Shown here in pieces: positions 1 to 64,000 of a DNA stretch of 64,000 nt (positions are counted from its first letter, which is position 1; the number at the start of each line of letters is the position of its first letter). The DNA is from Rhodospirillales bacterium (GTDB lineage: Bacteria; Pseudomonadota; Alphaproteobacteria; Bin95), in assembly GCA_038143065.1 (NCBI GenBank), contig JAYQLI010000035.1, positions 1,120,001-1,184,000 on the forward strand. Reading direction: 5' to 3'. The translations under genes were made by a program, and so were the position numbers. Under the pieces are notes generated by a model. That model ran no database searches and was not told the origin of the DNA. It worked only from the letters and a program-made list of their open reading frames with translations.

Positions 1-686
1 GGTACCCGAACCTATTGCATCGCGAAAAGGCATATAGAACGCACTGGCGTATTTAGCAGCATAGGACAAAATTCGAACGTGATCATACCCAGCAGAATCC
101 AAGGCATCTCGGATGGCACCAACACGACCATCCATCATATCGGAAGGTGAAATGACATCACATCCAGCCTCAGCTTGAAGAACAGATTGACGGCAAAGAA
201 CGTCAACTGTTTCATCATTCACTACATATCCGTCTCTAACTAGGCCGTCTTGTCCATGGCTGGTGAAGGGATCAAGTGCTGCATCACAAATAATACCGAT
301 ATCTGGAACGACGCTTTTAACAGCCTTTATTGCCTGGATAACAATGTTATCCGCATTAACTGCTTCTGATCCATCAGGGTCTTTTTTTGCTTTATCTATT
401 TCTGGGAAGATAGCAACAGCTGGGATACCAAGATCAGCGGCTTCGGCAACAGCTTCTGCAATTCGGTCAGCGCTCCATCGGAACTGACCTGGCATTGCAG
501 AAATTTCTTCTTTCTTGCCATTCCCTTCAGCCACAAAAACCGGCCAGATTAAATCATTCGTAGTTAGTGTGTTTTCTCTTACTAGTCGGCGATTCCAGAA
601 TCACGACGGTTTCTGCGCATACGAATTTTTGGGAAGGAGCCACTGCCTAGCAGTGTTCTCCTTAGAGAATTAGCTCCTTCATCCAT
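1..686 (-). CDS. hemB: Porphobilinogen synthase (delta-aminolevulinic acid dehydratase); 3' end runs off the window; frameshift near 600
   Basis: Manual minus-strand translation: MDEG...[11 protein letters not shown] / [23 protein letters not shown] ... [14 protein letters not shown] ... [14 protein letters not shown] ... [22 protein letters not shown], the ALAD signature. Not present in the ORF track. Confidence 0.93.
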
Positions 687-820
687 CGTTTTTTCCTCTA
701 AATTCAAAATTCTGCTTCACTACATTCCATATTAGCGCTTTTACGGCAATTGCAGAGTTAGCAATCGGAGGTTACACCCTTTTACCTTGGCCCTTTGTTT
801 CAATACCTCAGAGGCTTCTT

Positions 821-1975
821 ATGGAATTCAATCTAAATGAAGATCAGTTGGCTTTCCAAGATTCTGCGCGCCGCTTTGCTTCTGCATGTTTAGCTCCCAA
901 CGCAGCAGATTGGGATAGGGATGCTCATTTTCCAATAGATATAATGCGAGAAGCGGCGGCTATTGGGTTTGGTGGTATCTACGTGGCGGCCGACGTTGGA
1001 GGCTCCGATCTGAAAAGAATTGATGCTGCCATCATCTTCGAGGCTTTAGCTGAGGGGTGCACGTCGACGGCTGCATTTTTATCTATCCATAATATGGCAG
1101 CCTGGATGATCGACTGCTTTGGGTCACCTGAGCAGAGACAACGATGGCTGCCTGACCTCACCACGATGACAATGATAGCCAGCTATTGCCTCACCGAGCC
1201 AGGTTCTGGTTCAGATGCAGCTGCTCTTAAAACTAAGGCTGTCCTGAGAGGAGATCACTATATTTTAAATGGTGGCAAAGCCTTTATTTCTGGTGCCGGA
1301 ACCTCAGACCTCTATATCACCATGGTTCGTACTGGCGATGATGGCCCAAAAGGCATCACCTGTTTGGCTATACCAAAAGATACACCAGGCGTTTCATTCG
1401 GCAAAACTGAACGAAAAATGGGGTGGAATAGTCAACCGACTGCGCAGGTTATTTTTGAAGACGCCCGAGTTCCAGTAGAAAATAGAATAGGTGCCGAAGG
1501 CGAAGGATTTAAAATTGCAATGGCCGGACTTGATGGAGGCAGGATAAACATTGCTGCATGCTCCACTGGAACAGCGCATGCGGCCCTGAATACCTCGATT
1601 GCGTACATGAATGATCGACAGGCATTCGGCCAGAAACTTTCAAATTTCCAAGCTCTACAGTTCAAATTAGCCGATATGGCTACAAACTTAGAGGCAGCTC
1701 GCCTTATGATGTATCGGGCCGCGAATTCTTTGGACTCAAGATCACCAGACGCGACCCTTCATTGCGCGATGGCTAAGCGATTTGCGACCGACGTTGGGTT
1801 CGATGTATGCAACGAGGCGCTACAAATCCACGGCGGTTATGGTTACTTAAATGACTTCCCACTGGAACGACATGTTCGTGATGTTCGTGTGCACCAGATA
1901 CTAGAAGGCACAAATGAAATCATGCGCGTAATTATTGCTCGCAAACTTCTGGGTGATTTGAGGAATAAGGCATGA
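821..1975 (+). CDS. Acyl-CoA dehydrogenase (isobutyryl-CoA dehydrogenase-like)
   Basis: [29 protein letters not shown] and [11 protein letters not shown] motifs; first gene of an ACAD-HIBCH-mmsB cluster. Confidence 0.92.
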
Positions 1976-3024
1976 GCAACGATATTCTTTTTGAGGAACG
2001 TGGGAAGGTTGGGCTAATTACGTTGAACCGCCCGAAGGCTTTGAATGCAATTAGTGTTGAAATGGTGCGGGCAATGACCCTTGCGCTCGACCAATGGGCT
2101 GCCAGTGAAACAATAAGAGCCGTTATAATTTTAGGAGCTGGCGGCAGAGCATTTGCAGCAGGCGGCGACATACAAAGACTTTATGAGTTCATGTCGGCAA
2201 AAGATATGTCATACCCGATCGAATTTTTTGCTGAAGAATATCGACTTAACCAAAAAATCAAGCGTTTTCCCAAACCTTATATATCAATTTACAATGGGAT
2301 CGTTATGGGCGGTGGGGTCGGCGTGTCCGTGCATGGATCCTGCAGAATAGCCACAGATGCAACAATATTAGCAATGCCCGAGACCGGGATAGGTTTCTTT
2401 CCAGACGTCGGGGGTACGTATTTTATGCCCAGACTTAATGGAGGCTTGGGCAACTACATGGCACTTACAGGGGCACGACTGGATGGTGGAGACTGCGTTA
2501 CCGAAGGTTTAGCTGATCATTATATAAAGGTAGGTGAGATTGACTCGCTAATTTACGCTTTAGTGGATAGCGATAATATCGGAGCAACCATAAAGGAAAT
2601 GTCTGTTCATCCCCCTATTGGTAAACATGCAACAATTCGAAACGAAATCAGAAGCTGCTTCAATCATTCATCGATTGAAGAAGTAATCAGATCTTTAGAA
2701 AAAAATGATACCGAATGGGCAAATAGTCAGCTCAACACAATCCGGCAAAAATCCCCGCTCTCTGTAGCCGTTACTTGGGAGCAATTACGACGAGGGGCCA
2801 CACTGGATTTTGAACAATGCCTTCAACTTGAATACAGGATTGCTCTCGCTAGCTGCCAAACTGGTGAATTCAGAGAAGGAGTAAGAGCTCTTCTCATTGA
2901 CAAAGACAACAAACCTCAATGGAGACACGTCAGAGTTGAGGACGTATCCGAAGAGGAGATACAGGCTCATTTTCAAGAGCCTTCATCAGGTGACATGAAA
3001 TTTAATTTAAATAACGAGATATAA
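1972..3024 (+). CDS. 3-hydroxyisobutyryl-CoA hydrolase (crotonase family)
   Basis: [46 protein letters not shown]; ATGA overlap with the upstream gene. Confidence 0.92.
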
Positions 3025-3040
3025 TACAGGAGTTTTTGTT

Positions 3041-3937
3041 ATGGCTCGAATAGCATTCATCGGCGTTGGGAATATGGGCGGACCGATGTCAATAAACCTT
3101 GCTAAGGCTCAGCATCAGGTTCAGGCCTTTGATCTTTCACCTACGGCACTCAAGGCTGCTGAAGACGGTGGGGCAACAGCAGCAGCTAGCGTAGCAGACG
3201 CTGTAAAAGATGCTGAAATTGTTATTACGATGCTCCCAGCAGGAGCTCATGTCAGAGAAGTTTACACCGGCTCTGGCGGTATATTTGAGAACGCACCAAA
3301 GGGTTGCCTATTTATTGATAGTTCCACTATCGATGTCGCAACTACGCGCGAGATAATTAGCGAAGCAAAGTCCGCTGGATTTGATATGGTTGACGCTCCT
3401 GTATCAGGTGGCACTGGTGGAGCAGCAGCTGGAACATTGACGTTCATGGTAGGTGGAGAGCAAGCCGCATTTGATCGCGGGCAGCCAGCTTTTCAAGCAA
3501 TGGGTAAGACCATAGTGCACTGCGGAGAAGCAGGGGCCGGACAAGCAGTAAAGGCCTGCAACAACATGATGTTAGCAATAACCATGATCGGAGTTGCCGA
3601 AGGCTTCAACCTAGCGGATTCACTCGGCATTGATCGACAAATTGTGTATAATGTTTGCTCTACAGCAACTGCAAATTCTTGGGCGCTTTCGACCTATTGC
3701 CCGGTTCCTGGTCCGGCCCCCAGCTCACCAGCAAACAGAAATTACGAGGCTGGCTTCACTGCAGATATGATGTTAAAGGATCTTCGACTTGCTCAGGATG
3801 CCGCTCAAAAAGCAGGAGTATCGACACCTCTCGGCTCAGAAGCTCAGGCTCTTTACGCGTTATATTCCAACATGGGCGAAGGAGGTAAAGACTTCTCTGG
3901 AATTATACAGATGCTGCGAGGAAAATCTGGCGATTAA
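3041..3937 (+). CDS. mmsB: 3-hydroxyisobutyrate dehydrogenase
   Basis: FIGVGNMGGPM, DAPVSGG, KACNNM, YCPVPG, LKDL; RBS AGGAG upstream. Confidence 0.95.
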   Translation: MARIAFIGVGNMGGPMSINLAKAQHQVQAFDLSPTALKAAEDGGATAAASVADAVKDAEIVITMLPAGAHVREVYTGSGGIFENAPKGCLFIDSSTIDVATTREIISEAKSAGFDMVDAPVSGGTGGAAAGTLTFMVGGEQAAFDRGQPAFQAMGKTIVHCGEAGAGQAVKACNNMMLAITMIGVAEGFNLADSLGIDRQIVYNVCSTATANSWALSTYCPVPGPAPSSPANRNYEAGFTADMMLKDLRLAQDAAQKAGVSTPLGSEAQALYALYSNMGEGGKDFSGIIQMLRGKSGD

Positions 3938-3976
3938 GTTGCAAGATGTGATCACTTAGCGGGCAAATAAACCGTA

Positions 3977-4060
3977 TTCTTCTCCCTTTCAAGCACACTA
4001 AATGATGATGCGTTCTACACAAAACCTCTATCTCTTGAGCGCTTGAAAGGGGAAGAAGAA
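3977..4060. terminator. Long imperfect inverted repeat between convergent genes (terminator or structured RNA)
   Basis: TTCTTCTCCCTTTCAAGC (3977-3994) pairs with GCTTGAAAGGGGAAGAAGAA (4041-4060) around a loop of about 46 nt. Confidence 0.4.
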
Positions 4061-4137
4061 AAGCACCAAACGTAAAACAGCTAGCTAAGTTTGCTGACGC
4101 AGCTCAAGAAAGAGTAATCAGTCATTGCATAAATGTC

Positions 4138-4887
4138 TTAATAATCTTGAAGAAGAGATCCGAACCCATAAACCTTATCATTGATGCCATTCATACGCAG
4201 GGCATGCCAATATGTTACCGTGTTGATTGCTAGGACAGGCTTGTCTAGCCAAAACTCTGCCATTGGTGCGAGTTTAGCAAAACAAAGATTGGTTCCAACT
4301 TGCAATATAGCCTCAACCTGAGAGTCATTCACTCTTTCAACGGCATTACGCAAGGTTTTGGGATCAACATGGGCAATTGAAGTCGGGCTGTCACATTTAA
4401 GACCTTCAACAGCAACTACCTCGAAACCACAGTCAGAGAAGAATTTTGTTACCTCACTATCTCCAATTGGCATGTAGGGGGTAATAACTCCTATTCGAGT
4501 AATATCTCCGAAGCACCTTAATGCAGCTTGACTTGCATCAGAGCCCATAGCTACCGGCAAGCCATTCGCGCGGTCTCCTATTTTTTTCTTAAGCTCGATA
4601 GATCCTTGCAAACCTCCCCAGAATGTTTCTGAAGACATCCCCATAACTATTGCGTTAGGACGTGCGGTCATGACCCTATCAACAGCTTGAAATAGCTCAG
4701 CTCGGATGCGAACCATTAATTCTTCAAAGTCAGCATCAGAAGTAAGACGATCATCCGGAATATGGATACGACTAAAATGATTAGTCACCCCGTAAGGCGC
4801 CATCCAACCAAATTCAGGCTGCACAATCGTATTTGTTGAGGGCGCTATAACGCCAAATTTCATTCGATGGCCAAGAACGTCTGACAT
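4138..4887 (-). CDS. Asp/Glu racemase superfamily protein (maleate isomerase / arylmalonate decarboxylase-like)
   Basis: GVIAPSTNTIVQPE, HFSRI, GVITPY, GTNL, KPVLAIN, GFGSLL; ATG at 4887 with a GAGGA RBS overlapping the parE stop. Confidence 0.8.
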   Translation of the reverse strand: MSDVLGHRMKFGVIAPSTNTIVQPEFGWMAPYGVTNHFSRIHIPDDRLTSDADFEELMVRIRAELFQAVDRVMTARPNAIVMGMSSETFWGGLQGSIELKKKIGDRANGLPVAMGSDASQAALRCFGDITRIGVITPYMPIGDSEVTKFFSDCGFEVVAVEGLKCDSPTSIAHVDPKTLRNAVERVNDSQVEAILQVGTNLCFAKLAPMAEFWLDKPVLAINTVTYWHALRMNGINDKVYGFGSLLQDY

Positions 4888-4898
4888 CAGGGCTTTCC

Positions 4899-6892
4899 TC
4901 AAATGTCCAGATTATCTGCAAAGCGCGCATTCTCTTGAATAAAAGCCAAACGGGTTTCGGGGCGCTTACCCATGAGGCGATCAACCAAATCTTCAGAGGA
5001 GCGTCGGGCTTCAAGGCCGACAGCTGGTTCTCCCGCACCGTCGGTTAATGCAACCTGTAAAAGCTTTCGCTTATCTGGCGCCATAGTCGTATCACGGAGC
5101 TGCCCAGGAGGCATTTCCCCTAAGCCTTTAAAACGACTTATTTCAACTTTTCGCTTGCCCTTAAAAGAAGTTTCTAGAAGTTCCTCCCTATGAGCATCAT
5201 CTCTCGCGTAGTGTGTTTCGCCACCAGCGGTTAAACGATAAAGAGGTGGTTGTGCCAAATATAGACCACCATTTTCTATGAGCTCCGGCATCTCTTGGAA
5301 AAAGAAAGTCATCAAAAGAGATGCAATGTGAGCTCCATCTACATCCGCATCTGTCATGATAATGATGCGCTCGTAGCGAAGCTTGTCATGGTCATATGAT
5401 TTTCCCGCCCCCGCGCCTAAGGCGAGTAAAATGTCTTGCACCTCTTGATTAGCGCGCATCTTGTCAGCAGTGGCATTGGCTACATTCAGAATTTTCCCGC
5501 GTAACGGCAAAATTGCTTGTGTTTTCCTGTCACGAGCCTGCTTCGCAGAGCCCCCGCGCTATCACCCTCTACGAGGAAAAGTTCGCAGCCTTCGGGTCCT
5601 GGTAGAGAACAATCTGCAAGTTTACCTGGGAGACGCAACTTACGGCTAGTCGCAGATTTGCGCTTCACCTCACGTTCCGCCCTACGTTTCAAGCGTTCTT
5701 CTGATCTCTCAATGACATGAGAAAGTAAGGCATCTGCATTAGCTGGATTGGCTGCGAGCCAGCTCTCAAAACGATCACGAACTGCCGCCTCAACAAACCT
5801 CTGAGCTTCGGGTGTTTCAAGCCGCTCCTTCGTTTGTCCTTGAAACTGCGGATCTCTGATAAAACAGGATAGCATTAGTGCACAACCGCCAGCGACATCT
5901 TCACCAGTGACTTGACTCACCTTTTTAACGTTCTTCAGATCACCAAAATTTTTGATGCCTCTAAGAAGCGCAGCGCGGAAGCCTGCCTCATGGCTCCCAC
6001 CCAAGGGCGTAGGAATTGTGTTGCAGTACGAATGAGAAAAGCCATCATCACCATCATCTGGCCATGCAAGTGCCCATTCTACTCGCCCTGTACCATTAAA
6101 AGAAGCTTCCCCAGCAAAAGGCAAATCAGTAGCCGTTGAACGTTGACCAAGGCTTGCAGTTAAGAAATCCAGCAAACCTCCAGGGAATTGAAGATCTTCT
6201 TCCGCAGGTGTTTTATCACCCTCTGCAATAAGATTAGGCGGGCACTTCCAACGAATTTTTACACCCTTGAAGAGGTAAGCCTTGGAGCGAGCCATTCGAT
6301 ATAGCCTAGAAGGACTAAATTTTAGTCTGTCCCCAAAAATCTCTGGATCGGGCTTAAAACGGATGGTGGTGCCGCGCCGGTTTGTTACAACTCCCACATT
6401 CTCCAGCTTTGACTTAGATATGCCCTTTGAATAATTCTGCCGCCAAAGCTTACGGTCTCTTGCAACCTCAACCGTAAGATCCTCCGACAGCGCATTCACC
6501 ACAGACATGCCAACACCGTGTAAGCCGCCTGAGGTAGCGTAGTTTTTTCCTGAAAACTTTCCTCCGGAATGCAAGGTAGTAAGGATTACTTCAAGAGCCG
6601 ATAGGTCTTTGAATTTCGGGTGTGGGTCTACAGGAATTCCGCGACCATTATCCCTAACCTGAAAGTATCCATCTGGTGTTAATTCAACATCAATCTGACT
6701 TGCATGGCCTTCAACAGCTTCATCCATTGAATTGTCTAAAATTTCAGCTGCCAAATGATGGTAAGCTCGCTCATCAGCTCCACCGATGTACATTCCAGGT
6801 CGGCGGCGCACTGCCTCTAAACCCTCTAACACCTCAATATCAGCGGCGGTGTATTCTGACTTAGAGTTAGTATCTGCAAATAAATCAGTCAT
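4899..6892 (-). CDS. parE: DNA topoisomerase IV subunit B; frameshift near 5552 in EGDSAGGS
   Basis: [33 protein letters not shown] / [30 protein letters not shown]; short form without the GyrB insertion. Two ORFs (5486..6892 and 4899..5510) join by one missing G. Confidence 0.93.
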
Positions 6893-7111
6893 CTTGAGCC
6901 ATTTGTTAGGAGCGTTTTAGACTATGACTTGTTTAAGGGGAGTAGTATCTAACCACAAGCATCCTTACTCTGGAAAACCACAACTTCATCATCAGGACAT
7001 TGGCTCGTTACTTACAGGCGACTATCCCACCGCATTTGCCAGAGAATACAAATTTTTAGGATCAACTGTATTTGCTTAGAAGCGCTAATTATATTGCTGG
7101 AGTTTAACCTT

Positions 7112-8680
7112 ATGTCAGTTTTTAAAAGCCGTTTTGCTGACATTACCCTTCAAAAATTATCCGTCTCTGAGCGAGTTTTCCAAGGCCTAAGTAGTCGCCC
7201 GAATGAGCCAGTCTTAATTGATGGTCCTACAGGACGATCCTTAAACGGAAGCGAAACGATCGATCAGATCAAGCGGCTTGCTGGGGGCCTGAACTCCAAG
7301 GGCCTTGGTGCAGGTAAAGTCATGGGAATAATGGCGCCTAACATCCCTGAATACGCGATTGCATTCTACGGAATGCTGCACGCGGGTGGCACAGTTACTA
7401 CAATTAATCCTTCATATACTGCCGTAGAAGTTAGCCATCAGCTACAAGATGCAAAAACAGACCTGCTCGTAACCACTCTTGATTTTTTAAAAACCGCACA
7501 AGCTGCTGTTGATGAATGTAATCGGGAAGTCGAAATAGCAATTATTGATACGATGGATGGTATCACTTGCCTGAGTGATCTTAAGGGCAATCCTCAACAT
7601 GAACAAACTCCGATTGATCTTGAGACACATGTAGCAGCATTGCCCTATTCATCGGGGACCACAGGCCTGCCAAAGGGGGTAATGCTAAGTCATCAAAATC
7701 TCGTTGCTAACATAGACCAATTTCTGACTATGCTACCCACTTCTCCTGGAGAAGCAGCAGTAGTCTTTCTCCCGCTTTTCCATATTTACGGGCTAAATGC
7801 GTTGCTCTCGCCGTATCTGGCATCAGGCGGCTGTATTGTTACCATGCCGCGCTTCGACTTTGATCTCTATTTAAAACTCGTCGCACAATATAAAACGCCA
7901 AAACTTTGGACTGCACCGCCGGTTGCGCTTGGCCTAACCCAGCATCCAGCAATCGATCATGCAGATCTATCTTCGGTACAGGTTCTTTTCTCTGCAGCAG
8001 CACCACTCCCTGATGATGTTGGAGCCGCATGTGCCTCTCGACTTGGTTGCATTGTGACGCAAGGTTACGGGATGACGGAATTGAGTCCAGCTTCCCACTT
8101 AACCCCACCAGAACTTGCTAAGGCGGGCGCCGTCGGACTGACTGCCCCAAGTACGGAAACTCGCATTATTAATCCAGAAACCGGAGAGAGAGTTGGTCCC
8201 AACCAAGAAGGAGAGGTTCAAGTTCGCGGACCACAGGTAATGTTAGGATATCTAAACAATCCGCAAGCCACCGCTGAAACTATCATAGATAACGGGTGGC
8301 TAAGAACAGGAGATTTGGGCTTTGTAGATGAAGATGGCTATCTCTACATCCGCGATAGACTAAAGGAGCTAATCAAATTCAAAGGATTTCAAGTTGCCCC
8401 TGCCGAAGTTGAGAATGCACTTCTTTCCCATTCTGGGATTGCTGATGCTGCCGTCATAGGCATCCCTGATACTGAAGCTGGTGAGCTACCATGCGCATAT
8501 GTAGTTAAGAACCCCCAACATCAGGTTTCCATTGAAGATTTGAGTGCCCATGTCTCTGGTCGTCTAGCAAGCTACAAAAGCCCTGCAAAAATTTCTTTCG
8601 TGGAATCCATACCCAAATCCGCATCTGGGAAGATACTTCGCAGGGTTTTAAAGGCTCAAGCCTTATCTGGAGATCTATAA
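7112..8680 (+). CDS. AMP-dependent acyl-CoA ligase, 4-coumarate-CoA ligase-like
   Basis: YSSGTTGLPKGV, GYGMTE, GWLRTGD, DRLKELIK, KSASGKILRR; ATG at 7112 follows GGAG. Confidence 0.9.
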   Translation: MSVFKSRFADITLQKLSVSERVFQGLSSRPNEPVLIDGPTGRSLNGSETIDQIKRLAGGLNSKGLGAGKVMGIMAPNIPEYAIAFYGMLHAGGTVTTINPSYTAVEVSHQLQDAKTDLLVTTLDFLKTAQAAVDECNREVEIAIIDTMDGITCLSDLKGNPQHEQTPIDLETHVAALPYSSGTTGLPKGVMLSHQNLVANIDQFLTMLPTSPGEAAVVFLPLFHIYGLNALLSPYLASGGCIVTMPRFDFDLYLKLVAQYKTPKLWTAPPVALGLTQHPAIDHADLSSVQVLFSAAAPLPDDVGAACASRLGCIVTQGYGMTELSPASHLTPPELAKAGAVGLTAPSTETRIINPETGERVGPNQEGEVQVRGPQVMLGYLNNPQATAETIIDNGWLRTGDLGFVDEDGYLYIRDRLKELIKFKGFQVAPAEVENALLSHSGIADAAVIGIPDTEAGELPCAYVVKNPQHQVSIEDLSAHVSGRLASYKSPAKISFVESIPKSASGKILRRVLKAQALSGDL

Positions 8681-8705
8681 ATTAGGGTAAGATATCACCT
8701 TAGTT

Positions 8706-9638
8706 CTAAATTCTAACTTCAAACTTTGTTGCTTGAGGGATAACCTCTGATACCAGACGTTCAGTTTGTGCCAAAAGGTCCGAGTCAGTTAGGCCTATTG
8801 GGCGCAGAATAAATTTTGAAATCCCCACTGCAGCATAACCTTCGATACGCTTAAGGATGTCCTCTGCATCACCGACAGCAAAGTGTTTTTTAGCGTCACG
8901 TCCAGTGCGTTTTTCAAAAGCAGCAGTTCGCTTTGGAAGATCGGCATCCTCCCAATTTCCAAACCGGAAGTGAAAGCCAGCTCCATAGTGATCTGAGTCA
9001 ATTGTACGCTCTTCATGTACTAAGGCAGCTTTGATAGCGTCTAGTACAGGAGGCAATTCATCGGCCGTTTCCTGACCAGCTTGCCAACCAGTCCCAAATT
9101 TTGCTGTTCTTCTAATTGCAGGTTTTGAAGATCCTCCAATCCAAAACGGGATTTTTTTCTGAACCGGCTTTGGCTCTATTCGGGCAGCTTGATAGTTAAA
9201 ATGGTCACCTTCAAAAGTTACAGAATCTTCTCTCCACAACCTTGTAACTAGCTCCATGGCTTCGTCTGCGATCTTACCTGACCCTTTTGATGACCGCCCT
9301 GTAGCTCCCCAATCGGGTGCCACTGCTGAGCCCACACCAAAGGCTGGAAGCAATCGTCCATCAGAAAGAAAATCGATAGTTGCGCATTGCTTCGCCATTA
9401 GTAGAGGGTCACGAAGGCCAAGAGAGGCAACGTTCATGCCAAATTTCATTCGACGGGTCCGACCCGCGAGGGCTGCCATTGCACTCATACATTCCAAATG
9501 TGGAATTGGAGAAACTAGGCGGTCAGTTTGCCAAAGGCTGTCCACGCCTCCAACTTCCGCCAAATCAACCCACTCCCAGTACGCCTTTGCCGAAGAAAAC
9601 GGAAAGTCCGCCAAACCCAAGCCCACACTAACGGCCAT
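8706..9638 (-). CDS. LLM-class flavin- or F420-dependent oxidoreductase
   Basis: GVDSLWQTDR, ALAGRT, RDPLLMAKQCATIDFLSDGRL, PKPVQ, WIGG; start taken at MAVSVG. Confidence 0.88.
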   Translation of the reverse strand: MAVSVGLGLADFPFSSAKAYWEWVDLAEVGGVDSLWQTDRLVSPIPHLECMSAMAALAGRTRRMKFGMNVASLGLRDPLLMAKQCATIDFLSDGRLLPAFGVGSAVAPDWGATGRSSKGSGKIADEAMELVTRLWREDSVTFEGDHFNYQAARIEPKPVQKKIPFWIGGSSKPAIRRTAKFGTGWQAGQETADELPPVLDAIKAALVHEERTIDSDHYGAGFHFRFGNWEDADLPKRTAAFEKRTGRDAKKHFAVGDAEDILKRIEGYAAVGISKFILRPIGLTDSDLLAQTERLVSEVIPQATKFEVRI

Positions 9639-9796
9639 ACTCAAAAACTCCCCAAGTACTAAGAATAAAAGCCTATGACGCGAGCAGGATGACTTGCAAT
9701 GTCTGAAAAACAAAATAAGCCGACTTGTACTACACCACCCTACCCGCGTAGGCTTCCACTTTAATTGAACTTCAAACTCAGGGGGATTCACTGCCG

Positions 9797-10973
9797 ATGA
9801 GTATAAGAGGCAAGGCCTGTATTGCTGGGATTTACGAACATCCTACTCGCAAGGCACCCGATAAATCATTAGCCCAACTACATGCTGAGGTGGCTGCTGG
9901 CGCCACTCGCAGATGCAGGGCTTTCTTTTTCTGATGTGGATGGATTTTACTGCGCTGGAGATGCCCCTGGCCTTGGCGGAATGTCAATGGCCGAATATAT
10001 GGGATTAAATCTACGTCACATTGATACAACAGAAACAGGCGGATCATCATACGTAATCCACGTGAACCACGCTGCCCAAATGATAGCTGCTGGGAAAATT
10101 GACGTCGCGCTGATTACTCTTGCTGGTAGGCCTCGCTCAGAAGGTATGGCCACGGGAACCGCACCCCGAATTTATGACCAAAACGCTCCCGACGTTGGGT
10201 TTGAAGCTCCATATGGGCCAACTGTTGTGAATATGTATGCCATGGCAGCAATGCGGCACATGCATGAATTTGGAACGACTTCTGAACAGCTGGCTTGGAT
10301 TAAGGTCGCGGCTTCAACACATGCTCAATATAATGAGCATGCAATGCTCCGTGATGTAGTAACCGTAGAGGACGTTGTTAATTCCCCGATGATCTCAGAT
10401 CCACTACACCGCCTTGATTGTTGTGTTATTTCTGACGGTGGTGGAGCAATTGTTATGGTGAAGCCAGAGATTGCCAAATCACTTAAACGGCCAGTCGTTA
10501 AGTACCTGGGTGGTGGAGAAACTATAAAGCATCTCAACAGTGGAAATGTTGATTTAACATATACTGGTGCTCGACACTCCGGCCCACCTGCTTTTGAGGA
10601 ATCTGGAGTTAAACATGGTGATATAAAATACGCCTCAATATATGACAGCTTCACAATAACAGTTTTGGAAACTATCGAAGACCTGGGCTTTTGCGAAAAA
10701 GGTCAGGGCGGTAAATTTGTTTCGGACGGTAATTTAATTTCTGGAGTGGGTAAGCTGCCTTTCAATACCGATGGTGGGGGACTGTGCAATAACCATCCTG
10801 CTAACCGAGGCGGTATGACAAAGGTATTGGAAGCAGTACGTCAGGTCCGAGGTGAAGCTCATCCTAAGGTTCAGGTTCCGAATTGTGATATTGCCCTAGC
10901 CCATGGCACAGGCGGGTCAATTGGAACCCGTATGGGAAGCGCAACCATAATTATTGGCCAGGAGGACGCATAA
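9797..10973 (+). CDS. SCP2-type thiolase-fold protein; frameshift near 9903
   Basis: True start MSIRGKACIAGIYEHPTRKA at 9797 joins the 9882 ORF by removing one C. Motifs DCCVISDGG, YDSFT, NTDGGGL, NHP, EAVRQVRGEA. Confidence 0.88.
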
Positions 10974-11359
10974 TGCCCCAAGAAAGTTATATTCATCCTC
11001 CCATTAACCCAGAGACAAAAGAATTTTGGGATGCTGCAAAGCAGGGTAAATTCCTTGTTCCCCGCTGTCCTGATACGGGTAAGTACCTATGGTTCCCTCG
11101 CCGTGTGTCTCCCTTCACGGGGAAAACCAATGTTGAATATGTAGAGAGCAAAGGCACAGGGACAATTTACACATTTAGCGTTATGCGCAGGTCAAAACAG
11201 CCCTATTGCATAGCTTATGTTACCCTCGATGAAGGGCCAACAATTATGACCAATATCGTCAATGTTGATTATGATACTGTCGAAATTGGGATGAAGGTAA
11301 AAGTTACCTTCAAGGACCTGAACGACGAAGCTGCACTTCCATTATTTGAACCTGCTTAA
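10973..11359 (+). CDS. DUF35 Zn-ribbon/OB-fold protein (thiolase partner)
   Basis: EFWDAAKQGK, FPRRVSPF, GTIYTFSV, LDEGPTIMTNIV, IGMKVKVTF, PLFEP; TAATG coupling to the thiolase-fold gene. Confidence 0.9.
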   Translation: MPQESYIHPPINPETKEFWDAAKQGKFLVPRCPDTGKYLWFPRRVSPFTGKTNVEYVESKGTGTIYTFSVMRRSKQPYCIAYVTLDEGPTIMTNIVNVDYDTVEIGMKVKVTFKDLNDEAALPLFEPA

Positions 11360-11390
11360 TCGTTCAGAAAATCAAGCGATATTTTAACCG

Positions 11391-11425
11391 CCCTGGCCGC
11401 CTAACAGCGGCCAGGGTTGTATTTT
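11391..11425 (+). terminator. Rho-independent terminator
   Basis: Perfect 10-bp stem CCCTGGCCGC / GCGGCCAGGG with a 6-nt loop, followed by TTGTATTTT; lies between convergent genes. Confidence 0.8.
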
Positions 11426-11441
11426 ATCAGAAAGTCTAAAG

Positions 11442-12065
11442 TTAATCTGGTGGCCACTTACCACGGAATGGCTGTATCAGAGCTCGCTCAATCATTTCCA
11501 AGCGATCCTGACCATAAAACATATCTCCATCTACAAAGTATGTCGGAGACCCAAAAACTGAGCGCGAAATCGCTTCCTCTGTATTTTTTTCATACAGCAA
11601 GCGTGTAGCTGGAGCATTTGCTAGTTCCATTATCTCTTCTGGATTCAGGCCTGCACTTTTTATTAGCTCTAAGATCAAAGCTTGATCTGCTAGATCACCA
11701 TTATCACGCCAATGCGCCTCTAAAAAACTGTGTGAAAGTTGATCTGCCGATGCAAGCGTCTGAGCTGCTATAATACAACACGCAGCTTTGGTGACATCAT
11801 TCCAGTGGTGTGAAGGCATACCATCTAACACAGGAGCATTTCTGTATTCCGACCATCTTTGGATCTCGCGTCCAAAAAAGTAATTTCTATGCTCATTGGT
11901 TCGTTCTCTGGTGGGCGAGGAACCCGAGCCTGCAACCACAGCTTCGAAATTAAATGGCCTATGAACTATTTCGCGTTTTGCAGCCTTAGCAATTTCTAAA
12001 AATTTCGAAGATCCTAGATATGCGTAAGCACTGTGAGGAACATAAAAATATTCAATGAAAGACAT
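11442..12065 (-). CDS. 2-hydroxychromene-2-carboxylate isomerase / GST-kappa (DsbA family)
   Basis: IEYFY..HSAYAYLG, REIQRW, NTEEAISRSVFGSPTYFVDGDMFYGQDRL. Confidence 0.88.
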   Translation of the reverse strand: MSFIEYFYVPHSAYAYLGSSKFLEIAKAAKREIVHRPFNFEAVVAGSGSSPTRERTNEHRNYFFGREIQRWSEYRNAPVLDGMPSHHWNDVTKAACCIIAAQTLASADQLSHSFLEAHWRDNGDLADQALILELIKSAGLNPEEIMELANAPATRLLYEKNTEEAISRSVFGSPTYFVDGDMFYGQDRLEMIERALIQPFRGKWPPD

Positions 12066-12175
12066 ATGGAGACCGCCCCCCATTAAAAATTGATTTAAGA
12101 CCAACTAGCATTCACGCAGTTTTATCTCAAAAATCTTATTAGTTAGCGCTTTAGCAAAATCATAGCTATTTCGCC

Positions 12176-13072
12176 CTAGGCGGCTGCTACCTGTGTGGCG
12201 GTCATAGCCTCCCCCGCATTTGTAGTTCGGCGCATATCACGAACTTCTGAAGTGTCCTCAAATGGCCTAGCCCGATGCATTGTCTGCCGATTATCCCACA
12301 TGACCAAATCACCAGCACACCATTTATGTGCATAAACGAATTGACTCTGCGTTGCATGCTCATTGAGATCACGAAGGAAAATTCGTGCCTCAGGAGTAGG
12401 CCAACCAACTATCCGACCTGCATGAGCCGAGAGATACAAGGACTTTCGGCCCGATTTTGGATGAACTCGAACAAGAGATTGCCGCACTGGCGCAAAACCC
12501 TGCTTCTCCTCCTCGGTTAAATCATCATCAAATCCAAGCGATCCCCTTGAAAATAATAAGGAATGTTCGCACACAATTTCTTCAATCTTCTCTTTAATTC
12601 GCAGATCAAGGGCATCATATGCTGCTCGCATATCTGCAAATTCGGTGTTTCCACCTTGCGATGGGCATATTCTGCCTGAAAGCAAAGAATACTTTGCAGG
12701 GGTAGCTCGGAATGACGAGTCAGAATGCCAAAGCTGATTTCCAAGATTGAATAGCCTCTGTCTATCATTCCGTCCTAGAGGCTGATGCTCTTTATTCAAA
12801 TTCGAAATATCTGCCATGTCCGCCCGAATTCGACGGTCCTTATCCTGAGTAATATTAGACTTTCGATCCGGACGCTCGATTGCACCAAAATTAAGACTAA
12901 ATTCTAGTTGCTGCTCATCAGTAATATTTTGACCGTGAAATACCAATACAGCGAGGCGATCCATACCTTGGTCGATAGCTAAAACATCCTCTTGCGCCAG
13001 GGGCTTTGAGAGATCAGCACCTATTACTTCTCCCACAAAACCTGGCATCAATTCACGAATTTGTATGCTCAT
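12176..13072 (-). CDS. TauD/TfdA family Fe(II)/2-oxoglutarate dioxygenase (TfdA-like)
   Basis: GNQLWHSDSSF (HxD), GGNTEFADMRAAYD, WDNRQTMHR, RDMRR. Confidence 0.92.
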   Translation of the reverse strand: MSIQIRELMPGFVGEVIGADLSKPLAQEDVLAIDQGMDRLAVLVFHGQNITDEQQLEFSLNFGAIERPDRKSNITQDKDRRIRADMADISNLNKEHQPLGRNDRQRLFNLGNQLWHSDSSFRATPAKYSLLSGRICPSQGGNTEFADMRAAYDALDLRIKEKIEEIVCEHSLLFSRGSLGFDDDLTEEEKQGFAPVRQSLVRVHPKSGRKSLYLSAHAGRIVGWPTPEARIFLRDLNEHATQSQFVYAHKWCAGDLVMWDNRQTMHRARPFEDTSEVRDMRRTTNAGEAMTATQVAAA

Positions 13073-13088
13073 TCATTATGACTCCATG

Positions 13089-14236
13089 TTAGGCAGGTGC
13101 GAAGACATCTTCATGCTTTTCACCTCGCACCTCCGCGGCTCCAGCCGGTGTTACAACACCTTGAAACGCGGGGTCATACTTCAGTGTTGGCAAGCATTGT
13201 TGAGCGAAAGTTCGAATATTCCTTTCTGCTCTCTCGTGGGCCATACCTCCAAAGGAAAATTCACCAACGAGATGGCCTAATCCAGTGAGCCGGCGAAGTT
13301 CCGCAATTTGCTCCAAACAGTCCTTGGGCGTTCCTACCACTTGAATTGACACATAAAATTCATTGGCTGATTTTCTGAACCCAGGATCTTTCATCTTGGA
13401 ATATGTCTTCGCCATTTTCCCGTAGGACTCGTAACCCTTAACTTTTGCGAGTCCACCATCAGAAAATTTGTAATGGTTTTCGATTGAATCCCATTTTGCA
13501 CCCAAGTATTGCTGAGCAAGCTCTACAGCTTCGTCTCGGCTCTCTGCACAAGCAATGTTAGATGAAACAATCGCAGGAACCGGGGTATGTCCAGCGTCAA
13601 TCTGTATTTCTCGAAACTTCAACACGTCTTGAGCTGCCTTGGACCACTCATTTTGCATGATCACCAACATTCCAAAACCCATTTTAGCAATAAGTTCGGC
13701 TGACTCCGGACTTACCGATGATGCATAGAAGCGAGTTTCAGGGTTTGAAATTGGTCGAGGTCTAATAGACATTTTTGGAATTTTAAAAAACTCACCATCA
13801 TGCTCGAAAACCTCATCACGGAGAGCTTTAACCACAATCTGTGCGGCCTCCGCAAATCGCGGACGAGCCTCATCCATTGGAACACGAAAACCCTCGTACT
13901 CGACCCTTGCCGCTCCACGGCCAAACCCAAAAGACAGCGCCCACCGCACATTATATCTAACTGAGCAATCATCTCAGCCACTCGGACAGGATCATGCCAA
14001 GGTAACACAATAACCCCTGTTCCAAGCTTCACTCTTTTTGTCCGGCCTGCAAAGTAAGCAAGAAGTTGCGTAGGCTGCGGTGACATTGAATAACCAGTAA
14101 AATGGTGTTCCAGCGCAAAGATAGAATCAAAGCCCAATGGCTCTACCAAATCTCCGATTGCGAGATGGTTGCGCATGACAGACGCATCAGTGCGTCCCTC
14201 CTGCTGCAGCATATTCAGCGACACCCCAACTTCCAT
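13089..14236 (-). CDS. LLM-class flavin-dependent monooxygenase; frameshift near 13930
   Basis: GFDSIFALEHHF, LPWHDPVRVAE, GRCL / GFGRG, RPRP, VGTPKDC; ORFs 13712..14251 and 13089..13949 join in a T run. Confidence 0.87.
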
Positions 14237-14556
14237 CCCTTGGCTCCTCAATCACTTGTCAAATTTTAACATGCAAAATTTTGCAGACATAAATGACAGA
14301 GGTCAAAGAAAAATTATATGGTTTGTCTAGTCAGCAGTGCCTTTAAGGCATTTTTCAAAGATGGGATTTATTGGTTCTTCTTAGCTTTGAAAATTAACTC
14401 TCGCCACTAATAAAAGATAAAGCATCCCATACAAGATATTTATCTTTTTTTATTTTAAAATAATGTTTTATAATTTTTTATTAATTATAATTGTAAATTA
14501 AATAATCACTTATTTGTTAAAATTTTATTACTGCGACTGGACGCCGCGATCTTTCG

Positions 14557-14590
14557 TTGACTAAGAAGGTTCCATGAATATACTGCCGCG
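14557..14590 (+). promoter_or_regulatory. Sigma70-type promoter of dksA
   Basis: TTGACT (14557-14562), 16 nt, TATACT (14579-14584), then GC-rich GCCGCG; AT-rich sequence upstream. Confidence 0.65.
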
Positions 14591-14620
14591 ATAAAAATCC
14601 GACTAGGGGGAAACGTAAAA

Positions 14621-15037
14621 ATGGCAATAACACTGCCACCGGATTATAAACCAAATGATAAAGAAGAGTTTATGAACCCATTGCAAACAGAGTATTTTCG
14701 AAAAAAATTGGCCGATTGGAGAGAGCAACTCCTTAACGAATCGAATGGGACCATAAACACTCTTAAAACCAGTACAGTTGCAGCAGCTGATGCAACGGAT
14801 AGAGCATCGGTGGAATCTAATCGAGCTCTGGAACTCAGAACACGCGATCGCTCAAGAAAACTTATAAACAAAATTAATGAAGCGTTGAGCCGTATCGAAG
14901 ACGGATCTTACGGCTTCTGCGATATGACATCTGAACCAATTGGCGTTCGTCGGTTGGAAGCTCGCCCTATCGCCACTCTTTCGATAGAGGCGCAGGAGAT
15001 GCATGAAAGAGCTGAGCGACAGTTTCGCGACGACTAA
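14621..15037 (+). CDS. dksA: RNA polymerase-binding transcription factor DksA
   Basis: YKP..EEFMN..Q.EYFRKKL, coiled-coil tip DATDRAS, ELRTRDR, YGFCDMTSEPIGVRRLEARP. Confidence 0.95.
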   Translation: MAITLPPDYKPNDKEEFMNPLQTEYFRKKLADWREQLLNESNGTINTLKTSTVAAADATDRASVESNRALELRTRDRSRKLINKINEALSRIEDGSYGFCDMTSEPIGVRRLEARPIATLSIEAQEMHERAERQFRDD

Positions 15038-15077
15038 TTCGACGCGCTTTTTGCGCCTTCTTTTCTGCGATTAGAGC

Positions 15078-15109
15078 CGAATAAGGCCAACAAAAATTGG
15101 TCTTATTCG
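15078..15109. terminator. Hairpin between convergent dksA and ABC permease
   Basis: CGAATAAGGCCAA / TTGGTCTTATTCG, 13-bp stem with one G-U pair and a 6-nt loop. Confidence 0.5.
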
Positions 15110-15912
15110 CCACTCTGTAGCAATCGCCCTCCAACACGAGCTGAATTGAAGGCTCTTACAAATAAGACCATAGCCAGTGCAATCATTGCCAAATTAAGTC
15201 CAGCAGCCCACAAGAAGTGGTCCCAGGCAAAATAGCCATCCAATAAAACCGAGCGCATCCCCTCAAAAACGTGCGCCGATGGCAAAAAGAGAGCAACATA
15301 TTCCAGCCAGGTTGGTAGAATTTCCACCGGATAATAAACGGCTGAAACCGGCGCAAGAGCAAAAACAGAGACCCAGGCAAGGCTCTCCGCACCAAGTCCA
15401 AACCTCAACAACATCGCACAAACGGCAATACCAATGGCCCAGCTGAAGGCCATTAAAAGACCAAAAAACGCCACTAGTGATAGACCCATTGATGTAATAT
15501 CAAATTGATATAAAGCCCAGGCTATCAGCGTAGCAGGCGACAAACCTATAATGGTTCGAAGCAAGCTGACGGCCATTAGTGATGCGGCCAATTCTTGGGG
15601 CCGCAATGGCGACACAAACATCTGTCCAAGGTTTCTTGACCAAAGTTCCTCCAGAAAAGAAACAGATACACCAAGTTGGCCTCTAAACAGCACATCCCAT
15701 AGCAATACTCCTGCCAGCAAAAGTCCTCCTGCTTGAGCAATGAGGCTAGAATGTTGCTGAAAGTATTGAGTAATGAATCCCCAGAGCATTATCTGCATCA
15801 CAGGCCAATACGCTAACTCTATTATCCGAGGAATCGAGCCCCGATAAAGATAATAGTGGCGGAGAATAATACCTACTACACGGCCCCGCGCATCATATCG
15901 ACGCTCAATCAT
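15103..15912 (-). CDS. ABC-2 type exporter permease
   Basis: Multiple hydrophobic segments; SFLEELWSRNL, VSPLRP, YYPVEILP.WL, LPSAHVFEGMR. Confidence 0.88.
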   Translation of the reverse strand: MIERRYDARGRVVGIILRHYYLYRGSIPRIIELAYWPVMQIMLWGFITQYFQQHSSLIAQAGGLLLAGVLLWDVLFRGQLGVSVSFLEELWSRNLGQMFVSPLRPQELAASLMAVSLLRTIIGLSPATLIAWALYQFDITSMGLSLVAFFGLLMAFSWAIGIAVCAMLLRFGLGAESLAWVSVFALAPVSAVYYPVEILPTWLEYVALFLPSAHVFEGMRSVLLDGYFAWDHFLWAAGLNLAMIALAMVLFVRAFNSARVGGRLLQSGE

Positions 15913-16670
15913 TTTGAGGCTACCTCGCTTTGCTTTCTAGCTATATCAAGAAAAACCTCTTCCAGATTTTGTCTGCCGTGTCGGGTAATTAATTCTGATG
16001 GAGCGCCATGATCAACAATCATGCCCCCTCGCATCATCAATACCTCATCACAAAGTCGCTCAACTTCTGGCATGTTGTGTGAGGCTAGCAAAATCGCCGC
16101 CCCTGTATTTTTCTGATAGTCTTGTAAGTAAGTGCGGATCCAATCAGCTGTATCTGGATCTAGACTTGCCGTTGGCTCGTCAAGCAATAGAAACTCAGGC
16201 TCATTAATAAGGGATTTAGCCAGCGCTGACCTTGACTTCTGCCCAGCGGAAAGGGTTCGGGTCATTCTATGAAGGAAGCTCTCAAGGTCGAGATCCCTGG
16301 CAAGCTCTGCAATACGTTCGTTAGCATGAACAACACCAAAAAGTTGGGCGTAAACTTTTAAATTCTCTTCCACCGTAAGCCGACCAGGCATTTCCACATA
16401 AGGTGAAGAGAAGTTTATCCTAGCAAGTGCAGAAGCACTTCTTTTACTCGCGTCCTCCCCAAAAATACGGGCCTCTCCAGCTGATGGAATGACTAACCCC
16501 ATAAGAAGCGACATAGTAGTCGTTTTACCCGCACCATTCCCGCCCAGAAGACCAACAACGCTTCCTTTTTTGACAGAAAAATTGATACCATCTACCGCTA
16601 TCACATCGCCAAATCGCTTAGTGAGATCCTCTGCTTCAACAGGTACATCTGAAACCATTTTATTATCCAA
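15909..16670 (-). CDS. ABC transporter ATP-binding subunit
   Basis: Walker A GGNGAGKTT, signature LSAGQ, Walker B LLLDEP, H-loop SHN. Confidence 0.93.
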   Translation of the reverse strand: MDNKMVSDVPVEAEDLTKRFGDVIAVDGINFSVKKGSVVGLLGGNGAGKTTTMSLLMGLVIPSAGEARIFGEDASKRSASALARINFSSPYVEMPGRLTVEENLKVYAQLFGVVHANERIAELARDLDLESFLHRMTRTLSAGQKSRSALAKSLINEPEFLLLDEPTASLDPDTADWIRTYLQDYQKNTGAAILLASHNMPEVERLCDEVLMMRGGMIVDHGAPSELITRHGRQNLEEVFLDIARKQSEVASK

Positions 16671-16755
16671 GAAAACAAGGGATTGAGTAAAGCTTATGAC
16701 TTTTTACATTACAAAATTAGTGCATTGCGACAACAGACGACAAGTCTTTGAAGCA

Positions 16756-16770
16756 TTAATAGTAAGTTAA
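16756..16770. promoter_or_regulatory. CtrA-type box TTAA-N7-TTAA
   Basis: TTAA-TAGTAAG-TTAA matches the consensus exactly, in a divergent intergenic region. The AT-rich context makes a chance match possible. Confidence 0.45.
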
Positions 16771-17041
16771 TTGGTTGTGAAAGTTTCTACGAGCCATCCT
16801 TGCCAAAAAAATTTTAAATAAACAAGACAATAAAAAATATATAATGTGAAACTTTAAAAACTTTATTTTTACATCGAGTAAGTATAGATAATTTTATTTT
16901 GCGCCTAATAATGTCTTCTCTAAATAATAGGTCTAATTTTCATGCGCCCAGTAAATGCACCTTAATGTTTTTGCTTGGATTTGATAAACTCATTTTGTAT
17001 TACCTATCATAACTTTTTGAGAAGAGAGTAAAGCAAAGTCT

Positions 17042-17770
17042 ATGGCTATGGGTTTACGAGCAGGTCGACGAAAGCAACGGCGCAAACAACAATTGTTTAT
17101 TTTAAAGTTTTCTGCACTTCTTATCGGGCTGGTAATGTTGGGATTTTTTGCCTACGAAACTGGAACTGCATTTGCTCAACGAGAGGTAAAAAGCCTTCGA
17201 AAAGAAGTAGCCGCGCTCAAAATACAATTGAACGGTGTAGACTCTGAAAACCAAAACCTGGCCGCTCAACTTAGAGGAGCAAAAGATCAAGTTGCGGATT
17301 GGAATGCACGATATGAAAAAGACGTGCCTAGTGGGGAAGCCAAAAACCTTTTCAATAACTTGACCCGCAGACTAGATGAAGGGGTACCGGCAAAGAGGTT
17401 AAACTTCATTATTCAAGAAGCTGACGCGTTTGGAAAATGTTCTAATCAACCGGCTGAAAGACGCTTTATTTTACCGACAGATGAAAAGCGAAACGATAAC
17501 AACTGGGTTAGCTTTGCTAATACCTCAATAGTCATTACTGGACAGGGCTTTCCAGCTACAGACGTCGATGGACGTGCTCGACCATGGTTTGATCCAAAGC
17601 GCGAAATCAGCATGAAGTTCACCCGTTTGGGTGGAAAGACGGATGAAATTAAAGGCTTACTGCCTCTAAGCAAAAGTGTTTTGTTAGGGGAAACAGAATG
17701 GCGCTTTAATGTTGTCTCTGGCCCGCGAGGCTTTGTGATAGTTTCTGGTGATGCGTGTAAATATCCATAA
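17042..17770 (+). CDS. Uncharacterized single-pass membrane protein with coiled coil and C-terminal beta-rich domain
   Basis: Basic N-terminus RRKQRRK, one hydrophobic helix, heptad-like segment, then a beta-strand-like domain bracketed by two Cys. Confidence 0.8.
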   Translation: MAMGLRAGRRKQRRKQQLFILKFSALLIGLVMLGFFAYETGTAFAQREVKSLRKEVAALKIQLNGVDSENQNLAAQLRGAKDQVADWNARYEKDVPSGEAKNLFNNLTRRLDEGVPAKRLNFIIQEADAFGKCSNQPAERRFILPTDEKRNDNNWVSFANTSIVITGQGFPATDVDGRARPWFDPKREISMKFTRLGGKTDEIKGLLPLSKSVLLGETEWRFNVVSGPRGFVIVSGDACKYP

Positions 17771-17825
17771 AACCTTTAATCACTTAACATAATTAAAATC
17801 CCAGCAGTCTTTCAGGGAGAGTTAA

Positions 17826-18494
17826 ATGGAACTCAATGACGTAATGCAAACCACGTTCGCAGCTCGTGAGTTTACGGATGATCCACTATCAGACGACGTT
17901 TTGTTTGAAATTCTTGATATTGCTCGTTTTGCTCCATCAGGTGGAAATCGCCAAGGGAACAGAGTGATTATTATTCGCGATCAAGATACTAAGATAGCTC
18001 TTTCTGATCTAGCTCGCCCAGCTGCAAAACGGTATACGGCCCAAATAAAGGCTGGCGAAAGTCCATGGCAATCAGTCTATCCAACTAAAGTAACAGAGGC
18101 TGAAATTGAGGCCACAGAGCCGTCTCATCACTTAACTCAGTCTTTTATTCGCGCTCAGGTTGTATTGGTTTTTGTTGTTGATTTAGGCAAAGTTGCTTCG
18201 ATGGATCAATTTTTGGACCGCGTTGGTGTGATCAGTGGCGCGTCTATTTATCCCTTTGTCTGGAACACGTTGATGGCCGCCCGCCAGGCAGGTTTTGGAG
18301 GCACAATCACTACACTCGCAGCTGCTCAAGAACCGAAAGTTCAAAAGCTACTGAATATTCCGGAAGAATTTGCCGTAGCGGCTGTAGTTCCAATGGGGAA
18401 ACCCATAAAGCAACTGTCGAAGTTAAGGCGCAACGCAGTAGACGAAATTACGACTTTAGAGACTTTCGACGGAGCAAAATTCAGAACAATTTAA
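17826..18494 (+). CDS. Nitroreductase family protein
   Basis: AAREFTDDP, ARFAPSGGNRQ, GASIYP, VPMGKP; RBS GGGAG. Confidence 0.9.
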   Translation: MELNDVMQTTFAAREFTDDPLSDDVLFEILDIARFAPSGGNRQGNRVIIIRDQDTKIALSDLARPAAKRYTAQIKAGESPWQSVYPTKVTEAEIEATEPSHHLTQSFIRAQVVLVFVVDLGKVASMDQFLDRVGVISGASIYPFVWNTLMAARQAGFGGTITTLAAAQEPKVQKLLNIPEEFAVAAVVPMGKPIKQLSKLRRNAVDEITTLETFDGAKFRTI

Positions 18495-19300
18495 CTTCCA
18501 ATCTTGAGTGTTTCCGTCAGCCCTTTGAGGCAAGTAATAACACTCAACGCTGTATTTTTTCCGGTTCTCGGGTTCTCATCCGAGGGAACATTAGCAATTT
18601 CCAGCAAAAAGCGGCAGCTATCTGCTTCGACTAAAATCCTGTGCATGTTGCGGTCCACCTCAGGGTCGGCCCAGATTTCAAGCGTTGTCCTGTCAGGTCC
18701 AATGCCTGCCAGAGCCAACGCAGCAGCAACGTTTACATTCGCTGGAAAGCCAACAGCACCCTCTCGTGCAGAACCCTTAAATACAAGTTTTGCTTCTTTC
18801 AGACCATCAACTGAAATGTTGTTCTCCACTAGATGAGGAGCACCCTTCAACCCATTTGGAGGCTTTCGAGTAATCATATTCACAGAGTAGATTTCACCCT
18901 CGGCTGCGGCACGAACTGCATCAAGTCCAAGAAGCGCACCTGTAGGGGCTATTATTCTCGCACCGGTTTTTTTTGCTCTCAGGATAAGTTCTGGTCGAGG
19001 CAATAATTGACCAACGCTTGTTGGCACAAAAATACGGCCACGGTTGATGGCCGGATCAGCTATATCATCAAACACATCAGACGGCAGACCTTCCACAACT
19101 ATATCGCAATCTGAAAGTTCGGCGAGGCCAACTATCGGAACGGGGCGTCCAAAACTCGCCATTTTTTCTTTTGCTTTCTCGTGATCACGCACCGAAATGT
19201 ACTTTAATTCCAAACCTTCAATGCCATCATCGAGAGCTTCAGCAACTTTTTGTCCGACAGCACCAAATCCTCCAATACCAACAGTAAGTTTCTTATCCAT
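18491..19300 (-). CDS. nadX: L-aspartate dehydrogenase family protein
   Basis: GIGGFGAVG, PTGALLGLD, TRKPP, FKGSAREG, FPANVNVA, NMH, ENPRTG. Confidence 0.85.
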   Translation of the reverse strand: MDKKLTVGIGGFGAVGQKVAEALDDGIEGLELKYISVRDHEKAKEKMASFGRPVPIVGLAELSDCDIVVEGLPSDVFDDIADPAINRGRIFVPTSVGQLLPRPELILRAKKTGARIIAPTGALLGLDAVRAAAEGEIYSVNMITRKPPNGLKGAPHLVENNISVDGLKEAKLVFKGSAREGAVGFPANVNVAAALALAGIGPDRTTLEIWADPEVDRNMHRILVEADSCRFLLEIANVPSDENPRTGKNTALSVITCLKGLTETLKIGS

Positions 19301-19302
19301 GT

Positions 19303-20302
19303 TTAGTCTCCAGGTCGGACTACGATTGTGCCAAACTTTTCACCAGCTTCAACTGCTTCATGAGAAGCAGCAATTTCTTCCAAAACAAACTTTCCGCCGA
19401 CAGGCCGCATAAGATTAGGCTGCTCTTCCAACCAGGCATTCACACCCCAGCGCGCTCGATCCAAAACATGGCTGGGTAAGGAATTTAAAATAAAGGGTAT
19501 GAAACGGATGTTTCGGCTTGCAAATTCTTGGAAAGCAATCTGGGGATGTTTTTGCGTATCAGAGGCATAGGAAGAGATAGAGCCATTCATAGCAACCACT
19601 TGGGTTGCCCAGCGAAGATCTCCTCCAAAATCTACTGAAACAAGGCGTTCAACCCCTCTGCCATCAGTAAGTTCATTGACACGGGATGCAACATCTTCGG
19701 ACTTATAGTTGATTGTTGCATATGCTCCTCCAGCCATTGCTCTTGCAGCTTTCTCTGGCGAACTGACAGTGGCTATCACTTGAGCCCCTCCCCACGCCGC
19801 AAGCGCGACTGAATACCAGCCAACTGCACCCGCACCTCCCGAAACTAACACTGTCTTTCCTTTGACAGCACCGTCGGAAAATACGCCATGGAATGCGGTC
19901 ATTGCTGGTATTCCAAGAGTTGCACCTTCATCAAAGCTTATATGCCTGGGGAGATCCGTAACAAATTTCGATGGCAAGGATATAAGCTCGGCTGCCGTAC
20001 CATATGCCCTACCCAACCTTTGACCATTGAAAAGCCAAACCCTTCGACCCAGCCATGACGGCTGAGCGTTTTCACCGATACCAACAACAACTCCAGCCCC
20101 ATCACTATTTGGGATCACGCGGGAATGCTCCAGTCTGAGAGTAAGAACCAAGTCCCGCGCGGCGTTTTACATCTGCAGGATTAACGCCAGAGGCTAAAAG
20201 GCGGATTAGAAGCTCGCCAGAACTAGGAACAGGATCAGGTATTTCGCCCAGCTCTAAGACTTCTGATGCCGGGCCAAGACGTTGGTACCAAGCTGCTCTC
20301 AT
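19303..20302 (-). CDS. NADPH:quinone oxidoreductase (zeta-crystallin/MDR family); frameshift near 20150
   Basis: MRAAWY..GPA.EVL, ASGVNPADVK.RAG / PNSDGAGVV, GIPAMTA, SGGAGAVG. Confidence 0.88.
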
Positions 20303-20359
20303 ATCACCTCCTGACTTTTTTTGATTATAGTGGGTTAAAAATTGAAGTGGAGCAGAGAT

Positions 20360-20764
20360 ATGCGCGTACATGGTTCATGCCACTGTGGAGCGATACAATA
20401 CGAAGCTAAAATTGACACTGAGGCCGCTATGATATGCCACTGCACTGATTGCCAAACTCTTTCCGCCACTGCATTCCGCGTTAATGCTCCAGCAAGTGCA
20501 GAAGATTTTAAGTTAACCAAAGGTGTCCCAAAAGAATATGTAAAAATTGGAGAAAGTGGCAGACCACGCGCTCAAGGTTTTTGCTCAAACTGTGGGACGC
20601 AAATATATGCAACATCAGCGGAAGGAGATCGCAGCACTTTCATGTTGAGAGTTGGCGCCATGAAAGAACGATCTCGAGTCATTCCAAAGATCCAGTCCTG
20701 GAATCAGTCAGCCCTTAAATGGATAAGGAACCTACAAACAATACCCACTCAAGAAAAAGGCTAA
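20360..20764 (+). CDS. GFA / CENP-V family Zn-binding protein
   Basis: GSCHCG, CHCTDCQ, FCSNCGT. Confidence 0.9.
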   Translation: MRVHGSCHCGAIQYEAKIDTEAAMICHCTDCQTLSATAFRVNAPASAEDFKLTKGVPKEYVKIGESGRPRAQGFCSNCGTQIYATSAEGDRSTFMLRVGAMKERSRVIPKIQSWNQSALKWIRNLQTIPTQEKG

Positions 20765-20997
20765 ACATTCGGATTATCATCACGCTTAGAAATGCCAGAA
20801 TTGGAGATTAATGTTGACTTAAAAATCGATCACAAACCAATTCTGGTGTTTCAACTTCGCCCATCTCGCAGCAGACAATTTAAGATCCAGGCAGAAAAAT
20901 ACTGACGCGCTACAATAAGGTCCCTTAAGTTAAACAAAGCCTAAGTCTATTATGTGGCTGTGTGCGACCAGCGCTGTTTTAGAAAAGGAAAAAGTCA

Positions 20998-21696
20998 GTG
21001 TCAGGTGAAATGATCAATATCAAAATCGAAGGTGGGCAGCTGGAGGCTTATCTAGCAAAGCCAAAAGAACCTGGTCCATGGCCGGGTATCATACTTTTAG
21101 GCGAGGTGTACAATGTCAATCACTGGGTCCGGAAGGTGGCCGATGGATATGCCGAACAAGGATTTATAGTTCTCGCACCGGACTTATATTGGCGCCAAGA
21201 GGCAGGTAGATATTTAGACTATACTCCAGAAGATCAAAAAATTGCTCGTGCTCTTGGGTTCTCCATGGACCTTGAAGCATTCACCGATGACATGATGGGC
21301 TACATAAAGATATTAGCTGAGGATCCAGAGTGCACAGGTAAAGTAGGAACAGTTGGATTTTGCCTTGGGGGTAAACTTGTTTACCTCGCCATGGCTCGAG
21401 GCCTAGCTGATGCAGGAGTTGCTTACTATCCAGTCCAGGTTGAGCAATTTTTGGAAGAGGCAGATGGGTTGACTGGACCTCTAATGATACATTTTGCTGA
21501 GCTTGATGAGCATGTGCCGCCAGAGTCTTATAAACCCGTAAAAGCAGCGCTTGGACCATTATCTAATGTTGATATTTTCATGTATGAGAATTCCGACCAT
21601 GGGTTCAATAGGTTTGGCTACCCTCCCTATCATCAGCCATCTGCAGACCTGGCTCTAGAAAGAACACTTTCATTCCTCAATACTGAGCTAGCCTAA
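20998..21696 (+). CDS. Dienelactone hydrolase family protein
   Basis: APDLYWR, nucleophile GFCLGG, ELDEHV, DHGF. Confidence 0.9.
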   Translation: MSGEMINIKIEGGQLEAYLAKPKEPGPWPGIILLGEVYNVNHWVRKVADGYAEQGFIVLAPDLYWRQEAGRYLDYTPEDQKIARALGFSMDLEAFTDDMMGYIKILAEDPECTGKVGTVGFCLGGKLVYLAMARGLADAGVAYYPVQVEQFLEEADGLTGPLMIHFAELDEHVPPESYKPVKAALGPLSNVDIFMYENSDHGFNRFGYPPYHQPSADLALERTLSFLNTELA

Positions 21697-21726
21697 ACTA
21701 GCTTCATCTAAATTGGATTTACAAAA

Positions 21727-22455
21727 ATGGATAAAATTATTGTTGAACAATTGGCTCCAACTGGCTCACTTCGAGCAGCTATAAATCTGGGCAACTTTCT
21801 ACTAGTCACTGACAAGGCGCAAAACGGAGATCCCATAGGCGTATCTCCCGACATGGCAAGCGCGATTGCTAAGCGTCTAGGGGTACCTGTAAAATTTGTA
21901 CCAATGGCTACTCCAGGGGAAATTTCCGATACGGCAAACCAAGATATTTGGGACATTGGAAATATTGGTGCTGAACCAAAACGAGCAGAGGTCATGGACT
22001 TCACTGCTGCCTATGCCGAAATACAGTCAACGTACCTAGTGCCTGCTGGCTCACCAATCCAACGGATTGAAGATGTTGATAAAAAAGGAGTGCGTATAGC
22101 AGTTTCAGCTAGGAGCGCATACGATCTTTGGCTTGATCGCAACATTAAAAACGCCAAACTTTGCCGGGCAGAAGGCATAGAAGCAAGTTTCAAACTTTTT
22201 GTAGATGAAGGTATGGAAGTCCTAGCAGGCTTGCGTCCGCGCCTCATAGATGATGTCAAACGGCTGGACGGGGCTCGTATTCTTGAAGGTCAGTTTTCTT
22301 CTGTCCAACAGGCAGTTGGCTGTGGCAAAGGCCGAGCAGAAGCAGCCGCATTCCTAAAGGAATTTGTCGAAGAAGCTAAACGCTCGGGATTTGTCGGTGA
22401 AAGAATAAAAGCACACGGCGTGGAAGGCAGACTTTCAGTTGCCCCATTATCGTAA
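21727..22455 (+). CDS. Family 3 solute-binding-protein fold, no evident signal peptide
   Basis: LAPTGSLRAAINLGN, GVSPD, DFTAAY, SAYDLWL; no hydrophobic N-terminus. Confidence 0.82.
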   Translation: MDKIIVEQLAPTGSLRAAINLGNFLLVTDKAQNGDPIGVSPDMASAIAKRLGVPVKFVPMATPGEISDTANQDIWDIGNIGAEPKRAEVMDFTAAYAEIQSTYLVPAGSPIQRIEDVDKKGVRIAVSARSAYDLWLDRNIKNAKLCRAEGIEASFKLFVDEGMEVLAGLRPRLIDDVKRLDGARILEGQFSSVQQAVGCGKGRAEAAAFLKEFVEEAKRSGFVGERIKAHGVEGRLSVAPLS

Positions 22456-22599
22456 AAGCCTGACAAGAGCTCACGCACTTCTAATATTCAGAAACATGTC
22501 CCGAAGTCGACTATCGCGTTTTACTTAAGTAAGAGGGCTGAGAGTAAAAAAATTAGTAAACTCCATCTTGTTTAAACCCTCGCCGTTATTTCGAATGTC

Positions 22600-22608
22600 T
22601 GATATAAT
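22600..22608 (+). promoter_or_regulatory. Extended -10 promoter of rnpB
   Basis: TG-A-TATAAT ending 7 nt before the RNase P RNA P1 strand. Confidence 0.7.
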
Positions 22609-22615
22609 AGGTCCT

Positions 22616-23019
<404 letters not shown>

Positions 23020-23140
23020 CTTTCCAAATAAGAAATCAAGAACAAAACAAGAATATATGCTTTTTTGAATGTAAAATTTTTAACTAATCCAAGTCTCCTT
23101 AAATTCAAATCCGAATTTTATCTGTGAAAAACGTCGAATA

Positions 23141-23205
23141 TTGACTTTTTTTCTTGGAATGTGGGTATAATCCCATATTATCCTAATTCAGACCATTTAT
23201 TCCCA
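23141..23205 (+). promoter_or_regulatory. dcw (mra) promoter with phased MraZ-type boxes
   Basis: TTGACT (23141) and TATAAT (23166) with a 19-nt spacer across a T run that may be miscalled; TCCCA, TCCTA, GACCA, TCCCA at 23171, 23181, 23191, 23201. Confidence 0.6.
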
Positions 23206-23291
23206 AATGTGGATCTAGATTGGAATGCAGGTGAGCAACCCAAAAAGATCCGCGCAGGGAAAATGGCCTTAAGAGGGAGGCATAGACGCCA

Positions 23292-23777
23292 GTGTTCTAC
23301 GGAACGCACATCGTCAATATCGACGCGAAAAGTCGCGTATCGGTCCCTGCACTCTTCAGGAATCATATCCTCGCGGGTGCACCCGAATTCAATGGCATTG
23401 CGGTCTTTCCCTCTTTAAAAGCTGGTGACTCAGCTTACATGGCTTGTAATCCAAACTACCTAACCACTCTCGATACCCGCATTCGTGAAGCAGACATCGA
23501 TCCAGATGAAGCGGATGCGATAGCCGCTGCTATTTTTCCATTCGTTGAAATGTTGGCATTTGATAATGCCGGTCGAATATCAATCTCCCAAACTCTTAAA
23601 GCGCGGCTAGGCGTCGACAAGCAAATAGCATTCGTCGGTATGGGAAGTGATCGTTTCGAACTATGGCATCCTCAAACACACGAGGCACAGGTAGCGCCGG
23701 AGGGTGTGGCCCGTGGCTCTAATGCAATGTCGGTATTATTTGATCGCAAGGTAAAGCCGAAGGCGCTTCAACAATGA
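23292..23777 (+). CDS. mraZ: Transcriptional regulator MraZ
   Basis: Two SpoVT-AbrB motifs (IDAKSRVSVP, FDNAGRI), FVGMG..FELW; position ahead of rsmH. Confidence 0.88.
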   Translation: MFYGTHIVNIDAKSRVSVPALFRNHILAGAPEFNGIAVFPSLKAGDSAYMACNPNYLTTLDTRIREADIDPDEADAIAAAIFPFVEMLAFDNAGRISISQTLKARLGVDKQIAFVGMGSDRFELWHPQTHEAQVAPEGVARGSNAMSVLFDRKVKPKALQQ

Positions 23778-24751
23778 TGGCGGATAGGCATATCTCTGTA
23801 TTACGGGAGGAAGCTGTAAGAGCTTTAGCGCCGGAACGGGGCGGAATTTTTATCGATGCGACCTTTGGGGCAGGCGGATACTCAATGGCCCTCCTTGAGA
23901 ACGGAGCCAATCACGTCTTAGGCATTGATAGAGATCCAAGTGCAATCAATGAGGCTCAAGAGTGCATCAGCTTGAGTCATGGAAGATTGCAATTAGTGCA
24001 AGGAAATTTTTCTGATCTCCATGAACTTGCCGTCAAAAATGCTGCTCATCCTGCTGATGGCATTGCTTTCGACTTTGGTGTTTCGTCCATGCAACTAGAT
24101 CGGCCACAACGTGGGTTTTCTCTCAAATTGGACGGTCCCCTTGACATGCGCATGGGGCAAAATGGCCCTTCTGCCGCTGATTTTCTCAACACCTCTGAGG
24201 AAAGAGAAATTGCGCGAGTGATTCGTCAATATGGAGAGGAGCCAAGAGCCAATCGCATTGCCCAAAAAATCATTGAATGTCGCAAGTCAGCTCCCCTCAC
24301 CCGCACTTCACAATTAGCTGATGTAGTATTGAAAGCAATTGGTCGGCGACCAGACGCGCGCACCCACCCAGCAACTCGTACGTTCCAGGCTATCCGAATA
24401 CATGTGAACGATGAGCTTGGCCAAATTGAACGTGGGCTTCGCGCTGCAGAAAAAACATTGCGTCCTGGAGGTCGCCTGGCGGTTGTATCTTTTCATAGCT
24501 TGGAAGATCGATTGGTAAAAAAATTTCTCAGGGCTCGCTCGGGCCTTGTGCCAATGGCATCCCGCCATGATCCAAGCGCATTATCTCATGACCGCAAAGC
24601 TCCAAGTTTTCGTCTGCTCTCTCGCAAACCAACACTCCCATCAGAAACTGAAGTGGCGTTCAATGTGCGTGCGCGCTCCGCGAAGCTGCGAGCGGCTGAA
24701 CGTCTTGATTCTCCCATATATTATGAAACAGATCTTGGAGAGGCCGCATGA
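23774..24751 (+). CDS. rsmH: 16S rRNA m4C1402 methyltransferase
   Basis: DATFGAGG, GVSSMQLD, DGPLDMRM, HPATRTFQAIRI, SFHSLEDR, RARSAKLR. Confidence 0.96.
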   Translation: MMADRHISVLREEAVRALAPERGGIFIDATFGAGGYSMALLENGANHVLGIDRDPSAINEAQECISLSHGRLQLVQGNFSDLHELAVKNAAHPADGIAFDFGVSSMQLDRPQRGFSLKLDGPLDMRMGQNGPSAADFLNTSEEREIARVIRQYGEEPRANRIAQKIIECRKSAPLTRTSQLADVVLKAIGRRPDARTHPATRTFQAIRIHVNDELGQIERGLRAAEKTLRPGGRLAVVSFHSLEDRLVKKFLRARSGLVPMASRHDPSALSHDRKAPSFRLLSRKPTLPSETEVAFNVRARSAKLRAAERLDSPIYYETDLGEAA

Positions 24752-25212
24752 TCCGACACGCAACCTTATTTTGGGTCACTGTTGGCGCTCTTTTTCTTGG
24801 GGGGCTAACCATTGTTGGTCATGAAGTTCGAGATCGCGACCAGACGTTAAGACAGCTCCACGGTGCAATTGAAAGAGAAAGAGAAAAAATACATGTCTTG
24901 AGAGCGGAGAAAGCATATCTCTCTAGCAGTGAAGTCATAGCTCAACGAGCCTCTTCTGAGCTTGGAATGATTGAATTCAAGGCGACTCAAATAATTAAAA
25001 TCGCCGACTTACCAAAACATATTCCAGAGCCAGGTCTTGATTTTACGCTGCCCGATTATTCTACACCCTTACTCTCGCTTCTCGCGCCTGAAAGGGAGTT
25101 TGATACTCCTAGCAGCAGCTTTGCCACAGCCTTGACACCTGATTGGCCAACTAACGTCAAATTTAGCAGGTATTCGTCAAGGATAACTAACATTACAAGG
25201 CCCCAAAGCTGA
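24748..25212 (+). CDS. ftsL: Cell division protein FtsL-like
   Basis: N-terminal TM segment, coiled coil IHVLRAEKAYL, position between rsmH and ftsI. Confidence 0.75.
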   Translation: MIRHATLFWVTVGALFLGGLTIVGHEVRDRDQTLRQLHGAIEREREKIHVLRAEKAYLSSSEVIAQRASSELGMIEFKATQIIKIADLPKHIPEPGLDFTLPDYSTPLLSLLAPEREFDTPSSSFATALTPDWPTNVKFSRYSSRITNITRPQS

Positions 25213-26990
25213 TGACTTTCGAGGTCGTCCAGCCTACCGGGCGGTCAGCTGAGAAAACAGCGGGCTACAGGATAAAAGTGCCGCAAAAATTACACTTACC
25301 TGTAAAAATTAACATGTTTCCTTCTCGGCCAGACGCCGAAGAAGCCAGTCGCAATCGTCTCTTTGCGGTGGGGGCCATTTTTGCGGTCGCCTTTCTAGTG
25401 GTTTCCCTAAAGTTGATTGATGCCTCCATATATGCACCGCAACATAAGCTATACCTTGAACCTTCAAGGACTGTTGCAACACTTCCAACTAAGCAGCAGC
25501 TTCGTGCTAACATCGTTGACAGAAACGGAGAATTGATAGCTTCAAGTCTGCCAATAACCTCTCTCTGCGCTAGACCAAAACTTATTCGAGATTTTTCAGC
25601 TGCAGCATTTCTAGTTGCGGATGTTCTGCCAGAAACAAGTGCTGCTGCAATACAAGCGGAATTGGAACGAAAAAAAGACTATGTATTTCTAAAGCGCCAT
25701 ATAACGCCTTCTCAGCATAAAGCATTGCTAGGACTTGGTTTACCTGGCCTCTGTTTTGAAAAGGAGCAGCGTCGCATCTATCCCCAAGGCCCCCTTGCCG
25801 CCCATGTGGCAGGTTTCACCAATGTAGATGGAAGTGGTCTAGGGGGTGCAGAACTCTCCTTTAATAATGTCTTGCGTGAACGTGAAGAACCTCTCGCACT
25901 TTCAATAGATCTTCGAATTCAAAGAATCGTTCGCGATGAAGTGCGATTTGCAATCGAAAAATTTAGTGCGATCGGTGGTGTTGGCCTCATGATGGATATT
26001 CACACCGGTGAATTCCTAGCAATGGTCTCGCTGCCCGATTTTGATCCTAATGATGTAGGCAGCGCATCAGAGGACAGTAGAAGAAACCAAGCAACTCTTG
26101 GCACCTATGAAATGGGTTCTACTTTCAAACTTATAACTGCTGCCCAGGCATTGCAGACTGGAGAAGCAAAACTCAACTCGATGTTCGATGCAACAAAACC
26201 ACTGAAGATTGGTCGCTTTCGCATTCGTGATTACCATCCACAAAATCGCTGGCTATCTCTTGAAGAAGTTTTGATACACTCCTCTAACATCGGTGCCGCA
26301 AAAATTGCTGAATTAGGTGGAGTCGATCAGCAAAAAGCATTTCTGCATCGACTTGGGATGCTCAAGCCCGTCTCGGTTGAATTACCTGAAATTGGCACCC
26401 CTCAATTACCAAGACGCTGGAGTGAAACCTCCATGCGAACCATCTCGTATGGGTATGGCATTTCTGTGACACCGGTTCATGTAGCTTCTGCGATTTCAAG
26501 TCTTGTGAATGGCGGTACTCTTTACCAACCTACAATTCTCAAACGATTAAGAAATGAAGCCCCAACGGGAAGAAAAGTTATCAGTGAAGACGTTAGCAAT
26601 AAAATTCGATGGTTGATGAGGCAAGTTGTTGTTAACGGCACAGGATCAAAAGCTGAAACAAACTTTTATCCTGTTGGAGGAAAAACAGGATCTGCAGAAA
26701 AGAGAACAAAGGGCGGATCAGGCTATGATAAAAATTCCAACCTAGTTTCCTTTGTCGCAGCCTTTCCTATTCACCGTCCACAATATGCCTTGCTTGTAAT
26801 GGTTGATGGGCCCAAACCCCGCAAAGACACTTTTGGATTCGCTACAGGGGGATGGGTAGCTGCTCCAGCCGCACAAAAAATTATTGAACGCGCTGCACCC
26901 ACTCTTGGATTAGCCCCAGTTGGACTAGACGCTCCCGCTCGATCAACTCCAATTCTTAGAATTGCTAAGCACAAAGCACAAAGATCATGA
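25212..26990 (+). CDS. ftsI: Peptidoglycan transpeptidase PBP3
   Basis: RANIVDRNG, RIYPQG, EMGSTFK (SxxK), SSN, KTG. Confidence 0.94.
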   Translation: MTFEVVQPTGRSAEKTAGYRIKVPQKLHLPVKINMFPSRPDAEEASRNRLFAVGAIFAVAFLVVSLKLIDASIYAPQHKLYLEPSRTVATLPTKQQLRANIVDRNGELIASSLPITSLCARPKLIRDFSAAAFLVADVLPETSAAAIQAELERKKDYVFLKRHITPSQHKALLGLGLPGLCFEKEQRRIYPQGPLAAHVAGFTNVDGSGLGGAELSFNNVLREREEPLALSIDLRIQRIVRDEVRFAIEKFSAIGGVGLMMDIHTGEFLAMVSLPDFDPNDVGSASEDSRRNQATLGTYEMGSTFKLITAAQALQTGEAKLNSMFDATKPLKIGRFRIRDYHPQNRWLSLEEVLIHSSNIGAAKIAELGGVDQQKAFLHRLGMLKPVSVELPEIGTPQLPRRWSETSMRTISYGYGISVTPVHVASAISSLVNGGTLYQPTILKRLRNEAPTGRKVISEDVSNKIRWLMRQVVVNGTGSKAETNFYPVGGKTGSAEKRTKGGSGYDKNSNLVSFVAAFPIHRPQYALLVMVDGPKPRKDTFGFATGGWVAAPAAQKIIERAAPTLGLAPVGLDAPARSTPILRIAKHKAQRS

Positions 26991-28420
26991 GCGCTGGTAT
27001 AAATATTCGTGATTTTACTGGTTTAACAAGTGATAGCCGAAAAGTTTTAAAGGGGGGACTATTCGCAGCCTTAAAAGGTCAGAATTCCGACGGTCGGGAC
27101 TTTGCCAACCAAGCTTTGCAAAGAGGTGCTATTGCCATCCTGACTGATATGCGGAGGTGTCCAGCAACATGGCCACAAAATCTGCAAATTTTTCAAGATC
27201 CTGACCCACGTGCATGTTTAGCAAGATTAGCCGCCGAATTTTATGGCAAGAGGCCAGAAATTTCTGCTTTGGTGACGGGAACAAGTGGGAAAACATCAAC
27301 TGTTGAATTTGCTCGGCAAATCTTATCCGCAACAGGCCGACCAGCTGCAAGCATTGGTACACTTGGCATTATTACCCCTAATTCTAGCCATCTTGGGGGA
27401 TTAACTTCGCCGGACCCTGTAGACTTGATGGCAACCCTGGCTGAATTAGCAAACTGTGGCTTAACTGCTGTAGCAATAGAAGCATCCAGTCATGGTCTAG
27501 ATCAAAGTCGCTTGATCGGCGTACAGGCAGAGATTGGTACCTTTACTTCATTTAGTAGAGATCACCTTGATTATCATTTTACTGAAGAAGCTTACCTGGA
27601 CGCAAAACTTAGAATGTTCTCTGATTCAATGGCATCTGCAGGGATTTCAATTCTTTCTGCTAGCGTATCAGACATTCCAAAAATAATGCGAGCAGCGAGC
27701 CGTCATACTGTTTTAACTTATGGTCGCAGCGGTCGTTTTTTGCGCCTAAAGGATGTAATCCCTGAGCAATTTGGTCTCATTTTAGAGATAGAGGGACCAG
27801 ACCGCGACCATCGCATCAAACTGGACCATTTCGCGACTTTCCAGGCTGAAAACGCCTTAGCAGCAGCAGCCATAGCAATAGCCTCCGGCGCCGACGCCTA
27901 CGATTCAATACAAAGCATTGAAAGTCTTAAGCACCCACGCGGCCGCATGCAGCGAGCAGGGTCTACACAACAGGGCGCTCAGGTATTTATAGATTACGCG
28001 CACAAACCCGGTGCTCTTCAAGCAGCTCTGCAATCCCTAAAAAATATCACGACTGGACGAGTGACTGTAGTTTTCGGCTGCGGAGGTGAGCGTGATTTTG
28101 GCAAAAGAGCTCAGATGGGCGAAATAGCGGTTCAACTGGCTGATCGCGTCATTATAACCGATGATAATCCTCGCTCTGAAGACCCAACCGTCATTCGCAA
28201 AGCAATTCTAGAGGGCGCGAGAGGTGCAGAGGAATTTGCTGATCGCAGAACTGCGATTAAATCTGCAGTTGCAGGCCTCCAGGCTGGCGATACCCTTCTG
28301 ATTGCTGGTAAAGGGCATGAACAGGGACAAATCTTCGGCAAAGAATTGATACCTTTCGACGATTTGGAGGAGGCAAAAGCCGCTCTTTGCAATGTTGCTA
28401 ATGAAAGCAACAGCCTATGA
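26987..28420 (+). CDS. murE: UDP-MurNAc-tripeptide synthetase
   Basis: TGTSGKTS, EASSHGLDQ, DYAHKP, GCGGERD, DNPR (meso-DAP specificity), AGKGHE. Confidence 0.95.
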   Translation: MSAGINIRDFTGLTSDSRKVLKGGLFAALKGQNSDGRDFANQALQRGAIAILTDMRRCPATWPQNLQIFQDPDPRACLARLAAEFYGKRPEISALVTGTSGKTSTVEFARQILSATGRPAASIGTLGIITPNSSHLGGLTSPDPVDLMATLAELANCGLTAVAIEASSHGLDQSRLIGVQAEIGTFTSFSRDHLDYHFTEEAYLDAKLRMFSDSMASAGISILSASVSDIPKIMRAASRHTVLTYGRSGRFLRLKDVIPEQFGLILEIEGPDRDHRIKLDHFATFQAENALAAAAIAIASGADAYDSIQSIESLKHPRGRMQRAGSTQQGAQVFIDYAHKPGALQAALQSLKNITTGRVTVVFGCGGERDFGKRAQMGEIAVQLADRVIITDDNPRSEDPTVIRKAILEGARGAEEFADRRTAIKSAVAGLQAGDTLLIAGKGHEQGQIFGKELIPFDDLEEAKAALCNVANESNSL

Positions 28421-29883
28421 GAGAGCCCCTTTGGACTTCCGAAGCAATTTCAGTCGCCACTAATGGTCGAACCACTGGTTCGTTCTCAGTCAACGGTATT
28501 TCGATAGATAGCAGGCAACAACTTCATGGTGATCTTTTCGTTGCAATTGTCGGAAATCGGTTTGATGGCCATGGTTATGTTGAAACTGCTATCAAAGCTG
28601 GAGCAGCAGGCGCTATGGTCCATGAGACACCACCTGGAATGTCTCCTAATGATCCACGCCTAATTTTTGTAAATAATACTTTTACGGCTCTTCAGGATCT
28701 TGGGCGAGCAGCCCGCAGGCGATCTAAAGCCCATGTAGTGGCAATCACAGGCAGTGTAGGCAAAACAGGTACGAAAGAAATGCTGCGCGCTGGCTTTGAA
28801 CCAATTGGTCCGTGTCATGCGAATGAAGGGAACTTGAATAATCATATAGGGGTTCCTTTATCCCTTGCACGAATGCCATCAAATACAAAGTTTGCAGTCT
28901 TTGAACTAGGAATGAATCACAGAGGTGAAATTTGCGCACTTACAAAATTAGTTAACCCCAATACAGCTATTATTACCCGGATTGCACCAGCCCATATGGA
29001 ATCGTTCAGCACCATAGAAGCTGTTGCTGATGCTAAAGCTGAAATTTTTGCAGGATTAACTCCTAAAGGCACTGCAATTTTAAATGCTGACGATCCATTA
29101 ACAGAACGTCTCACAGCCTCTGTTCCTACCCATAGCAAAACCTTTTTATTTGGAAAAAATGATGGTGCGGATGTAAAACTTCTATCTAAAAAACTATACG
29201 AAAATGGCTCCCAGGTAAGCGCGCAAATTACCCAAAAGCCTATTTCTTGGGAGCTGAAACTCCCTGGTGCACACTGGGTTCAGAATAGCTTAGCGGTGGT
29301 TGCCGCACTTCATGTCGCGGGTGCAGATCTTCCAATATGCACAAGAGCAATCTCGCAATTAGAACCCTTGAAAGGCAGAGGCAGCCGCCATCGCCTCTGC
29401 GGTATAGATGTAATAGATGAGTCCTATAACGCTAGCCCTGCGGCGGTGCGTGCGGCTTTCACAACACTTGCGCTGTCAAAACCCAACCCAGGCGGCAAAA
29501 GGGTATTTATCCTTGGCGACATGCTAGAGCTGGGAGAGAGTGCAGCTGCGGATCATGCCGCACTTGCAAAGGAGTTTATGGCATCTGGTCTCGATCGCGC
29601 GCATGGAGCTGGCCCTCTTGCGCTTAAATTTCTTGAAGCATTACCACCAAAATATCGCGGGAAATGGGCAATGAATTCTGACGAGTTAGCTAGCGAAATC
29701 GACACCCTAGCTGATGCGGGCGATGTAATATTGGTCAAGGGATCCTTCAGTACGAATATGTCAAAAATTGTTGCAGCTCTGGAAGCACGGCAACTTGAAA
29801 GCAGAAAGTCAGACGCATGCTGTATAATCTTCTTCCAGCCTTTAGCGATGACTTTCAGCTATTCAATCTTTTCCGTTACCTAA
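28417..29883 (+). CDS. murF: UDP-MurNAc-pentapeptide synthetase (true stop may be near 29827)
   Basis: ITGSVGKT, NNHIGVP, ELGMNH, DESYNASP, LGDMLELG, VKGS. Confidence 0.93.
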   Translation: MREPLWTSEAISVATNGRTTGSFSVNGISIDSRQQLHGDLFVAIVGNRFDGHGYVETAIKAGAAGAMVHETPPGMSPNDPRLIFVNNTFTALQDLGRAARRRSKAHVVAITGSVGKTGTKEMLRAGFEPIGPCHANEGNLNNHIGVPLSLARMPSNTKFAVFELGMNHRGEICALTKLVNPNTAIITRIAPAHMESFSTIEAVADAKAEIFAGLTPKGTAILNADDPLTERLTASVPTHSKTFLFGKNDGADVKLLSKKLYENGSQVSAQITQKPISWELKLPGAHWVQNSLAVVAALHVAGADLPICTRAISQLEPLKGRGSRHRLCGIDVIDESYNASPAAVRAAFTTLALSKPNPGGKRVFILGDMLELGESAAADHAALAKEFMASGLDRAHGAGPLALKFLEALPPKYRGKWAMNSDELASEIDTLADAGDVILVKGSFSTNMSKIVAALEARQLESRKSDACCIIFFQPLAMTFSYSIFSVT

Positions 29884-30905
29884 CTTTTCGCGCAGCTGGT
29901 GCAGTCATCACTGCGATGGTCATTAGTTTTGTGCTCGGCCCTTTTATTATTCGCTCTCTCAAAGCAAGACAGAATGAAGGACAACCAATACGTGAAGACG
30001 GACCCGAAGGACACCTTCTGACAAAACGCGGCACGCCGACCATGGGCGGTGTAATGATCATTTTATCGCTTACTGTTTCTACGTTGTTGTGGGCAGATCT
30101 TTCAAATTCGTATGTTTGGACTGTTCTTCTTGTAACCGGAGGCTTTGGCCTAATAGGCTTTGGGGACGATTATCTAAAAATTACAAAGCGAAACCCAAAG
30201 GGCCTATCCAGCAAATTCAAATTCCTAGCACAACTAGTAGTTAGTGCTGTAGCAGCTGTAGTAATTGTATCGTCCACTCCAGCACATCTGAGTGAAGGAG
30301 TGGCGGTCCCATTTTCAAAGATCTCCTACTCGACCTTGGTATCTTTTTTATCCCATTCGCCATGATCGTAATGACTGGCGCTTCTAATGCTGTAAATCTA
30401 ACCGACGGCCTAGATGGCCTCGCAATTGTACCGGTGATGATCGCTGCTGCAGTTTTTGCCCTTATTTCTTATCTTGCTGGGAACATAGTTTTCTCTGATT
30501 ATCTCCAAATACTTTACGTCCCTGGCGCAGGCGAGTTGGCAATATTTTGTGCGGCTCTATGCGGGGCAAGCCTAGGCTTTCTCTGGTTTAATGCTCCCCC
30601 TGCTATGATATTTATGGGAGATACAGGGAGCCTTGCCTGTGGCGGAGCCCTGGGTGCCATCGCTGTTGTAGCAAAACACGAAATTGTCTTGGCAATTGTT
30701 GGGGGACTTTTTGTTCTTGAAACGGTTTCAGTCATTGTCCAAATAATTTCATTTAAACTCACCGGCAAACGCGTCTTTAGGATGGCACCCTCTTCATCAC
30801 CACTTTGAGCAGAAAGGCTGGGCAGAGCCAACAATCGTAATTCGCTTTTGGATTATAGCCTCCGTTTTAGCTCTCGTAGGGCTCGCAACCCTAAAGTTGA
30901 GGTGA
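29817..30905 (+). CDS. mraY: Phospho-N-acetylmuramoyl-pentapeptide transferase; frameshifts near 30312 and 30790
   Basis: [34 protein letters not shown] / [14 protein letters not shown] stop. Confidence 0.94.
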
Positions 30906-30911
30906 AACAAG

Positions 30912-32291
30912 ATGATCGACTTGTCACACCTTAAAGGAAGGCGTTACGGAGTTTTCGGTCTTGGTCGAACTGGCATGGCTGCAGTGAGGGCACTAATCGC
31001 AGGAGGAGCAGAGGTCGTTGCCTGGGACGACAACAACGATCTCCTAGAAACTGCATCTCAAGAAGGTGCTGAGACAGAAAACTTCATGACTGCGCCGTTA
31101 GCTTACTTGGAAGCGATAGTTTGGAGTCCAGGAGCACCGTTTCTTGCCCCCAAACCTCTGCCAGCTGCAAATGCAGCTAGACGTCACGGAGTACCACTAA
31201 TATCTGATGTGCAATTGCTTCTCGATGCTAAGCATGGGGCCCGCGTGATTGGGATAACTGGCTCTAATGGAAAGTCGACAACAACAGCACTCCTTGGGCA
31301 CATTCTCCAAAGATCCGGCAGAAAAGTTGCCGTTGGAGGGAATTTAGGTCCCCCGGCATTAGGTTTACAGAACTTAAGTGCAGACGGCGTCTATGTTCTC
31401 GAGCTCTCTTCTTATCAACTCGAATTAACACCTTCTCCCAGTTTTGATATCTCTATATTCTTAAATTTAGAGCCTGATCATTTGGATCGTCATAGTGGAT
31501 TGCACAATTATGCTGCTCAAAAACGACGTATCTTCATTGGCTGCAAAAGCGCAATAATAGGCACCGACGACCCTCATGGTCGATGGTTGCTTGAACGTTG
31601 CAAGAAGGATTTTCCTTCTACTGAAATTTCAACTAATCACCTACTAAACAAAGGTATATCTGTTAACAACGGCTGGTTATGTGAAGATGAGCAACCTGTT
31701 TTTGCTTTCAATTCTGCAAAAAGCCTGAATGGAAAACACAATCAGCAAAATGCTGCCGCGGCCTACGCAGCAGCCCGCAATCTAGGACTATCGACGGATG
31801 AGATAATCCCATCATTGGAAAATTTTGACGGTCTGCCTCACCGGCAAGCATTAATCCGACACATCAATCATATTTCTTATATTAATGACTCTAAGGCAAC
31901 GAACTCAGCAGCAGCAGCTCGCGCTTTGTCTAGCTTTGGAAGAACTTATTGGATTGCTGGCGGGTTACCTAAGGATGGCGGTCTCAAAGGCATAGAAGAA
32001 TGTTTAAAAAACGTTGTAAAAGCGTACTTTTTTGGTCAGGCAGGCAATTCATTTAAAAACCAGCTCAGCCAAATGGCCCCAAGCATTCCTGCTACTGCAT
32101 ATGACACAATGGATGAGGCGCTTGCTGCAGCTCATAATGATGCTCATAGAGATTTTGAAGACTCTTTTATCCTCTTATCCCCAGCATGTGCTTCGTTCGA
32201 TCAATTCAATAGTTATGAACACCGCGGAGAGGTATTCATTGACTTGGTTTCTAACCTAGAGGCCCCTCGGTCTAATGGGGCGGCAGCATGA
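30912..32291 (+). CDS. murD: UDP-MurNAc-L-Ala:D-Glu ligase
   Basis: GLGRTG, TGSNGKST, ELSSYQL, DHLDRH, NDSKATN, SPACASFDQF. Confidence 0.95.
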   Translation: MIDLSHLKGRRYGVFGLGRTGMAAVRALIAGGAEVVAWDDNNDLLETASQEGAETENFMTAPLAYLEAIVWSPGAPFLAPKPLPAANAARRHGVPLISDVQLLLDAKHGARVIGITGSNGKSTTTALLGHILQRSGRKVAVGGNLGPPALGLQNLSADGVYVLELSSYQLELTPSPSFDISIFLNLEPDHLDRHSGLHNYAAQKRRIFIGCKSAIIGTDDPHGRWLLERCKKDFPSTEISTNHLLNKGISVNNGWLCEDEQPVFAFNSAKSLNGKHNQQNAAAAYAAARNLGLSTDEIIPSLENFDGLPHRQALIRHINHISYINDSKATNSAAAARALSSFGRTYWIAGGLPKDGGLKGIEECLKNVVKAYFFGQAGNSFKNQLSQMAPSIPATAYDTMDEALAAAHNDAHRDFEDSFILLSPACASFDQFNSYEHRGEVFIDLVSNLEAPRSNGAAA

Positions 32292-33415
32292 ACGGCATAG
32301 CACGTGGTGATAACAGTATCGTTGGTCGTTGGTGGTGGACAGTGGACCGTAGTCTATTAGTCGCTCTTTTAACACTTATGGCAGTAGGTCTTGTCCTAGT
32401 AATAATAGCTAGTCCTGGCGTCGCAGAGCGCATAGACGCCCCAACCTTCCATTTCGTTAAACGCCACTTAATGCTTCTACCAGTTGCAATTATTTTGATG
32501 GTGGGTTGCTCACTCTTGAACCCAAGACAAACCCGACTTTTTGCTCTTGCTATTCTGGCTGGTGCTACTCTTGGCCTTATCGCAACATTATTCATTGGCT
32601 CTGAAATCAAGGGCGCAAGACGTTGGATTTCAATTGGTGGATTTTCGTTGCAAGCTAGTGAGTTTGCAAAGCCCGCCATGGCGGTTCTCATAGCTTGGAT
32701 GTTAACGCAGTTCCAACGTAAAGGGCTAAAAGGCTACCTGATTGGTGCAGTTTTTATCTTTGGAATTCCTCTCAGCCTTACAGCAATCCAGCCAGATGTC
32801 GGTACTAGTTTGGTTATGTTAGCGGTGTTAGGTGCACAACTTTTTGTTGCTGGCATTTCACTTTGGGCAGTTACTGTTTTCTTAGGAATAAGTGCTGGAG
32901 GTTTCTGGCTTGCTTATTTGTGGGTTCCTCATGTGACAAGCCGCGTCGACCGCTTTTTAGATCCGGCAACCGGCGATACTTATCAGATCGATATGTCTCT
33001 AAATGCGTTCCACACTGGTGGATTAGTTGGCAGAGGACCTGGTGATGGTGTCGTTAAAAATGCACTACCCGACGCACATTCTGACTTCATTTTTGCCGTA
33101 GCCGGCGAAGAATTAGGATTAATTGCTTGTTTAATAATTGTTGGAATTTTTGCCTTTGTAGTATTGAAAATCTTTGTTCGTGCTCTTTCCCAAAATGATC
33201 TGTTCACCATGCTCGCCGGCTCTGGCCTCGCCTCGCTTTTTGGTGCACAGGCACTTGTTAATCTTAGCTCTACATTAGCTTTAATTCCCACTAAAGGCAT
33301 GACCCTGCCATTCATAAGCTATGGAGGATCCTCTCTTTTTTCTTTGGCAATTGCGATGGGGCTTGCGCTAGCAATTACACGGCGTCGCACTGGCCTTGAG
33401 GATTCAAATGAATGA
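32288..33415 (+). CDS. ftsW: SEDS peptidoglycan polymerase FtsW
   Basis: RWWWTVD, GARRWI, QASEFAK, QPD, DAHSDF, PTKGMTLPFISYGGSS. Confidence 0.95.
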   Translation: MNGIARGDNSIVGRWWWTVDRSLLVALLTLMAVGLVLVIIASPGVAERIDAPTFHFVKRHLMLLPVAIILMVGCSLLNPRQTRLFALAILAGATLGLIATLFIGSEIKGARRWISIGGFSLQASEFAKPAMAVLIAWMLTQFQRKGLKGYLIGAVFIFGIPLSLTAIQPDVGTSLVMLAVLGAQLFVAGISLWAVTVFLGISAGGFWLAYLWVPHVTSRVDRFLDPATGDTYQIDMSLNAFHTGGLVGRGPGDGVVKNALPDAHSDFIFAVAGEELGLIACLIIVGIFAFVVLKIFVRALSQNDLFTMLAGSGLASLFGAQALVNLSSTLALIPTKGMTLPFISYGGSSLFSLAIAMGLALAITRRRTGLEDSNE

Positions 33416-34535
33416 GTAAACCGTACAATATCGTCCTAGCTGCAGGTGGTACTGGCGGTCACGTCTTTCCAGGAATTGCAACGGCCGAAGCCTTAAATGA
33501 TTTGGGTCATAACACAATTCTCGCCACTGATAGTCGAGGCAAGGCATATCAGGGCAATGTGAGAAGAGTACTAATAGCTGCTTCAAGCCTGAGAGGTGGC
33601 GCCTGGCTCAAAATAAAAGGTCTGTTTTCAATAATTCATGGCGTTCTGCAAGCTGCTCTGCTCCTTCACCGTGAGAAGACAGATTTGGTTATAGGGTTTG
33701 GTGGTTTTCCAAGTCTTCCTACATTAATTGCGGCAAAATTAATGGGATGCCCAATCGTTCTTCACGAGCAAAATGCAGTCCTTGGCAAAGCAAATAGAAT
33801 TGTTGCGAAATTTGCACAAAGTATTGCCGTAGCATTCGATCATGTACGTTATGCAGATCCAAATAAGACAGTTTTAATTGGCAACCCAGTTCGAGCCAAA
33901 ATCGCAGATGCAAAAAACCAGGCATATAATGCCCCTACCACAAATGGCCCTATTCGAGTCCTGATTTTTGGAGGCAGCCAAGGCGCTAGAATTTTTGGGG
34001 ATCTTATTCCAGCCACAATGCAACTTCTTCCATACGAATTTCGTAAGCGTATTAAGGTAGTTCAGCAATGTAGGTCGGAAGACATTACCCGTGTTAGGAC
34101 AGCTTTTATTAAAGCAGAAATCGAGGCTGAAATCGCCGAATTTTTCACGATATGCCTGAACGTCTCGAGGCAGCGCATCTGGTAATTTCAAGATCTGGCG
34201 CCTCAACAGTGGCTGAGTTAACTGCAAGTGGGCGACCAAGTTTGCTAATTCCGTATGCTGCAGCCACAGATGACCATCAAACTGCGAACGCTGACGCACT
34301 TACAAGCAGGGGTGCGGCTTGGCGTATTTCAGAAAATGAAGCGTCAGCTGAACAGCTGGTAGAAAAGCTGAGCAAACTGTTCAAGCATCCTGAAAAACTA
34401 TCAAACGCCGCCAACGCTGCAAAAACTGCCGCCCGCACAGATGCCGCAGTTGTGTTGGCTAACTTTGTTGAAATGATACTGAAAACCAAACCGATTAATC
34501 CCCGTCAAAGAATTGTCAGGGATAACGTCTCATGA
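33412..34535 (+). CDS. murG: Lipid II GlcNAc transferase; frameshift near 34141
   Basis: [25 protein letters not shown] / [16 protein letters not shown]. Confidence 0.94.
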
Positions 34536-35953
34536 ACCGTATCCCATTTGATATCGGCCCCATTCATTTTGTTGGAATTGGCGGCATCGGAATGAGCGGA
34601 ATTGCCGAGGTTCTTTGGAATTTGGGATATAAAGTCCAGGGCTCCGATGTTTCGAGTGGTGCCACAGTTGAAAGATTAAAAAGTCTTGGCATCCCGATTT
34701 ATATAGAGCATGAGGCTGCTAATGTTGGTGAAGCGGCCGTGGTTGTTGTTTCTACAGCCATTAAGACTGGGAACCCAGAAGTTGATGCTGCAAGAGCTCG
34801 TCGTATCCCTGTTGTAAAGCGTGCGGAAATGCTGGCAGAGCTAATGAGATTAAAATCAGCTATCGCCATCGGCGGGACTCACGGGAAGACAACTACAACA
34901 TCGCTAGTTGCTGCAGTTCTTGATGAAGCAGGTTTGGACCCAACAGTTATAAATGGCGGGATAATAAATGCCTTAGGCGCTAATGCTTACCTGGGCGGTG
35001 GTGATTGGATGGTTGTCGAGGCTGATGAGAGTGACGGCGCTTTTCTGAAATTGCCCTCCACCGTTGCTGTCGTAACAAATATTGATCCTGAACATCTAGA
35101 CCACTGGGTAGATTTTGAATCAATCCGCGCTGCATTCCGAACCTTTGTTGAGAGCATCCCATTTTATGGATTTGCCGTTGTATGTGCTGACCATCCAGAA
35201 GCCCAAAGTCTGACCGCATTAGTGCGTGATAGACGAATAATCACCTATGGATTTAATCCGCAAGCAGATATTCGAGCTGAAAACGTGAACCTTGGACCCG
35301 AAGGCGCAAAATTTGATGTCGTGGCTAAACTGCCTGGTTCTCGGGAAGTGATCCGTATTGAAAACCTAATATTACCTATGTTTGGAAGTCATAATGCCCA
35401 AAATGCTCTAGTTGCAGTAGCAGTAGCCCTCGAACTGGGCATAGCGCAACAAGACATTAGAAAAGGCCTTGCTAAATTTAAAGGTGTACGGAGACGCTTT
35501 ACTAAAGTTGGCGAGATCCAAGGCATTACTATTATAGATGACTATGGACATCATCCAGTGGAAATTGCCGCTGTATTAGCTGCAGCACGAAGTGTAGCTA
35601 CAGGCCGTGTCATTGCTGTAGCACAACCCCATAGATACAGTCGTTTACAGGATCAAATGGAAGGCTTTTGTACCTGTTTTAATGATGCAGATCAGGTCAT
35701 CGTTGCTCCTGTTTATCCTGCAGGCGAGAAGCCAATAAGCGGCGTTGATCATAATACTCTTGCTGATGGATTAATTGCTCATGGCCATAAAGAAGTTAAG
35801 ACGATTAATGACCCATCTGACCTAGCAGAACTCATAGCAAAAAATGCCACCTCTGGTGATTATGTGATTTGTCTAGGTGCCGGGACAATCACCCAATGGG
35901 CTGGACAGCTCCCCAATGAGCTCGAACAGATTTTGCGCCATGATACAAACTGA
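34532..35953 (+). CDS. murC: UDP-MurNAc:L-Ala ligase
   Basis: [37 protein letters not shown]. Confidence 0.96.
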
Positions 35954-36861
35954 AAATCCTATACTTTAAGAAAGAGATTCCACCAACTCGCGGAAAAGTG
36001 GCTTTAGAAGCACCTCTCTCTCGCTTGACATGGTTTGGGGTTGGCGGGCCCGCAGATGTTTTATTTCGACCAGCAGACATCGATGATCTTCGTAGCTTTT
36101 TAAAAAACCTCGATCAGAAGATTTCTGTGTGGCCGCTTGGTGTGGGTTCTAATGTCATAATTCGCGACAGCGGCATCGAAGGAGTGGTGGTACTCTTGAG
36201 AGGCCCATTCACGAAAATTGACGTTGAAGAAAATTTGATCGTTGCCGGAGGCGGCGCGCTTTCAGCTAACATAGCAAGAAAGGCTGCAGATACTGGCTTA
36301 AAAGGACCCGAATTCTTATCGGGAGTACCTGGCTCTGTAGGTGGAGCAATCCGGATGAACGCAGGGGCATACGGGACGGAAGTGAAAGACATTTTAAGTT
36401 GGGCAGAAGTTATTACTCGCTCTGGGACAGTTAAACGAATTTCTGCGGCTAAACTTGGCTTTTCTTATCGCAGTAGTAATCTGCAGCCAGATGATATTGT
36501 TGTTAAAGCTGCCTTCAAGGGCACCAAAGATAATCCAAATAATATCCGTGCTCGCCTGCAAGATTTTCAAAAACAGAGAGAAGCCAGCCAGCCTCTCCGC
36601 ACTCGAACTGGTGGGTCAACTTTTCAAAACCCTGCAAAAAGTAAAGCTTGGGAACTTATTGATGCTGCTGGATGCCGCGGACAACGCGTCGGGAAAGCAT
36701 ATGTTTCCGACAAGCATTGTAACTTTATCATTGCTGAAGAAGGCGCAAATGCTAGCGACATTGAAACTTTGGGAGAAGCTGTGCGCCAGAAAGTTAAAGA
36801 ACAGTTTGGTGTCATTTTAGAGTGGGAAATCAAACGAATTGGGCGGGGGACAGCATGCTAG
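35940..36861 (+). CDS. murB: UDP-N-acetylenolpyruvoylglucosamine reductase; probable extra T near 35966
   Basis: [44 protein letters not shown]. Removing one T extends the ORF to [19 protein letters not shown] at 35940. Confidence 0.93.
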
Positions 36862-37772
36862 TGAAGCACGTTGCAGTCCTTATGGGAGGCCAATCAGCCG
36901 AAAGGGAAGTATCTCTTGCCTCAGGTAAAGCCTGTGCCTCCGCTCTTCGTAGCGCTGGATACAAAGTATCGGAGATTGAGATTAACGAAGGCCAGCTGAC
37001 ACAATTAATAAATAAAATCACCCCTAAACCAGACGCGGTATTTAATTCTCTTCATGGTCGGTATGGAGAGGATGGATGCATTCAAGGGTTACTTGAATTA
37101 CTGCAGCTTCCCTACACACATTCCGGTGTTCTCGCATCAGCATTGGCTATGGATAAACCTGCAGCATTGGCAATGTTTAAAGCCAATGGAATTCAAGTTC
37201 CAGAAGGCAGAGTTGTTCCCATCAAAGAAGTGCATAAGGTCTTTGAAGCACCCTATGTCATCAAACCTCTGCAGGAAGGCTCGAGCGTCGGTGTAATGAT
37301 CTTCCACGAACAAGACAGTCGCACGCCTCTGGAAGAGAGGTGGGGTTTTGGGACAGAGGCTTTGGTGGAGAAGTTCGTCCCTGGAAGAGAATTGACCGTT
37401 GCAGTTATGGATAATGAAGCGATTGGGGCTCTTGAAATTATCCCGAAGACCCACTTTTATGATTATGATGCCAAGTATGTACAAGGGGCTTCACATCACA
37501 TTTCGATTGATGAGATATCCTTAAATATCGTTGGAGCAGCTAAGAAAATCGCACTACGCGCCCACCAAATATTGGGGTGTCGTGGCGTTACAAGATCTGA
37601 TTTCCGTTGGGATGACAGTAAGCCTAATGCAGAAGGATTGTATTTACTCGAAATAAACACACAGCCTGGTATGACGGAAACTTCTCTCGTGCCAGAAATC
37701 GCAAAAAATGCAGGTATTGACTTCCCTTCACTTGTCACACGGATTGTAGAGGGTGCTCGATGCGGTCCGTAA
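36855..37772 (+). CDS. ddl: D-alanine--D-alanine ligase
   Basis: GGQSAEREVS, LHGRYGEDG, EGSSVG, YDYDAKY, EINTQPG. Confidence 0.95.
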   Translation: MLVKHVAVLMGGQSAEREVSLASGKACASALRSAGYKVSEIEINEGQLTQLINKITPKPDAVFNSLHGRYGEDGCIQGLLELLQLPYTHSGVLASALAMDKPAALAMFKANGIQVPEGRVVPIKEVHKVFEAPYVIKPLQEGSSVGVMIFHEQDSRTPLEERWGFGTEALVEKFVPGRELTVAVMDNEAIGALEIIPKTHFYDYDAKYVQGASHHISIDEISLNIVGAAKKIALRAHQILGCRGVTRSDFRWDDSKPNAEGLYLLEINTQPGMTETSLVPEIAKNAGIDFPSLVTRIVEGARCGP

Positions 37773-38638
37773 AAGCTATCAGCCATAAAAATATAGCCAA
37801 AAGAACCCGAAGAAAATCATCTATAAACCTTCGGAAAATATCAAAATTCTCCACAGTTGTAGGACCTTGGTTGATCATCTTTGGACTAGCCGTTGGACTT
37901 TTTTGGACCATGTTCACTAACGGAGGACCAAGCAATCTCGCGAGAGAATTAAAATCGGAAGCCATACAGGCAACTCTTAAGCTAGGCTTTAAAATCGAGG
38001 CTGTATGGGTGGACGGCCTTCAATATTCAAACAGAAACGATGTTGTCATAGCGGTTGGGGCAAACCATGGAGCACCAATTTTAAAATTTGATACTGAGCA
38101 AGCAAGAAAACGCCTCCTTGATCTACCTTGGGTTAAAGAAGCCTCAGTGAGCCTAGCTCTTCCAAATAAAATTCATATAAACGTCAAAGAACGAGAACCG
38201 ATTGCTATTTGGCAGATAAATCGTGAGCTGCATGTTATCGATAATGAGGGTAATATCATTCAAGGAGTTAAGCCTGCTGCCTTTTCACAGTTACCGATAA
38301 TGGTTGGCGAAGGAGCTAATAAAGCTGCCCAAGATTTATTCCGTCTTATGGCAGATACACCAAAGATCGCTCGAATAATGACAGCCGCCAGCTATGTGGG
38401 CTACCGCCGGTGGAATGTTAAGCTGGACAACCGAATTGAAATAAATTTGCCCGCCAAAAACGTGGGAAATGCATTACAGCGGCTTAACAAGTTACAGCAA
38501 GAACACGAAATATTCAGCAAAGATATTTTGGGCATTGATTTACGCATTCCAGACCGGTTGATAGTTCGTGTAACCGACAAAAACAGTTCAAACATAAACC
38601 AAGAATCCCTGAAAATCCGCGCCGATCGCAGCAGCTAG
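37760..38638 (+). CDS. ftsQ: Cell division protein FtsQ
   Basis: TM segment, POTRA (LPWVKEASV, ER.P.A.W), RRW, IDLRIPDR. Confidence 0.9.
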   Translation: MRSVKAISHKNIAKRTRRKSSINLRKISKFSTVVGPWLIIFGLAVGLFWTMFTNGGPSNLARELKSEAIQATLKLGFKIEAVWVDGLQYSNRNDVVIAVGANHGAPILKFDTEQARKRLLDLPWVKEASVSLALPNKIHINVKEREPIAIWQINRELHVIDNEGNIIQGVKPAAFSQLPIMVGEGANKAAQDLFRLMADTPKIARIMTAASYVGYRRWNVKLDNRIEINLPAKNVGNALQRLNKLQQEHEIFSKDILGIDLRIPDRLIVRVTDKNSSNINQESLKIRADRSS

Positions 38639-38663
38639 TACGTGAGGGTAAGGAAATCTAATT

Positions 38664-39919
38664 ATGGCGAAACAAATGATTAGACCCCGTCCGGCCTAGT
38701 TGCAGCTTTAGACATTGGCAGCAGCAAAATGGCGTGCGTAATTGCTCGCATAGGAGGTGATCGTAAACCGCGCCTTCTTGGTTTCGGTCATCGGTTATCT
38801 GCCGGAGTGAGAAAAGGTTGCATTGTAGATATGGAAGCTGCAACCGCTGCCATAAGTGCAGTCGTTCAAGAAGCTGAAACAATGGCAGACGAACGCATTT
38901 CCTCCATGTTTATAACATTGGCTGGCGGGGATGTTCGATCTGATATCCAAAATGCTGAAATTGCAATTGGTGGCCGAGCAATAGTAGACCAGGACGTACG
39001 ACGGTGTTTGGCCCAGGCACGCTCGGAAGTACCTCTGGCTGGACGTCGCGCGTTACACATGCTGCCTATAGGTTATGCGGTCGACTCAACCAGGTCAGTA
39101 GAACAACCTAGAGGGCTTTTTGCAGATAAGTTAGGCGTTTTACTTCATGTGGCCAGCGCAGAAGAGGGACCAATTCGATCCGTCGAGGCAGCAGCAGCTG
39201 AGGCCCACTTAGAGGTTGATGCTATGGTTGCTCCAAGTTACGCCGCTGCCCTAAGTGTACTAACGCCTGATGAGGCCGAGCTAGGCTCAACGGTCATAGA
39301 CATTGGCGGAGGCACAACTAGTATTTCGGTTTTTCAAGCAGGAGTGCCAGTATTTATCGATGCATTATCCATCGGTGGTAACAACGTCACTCAAGACATC
39401 GCGTTAGTCCTAAAAACAACTCTGGCACATGCTGAACGTCTTAAGGCAATCGATGGAAGTTGTCTGTCGGCTGCAGATGACGAACATCGCATGATTTCAG
39501 CCCCCACAATAGGCGAAGATGATCTAGCCGAAACGTATTCTGCGTCCCGGGCAGACCTCATAAGAGTTATCAGTCTTCGAATGGAAGAATTATTCGAGAT
39601 GGTGCAACAGAGTATAAAGGATGCTGGTATGGCACGGACCTCCGGAGGGTCTTTAGTCATCACAGGTGGCGGAGCAAATCTGCATGGAGTTGCCGAATTA
39701 GCAGGTCGAGTGCTGGGTAAAAGAGGGAGAATAGGCAGACCTAGTGGCATCATGGGGCTAGAGGAACGCCTGACCGACCCCCAATTCGCATCGGCGATTG
39801 GACTTATCCGTTATGCAGCAAAAGATGCAGCATCCACAGATATTGTGCTTTTATCTCAGACTAGTAGCACCTATAGTGTTCTTGGTCGCCTTGGAGCATG
39901 GTTCAAAGAACACTTCTAG
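38664..39919 (+). CDS. ftsA: Cell division protein FtsA; frameshift near 38690
   Basis: LDIGSSK upstream of the tracked ATG, DIGGGTT, GGNNVTQD, TGGGA, C-terminal amphipathic WFKEHF. Confidence 0.93.
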
Positions 39920-39989
39920 GACCATAAATTTACTCTTTCACGATTTGTGAGGAGTAACGTGAGTTAAAGCTAGTAGGAAGGAAACGCAG

Positions 39990-41610
39990 ATGAGTTTGAA
40001 GATCTCAATGCCTCAACCGGATATGGATCTTAAACCTCGCATCACCGTCGTAGGTGTTGGTGGTGCTGGCGGTAATGCGGTCAATAATATGATTCGCTCT
40101 AACCTGTCCGGAGTAGAATTCCTTGTAGCAAACACTGACGCTCAAGCGCTTGAAATGTCGAGCGCAGACCAACGAATTCAACTTGGGCTAAACCTTACTC
40201 ACGGGCTTGGAGCGGGTGCTCGCCCAGAAATAGGCCGAGCTGCGGCGGAAGAAGCTATTGAAGAGATCATGGGGCGATTATCAAAGAGTCACATGGTCTT
40301 CATAACAGCTGGCATGGGTGGAGGAACCGGGACAGGCGCCGCTCCAGTTATAGCTCGTGCCGCACGCGAGTCAGGGGTCTTGACCGTTGGAGTTGTAACA
40401 AAACCCTTCCACTTCGAGGGTGCAAACCGCATGCGCGCGGCGGACAGTGGCATAGAGGAATTAGCCAAGCACGTAGATACGCTAATCATCATCCCAAACC
40501 AAAATTTATTCCGTATTGCCAATGAAAAGACGACCTTTGCAGAAGCCTTCCAGCTTGCAGATGATGTACTCTATTCAGGAGTACGCGGGGTAACAGATCT
40601 GATGGTTATGCCTGGTCTAATCAACCTAGACTTTGCTGACATTCGCACCGTCATGGCAGAAATGGGTAAGGCAATGATGGGTACTGGTGAAGCCGGAGGT
40701 GAGGACCGCGCCCGCCAGGCTGCTGAGGCAGCAATATCCAATCCTCTTCTAGATGAAATATCTATGCAGGGCGCAAGAGGCGTTCTAATAAATATCACTG
40801 GTGGCTCAGACATGACGTTGCTAGAGGTCGATGCGGCAGCAAACCGAATTCGAGAGGAAGTAGACGACGATGCAAACATTATTTTTGGTGCAACAATGGA
40901 CCAAAATCTTGATGGAGCCATGCGTGTTTCAATCGTAGCCACTGGCATCGATACTGTTCCAGGACAAAAGCCCCTTCCGATCGAGCCTTTCACGAGCTCT
41001 GCAGTGGGGAAGTCAGTTGACACAGCGACCGCTCGACAAGCTCCAGCAGTTGCAGCCGCTCTCACGCAAGTTGCGCAAATTGATAGTTCTTCAGAAGCAC
41101 TTAAATCAGTTGATGAGGAAACATCAATTCAGGTTCATCAGAAAGAGGATCTGGTCGAAAGCAACGAAATCGTTACCGAGACTGAAGCAGAGCAAGGCCT
41201 AGATAAACAGCCTGAAAATGAAGCTTCGTCCAACAAGACAACAACTGGACATTTCCTTCTAAGTTAGAGAGTAAATCCAGCTCTGCGCGAGATGACGCTT
41301 TCATACCTGAGGCTGCTGAAACGACTAAATCAGTCGCTTCACCTCAGCCTGAAGCCGAGCCTTCAGCATTATCTGCACCCCCTCGCCCACGTCGCACTTT
41401 CATAAGTATTTTCGACCGTATGACGGGGCTACTCGCCAGCAAGATGTCGATACTATGTCACCTTCTACTGAACCAAAAATAGTAACACCGAGCGCAGAAA
41501 ACCCAACCAAAGACCAAGATCAAGATCAAGATAAAGCAGAAGATAAAAACTCGGCTAAAACAGACGAGTATCTAGATATACCCACATTTCTGCGTCGTCA
41601 GGCAAATTAA
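39990..41610 (+). CDS. ftsZ: Cell division protein FtsZ with long linker; frameshifts near 41250 and 41425
   Basis: [23 protein letters not shown]; downstream frames give [13 protein letters not shown] and the conserved C-terminal peptide [15 protein letters not shown] with stop at 41610. Confidence 0.96.
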
Positions 41611-41702
41611 CTTGTAATTGAGTTCAGTAGATATCAGCTTTCATCAATAATCTGATGTATATATTTAAGGTCTCTTGTTTGGGTAATGGTTCAGGCCTGA
41701 GA

Positions 41703-43110
41703 ATGATGTGTGACCGCAAGAATAAAAATTGGGGAGCAACAAAAAAGTTGCCCTCCCTAAAACCAGTTTTGACCATAGCTTTTGGACTCTTCCTCTTTGC
41801 TTGCGCGGGAAAAAACTGAAAGTTACGAAGAGAAATCTGTCGACTCACTATATAATGAGGCGATGGATTCCGTTCTGGATGGAAATTATCTCCAAGCTGC
41901 CAATCAATTTTTTGAAGTAGAGCGTCAGCATCCTTATTCAGTATGGGCAGCTAAGTCGCAGGTAATGGGAGCGTATGCGTATTTTCGCTTGGATCGCTAC
42001 GACGATACAATCAATGCCGCCGATCGATTTATTCAGTTACACCCATCAAATCCGGATGCTCCATACGCCTTTTATTTGAGGTCATTGGCGTACTATGAGC
42101 AAATAGTTGATATTTCCAGAGACCAGGGCGTGACACAGCAAGCCTTGCAGGCTTTAGAAGATGTCATTCGACGATACCCAGATTCAAAATACGCTCGCGA
42201 TGCTGCACTTAAGCTCGATCTAACCCGCGACCATCTAGCGGGCAAAGAAATGTCTGTGGGGCGTTTTTATTTGAAAAAGGGAGAGTTAGCTGCCGCAATT
42301 AATCGTTTTAAGCGTGTTGTGGAACAATACCAGACAACTAGCCATGTGCCGGAAGCTCTTCTTAGAATGGCAGAATGCTACTCTGCTCTTGGTGTTAAAG
42401 ATGAAGCAAAACGAGTAGTTGCAATCTTAGGATATAATTTTCCTGGAAGCTCTTGGTATGCAGACGCTTATAGGTTGATAGAAAATCTAGACAATGATGG
42501 ATTCATAAGCTCAGACGCCCGTCCTTTCTACAAAAGGTGGCTGAATCCAGAACCAAAAATTGCTAAGGCTGAGAGACGTAAATTAAAGGGTTTAGTGGGA
42601 ATTGATCCTGCCATTGATGATAAAAATACTTCAAACTCCTCAGCCCAAGAAGCAAGCGCCAGCTTAAACGCAGATTATCTCCGACCATGGAGACGCTCGG
42701 AATTAAGTGAAAGTGAGCGAAAAAAATTTATCATTGAAGCAAAAAATCAAGAAGAGATATCTCGAAACTCTGCAAAAGAATGGCGACTAGCAGCAGACAA
42801 TGCGGGTTCAAAGAAAGGTCGCAGTCGCGCCTCTGCCAATGCAAACTTAGCAGAAATAACTGCAGAGGTTTGGTCTGCTCGCGTTAAAATTGTTAGCGCC
42901 AGCTCACCCGATGACATCCTAAATGCAGAGGTACTCCATGCGGAAACATCTGTTTCTTATTGGGAGGCAGTTTTAGAGACAACGGAGGACGATCTTGCTC
43001 GAGATCATGCAAAGTCTGCGTTGTCCGAGGCACAAATGCTGCTCGACCACTGGAAAGCAAAAGGCCAAAGGCCCAGTTGGTTGGATCGTATGATAAACTC
43101 GGTACTGTAA
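41703..43110 (+). CDS. bamD: Outer membrane assembly lipoprotein BamD with a C-terminal extension of about 205 aa; extra A near 41812
   Basis: Upstream frame gives a signal peptide ending LFLFAC (lipobox, Cys at 41802). Core motifs VERQHPYS.WA, RFIQLHP, RDQ, HLAGKEM.VGRFY, AAINRF, LGYNFP.S.WY. Confidence 0.92.
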
Positions 43111-43121
43111 ATAAACACGCA

Positions 43122-44787
43122 ATGCTCACCGCGCTCTCGATCCGCAATTTAGTTATTATCGAGGCACTAGACCTCTCGTTTGGCGCTGGTCTTAACACCC
43201 TCACCGGTGAGACTGGAGCAGGAAAATCTATCTTACTCGACGCACTTGGACTTGCACTTGGTGCGAGAGCTGAAGTGGGCTTAGTGTCAACTGAATCCAA
43301 ACAAGCAAGTGTCACGGCTCAATGTGAACTTTCGGACACACATCCAGTCTGGTCATATCTAGCTGAAGCTGGAGCTGGGTCTGATGAACAAGATCTCCTT
43401 TTGCTTAGGAGAGTTCTGAACAGCGATGGCCGCAGCCGTGCATTTATTAACGATATCCCTGTTTCGATTGGCTTGCTTCGACAAACAGGGAAAATGATTT
43501 CAGAAATCCATGGCCAGTTCGAGCAATATGAACTCCTGGATCCCAATCAGCATCGTGAATTTTTAGATGTTTCAGGTAATTTAGAAGAAAATTTAAAAAG
43601 CCTGAACTCTTTATGGTCGTCTTGGCATGAGGCGGAACGCAAATTCACAGAAGCCTCAACGCATGTTGCATCTATGCAGCAAGATGAAGCTTTTCTGAGG
43701 ACTCTATAGAAGAATTATTAGAGCTATCGCCAGAAGAGGATGAGGAAACCCAACTTGCAACTCGCCGGGCTTTTTGGCCAATCGCGCCCGGATCTCAGAA
43801 GCGCTAATAACTGCTATGCAGTCTCTTGAAAATTCAGGCGCTGCGACTGCAATACGACAAAGCGAACGGTCACTAGCAAGGTTAGCTGATGCCGCTGAAG
43901 GCAATTTTGATAATGCTATATCAGCACTTGAACGTGCCGGAATTGAACTTGCTGAAGCTGAGCAGGCTCTATCGGCCTCGATGGCAAGCCTTGATGCAGA
44001 TACAGACACATTGGAATTTGTTGAAACAAGATTAATTGCGCTTAGACGTGTAGCACGTAAGCATCATACCCAACCCAATGAATTACCAAGTTTATTAATT
44101 AAACTGCGGAATGATTTTGAGTTATTAGAGCATAAAGAAGACGAGCTATCTGATCTGAGAGAAGAGGTTAATCTAGCTCGGTCTAAATATGTATCAGCAG
44201 CGGAAGATATTTCGAAAAAAAGATTGGTTGCTGCTCGTAAATTAGAACAAGCCATACACAAAGAACTTCCCCCGTTAAAGTTGGAAAGTGCTGAAATTAA
44301 GATTGAGAACAATCAACTTGAGGAAGTTAACTGGGGACCAAACGGGATCGACAAAGTCCGCTTTATGGCGCGAGCCAATCCAGGGCATCCATTCGGAGAA
44401 ATGCATAAAGTTGCCTCTGGGGGTGAGCTCGCACGTTTTGCTCTTGCTCTTAAAGTAGTGTTATCAAATCGCAGTTTTGCTTCTACGTTAATTTTCGATG
44501 AAGTTGATGCTGGGATAGGAGGTGCAACAGCAGATGCTGTTGGTAAACGATTGAAGAGATTGTCCAGTCGAGTCCAGACACTAGTGATAACCCATTCACC
44601 GCAAGTTGCCGCCTTAGGAGAGCACCACTATCAAGTTCAAAAAAAGGTTGAGAACGGAATAACCCGCACCACTGTCACTAAGTTGAAAGACGAGGCTAGA
44701 CGTGAAGAGATTGCACGGATGCTTTCCGGAAGTTTAATTACTGAAGAAGCTCGCGCTCAAGCTGAGCGGTTAATCGATAGTGCATAA
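43122..44787 (+). CDS. recN: DNA repair protein RecN; frameshifts near 43700 and 43772
   Basis: TGETGAGKS, EIHGQ, ASGGELAR, FDEVDAG, ITHSPQVAA, EIARML. Confidence 0.94.
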
Positions 44788-47855
<3,068 letters not shown>

Positions 47856-47949
47856 ACCGGAAACATTTATGAGCGTAGCCTTGGCTTAAAATGGATACCC
47901 ACACAAAAACCTAGAGTTGTAATTTTTTTCCTAAATCAAAAATGAAACA

Positions 47950-48480
47950 TCAATTTGATGACAGTTTTTTCCTTCTCTCCGCCTCGTAATTTTCGCGAGG
48001 CCCAAATAGCGGCTCATTTTGGAAGGTTCTTTCTGTCCAAGCGTGCAATTCCTGGTCGCTTAAACTTGTATTACAAACCTTACCTTGAGGCTGTTGCACG
48101 TGCCAAGGAGTGTTATGGAAAATTTCGATGCCATTCCCTTCGGGATCTTGAAAATAAATTGACCACGTATTTCCATGTGAAGTTGGTCGATAATTTAAAC
48201 CTTCGTTTTCAACTCTTACGATCACATCTCTCAGCTCAGCCATACTTTCTACTCTAAAAGCAAAATGTGCCAAGGTAGTTGGTGGTCCTTCATTTTCCCT
48301 GGGACCAATAAGCCCAAGCTGATGATGCTCATCCGGCTGCTGTGACAAAAACACGATGCTCTTGTTTCCTGGAATAGAACCTTCATCTGTAACCTGAAAA
48401 CCTAATACACGGGTGTAGAACTCCCTCATCTCACACATATTTTTCACAAACAGCACAGAGTGCGACCAGGATAAAGCCAT
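47950..48480 (-). CDS. VOC (glyoxalase/extradiol dioxygenase) family protein
   Basis: SHSVL, FYTRVLG, EHHQL, HFAF, HGNTWSIYFQDPEGNGIE. Confidence 0.88.
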   Translation of the reverse strand: MALSWSHSVLFVKNMCEMREFYTRVLGFQVTDEGSIPGNKSIVFLSQQPDEHHQLGLIGPRENEGPPTTLAHFAFRVESMAELRDVIVRVENEGLNYRPTSHGNTWSIYFQDPEGNGIEIFHNTPWHVQQPQGKVCNTSLSDQELHAWTERTFQNEPLFGPRENYEAERRKKLSSN

Positions 48481-48520
48481 ACTAACCCCCGCTTTCTCGC
48501 AGTCTAAAAGTATCCTTCAC

Positions 48521-50861
48521 TTAGGCATTCATCAAGCGCCAAATCAGGCGAGCAGCTGCATCTACGATCGCATCGGAGTCTATCTTAAGCGATCGATACA
48601 AATCAGGTAGATCGGCTGATTGCCCAAAACCTTCAACTCCAAGAGGTACAACTTCTCTGACTAGCGAGGCTCCTAACCAAGATAAAGTTGCTGGGTGAGC
48701 ATCGCAGACAGTTACAATACCGGCGTTTTGGGGGACTTCAGAAAAAGTCTAGCCAGGTGAAATTCTTCCGCACCTTGCTCAGCGCTCAGCCAGTTTTTAT
48801 GCAACTGATCTGGAGATGTAACAGCTAGCAAACCTGCATCTGGACAGTCTTCCAAGAGCACTTTGTGAGCACTTATAGCTTCAGGCATTAGAGCTCCCAT
48901 TGCGGCAATCACAACATCACAGTTTGGGCCTGGTGGCATTAGCCAATAAGCCCCCGCAAGAAGATCAAGCTTCAGGTCCTGGGTCATCTCACGTATTGGT
49001 TGATCAAGCTGACGAGTTGAAAGCCTAAGATATGTGGCTCCTCCATCCTCAGCCAGCATTCTATTGAAACTTTCGCGCATCATTACGGCCAGTTCGTCAA
49101 CAAACGCAGGCTCGTAACTTGCCAAATTGGGAAGCCCCATTCCTATAAGTGGGGTAGTCTGAGATTGGTGAGCACCACCTTCTGGTGATAATGTTACTCC
49201 TGACGGAGTACCAACTAATAGAAATCGTGCGTCTTGATAGAGAGCATATATAAGAGCATCTAAGCCCCGAGCAATGAAAGGATCATAAAGGGTTCCTACA
49301 GGTAATAAACGATGCCCATATAACGGCTCGGTCAAGCCAAGAGCGGCTAATGCAAGAAATAAATTGTTTTCTGCTATTCCGAGTTCCAGATGCTGTCCCT
49401 TTGGACCAGCTGCCCACCGCTGGGTTGAAGGGATATTTTCCTTGCGGAACGCATCATCCTTACTTTGGCGTTCGAAGACCCCCTTTCGATTGACCCACCC
49501 ACCGAGGTTTGTTGAAATCGTAACATCAGGAGAGGTTGTTACCATCCGATCACTTAATATGCTTTCACTGCGTGCAATCGAAGCCAAAATTCGGCCGAAC
49601 CCCTCCTGAGTAGAAGTCTTTTGCTCACCCGGGACCGGCAACATTGGCAAAGCCTCAGCGATCTGTCCTGCACTCGGAAGAGGTTTACGTTGAGCAAACG
49701 GAACGTTTTCTACAAACGCCTGAAGCTCCTGTGACCTCCCCTCAACCCCAGACCAAACTTCCCACTCCTGACCACTCTCAACACCCATTTCTTGTTTGAG
49801 GGCATCAATTTGTTCCGGTGTCATTAACCCCGCATGATTATCTTGATGTCCGGCTAGCGGCAGGCCAAATCCCTTGATTGTGTAAGCAATAAAACAGGTA
49901 GGAACATCAGACTTAGCTGCTTCATCAAAAGCTTCAGTCAGTGTCTCAATGCAATGACCGGCAAGGTCAGTCATCATACGAGCAAGTTCTTTATCATCGC
50001 GCTTAGAAAGTATTTGTTTAATTCCTGGCTTACTTCCAATCTCATCTGTAAGCCTTTCACGCCAGGCCGCCCCCCCCTTGAAAGTTAGAGCCGAGTAAAT
50101 GCTGTTGGGGCAGTCATCTATCCATTGGCGAAGTACCGCACCACCTTTTTCCCGAAAGGCGCGTTCTAATCGACGACCATATTTTAGCGTAATGACCTTC
50201 CAACCCATGGCCTCAAAAATGCCGTCAATGCGTTGAAAAAGACGATCCGAAACGACGCTGTCAAGGCTCTGCCTATTATAATCAATTATCCACCAACAAT
50301 CCCGTAAATCATGCTTCCAACCTTCCAGAAGGCACTCAAATACGTTTCCTTCATCAAGCTCCGCATCCCCAACAACGGCAACCATCCGCCCACGGTTCCG
50401 ATTGGACATACCACCGTGGAGCTCAACCATGTCTTGAGCTAGAGAGGAAAACACGGTCATGGCAGCCCCAAGACCAACAGAACCGGTAGAAAAATCTACA
50501 TCATCTATGTCTTTGGTGCGGAGGGGTACGCTTGAGCTCCGCCCAAACTGCGGAATTTCACTAACTGATCTCTGGTTTGCCGGCCAAGCATATACTGGAT
50601 TGCATGATAGACTGGGCTTGCATGAGGCTTCACTGCAACGCGATCCTCTGGGCGCAGCGCATGAAAATAAAGTGATGTTAGTATCTGTGCACATGACGCT
50701 GAAGAGGCCTGATGCCCACCTACCTTAACTCCACCACGATTTTCTCGGATATGATTTGCATGGTGGATCATCCAGCTAGAAAGCCAAAGCGCTCTCTCTG
50801 ATAAAGTTTCAAGGATGTCAGTTTTCTTAGACGATGCTGAAATTGCAACTCCATCCGGCAT
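48521..50861 (-). CDS. AceE/transketolase-like ThDP enzyme (2-oxoacid dehydrogenase E1-like); frameshifts near 50515 and 48730
   Basis: KVGGHQASSAS, KPHASP, STGSVGLG, GDAELDEG...N ThDP motif, TIKG, GIAENN, EGGAHQS; tail CDAHPATLSWLG...FGQSA...IVDAA ends at 48521. Confidence 0.88.
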
Positions 50862-50985
50862 AGCTACTCTCCCATTCCGTGCCTCCAAATTAATGATTAA
50901 CGAAAGGACTTTTGTTGTTTTTTAATGCTAATAATGAGATTTTACAGACATAATTTTACGAAAATTATCAGAATTGAAGAACATT

Positions 50986-51453
50986 ATGCCAAAAACAGAT
51001 TTAGATATGTTTGACCGTAGAATTCTTGCTGCTCTTATGAAAGATGCCAACCTGTCCAATGTAGATCTTGCGGATAAAGTAGGACTGTCTCCGTCCCCTT
51101 GCCTACGTCGCGTCAAAGCTTTGGAAAAAGCCGGTATCATCCTTGGGCGCAGACTTATAGTAGACGCCGCCGCCGTCGGACTTTCAATCAGTGTTTTCCT
51201 GCAAGTAACTCTAGAACGACAAATTGAGGCCAATCTAGAACGGTTCGAAAAAGCAATTTCAGGTTGGCCGGAAGTAATAGAGTGCCACCTCATGACTGGA
51301 GATGCTGATTACCTTCTTCGCGTTGTTGCGCCTGATCTTGATGCCTACCATCGTTTTCTGATGGAAAGCCTGACTAGGGTGGAAGGTGTTGCGAGCATCA
51401 AATCAAGTTTTGCACTTAAGCAAACGAAATACGGTGAGGCTCTCCCGTTGTAA
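50986..51453 (+). CDS. Lrp/AsnC family transcriptional regulator
   Basis: LDMFDRRIL, LADKVGLSPSPCLRRVKALE, ECHLMTGDADYLLRV; divergent from the E1-like gene. Confidence 0.93.
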   Translation: MPKTDLDMFDRRILAALMKDANLSNVDLADKVGLSPSPCLRRVKALEKAGIILGRRLIVDAAAVGLSISVFLQVTLERQIEANLERFEKAISGWPEVIECHLMTGDADYLLRVVAPDLDAYHRFLMESLTRVEGVASIKSSFALKQTKYGEALPL

Positions 51454-51494
51454 TCCAGCTAATCCTGCATGAATATTTATCTTACTAAGGAGAG

Positions 51495-52991
51495 CTATTT
51501 TCCGATCGTTGCTGCTGCTTTTACCGCTGATGACATGATTATGCGGCGATCCGGCGCCGAATAAGCTTCGTGATTTTCATCAATATCAGGCAGCCGATAC
51601 AAATAATTAATCATTAATCCAGCAGATTGCTTGAGGCCATTTTCAGATAAGTCTGCTGCCCAGTTTAATCTCTCCATACGAGCACCATTTGATAAATGAA
51701 AGTGAGCGACAGGATCGAGGGCCCGCCCATCTTCTCGTTTGCATACGCCTAAATAATTAGCCGCTAAACACGTTAGAGGCTGCTTAATAATTTGAACAAT
51801 ATCTGGTTTTTTATGCCACTCCGGAATTGAAAGCACTGCCTCGATCAATGCAATCCTATTTAAGGTACCCATTCTCTCCACAGCAGAATTTTCATCCCCT
51901 ACAGCTTTTTTCTGCGTGTCACCTTTTTTTTGGATAAAGTCGTTTAAAACGTCTACCTGGTCATCAGAAAGAGGAACGCCATTCGCAATTTCCGATGGTT
52001 TCTTCATCCACTTACGAAGACCAGGTATTGGCGATAATGTTGCAAACGTTTTTATGTTAGGTAACTCATTAGACAAAGAAGCCACCACGCGCTTAATGAG
52101 AAAGTCACCAAAACTGATGCCTGCAAGTCCAGCCTGAGCGTTGGATATCGAATAGAAAATTGCGGTGTCCGCCAAGCTTGGATCAATAACTGTACGAGAT
52201 TCATCTAACAGCTTTCCAACATCACCCGCTATTCCGTTCACCAGAGCCACCTCAACAAAAATCAAGGGTTCATCAGGCATCCTCGGATGAAAAAAGGCAT
52301 AGCACCGGCGGTCAAACTCCAACCGTTTTTTCAGGTCATCCCAGGAACGAATGCGATGCACAGCTTCATATTGGATTAACTTCTCAAGTAAATGTGCTGA
52401 TGCACTCCAATCAATCTGCTTGAGCTCAAGAAAACCAATATCAAACCAATTTGCCAAAAGACTTTTAAGGTCCTCCTGCAGTCCAGCGAACAACGGCATT
52501 TCTCGCTGCCACGCCAATAAGTCGGCTCGCAAGTCAACAAGAAACTTCACACCGTTTGGTAGGGCAGTAAACTGACGAAGAACTTCTACGCGAGGAGGAA
52601 CCAATGCTTTTTTCAGCGATTTTTCTGCTTTAATGCGCGCATCTACATCTTTTGACTCACGGACTACGTCCATCAATTGATTAATGATATTTCTATCACT
52701 ATCAAAATCTTGGGCTAGAATCTTGAGAAACCGGCGCCGTCCATCGTTTGATAATCTAAGATAGGCTTGACCCAAAGTGGCAGCACGAGCGCGAGCGCGA
52801 ACCTCTCCGCCCCGATGCTCAATACATTCTGAGAAAGCCTCGATTAACTTGGCTTCATCAGATTTTGTAATACCGGACTTAAGCACCAGTTCTTCGGTGT
52901 TTTTCTTCGACCCGAACCCACGAACCGCTCTGGCTATTTGCGTCCAGGCCCGGTCAAGAACACTCATTTGTTGATCTGAATTAGCCGACAT
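51495..52991 (-). CDS. Malonyl-CoA decarboxylase
   Basis: GVKFLVDLRAD, YEAVH, RRCYAFFH, FYSISN, FGDFLIKRV, TLSPIPG, DPVAHFHLSNGA, MINYLY. Confidence 0.93.
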   Translation of the reverse strand: MSANSDQQMSVLDRAWTQIARAVRGFGSKKNTEELVLKSGITKSDEAKLIEAFSECIEHRGGEVRARARAATLGQAYLRLSNDGRRRFLKILAQDFDSDRNIINQLMDVVRESKDVDARIKAEKSLKKALVPPRVEVLRQFTALPNGVKFLVDLRADLLAWQREMPLFAGLQEDLKSLLANWFDIGFLELKQIDWSASAHLLEKLIQYEAVHRIRSWDDLKKRLEFDRRCYAFFHPRMPDEPLIFVEVALVNGIAGDVGKLLDESRTVIDPSLADTAIFYSISNAQAGLAGISFGDFLIKRVVASLSNELPNIKTFATLSPIPGLRKWMKKPSEIANGVPLSDDQVDVLNDFIQKKGDTQKKAVGDENSAVERMGTLNRIALIEAVLSIPEWHKKPDIVQIIKQPLTCLAANYLGVCKREDGRALDPVAHFHLSNGARMERLNWAADLSENGLKQSAGLMINYLYRLPDIDENHEAYSAPDRRIIMSSAVKAAATIGK

Positions 52992-53416
52992 TTTAAACTT
53001 TCTATAGAGATACGGTATGAACAAACGACTGCAAGAAGCGAGCAGTTATTTCACTACTTAGGAACACTCTCCAATATACGCCTAATGATGATTGATAATT
53101 TTATCTAAGTAGTTCTCCAAAAAACCAGGAAGTTCCTATTAACTTCCGTCTTATCTTGCACACTACTTACAAATAAATCTCGATTTATTTTTCTTTAAAT
53201 GGGAAAATTTTGGAGCTTTCTCAAGGCCCAAAAATGATGAAAATACTTTTGCCTGGAAATTTACTGGATGCCTTTAAAAAAAAGAAATGCTAAAAAAAGA
53301 GAAATGCGCAATTTTTATAGTCCTCGATTGCAGCTACTTTTTATGCTGCTTAGAGTATTCCCCACACCCAACTAACTGGGATTGGGTCCGGCTTGAGCAA
53401 GAATTAGGATAATTTA

Positions 53417-54463
53417 ATGCGTGTTTACTTCCACATTCCTAATGACGACCTTATCGAAGCCCAAAAGGCCTCAATAGCTGCTGAAGTGGCGGGCTTCGAT
53501 GGTGTCGTTGCCCTTGAAAACGCTCATGGTCCTATTCCACCGCTTACTGTAGCGGCCATGGCTACAAGTCGTGTCCAGTTAGGCACAGCCGTGGCCATTG
53601 CATTTCCGAGAAGCCCCACAATTTCTGCACATTTTGCATGGGACCTGAACAAAGCGAGCAATGGTCGTTTTGCTCTTGGTCTTGGAAGCCAAGTTAAAGG
53701 ACACAACGAACGTCGATACGGACTGACATGGACACCACCCGCCCCTCGTATGCGCGACTATATTGGTGCTGTCCGTTCTGTTTGGCGGTCCTGGGAGACA
53801 GGAGAGAAATTAGACTTCCACAGTAAAGCTTACACATTGACACTCACAACACCCAACTTCTCACCAAAACCACTTGGACTTCCGCGAATTCCAATAACCA
53901 TGTCAGCAGTTGGACCTGCAATGCTGTCTGTTGCGGGTCAAGTTGCAGACGGTGTTCGCCTCCATCCTTTCAGCACAAAGCGCTACTTAGCGGAGCGTTC
54001 ACTATCCCGAATAAGTACCGGCTTGATGAAGGAAAATCGTAAAAGAAGCCAAATTGAGGTTATATCAGGCGCATTTATGGCTACCGGAGAGGACGATGAG
54101 GCTGTAGCAAAAATGAAGGAATATATTCGATTTAGAATATCATTCTATTGTTCTACTCGCGCTTATTGGGACGTCTTGCGTTTACATGGGCTTGAAGAAC
54201 TGGGTGAACGTTTGCGTCCATACCCCTCACAAAATCGTTGGAACGAAATGGCTGCACTTATTTCTGACGATGTTTTAGAATTGTTTGCGATTGTTGGACG
54301 TCATGATGAACTAGCTGATAAAATTTCTGAAAAATATGAAGGCTTGGCCGATAGCTTATCTCTCTTCATTCCAACAGATACCGATCCTGGCCCTATAGGA
54401 GAGGTAATGCAGGACATTCAAAAAATTCCAATGAACTTTTCTGGCGCCGATCTTAGTTGGTAA
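53417..54463 (+). CDS. LLM-class oxidoreductase resembling the TIGR03617 F420-dependent family
   Basis: AIAFPRSP, WDL, GRFALGLGSQVKGHNERRYG, HPF, FYCST..Y..VL..HG. Confidence 0.82.
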   Translation: MRVYFHIPNDDLIEAQKASIAAEVAGFDGVVALENAHGPIPPLTVAAMATSRVQLGTAVAIAFPRSPTISAHFAWDLNKASNGRFALGLGSQVKGHNERRYGLTWTPPAPRMRDYIGAVRSVWRSWETGEKLDFHSKAYTLTLTTPNFSPKPLGLPRIPITMSAVGPAMLSVAGQVADGVRLHPFSTKRYLAERSLSRISTGLMKENRKRSQIEVISGAFMATGEDDEAVAKMKEYIRFRISFYCSTRAYWDVLRLHGLEELGERLRPYPSQNRWNEMAALISDDVLELFAIVGRHDELADKISEKYEGLADSLSLFIPTDTDPGPIGEVMQDIQKIPMNFSGADLSW

Positions 54464-54466
54464 CAA

Positions 54467-55810
54467 TCACTCCCCCGCAATCGTAAGACCATCAATCCGA
54501 ACAGTCGGCGCGTTGATAGATCCTCTACGCATAAGATCTGATCCTGGTGTGAGAGAGCGAAACATATCCTTCAAGTTTCCTGCAATCGTGAGCTCATTTA
54601 CTGGATAGGTAATTTCTCCTTTCTCTATCCAATATCCAGAGGCTCCACGACTATAGTCACCGGTGGCCAAGTCCCCTCCATGCCCAATAAGCTCTGTCAC
54701 AAACAAACCACTTTCTACCTCTCCAATGAGTACCTCGGGCGAGGCTAGACCTGCTTGCAGGTCCATATTGGTCGTACTTGGACCAGGATTACTTCCAACA
54801 CCTCTTGAGGCTCGACCATTACTATTCATGCCGAGTTTTTTTTGCGCTTCTAAGATCAAGCGTCCACGCTTGGAGTTTTCCATCAACAACTAGAGAAAGC
54901 TCCTTAGCTGCCAATCCCTCTCCATCAAAGGGTTTCGATGCCATCCCACGAGGGATTAGAGGATTATCAATTATTGTTACACCATCAGAAAACACCTGTT
55001 GCTCCATACTATCCTTAAGATAAGACACTCCTCTCGCAATTGAGGCCCCATTAATTGCAGCAGCAAAACTACTAATCAGTCCACCAGCTAACCGTTGCTC
55101 GAAGATAACTGGAGCTATTTGAGATTTGACTCGACGCGCTCCTAGACGTCGGACTGCTCGCTCCCCGCAGTACGACCAACCTCCTGAGCAGATCTGAGAT
55201 CAGACAAATGTGTTGCTGCCGTCCAATCATAATCTCGCTCCATAGAACCGCCTTTCTTGGCAATAACTGAAGCGGAGAGAGAAAAACTTGATCGTGCGTA
55301 GGAACTGGCAAAGCCATTGGAAGTGACTAAAGCAATGCCAGATTTCCCCCAACTTGCACCCCCACCCTCAGAATTGTCGACCCCCTTAATTTCTAAGGCC
55401 GATGCTTCTGCAACTTCTGCCATTTCCAACAGCTTTTCTGGCGTGGGTTCTGTACCGTCTATTAAATCAAGTTCTGGGAATTCTCTTGCGAGCTCCTCGA
55501 CATTAGCAAGTCGAGAATCATGATCTGGTGGTGCCACCTTGGCCATTGCCACCACACGCTCAGCAAGGTCATTCAAGGTTTGGTCCCTGAAATCCTCTGT
55601 GGCAACCGAAGCCGAGCGGTCACCCACAAAGACCCGGACGCCTAGGTTCATGCTATCTGACCGTTCCAAGGTCTCGCGATTACCTTTTCGAACAGCAACT
55701 TCAAGCCCACGTGACTCGATTAATACGGCATCCACAGCGTCAGCGCCGGCACGTTTGGTGCGCCCAACCAAATCAGATAGGCGATCGAGCAATTGGTTTG
55801 TTTCGAGCAT
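54467..55810 (-). CDS. pmbA: PmbA/TldE family protein; frameshifts near 55165 and 54840
   Basis: GADAVDA, MERDY, PFDGEG, GRASRG, TGDYSRGASG, TIAGNL, GLTIAG across three ORFs; no HExxxH seen. Confidence 0.88.
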
Positions 55811-55970
55811 TTATGAACCCTGAGTTAAATAAGTAAGTTGCTTTCATACGAGAAATAATGTTCCACGGCACCTGTGCCAAGCTTAGCCTTGCATACATGA
55901 GCTCACCTCGATACCGTTCTTCAAATTTAAAAATCAATTGGACACCGTTGGAGAAAAGGTTTTTTTGCCC

Positions 55971-56816
55971 ATGCGCTTTACTGGCTCAGATAATTACGTA
56001 GCAACAGACGACTTAATGCTTGCAGTTAATGCATCAATTACGCTTGAGCGGCCGCTGCTAATTAAAGGTGAACCTGGAACAGGAAAAACTGTCCTAGCTT
56101 TTGAGGTTGCAAAAGCCCTAGGTCTGAAACTTATTACCTGGCATGTAAAATCCACTACCAAAGCCCAACATGGTCTGTATGAGTACGATGCCGTTTCTCG
56201 TCTTAGAGATAGTCAGCTTGGCGACGACAAAGTTAATGATATTCGAAATTATATTGATAAAGGAAAACTCTGGGAGGCCTTCCAGGCAGATGAGCGTGTC
56301 GTATTACTTATCGACGAAATTGATAAGGCGGACATAGAATTTCCTAATGACCTCTTACAAGAGCTCGATCGCATGGAATTCTTCGTCTACGAGACGGGTG
56401 AAACAATATCAGCAAAACAACGACCGATTGTGATTATAACTTCCAATAATGAAAAAGAGCTTCCAGACGCTTTCTTGCGTCGATGTTTTTTCCATTACAT
56501 TCAGTTTCCTGATACTGAGACAATGGAAGGAATTGTGAATGTCCACTTCCCCAAGATCAAAAAGGCGATGTTGACCTCCGCTATGGAGTCTTTTTTTGGG
56601 CTTAGAGAAATACCTGGCATTAAAAAGAAGCCTTCAACATCCGAATTGCTAGATTGGCTCAAATTGTTGCTTGCTGAAGATATCCCACCAGAGAGCATCA
56701 AAGGAAAAGATGCCTCGAATGCATTGCCGCCGTTATACGGGGCACTTCTAAAAAACGAACAAGATGTACACATGGTTGAACGGTTAGTCTTCATGAGCCG
56801 TCGAGAACGTGGTTAA
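55971..56816 (+). CDS. MoxR-family AAA+ ATPase
   Basis: GEPGTGKT, YEYDAVSRLRDSQLG, LLIDEIDKAD, TSNNEKELPDAFLRRC. Confidence 0.92.
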   Translation: MRFTGSDNYVATDDLMLAVNASITLERPLLIKGEPGTGKTVLAFEVAKALGLKLITWHVKSTTKAQHGLYEYDAVSRLRDSQLGDDKVNDIRNYIDKGKLWEAFQADERVVLLIDEIDKADIEFPNDLLQELDRMEFFVYETGETISAKQRPIVIITSNNEKELPDAFLRRCFFHYIQFPDTETMEGIVNVHFPKIKKAMLTSAMESFFGLREIPGIKKKPSTSELLDWLKLLLAEDIPPESIKGKDASNALPPLYGALLKNEQDVHMVERLVFMSRRERG

Positions 56817-56831
56817 GGGGGGTAAACCCCA

Positions 56832-58015
56832 ATGTTTATTGATTTTTTTTTAAAGGTTAAAGCCGCAAAGATCCCGGCAACGATCAGAGAATACCTCATG
56901 CTTTTGGAGGCGATGAATAAAGACGTCGCTGGAATGAGTGTGGACAATTTCTATTATCTTTCACGCTCAGCATTGGTAAAGGACGAGAAATATTTCGATC
57001 GTTATGATCGTGTTTTCGGCCAATTTTTTAAAGGCATTCAAGATGTAACCGAGGGATTATTTGGAGCTGAAATTCCTGACGAATGGCTGGCCAAGCAAGC
57101 CGAATTACTCCTGTCCGACGAAGATAAAGCGAAAATTGAGTCTATGGGCGGATGGGAAAAATTGATGGAGGAGTTGAAAAAAGACTAGAAGAGCAGAAAG
57201 GCGAGCACCACGGTGGAAATAAATGGATCGGCACCGGAGGAACCTCACCTTTTGGCAGCGGGGGATTTAATCCTGAAGGCGTCAATATCGGAGGTAGGCG
57301 CAGAAGGCAGGGCAAGGCTCTAAAAGTTTGGGAAAAGCGTGAATATAAAAACTATGACGACTCCATTACGATTGGCATTCGAAATATTCAAATCGCTCTT
57401 AGAAGACTTCGTGAATTTGCTCGCTTTGGAACTGAGGAAGAATTCGATCTTAATGAGACTATAGATCGGACAGCTAAAAATGCCGGCCTATTAGATATTG
57501 TTATGAGACCAGAGCGCACGAACCGCGTTAAGGTTCTAATGTTTTTTGATGTAGGCGGCTCCATGGACGATCATATTAGGGTCTGTGAGGAATTATTTTC
57601 GGCTAGCCGTACTGAATTTAAGAATTTGGAATTCTTCTATTTCCACAACTGTGTATACGAAGAAGGCCTCTGGAAGGATAACCGGCGTCGGTTTGACCAA
57701 CGCACCCCAACGTTCGATGTGATCAATACTTACCCAAGCGATTACAAAGCAATATTCGTTGGAGATGCGTTCATGAGCCCATATGAAATTACGTACAAGG
57801 GCGGATCAGTGGAGCATTGGAATGAAGAACCTGGAGCTCTATGGCTTTCAAGGATGTTAGATCACTGGTCCAACTCGATTTGGCTAAATCCACGCCCTGA
57901 GCAACGTTGGGATCACACTCCCTCCACGCAGATTGTAAAAGAACTTATGACCAACCGTATGTACCCTTTAACAGTGGATGGTCTAGATCGGGGGCTTAAA
58001 GCGTTAACGAGATAA
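56832..58015 (+). CDS. VWA domain protein (MoxR partner); frameshift in the poly-A run near 57180
   Basis: GGNKWIGTGGTSPFG, MIDAS-like DVGGSMD, YFHNC, VGDAFMSPYE, WLNP. Confidence 0.88.
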
Positions 58016-58258
58016 TATTATCTGGACCAACGTTAGCGTAAACAATTCTAAGTTATATTCTCCAAATGCTTTTGCTTGTGCAATTCTCAAGATATCAAAC
58101 TAACGGCAGTGACGATCGAGCGCTTCAAGCGCCCTTGATTAATGCAGCTATTATACCTTGCAATTTTATTCACGAACAATTTTTGCCGCAAAATAAACTT
58201 ATTTGGCGATTAGCCTAGATAGGCTATATATAGTGGCTGTTGTTAGAGGATATGCCTT

Positions 58259-58939
58259 ATGCTGCGATCATTAATGCTTGCCGCCCTTGCTGCTCTCGCG
58301 TTTTCTTCTTCGCCTGTTAAGGCGGATAACTATTACAACGCAGCTAATATCGCGTCAGACTCTCAGCGAACTTTAGAGGCAATAATTAAGGACACTCAAT
58401 TAGGTCCGACGGTAAAAAATCTAATGAAGAACGCAAAAGGCGTCATGATTTTCCCAGACATCATAAAAGCGGCCCTATTTATCGGTGGCGAGGGTGGCTC
58501 AGGTGTTCTAATGGCAAAACAATCAAATGGAGCCTGGAGCTATCCGGCATTCTATACGATGGGTTCAGTAAGTTTTGGGTTTCAAGCCGGCGGACAATCT
58601 CAGCAGACAGTCCTCATAATCATGACGCAAGGCGGCTTGGATGCGATCCTGAACGAACAAGTTAAGGTCGGTGCTGACATCTCCGCTTCTGCTGGACCTC
58701 GCGGAGTGGGAGCAGAAGCGGCTACAACGGTTGCTGGCGGCAAAGATGTCTTTGTTTACTCATTAAATAAGGGCCTGTTTGTTGGTGCGTCTGTGGAAGG
58801 GGCAATCATCGCTAAACGTAGTGACTGGAACCAAGCCTACTATGGTCAAACAACCACTCCTCGGCAAATAGTACAAGAGAATGCCGTTTCAAACCCAAAT
58901 GCTGACCCTCTTCGTGCAACAGCAGAGCTAATACGTTGA
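58259..58939 (+). CDS. Ysc84/SYLF lipid-binding domain exported protein
   Basis: Signal peptide ending PVKA; AKGVMIFP, GGEGGSG, WSYPAFY, GFQAG, YS..KGLFVG.S.EG, N..YYG. Confidence 0.88.
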   Translation: MLRSLMLAALAALAFSSSPVKADNYYNAANIASDSQRTLEAIIKDTQLGPTVKNLMKNAKGVMIFPDIIKAALFIGGEGGSGVLMAKQSNGAWSYPAFYTMGSVSFGFQAGGQSQQTVLIIMTQGGLDAILNEQVKVGADISASAGPRGVGAEAATTVAGGKDVFVYSLNKGLFVGASVEGAIIAKRSDWNQAYYGQTTTPRQIVQENAVSNPNADPLRATAELIR

Positions 58940-59679
58940 TAGAAGAAATCATTGACCTTCGAACTACCGATGGAGAAATGGAAACCTTCATCTGCAGACC
59001 GGAACGTGGAGCTCCTGCACCCGCGGTTCTGATGTTAATGGATGCTCCTGGCATCAGAGAGGAGCTCTACGACATGGCACGTCGGCTAGCGACGACAGGA
59101 TATGCCGTGTTGCTACCAAACCTTTATTACAGAGCTAGCAAGGATACTAAGTACGGACAGGAAGTACTGAACCATGGCAGTACTGAACACACCCGGATGC
59201 GGGCTGTACGCACAAAGATGACAATTCCTCCAGTAATGGAAGATATCGCTTCGATATTATCTTACATCGATAAAATAGATGAAATTTCTAGCGGAAAAGT
59301 TGGCGTACATGGTTACTGCATGTCAGGACCCTACGCACTAGCTGCCGCCGCGCGTTACCCTGATCAAGTTGCAGCAGCTGCAAGCTTTTACGGCACCTGG
59401 TTAGTAAACGAAGACGCTGAAGAAAGCCCTCACCGAAATCTGAGCTCAACTAAAGGCGAACTTTATATTTCATGTGCTGAGGTAGATGACCTCGCACCTA
59501 TGGATATGGTTGAAAAGCTTAAAGGGCTTTTTGATGCTTCAACCGCAAGGGGGGAAATAGAAATTCAGCCTGGTGTTGTGCATGGTTTCGCTTTCCCAGG
59601 GCGCTGGTGCTATGACCGACCAGCCGCAGAACGGCACTGGGAGCGCCTAATCAGTCTTTATCGGCGCAACCTGATATAG
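58936..59679 (+). CDS. Dienelactone hydrolase family protein
   Basis: MDAPGIR, PNLYYR, GYCMSG, HGFAFP, AERHWERL. Confidence 0.9.
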   Translation: MIEEIIDLRTTDGEMETFICRPERGAPAPAVLMLMDAPGIREELYDMARRLATTGYAVLLPNLYYRASKDTKYGQEVLNHGSTEHTRMRAVRTKMTIPPVMEDIASILSYIDKIDEISSGKVGVHGYCMSGPYALAAAARYPDQVAAAASFYGTWLVNEDAEESPHRNLSSTKGELYISCAEVDDLAPMDMVEKLKGLFDASTARGEIEIQPGVVHGFAFPGRWCYDRPAAERHWERLISLYRRNLI

Positions 59680-59685
59680 GACTGA

Positions 59686-59943
59686 TTAGGTTTCTAGCTT
59701 TGCTAGAAACCAGTCCAGTAACTTTTCTCACAATAGATCTTTAATGACAGCGCCTTCTATTGCGGTGTCGATATTGGGATTATCGTTGACCTCATTAATA
59801 AATACACCACGATCATTTTGCTTCAAGTCAACGCCATAGAGACCTTCACCCATCATAGACGCCACCTTAACCGCAACATTGATAACATCTATGGGGGTAT
59901 CCTCTAGGGAAAAGGTTTTAAAACCACCCTCTAAAGCAATCAA
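59686..59943 (-). pseudogene. C-terminal remnant of a RimK/glutathione synthase-like ATP-grasp gene
   Basis: EGGFKT...GEGLYGVDLKQ...INEVNDNPNID...DLL*EKLLDWFLAKLET*; no room for the N-terminal domains because the upstream gene ends at 59946. Confidence 0.75.
59689..59711. terminator. Hairpin between convergent transcripts
   Basis: Perfect inverted repeat GGTTTCTAGC-TTT-GCTAGAAACC, 9 nt after the hydrolase stop codon. Confidence 0.55.
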
Positions 59944-59945
59944 AT

Positions 59946-62900
59946 TTAATTAACTGTTCCGTACCCTCCCCGCCTGGCGTCTCAATGATGAAGGTATCTC
60001 CAGGCTGCATCTCCGCCTGATCTGCTCCCTTGAGATATTCAATTTTACCATCAGAGCGTTCGACACGATTTTCGCCACACTGGCCAGGTTCTCCCCCAGA
60101 CATGCCATACGGCGCTACCTCACGACGATTAGAGAGGATTGCAGCTGTCATTTTTCTTTGGAACCGTATCCTTCGAATTATTCCATCACCTCCCTTATTT
60201 CTGCCAGCGCCCCCACTTCCAGGACGAATGCCAAAACTTTCAAGTATGACGGGATACCTAAGTTCTAAAATTTCTGGGTCAGTGAGCCTTGTGTTAGTCA
60301 TATGGGTATGAATAGCGCTGACCCCATCCCAGGTTGGACCAGCTCCAGCGCCCCCACAAATTGTTTCATAATACTGGTGATCTTTATCACCGAATGTAAA
60401 GTTGTTCATGGTGCCTTGGCACGCACCCATTACACCTAAAGCTCCAAGTATTGTGTCGGTCACAACTTGACTGGTTTCTACATTTCCAGCCACCACAGCA
60501 GCTGGCTGCCTTGGATTAAGCATCGAGCCCTCAGGAACAATTATTTCGATTGGCTTTAGGCATCCATCATTCAGAGGAATATCCTGACCAACAAGCATCC
60601 GAAATACATAAAGGACAGCGGCTCGACAGACCGCTGCTGGAGCATTGAAGTTGCTGGATAATTGAGCAGAAGAGCGACTAAAATCTAATTTAGCGGTACG
60701 GGCTTCAGAATTAATCGAAATATCGACGGCCACAACCGCTCCATTATCTAATGCGTAGTCAAAAGAACCGCTTTCTAATGCACCTATCACCCGCCTAACG
60801 CTCTCTTCTGCATTGTCCTGCACATGTTTCATGTAAGCTTGTACAACACCGAGACCAAAGTGATCTATCATGCGCCGAACTTCACCGACACCTTTCTCAC
60901 AGGCTGCTATTTGAGCTTTAAGATCGGCTTCATTCTGATAAATATTTCGTGCAGGGTACTTGGCTGAAAGTAGTAAGTCTTCCAGGGCTTGTTGCTGGAA
61001 GGTTCCCTTATTAACCAAAAGAAAATTGTTAATAAGCACCCCTTCATGTTCGATATGTGTTGAATCGGGTGGCATAGACCCTGGAGTAAGCCCACCAACA
61101 TCAGCGTGATGTCCTCGAGCTGCAACGAAAAAGATAATTTCGTCGTCATCAAATACCGGCGCAACGACTGTTATATCTGGGAGATGGGTTCCACCATTAT
61201 ATGGATCATTGAGGGCATAGAAATCCCCTGGGTTCATCGCTCCGCGGCGTTCACGAATTATTGTGCGTACACTTGCACCCATTGATCCCAAATGCACGGG
61301 GACATGCGGAGCATTAGCAACAAGATTTCCATCAGGATCAAAAATGGCACATGAAAAATCAAGCCGCTCTTTTATGTTGACTGAATAGGCGGTGTTCTCC
61401 AGCGCCGCCCCCATTTGTTCGGCAACGGACATAAATAAATTATTGAATACCTCTAGGAGCACTGGATCCACTTCCGTGCCTATGGCGTTGGAGCGTTCGA
61501 TGGGAACCAACCTCTTCATCACTAGGTGATTCAGAGCTGTTATCTCAGCTTGCCAGCCTGGTTCAATTACATTAGCCCCAGTACGTTCTACTATTACGGC
61601 CGGCCCATCTATAACACTACCTGGCTGCATTTCCTCGCGAATGTAAAATGGAATCTCTTTCCAAGTTCCTCCAATATAAGCTGAGTGGTTTTCAATCGGA
61701 GCTATATGAACATCACTTTTAATTTCTTGAGCCTTCTCCTCTACAACATCAGTTTCGCCAATAGCTTCAGCAACTGCAACTGCAACTACCAGCGCCTTCC
61801 CTTCCATAATAAAACCATAACGCTTCCGATGCTCATCTTCGAAGGCACGGCGAACTTCTGCAGCGATATCACCGGTTTGCGGCAGCGGAATTTCTAGAGA
61901 AGAATCTGTTCCGTCATAACGAACATGCAGCCGCTCTTCTACTCGCAAGTGATCACTATCTGTTAATTGAGGCTGAATTTCAGCCTTTGCCTCAAAACCG
62001 AGTTCTGCAAGCACTGTTTGAATTTTCAAAAGAGCATCTTGATCAAGAGGCAATTCAATAGAGCGCTCTTTTACAGAACGAATATCTGCGAGACCCATTC
62101 CATAGGCCGAGAGTACACCTGCATATGGGTGAATAAATACGGTTTCCATACCAAGTGTATCAGCAATTAAACACGCGTGCTGACCACCAGCTCCGCCAAA
62201 GCAACAAAGCGCGTATTCGGTAACATCATACCCGCGCCGAATAGACATCTCCTTGATTGCGTTAGCCATATTTTCAACGGCTATCTGGAGGTAACCCGCC
62301 GCTATGTCTTCGATAGTACGCTCACCACCCATTTCCGCTTTCATGGTCTCGGCCAATTCCTGGAAACGTGAACGCGCGGCGTCCGCATCCAGAGGTAAAT
62401 TCCCATCTACTCCAAAAACACTTGGAAAGAGAGAGGGCTGCAAACGTCCCATCACCACATTGCAATCAGTAACAGTAAGTGGACCACCTCTACGGTAACT
62501 TGCTGGACCCGGATTAGCTCCAGCACTCTCTGGCCCCACTCTGAAACGGCCATTCTCAAACGCTAATATTGAGCCTCCTCCAGCTGCTACGGTATGGATG
62601 CGCATCATAGGAGCACGCATCCTAACGCCCGCAACTAGGGTTTCGAACGCTCGCTCATATTCTCCTGCATAATGAGATACATCGGTGGACGTACCACCCA
62701 TATCGAAACCAATAATTCGATTAAACCCAGCCATACTTGCTGTTTTTGCTGCTCCAACAGTACCGCCTGCGGGTCCTGATAAAACCGAGTCCTTTCCTTG
62801 AAAACGCTGCGCGTCTGCCAAGCCTCCATTAGACTGCATAAACATCAGTCTTGCGCCATCCAATTGGTCTGAGATGAGGTTAACATAGCGACGAAGAACT

Positions 62901-63586
62901 GGTGATAAATACGCATCAACAACAGTGGTATCCCCGCGCCCCACTGCCTTTACTAAGGGACTTACCTGATGGCTTACTGATACTTGAGCAAATCCTACCT
63001 CACGAGCCAACTCCGCCAATCGTTTTTCATGGGCGTGATAACGATACCCGTGCAAGCAAACTATGGCGATCGCAGTATATCCTTTACTCCGCATCCGCAA
63101 AAAATCTGCTCGAGCAGATATTTCGTCCAAAGGTTTTTCTATAGTCCCATCTGCAAGAACACGTTCGTTGATTTCAATGATTTCTTCACAAAGGAGATCG
63201 GGACGCTTTATTTGTAAATCAAAAAGGTTGGGTCGGTTTTGATAAGCAATACGAAGTAAATCACGAAAGCCTTTGGTAACGGCTAAGACAGTTGGCTCAC
63301 CTTTCCGTTCCAGTAGTGCATTGGTACCAACAGTAGTTCCCATCTATACGACATCTACTAGATCTCCAGGGATCGCATCATCTGCCTTTAATCCTAAAAG
63401 TTCTTTAATCCCATGTGTTGCAGCATCGGAATATCTCTCAGGATTTACGGATAGAAGTTTGTGTGTGACAACACTGCTATCTGGCTTCTGCGCAACGATG
63501 TCAGTGAAAGTACCGCCTCTATCAATCCAAAACTGCCATTTTTTGGTTGAAGCTTCTGAATCCATTGTATTTTCTGAAGAACTCAA
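59946..63586 (-). CDS. ATP-dependent 5-oxoprolinase (fused hydantoinase A/B); in-frame TAG at 63344-63346 and frameshift near 59967
   Basis: [68 protein letters not shown]; adding one G restores TPGGGGYG with stop at 59946. Confidence 0.92.
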
Positions 63587-63833
63587 ATTACTATTCCTTC
63601 GCTTCCATAAATTACAAACTGGCAGTTTTGCTCGGTTGTATCTACTACAATTATTTTATTTGCTGTTACATAGCTCTCCAACGATTTCCACCGATCAATA
63701 TATGCTAATTCATAAGGGGTTGAGAGCGAATGCCGGGAGTATTCGTCGGATCCTCTTCTACTTAGGCGAAAATTGTCACTAGGACATTTTTAAGGATAAC
63801 TTTAGAGCAAATAATTTCGCATGGAGTTATCAA

Positions 63834-64000
63834 ATGGGTGGATCCAATATCGCAGATTTAGCACAAATAGTAAGCAGTTTTGCCATGATTATGTCGGTGA
63901 TTTATCTCGCAAAACAAATACGATTAAACCAAAAAATCATGAAACTGCAGTTTGGCTTCAACTTAAATGACCGGCTTTACAAGCGTTATTTTGAATCTTC
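63834..64000 (+). CDS. Hypothetical membrane-anchored protein, truncated by the window end
   Basis: GGAG RBS, then MGGSNIADLAQIVSSFAMIMSVIYLAKQIRLNQKIMKLQFGF..., open to the end of the window. Confidence 0.6.
   Translation, partial: MGGSNIADLAQIVSSFAMIMSVIYLAKQIRLNQKIMKLQFGFNLNDRLYKRYFES

Follow-up and report, generated by a model that had tools for sequence, protein, structure and literature searches.

A four-helix C-terminal domain appended to BamD in two genera of one alphaproteobacterial order

The bamD gene in the window (a stretch of 64,000 nucleotides from a Rhodospirillales bacterium, assembly GCA_038143065.1, here G000; contig JAYQLI010000035.1, positions 1,120,001 to 1,184,000 of the forward strand) encodes a BamD with a C-terminal module composed of a predicted disordered tether of about 66 residues, a four-helix domain, and an amphipathic tail motif. 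Every genome that has the module has a single copy of it, always on BamD, and all such genomes belong to two of the three genera of one alphaproteobacterial order; the domain is previously undescribed and belongs to no known family. Two BAM subunits are essential and universally conserved; BamD is one of them, and it is generally regarded as having a fixed architecture. We assign a probability of roughly 0.6 to the reading that this protein is a genuine BamD lipoprotein with a lineage-restricted C-terminal module whose helical domain serves as a flexible periplasmic arm of BAM.

Results

The bamD frame stays open beyond the TPR core

The BamD ORF occupies 41782..43110 on the forward strand (442 residues, counted as a 443-residue frame across genomes) in the gene order ftsZ-bamD-recN-ligA. 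Residues 17-211 belong to the YfiO/BamD family PF13525 (score 181.7 bits with a family cut-off of 25, E 1.9e-53), and BamD chains were the best PDB sequence matches (E 1.8e-44). The TPR core, delimited by PF13525, the PDB matches, and the full-length AlphaFold2 model, spans 41809..42477 and ends in ...GYNFPGSSWYADAYRL. From there the frame continues for about 205-210 codons, in agreement with the roughly 205 codons claimed by the sequence-only reading (a reading of the letters and their open frames without database searches), and the same extension recurs in 17 of 37 genomes. The extension, all on the forward strand, consists of a low-complexity linker (ORF residues 237-302, 42490..42687), four 30-residue repeat units that each have a Trp as the last residue, and a C-terminal tail (43066..43107) ending in ...GQRPSWLDRMINSVL. 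Unit 1 (ORF residues 305-334, 42694..42783) carries the motif S-R-x5-W and ends at W334, and it is followed by unit 2 (335-364, 42784..42873, W364), unit 3 (365-394, 42874..42963, W394), and unit 4 (395-424, 42964..43053, W424). The TAA stop codon lies at 43108..43110, and recN starts 11 nt further on, at 43122.

Between 42480 and 43110, contigs of three DNA runs and one RNA run from four studies contained no frame-breaking indel; the sole indel among them, seen in a single contig, adds an in-frame AAA after 42665. The metagenomic protein P0002 is collinear with the window, ungapped from LIENLD to an identical C-terminus. Continuity across 42480-42700, which had been marked for checking when only the letters were available, is confirmed by these comparisons. 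Contigs of the RNA-library run (X15) cover the whole stretch, which is weak evidence because DNA can occur in RNA libraries.

The lipoprotein signal peptide (MMCDRKNKNWGATKKLPSLKPVLTIAFGLFLFAC-AG; 41703..41808, forward strand, with the lipobox Cys at 41802-41804) was located from the ORF 41655..41819 and a three-frame translation. In the window's assembly a 2-bp deletion separates this signal peptide from mature BamD, so that the two are read in different frames. All four runs carry GA inserted after 41808, which joins the signal-peptide frame to the BamD frame, and in the relatives a signal peptide with a lipobox is in frame with the BamD core. Both observations indicate that the lipoprotein signal peptide is probably in frame in the species, although it is out of frame in the assembly as written. 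This assembly has apparent frameshifts in several conserved genes (among them the bamD signal peptide, ftsZ, recN, and bamA), and with frame-breaking indels in such genes, pseudogene calls taken from its annotation are not trustworthy.

The extension is predicted to fold as a four-helix domain on a disordered linker

AlphaFold2 modeled the isolated C-domain with a pLDDT of 89.1 and a pTM of 0.80 as an all-alpha fold without strands, with helices at model residues 15-45, 49-77, 81-105, and 109-133, the first of which (unit 1) has a pLDDT of 90-98. In ORF numbering these are residues 310-340 (42709..42801), 344-372 (42811..42897), 376-400 (42907..42981), and 404-428 (42991..43065). We conclude from the models that the domain is predicted to be compact and all-alpha, about 125 residues long, with four helices of 25-31 residues, one for each unit of about 30 residues. 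The Trp residues lie within 9-49 degrees of the hydrophobic face in helices 1-4; each is at or close to that face of its helix, and the four most likely cap the helix packing. In the full-length model the core helices extend over residues 11-225 (pLDDT of 10-residue blocks mostly 80-90, range 66-91), the linker (model residues 228-293) has a pLDDT below 50, and the domain has one of 84-91. A single complex prediction of the C-domain against the BamD core, run without controls, scored 0.00 and speaks neither for nor against binding.

The linker, assigned from its low pLDDT, raised dN/dS, and variability among relatives, differs in both length and sequence from genome to genome: it has 66 residues here, roughly 90-120 in other g1 members (we designate the three genera g1, g2, and g3), and about 60 in g2, where the length was taken from the regions used for dN/dS. 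Its composition in the GC-rich relatives is Pro-, Ala-, and Glu-rich.

At the other end of the domain, the terminal amphipathic helix (ORF residues 433-441, 43078..43104; mean hydrophobic moment 1.70) is free in the models, and the tail has a low pLDDT (44-68). We found that the tails of seven non-extended alphaproteobacterial BamDs read SW[LI]S[RK].W.SV[FL] and variants, and the extended BamD also finishes with this motif (SWLxR...SVL), placed about as far from the C-terminus as in the short BamDs, 9-10 residues from the end as in four of those seven. Within the tail, L139 and R141 are invariant in the alignment; the tail-motif Trp is lost in one g1 genome, G007. Sequence comparison revealed a second copy of the motif at the canonical position after the core in g2 and g3, and this copy is degenerate in g1 (RPFYKRWLNPEP, inside the linker around 42514-42560 on the forward strand).

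The units are related by duplication, with an exact period in one genus

In-frame TGG codons fall at 42688, 42781, 42871, 42961, 43051, and 43078 (spacings of 31, 30, 30, 30, and 9 residues), so that those at 42781, 42871, 42961, and 43051 are exactly 90 nt apart, as had been noticed. With seven Trp in 206 residues, the chance of three consecutive equal gaps is P = 0.00135. In the autocorrelation of the extension the best lag was 30, reached by 0 of 1000 shuffles at lag 30 and by 13 of 1000 at any lag. Once Trp was masked, another lag ranked first in this single-sequence analysis; thus the period of the single sequence is carried mostly by Trp.

Profile comparisons with hhalign, which like the fold tests rest on nine sequences from one lineage, gave scores of 26.1 for units 2 and 3, 27.6 for units 2 and 4, and 19.6 for units 3 and 4, with unit 2 aligned in register with units 3 and 4; column-shuffled controls had a mean of about 7.5 (sd about 2), and none of 60 reached any of these three scores. 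When the [Y]W columns were removed, units 2 and 4 (19.2) and units 2 and 3 (13.3) still scored above all 40 shuffles, and units 3 and 4 no longer separated from them (4/40). The similarity of unit 1 to the other units is weak, its three scores being reached by 2, 7, and 5 of 60 shuffles. Hairpin 1 against hairpin 2 scored 33.7, compared to 9.0 ± 1.4 for shuffled profiles (0/40), and the motif A-[EQRS]-x5-W is present in all four units of all nine aligned sequences. Together, the profiles support an origin of the units by real duplication, with two duplicated helical hairpins. Derivation of the repeats from BamD's own TPR core was considered and rejected (hhalign probability of 0.75% against a 19-sequence core alignment).

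Thirty-residue Trp-anchored repeats had been described from the letters of this gene. Their periodicity holds in autocorrelation and hhalign; their exactness does not extend beyond g1, where the Trp spacing is 30/30/30, because g2 has 30/35/30 or 31/39/30 with an insertion of 5 or 9 residues in unit 3, and the fifth Trp (42688) is not conserved among the relatives. The broader claim, that a diverged helical repeat domain has been grafted onto BamD, is borne out by the AlphaFold2 fold, the hhalign units, and the 17 of 37 genomes that share it.

The domain is restricted to BamD of two genera and is conserved

A C-domain profile found matches in 17 of the order's 37 genomes (g1 7/10, g2 10/10, g3 0/17), the check among relatives that the sequence-only reading had proposed. 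There was one match per genome, always within a BamD frame of 443-631 residues (443 in G000, 506-631 in the others). Three g1 MAGs (G004, G005, and G008; 87, 90, and 96% complete) yielded no BamD, which we take as assembly gaps and not as loss; the g1 count is therefore incomplete. The host lineage is free-living, marine and estuarine, and g2 includes at least one complete single-contig assembly (G014).

Among 1.84 billion (1.84e9) representative proteins, only nine matched at E≤1e-3; both full-length matches were BamD, and the other seven were fragments or miscalled ORFs. No stand-alone copy of the domain was found in any genome searched or among these representatives. A Pfam scan of the last 206 residues of the ORF matched zero families, no TPR family matched ORF residues 237-442 at E≤1, and searches of the extension against Pfam, PDB sequences, and fold databases returned nothing specific, neither a described family nor a solved fold, in keeping with the original remark that the repeat family was not recognizable. 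A search of the ESM Atlas with the domain gave no usable match.

We compared dN/dS within close g1 pairs, dS being saturated in most pairs. L003/L006 gave 0.027 for the core, 0.21 for the linker, and 0.026 for the C-domain, and L003/L004 gave 0.017 for the core and 0.041 for the C-domain. These ratios indicate that the C-domain is under purifying selection in close relatives. The 33 SNPs listed in the gene (besides 102 further differences) include 8 non-synonymous and 4 synonymous changes in the C-domain, versus 1 and 16 in the core. P0002 differs from the window at eight positions in units 1-2, which suggests loose constraint on the first hairpin in this species. Within the extension, conservation is highest in the second hairpin and the tail.

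Other BAM subunits are retained, and skp is missing where the domain is present

We found BamE in all 31 genomes, with and without the extension, BamF/DUF3035 in 29 of 31 (all 19 of the family included), and a BamB-like protein in 29 of 31, G000 among them. BamA of G000 (G000:C35:2803799-2806224) has five POTRA stretches and an Omp85 barrel, in two frames in the assembly. Because BamB, BamE, and BamF occur whether or not a genome has the extension, the domain is no replacement for an accessory lipoprotein, and the suggestion that it stands in for one was rejected.

Skp acts upstream of BAM as a periplasmic chaperone. Skp/OmpH (PF03938), scored above the family cut-off, was found in 0 of 10 g1, 0 of 10 g2, and 17 of 17 g3 genomes, in 12 of 12 other families of a first sample, and in 275 of 301 genomes of a class sample (at least 95% complete), so that its absence is uncommon in the class. 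In the g3 genome G011 the gene order is rseP-bamA-skp-fabZ-lpxA-lpxI, and in G000 and all five further g1/g2 genomes examined fabZ directly follows bamA. Gene order thus indicates a deletion of skp in g1 and g2 from its usual site between bamA and fabZ. Weak OmpH matches in g2 (E 0.001-0.07) were considered as divergent Skp and rejected; the four that we read are other helical proteins (ATP-synthase-b-like twice, DUF883-like, and a coiled-coil protein). The other main OMP chaperone, SurA, is present in 31 of 31 genomes.

Homology of the domain to Skp was rejected: hhalign gave a probability of 0.04% against 13 Skp sequences of relatives, and hmmscan of all nine extension members produced no PF03938 match at E≤1. 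No Skp was among the matches listed in fold searches with the domain, a result still compatible with a likeness of hairpins. The net charge of the domain is 0 to -9 (mostly acidic), and that of the relatives' Skp is -5 to +7 (11/13 positive). A general rule by which Skp loss leads to a longer BamD also fails, since BamD tails have only 0-34 residues in all ten other Skp-less alphaproteobacterial genomes compared (14 further Skp-less genomes of the class sample lie outside this comparison). With ordinary BamD in those ten lineages, the domain and the Skp loss amount to one or two evolutionary events; a tree of the BamD core (19 rows, tail and extension columns excluded) leaves g1, g2, and g3 unresolved, and for both reasons the complementary pattern may be coincidence. 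The earlier suggestion of a chaperone role accordingly gains circumstantial support, Skp/OmpH being not found in exactly the two domain-bearing genera, and we treat this coincidence as a lead, not proof.

Discussion

We favor a model in which the outer-membrane-anchored BamD would hold the helical domain near BamA, where the domain may bind a periplasmic partner or client. Most plausibly, it would bind outer-membrane proteins that are still unfolded, as substrates, or a factor involved in their delivery. The domain would supplement a complete BamA/B/D/E/F set and replace no subunit, possibly acting as a holdase on a tethered periplasmic arm of BAM.

A more specific proposal is that a BAM-tethered holdase domain took over the job of Skp, which made skp dispensable and led to its deletion. 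We regard this as possible, with the odds clearly against it. The absence of Skp from exactly g1 and g2, the uncommonness of such absence in the class, the bamA-fabZ adjacency, the identity of the weak g2 matches as other helical proteins, and the universal presence of SurA all fit, as does the construction of the domain from long helical hairpins, like the arms of Skp. Weighing against it are the small number of events (at most two) and the tree without resolution, the lack of homology, the acidic domain compared to the mostly basic Skp of relatives, and a fold predicted as a closed bundle and not a cavity-forming trimer; moreover, the short tails of the ten other Skp-less genomes imply that Skp loss does not require the domain. 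Alternatively, the domain could cross the peptidoglycan and dock on the cell wall or an inner-membrane partner (e.g., Sec), coupling BAM to other layers. A small, compact domain on a disordered linker of 66 residues, longer in other g1 members, makes such a span physically possible, and the free terminal helix of low pLDDT is consistent with it, but a linker length that varies about two- to three-fold among relatives speaks against a measured span, the extension has neither a peptidoglycan-binding motif nor a Pfam match, and the ftsZ-bamD-recN-ligA neighborhood suggests no partner, which together make this reading unlikely.

Retention of the canonical tail motif at the extreme C-terminus raises the question of whether the tail is the functional element, with the bundle, as a product of insertion or duplication between core and tail, serving only to space it or to cluster BAM complexes through self-association of BamD. 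The second motif copy after the core in g2 and g3, degenerate in g1, and the strong conservation of the second hairpin and tail would follow naturally; conservation of the whole bundle (dN/dS 0.026-0.041 in close g1 pairs) and loss of the tail Trp in G007 would not, and we think this explanation quite unlikely. Finally, the frameshifts of G000 in the bamD signal peptide, ftsZ, recN, and bamA could suggest an artefact, whether a sequencing frameshift or lost stop that fused BamD to a separate gene downstream, or a tail of untranslated junk. Such an origin is very improbable given a frame that is continuous in 16 other genomes and in contigs of four independent runs, a confident fold, a domain apparently under purifying selection, and no stand-alone copy in any genome searched. 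The reading that we prefer is that of a BamD lipoprotein with a tethered periplasmic arm.

These findings describe the addition to BamD of an entire folded domain that belongs to no known family and has been kept under selection. The 30-residue helical repeat of this domain looks de novo, and its derivation through duplication of a hairpin is traceable. The coincident loss of skp yields a testable hypothesis on the rewiring of chaperone delivery to BAM; if substitution for Skp were true, this would be the first OMP chaperone function built into the assembly machinery itself, and the clean loss of skp from between bamA and fabZ would be explained. The protein is a clean natural example of domain accretion on BAM whether or not its link to Skp is a coincidence.

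The extended protein shares with canonical BamD (YfiO/ComL, PF13525; PDB 5waq and 5d0o chain D) a TPR core, bamA/B/E/F in the genome, and a signal peptide with a lipobox Cys, which is in frame in relatives and in other assemblies of this species. It differs from canonical BamD, whose solved chains have 218-341 residues, by about 205 additional residues that comprise the disordered linker, the Trp-repeat domain of four helices, and a second tail. A figure legend of Anwari et al. 2012 (PMC3359395) mentions an alphaproteobacterial BamD "60 residue C-terminal extension ... not shown." Those extensions also follow the TPR region, but they are short and, in that account, uncharacterized. Our full-text literature search returned no description of a folded C-terminal BamD domain, although the supplementary alignments of PMC3359395 might contain extensions of this kind. 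In BamD of the sister genus g3, 82-95 residues follow the WY motif, and about 55-65 of these lie past the tail motif, but this extension is a charged helix with a Pro-rich end, and the C-domain profile matches it in 0 of 17 genomes.

Skp/OmpH (PF03938) is likewise periplasmic and largely helical-hairpin in build, and skp is missing exactly where the domain is present; Skp, however, is free and trimeric with a beta-strand body, whereas the domain is predicted to lack such a body, differs in net charge, and forms part of the BamD chain as a covalent tethered arm. TPR and Sel1-like repeats resemble the extension in their tandem helix-turn units with small residues at packing positions, but they have a period of 34 or more and a helix pair per unit, compared to a period of 30 and a single helix here, and the extension has no Sel1 or TPR Pfam match. 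Outer-membrane lipoproteins of the LpoB type have a small globular domain that a long disordered linker joins to the outer-membrane anchor and that could reach other envelope layers; in the extended BamD the effector domain is unrelated, and the arm is attached to a folded, essential subunit of BAM.

Continuous reading frame of the BamD extension

The BamD ORF (41782..43110, + strand) encodes 442 residues and lies downstream of ftsZ; recN starts 11 nt 3' of its stop and is followed by ligA. Residues 17-211 match Pfam YfiO/BamD (PF13525, E 1.9e-53), and the last 206 residues gave no Pfam match. When we re-read the frame, the coordinates, repeat units and terminal peptide described from the sequence alone were all correct, with in-frame TGG codons at 42688, 42781, 42871, 42961, 43051 and 43078. 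Over 41600-43200 we compared contigs of four runs, each from a different study; three runs were of DNA and one was of an RNA library. Between 42480 and 43110, no frame-breaking indel occurs in the contigs of any of the four runs, and the core-to-extension junction is fully bridged by contigs. The sole indel there, in one contig of run X9 (depth 11.6 of 33.6), adds AAA in frame after 42665, a variant that fits a linker tolerant of length change. In addition, an independent metagenomic protein of 211 aa (P0002) aligns without gaps, though with 21 substitutions, from LIENLD... as far as the C-terminus of the window's BamD. Because the run contigs carry no breaking indel and P0002 is collinear, the frame continues from core to extension as proposed, with no early stop that would make the extension a separate gene. 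Runs containing the stretch come from estuary, marine, salt-marsh and biofilm metagenomes.

Upstream, in the window's own assembly (G000), the signal peptide of the lipoprotein (...LFLFAC-AG, Cys at 41802) and the mature protein do not share a frame. All four runs have two extra bases, GA, after 41808, and frame arithmetic indicates that this insertion brings the signal peptide into frame with BamD; in G000 these bases are missing, through an assembly error or a mutation in the strain. At 41689, G000 has 2 extra bases relative to the contigs of three of the four runs. Several other genes appear split: ftsZ (39990-41610), with a 425-aa ORF at 39990..41267 that lacks the conserved C-terminal peptide and that peptide in another frame at 41455..41610; recN (43122..43709 and 43774..44787); bamA (G000:C35:2803799-2806224; 2300-4725 of the extracted locus L048), as frames of 670 and 145 aa; and a luciferase-like monooxygenase gene downstream of bamA (L048 8454-9409). 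Together with the signal peptide, these breaks suggest that indel errors are frequent in G000.

Repeat structure and predicted fold

After its linker and ahead of the C-terminal tail, the extension holds a helical domain (the C-domain) of four units, each ending in Trp. In the single sequence, autocorrelation was best at a lag of 30 (reached by 0/1000 shuffles at that lag and 13/1000 at any lag), a signal that was lost when Trp was masked. Profiles from nine homologues aligned units 2, 3 and 4 in register (hhalign 19.6-27.6, column shuffles 7.5 ± 2, 0/60 each), and hairpin 1 (units 1 and 2) aligned with hairpin 2 (units 3 and 4) at 33.7 across 47 columns (shuffles 9.0 ± 1.4). With the aromatic-Trp columns removed, units 2 versus 4 and 2 versus 3 still exceeded all 40 shuffles, which units 3 versus 4 did not. 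These profiles strengthen the case for old, diverged helical repeats; for unit 1, the comparison with the other units was not significant against column shuffles. The motif A-[EQRS]-x5-W occurs in all four units of 9/9 aligned sequences. The exact 30/30/30 Trp spacing holds in the window's genus (g1) but is interrupted in a second genus (g2), where the turn of unit 3 has gained 5 or 9 residues, and the fifth Trp (42688), which had been read as part of the pattern, is not conserved. We conclude from these comparisons that the units represent a real and old duplication, of a helix unit into a hairpin and of the hairpin into two. Derivation from the protein's own TPR core was rejected (profile comparison probability 0.75%).

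AlphaFold2 on the nine-sequence alignment predicted helices at 15-45, 49-77, 81-105 and 109-133 (domain numbering) and a short terminal helix at 138-146, with pLDDT 89.1 and pTM 0.80. The Trp residue lies 9-49 degrees from the hydrophobic face in each helix, and the Trp residues probably sit at the two ends of the packed helices. In the full-length model, the same four helices reached pLDDT 84-91, the TPR core mostly 80-90 (10-residue blocks, range 66-91), and a 66-residue linker fell below 50; the overall pTM of 0.45 is in keeping with two independent domains joined by a tether.

For the locus pair L003/L006, dN/dS was 0.21 in the linker, which evolves fastest, 0.027 in the core and 0.026 in the C-domain; for L003/L004, it was 0.017 in the core and 0.041 in the C-domain, dS being saturated in more distant pairs. 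The population SNPs listed (8 non-synonymous to 4 synonymous in the C-domain, 1 to 16 in the core) argue against uniform constraint. P0002 and the window's domain differ in units 1-2, with a single substitution elsewhere, and the second hairpin with the tail is the better conserved half.

In seven short BamDs of Alphaproteobacteria, the chain finishes about 30 residues past WYxDSY with SW[LI]S[RK].W.SV[FL] or a variant, and extended BamDs also close with this motif, placed about equally far from the C-terminus (SWLDRMINSVL, TWLERTVRSLS, GWLSRLFGGS). A second copy at the canonical post-core place is kept in g2 and in the third genus of the order (g3) and is degenerate in g1. The linker and bundle formally lie between the two copies, which suggests that a duplication of the 3' end played a part in their origin, the motif being too short for a statistical test. 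Beyond the motif, BamD of g3 (L011, L044, L046, L047) carries a different, shorter extension, a charged helix (...ERAEELAKALAEERAAEDKDLMERARR...) and a Pro-rich end, unrelated to the Trp-repeat domain.

Distribution of the C-domain

We searched the window's order (one family, three genera, 37 genomes) with the C-domain profile. Exactly one match was found per positive genome: 7/10 in g1 (G000 included), 10/10 in g2 and 0/17 in g3, so the extension does recur in relatives. All matches sit in frames that also hold a BamD core (443 aa in G000, 506-631 aa elsewhere); the three unmatched g1 genomes, MAGs 87-96% complete, also gave no BamD match. Among 1.84 billion representative proteins there were 9 matches at E<=1e-3, of which the two full-length ones (525 and 503 aa) are both BamD, and the remainder are fragments or miscalled ORFs, one reading on into recN and another whose N-terminus is unrelated. 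In the metagenomic protein P0007 (167 aa), an N-terminus resembling a membrane-fusion (HlyD-type) protein precedes the last one and a half units and the tail; the join, at a short shared helix sequence, probably reflects chimeric assembly.

Consistent with the failure to recognise the repeat from the sequence alone, Pfam, PDB sequences and the ESM Atlas gave no family, match or lead for the C-domain. Short C-terminal extensions of alphaproteobacterial BamD are already in print in a figure legend (PMC3359395), and a full-text literature search, supplements aside, found no paper that describes a folded domain at the C-terminus of BamD. This is a known protein with a domain of an undescribed family, confined to two genera.

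BAM partners and chaperones

All 31 genomes searched have BamE. BamF (as DUF3035, the family named for BamF by Anwari et al. 2012, PMC3359395) was found in 29/31, among them every one of the family's 19, and a BamB-like protein in 29/31. None is missing from G000, which speaks against the earlier proposal that the domain stands in for an accessory Bam lipoprotein. In g1 BamF (G000:C35:1907147-1907647 and relatives; frames of 228-263 aa, 480 aa in G004), the DUF3035 model matched in two pieces (~2-80 and 59-140), suggesting an insertion mid-BamF.

SurA was found in 31/31 genomes. At the family cut-off, Skp/OmpH was found in neither g1 (0/10) nor g2 (0/10), and it was present in g3 (17/17) and in each of the 12 other families of the first sample; weak OmpH-like matches in g2 were rejected as other helical proteins on inspection of four of them. 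Across the class, Skp was present in 275/301 genomes at least 95% complete, the only count that G066 and G223, flagged unpublished, enter. The g3 gene order is rseP-bamA-skp-fabZ-lpxA-lpxI (genome G011, L049); fabZ directly follows bamA, with no skp, in G000 (L048 4288-5185) and five further g1/g2 genomes (L051-L055), 6/6. In G000, lpxA and lpxI no longer lie behind fabZ.

Discussion

The C-domain exists, folds and is maintained. BamD, anchored in the outer membrane, carries this small four-helix module on a flexible tether, and we propose that the module binds a periplasmic partner or client near BamA, a function that would come on top of a full set of BAM subunits. Both the binding and the nature of its target are inferred. 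Set beside the continuous frame in four runs, an artefact is highly improbable. The tether might be meant for reach, carrying the C-domain to the wall or inner membrane, which we consider unlikely; that the bundle is a spacer or self-association module, with the tail as its centre, seems a little harder still to credit.

A tentative possibility is that the C-domain took over the role of Skp, as a BAM-tethered holdase. Skp and the C-domain are perfectly complementary across the genera of the order, skp is cleanly deleted from its usual place, few of the sampled genomes of the class lack Skp (26/301), and the C-domain is hairpin-rich, periplasmic and BAM-proximal. However, the BamD-core tree leaves g1, g2 and g3 unsplit, so Skp loss and domain gain may be two coincident events on a single branch, and BamD tails are ordinary (0-34 residues) in 10/10 other Skp-less alphaproteobacteria examined. 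Compared with Skp itself, the C-domain has no homology to it and a net charge opposite in tendency, both of which count against substitution.
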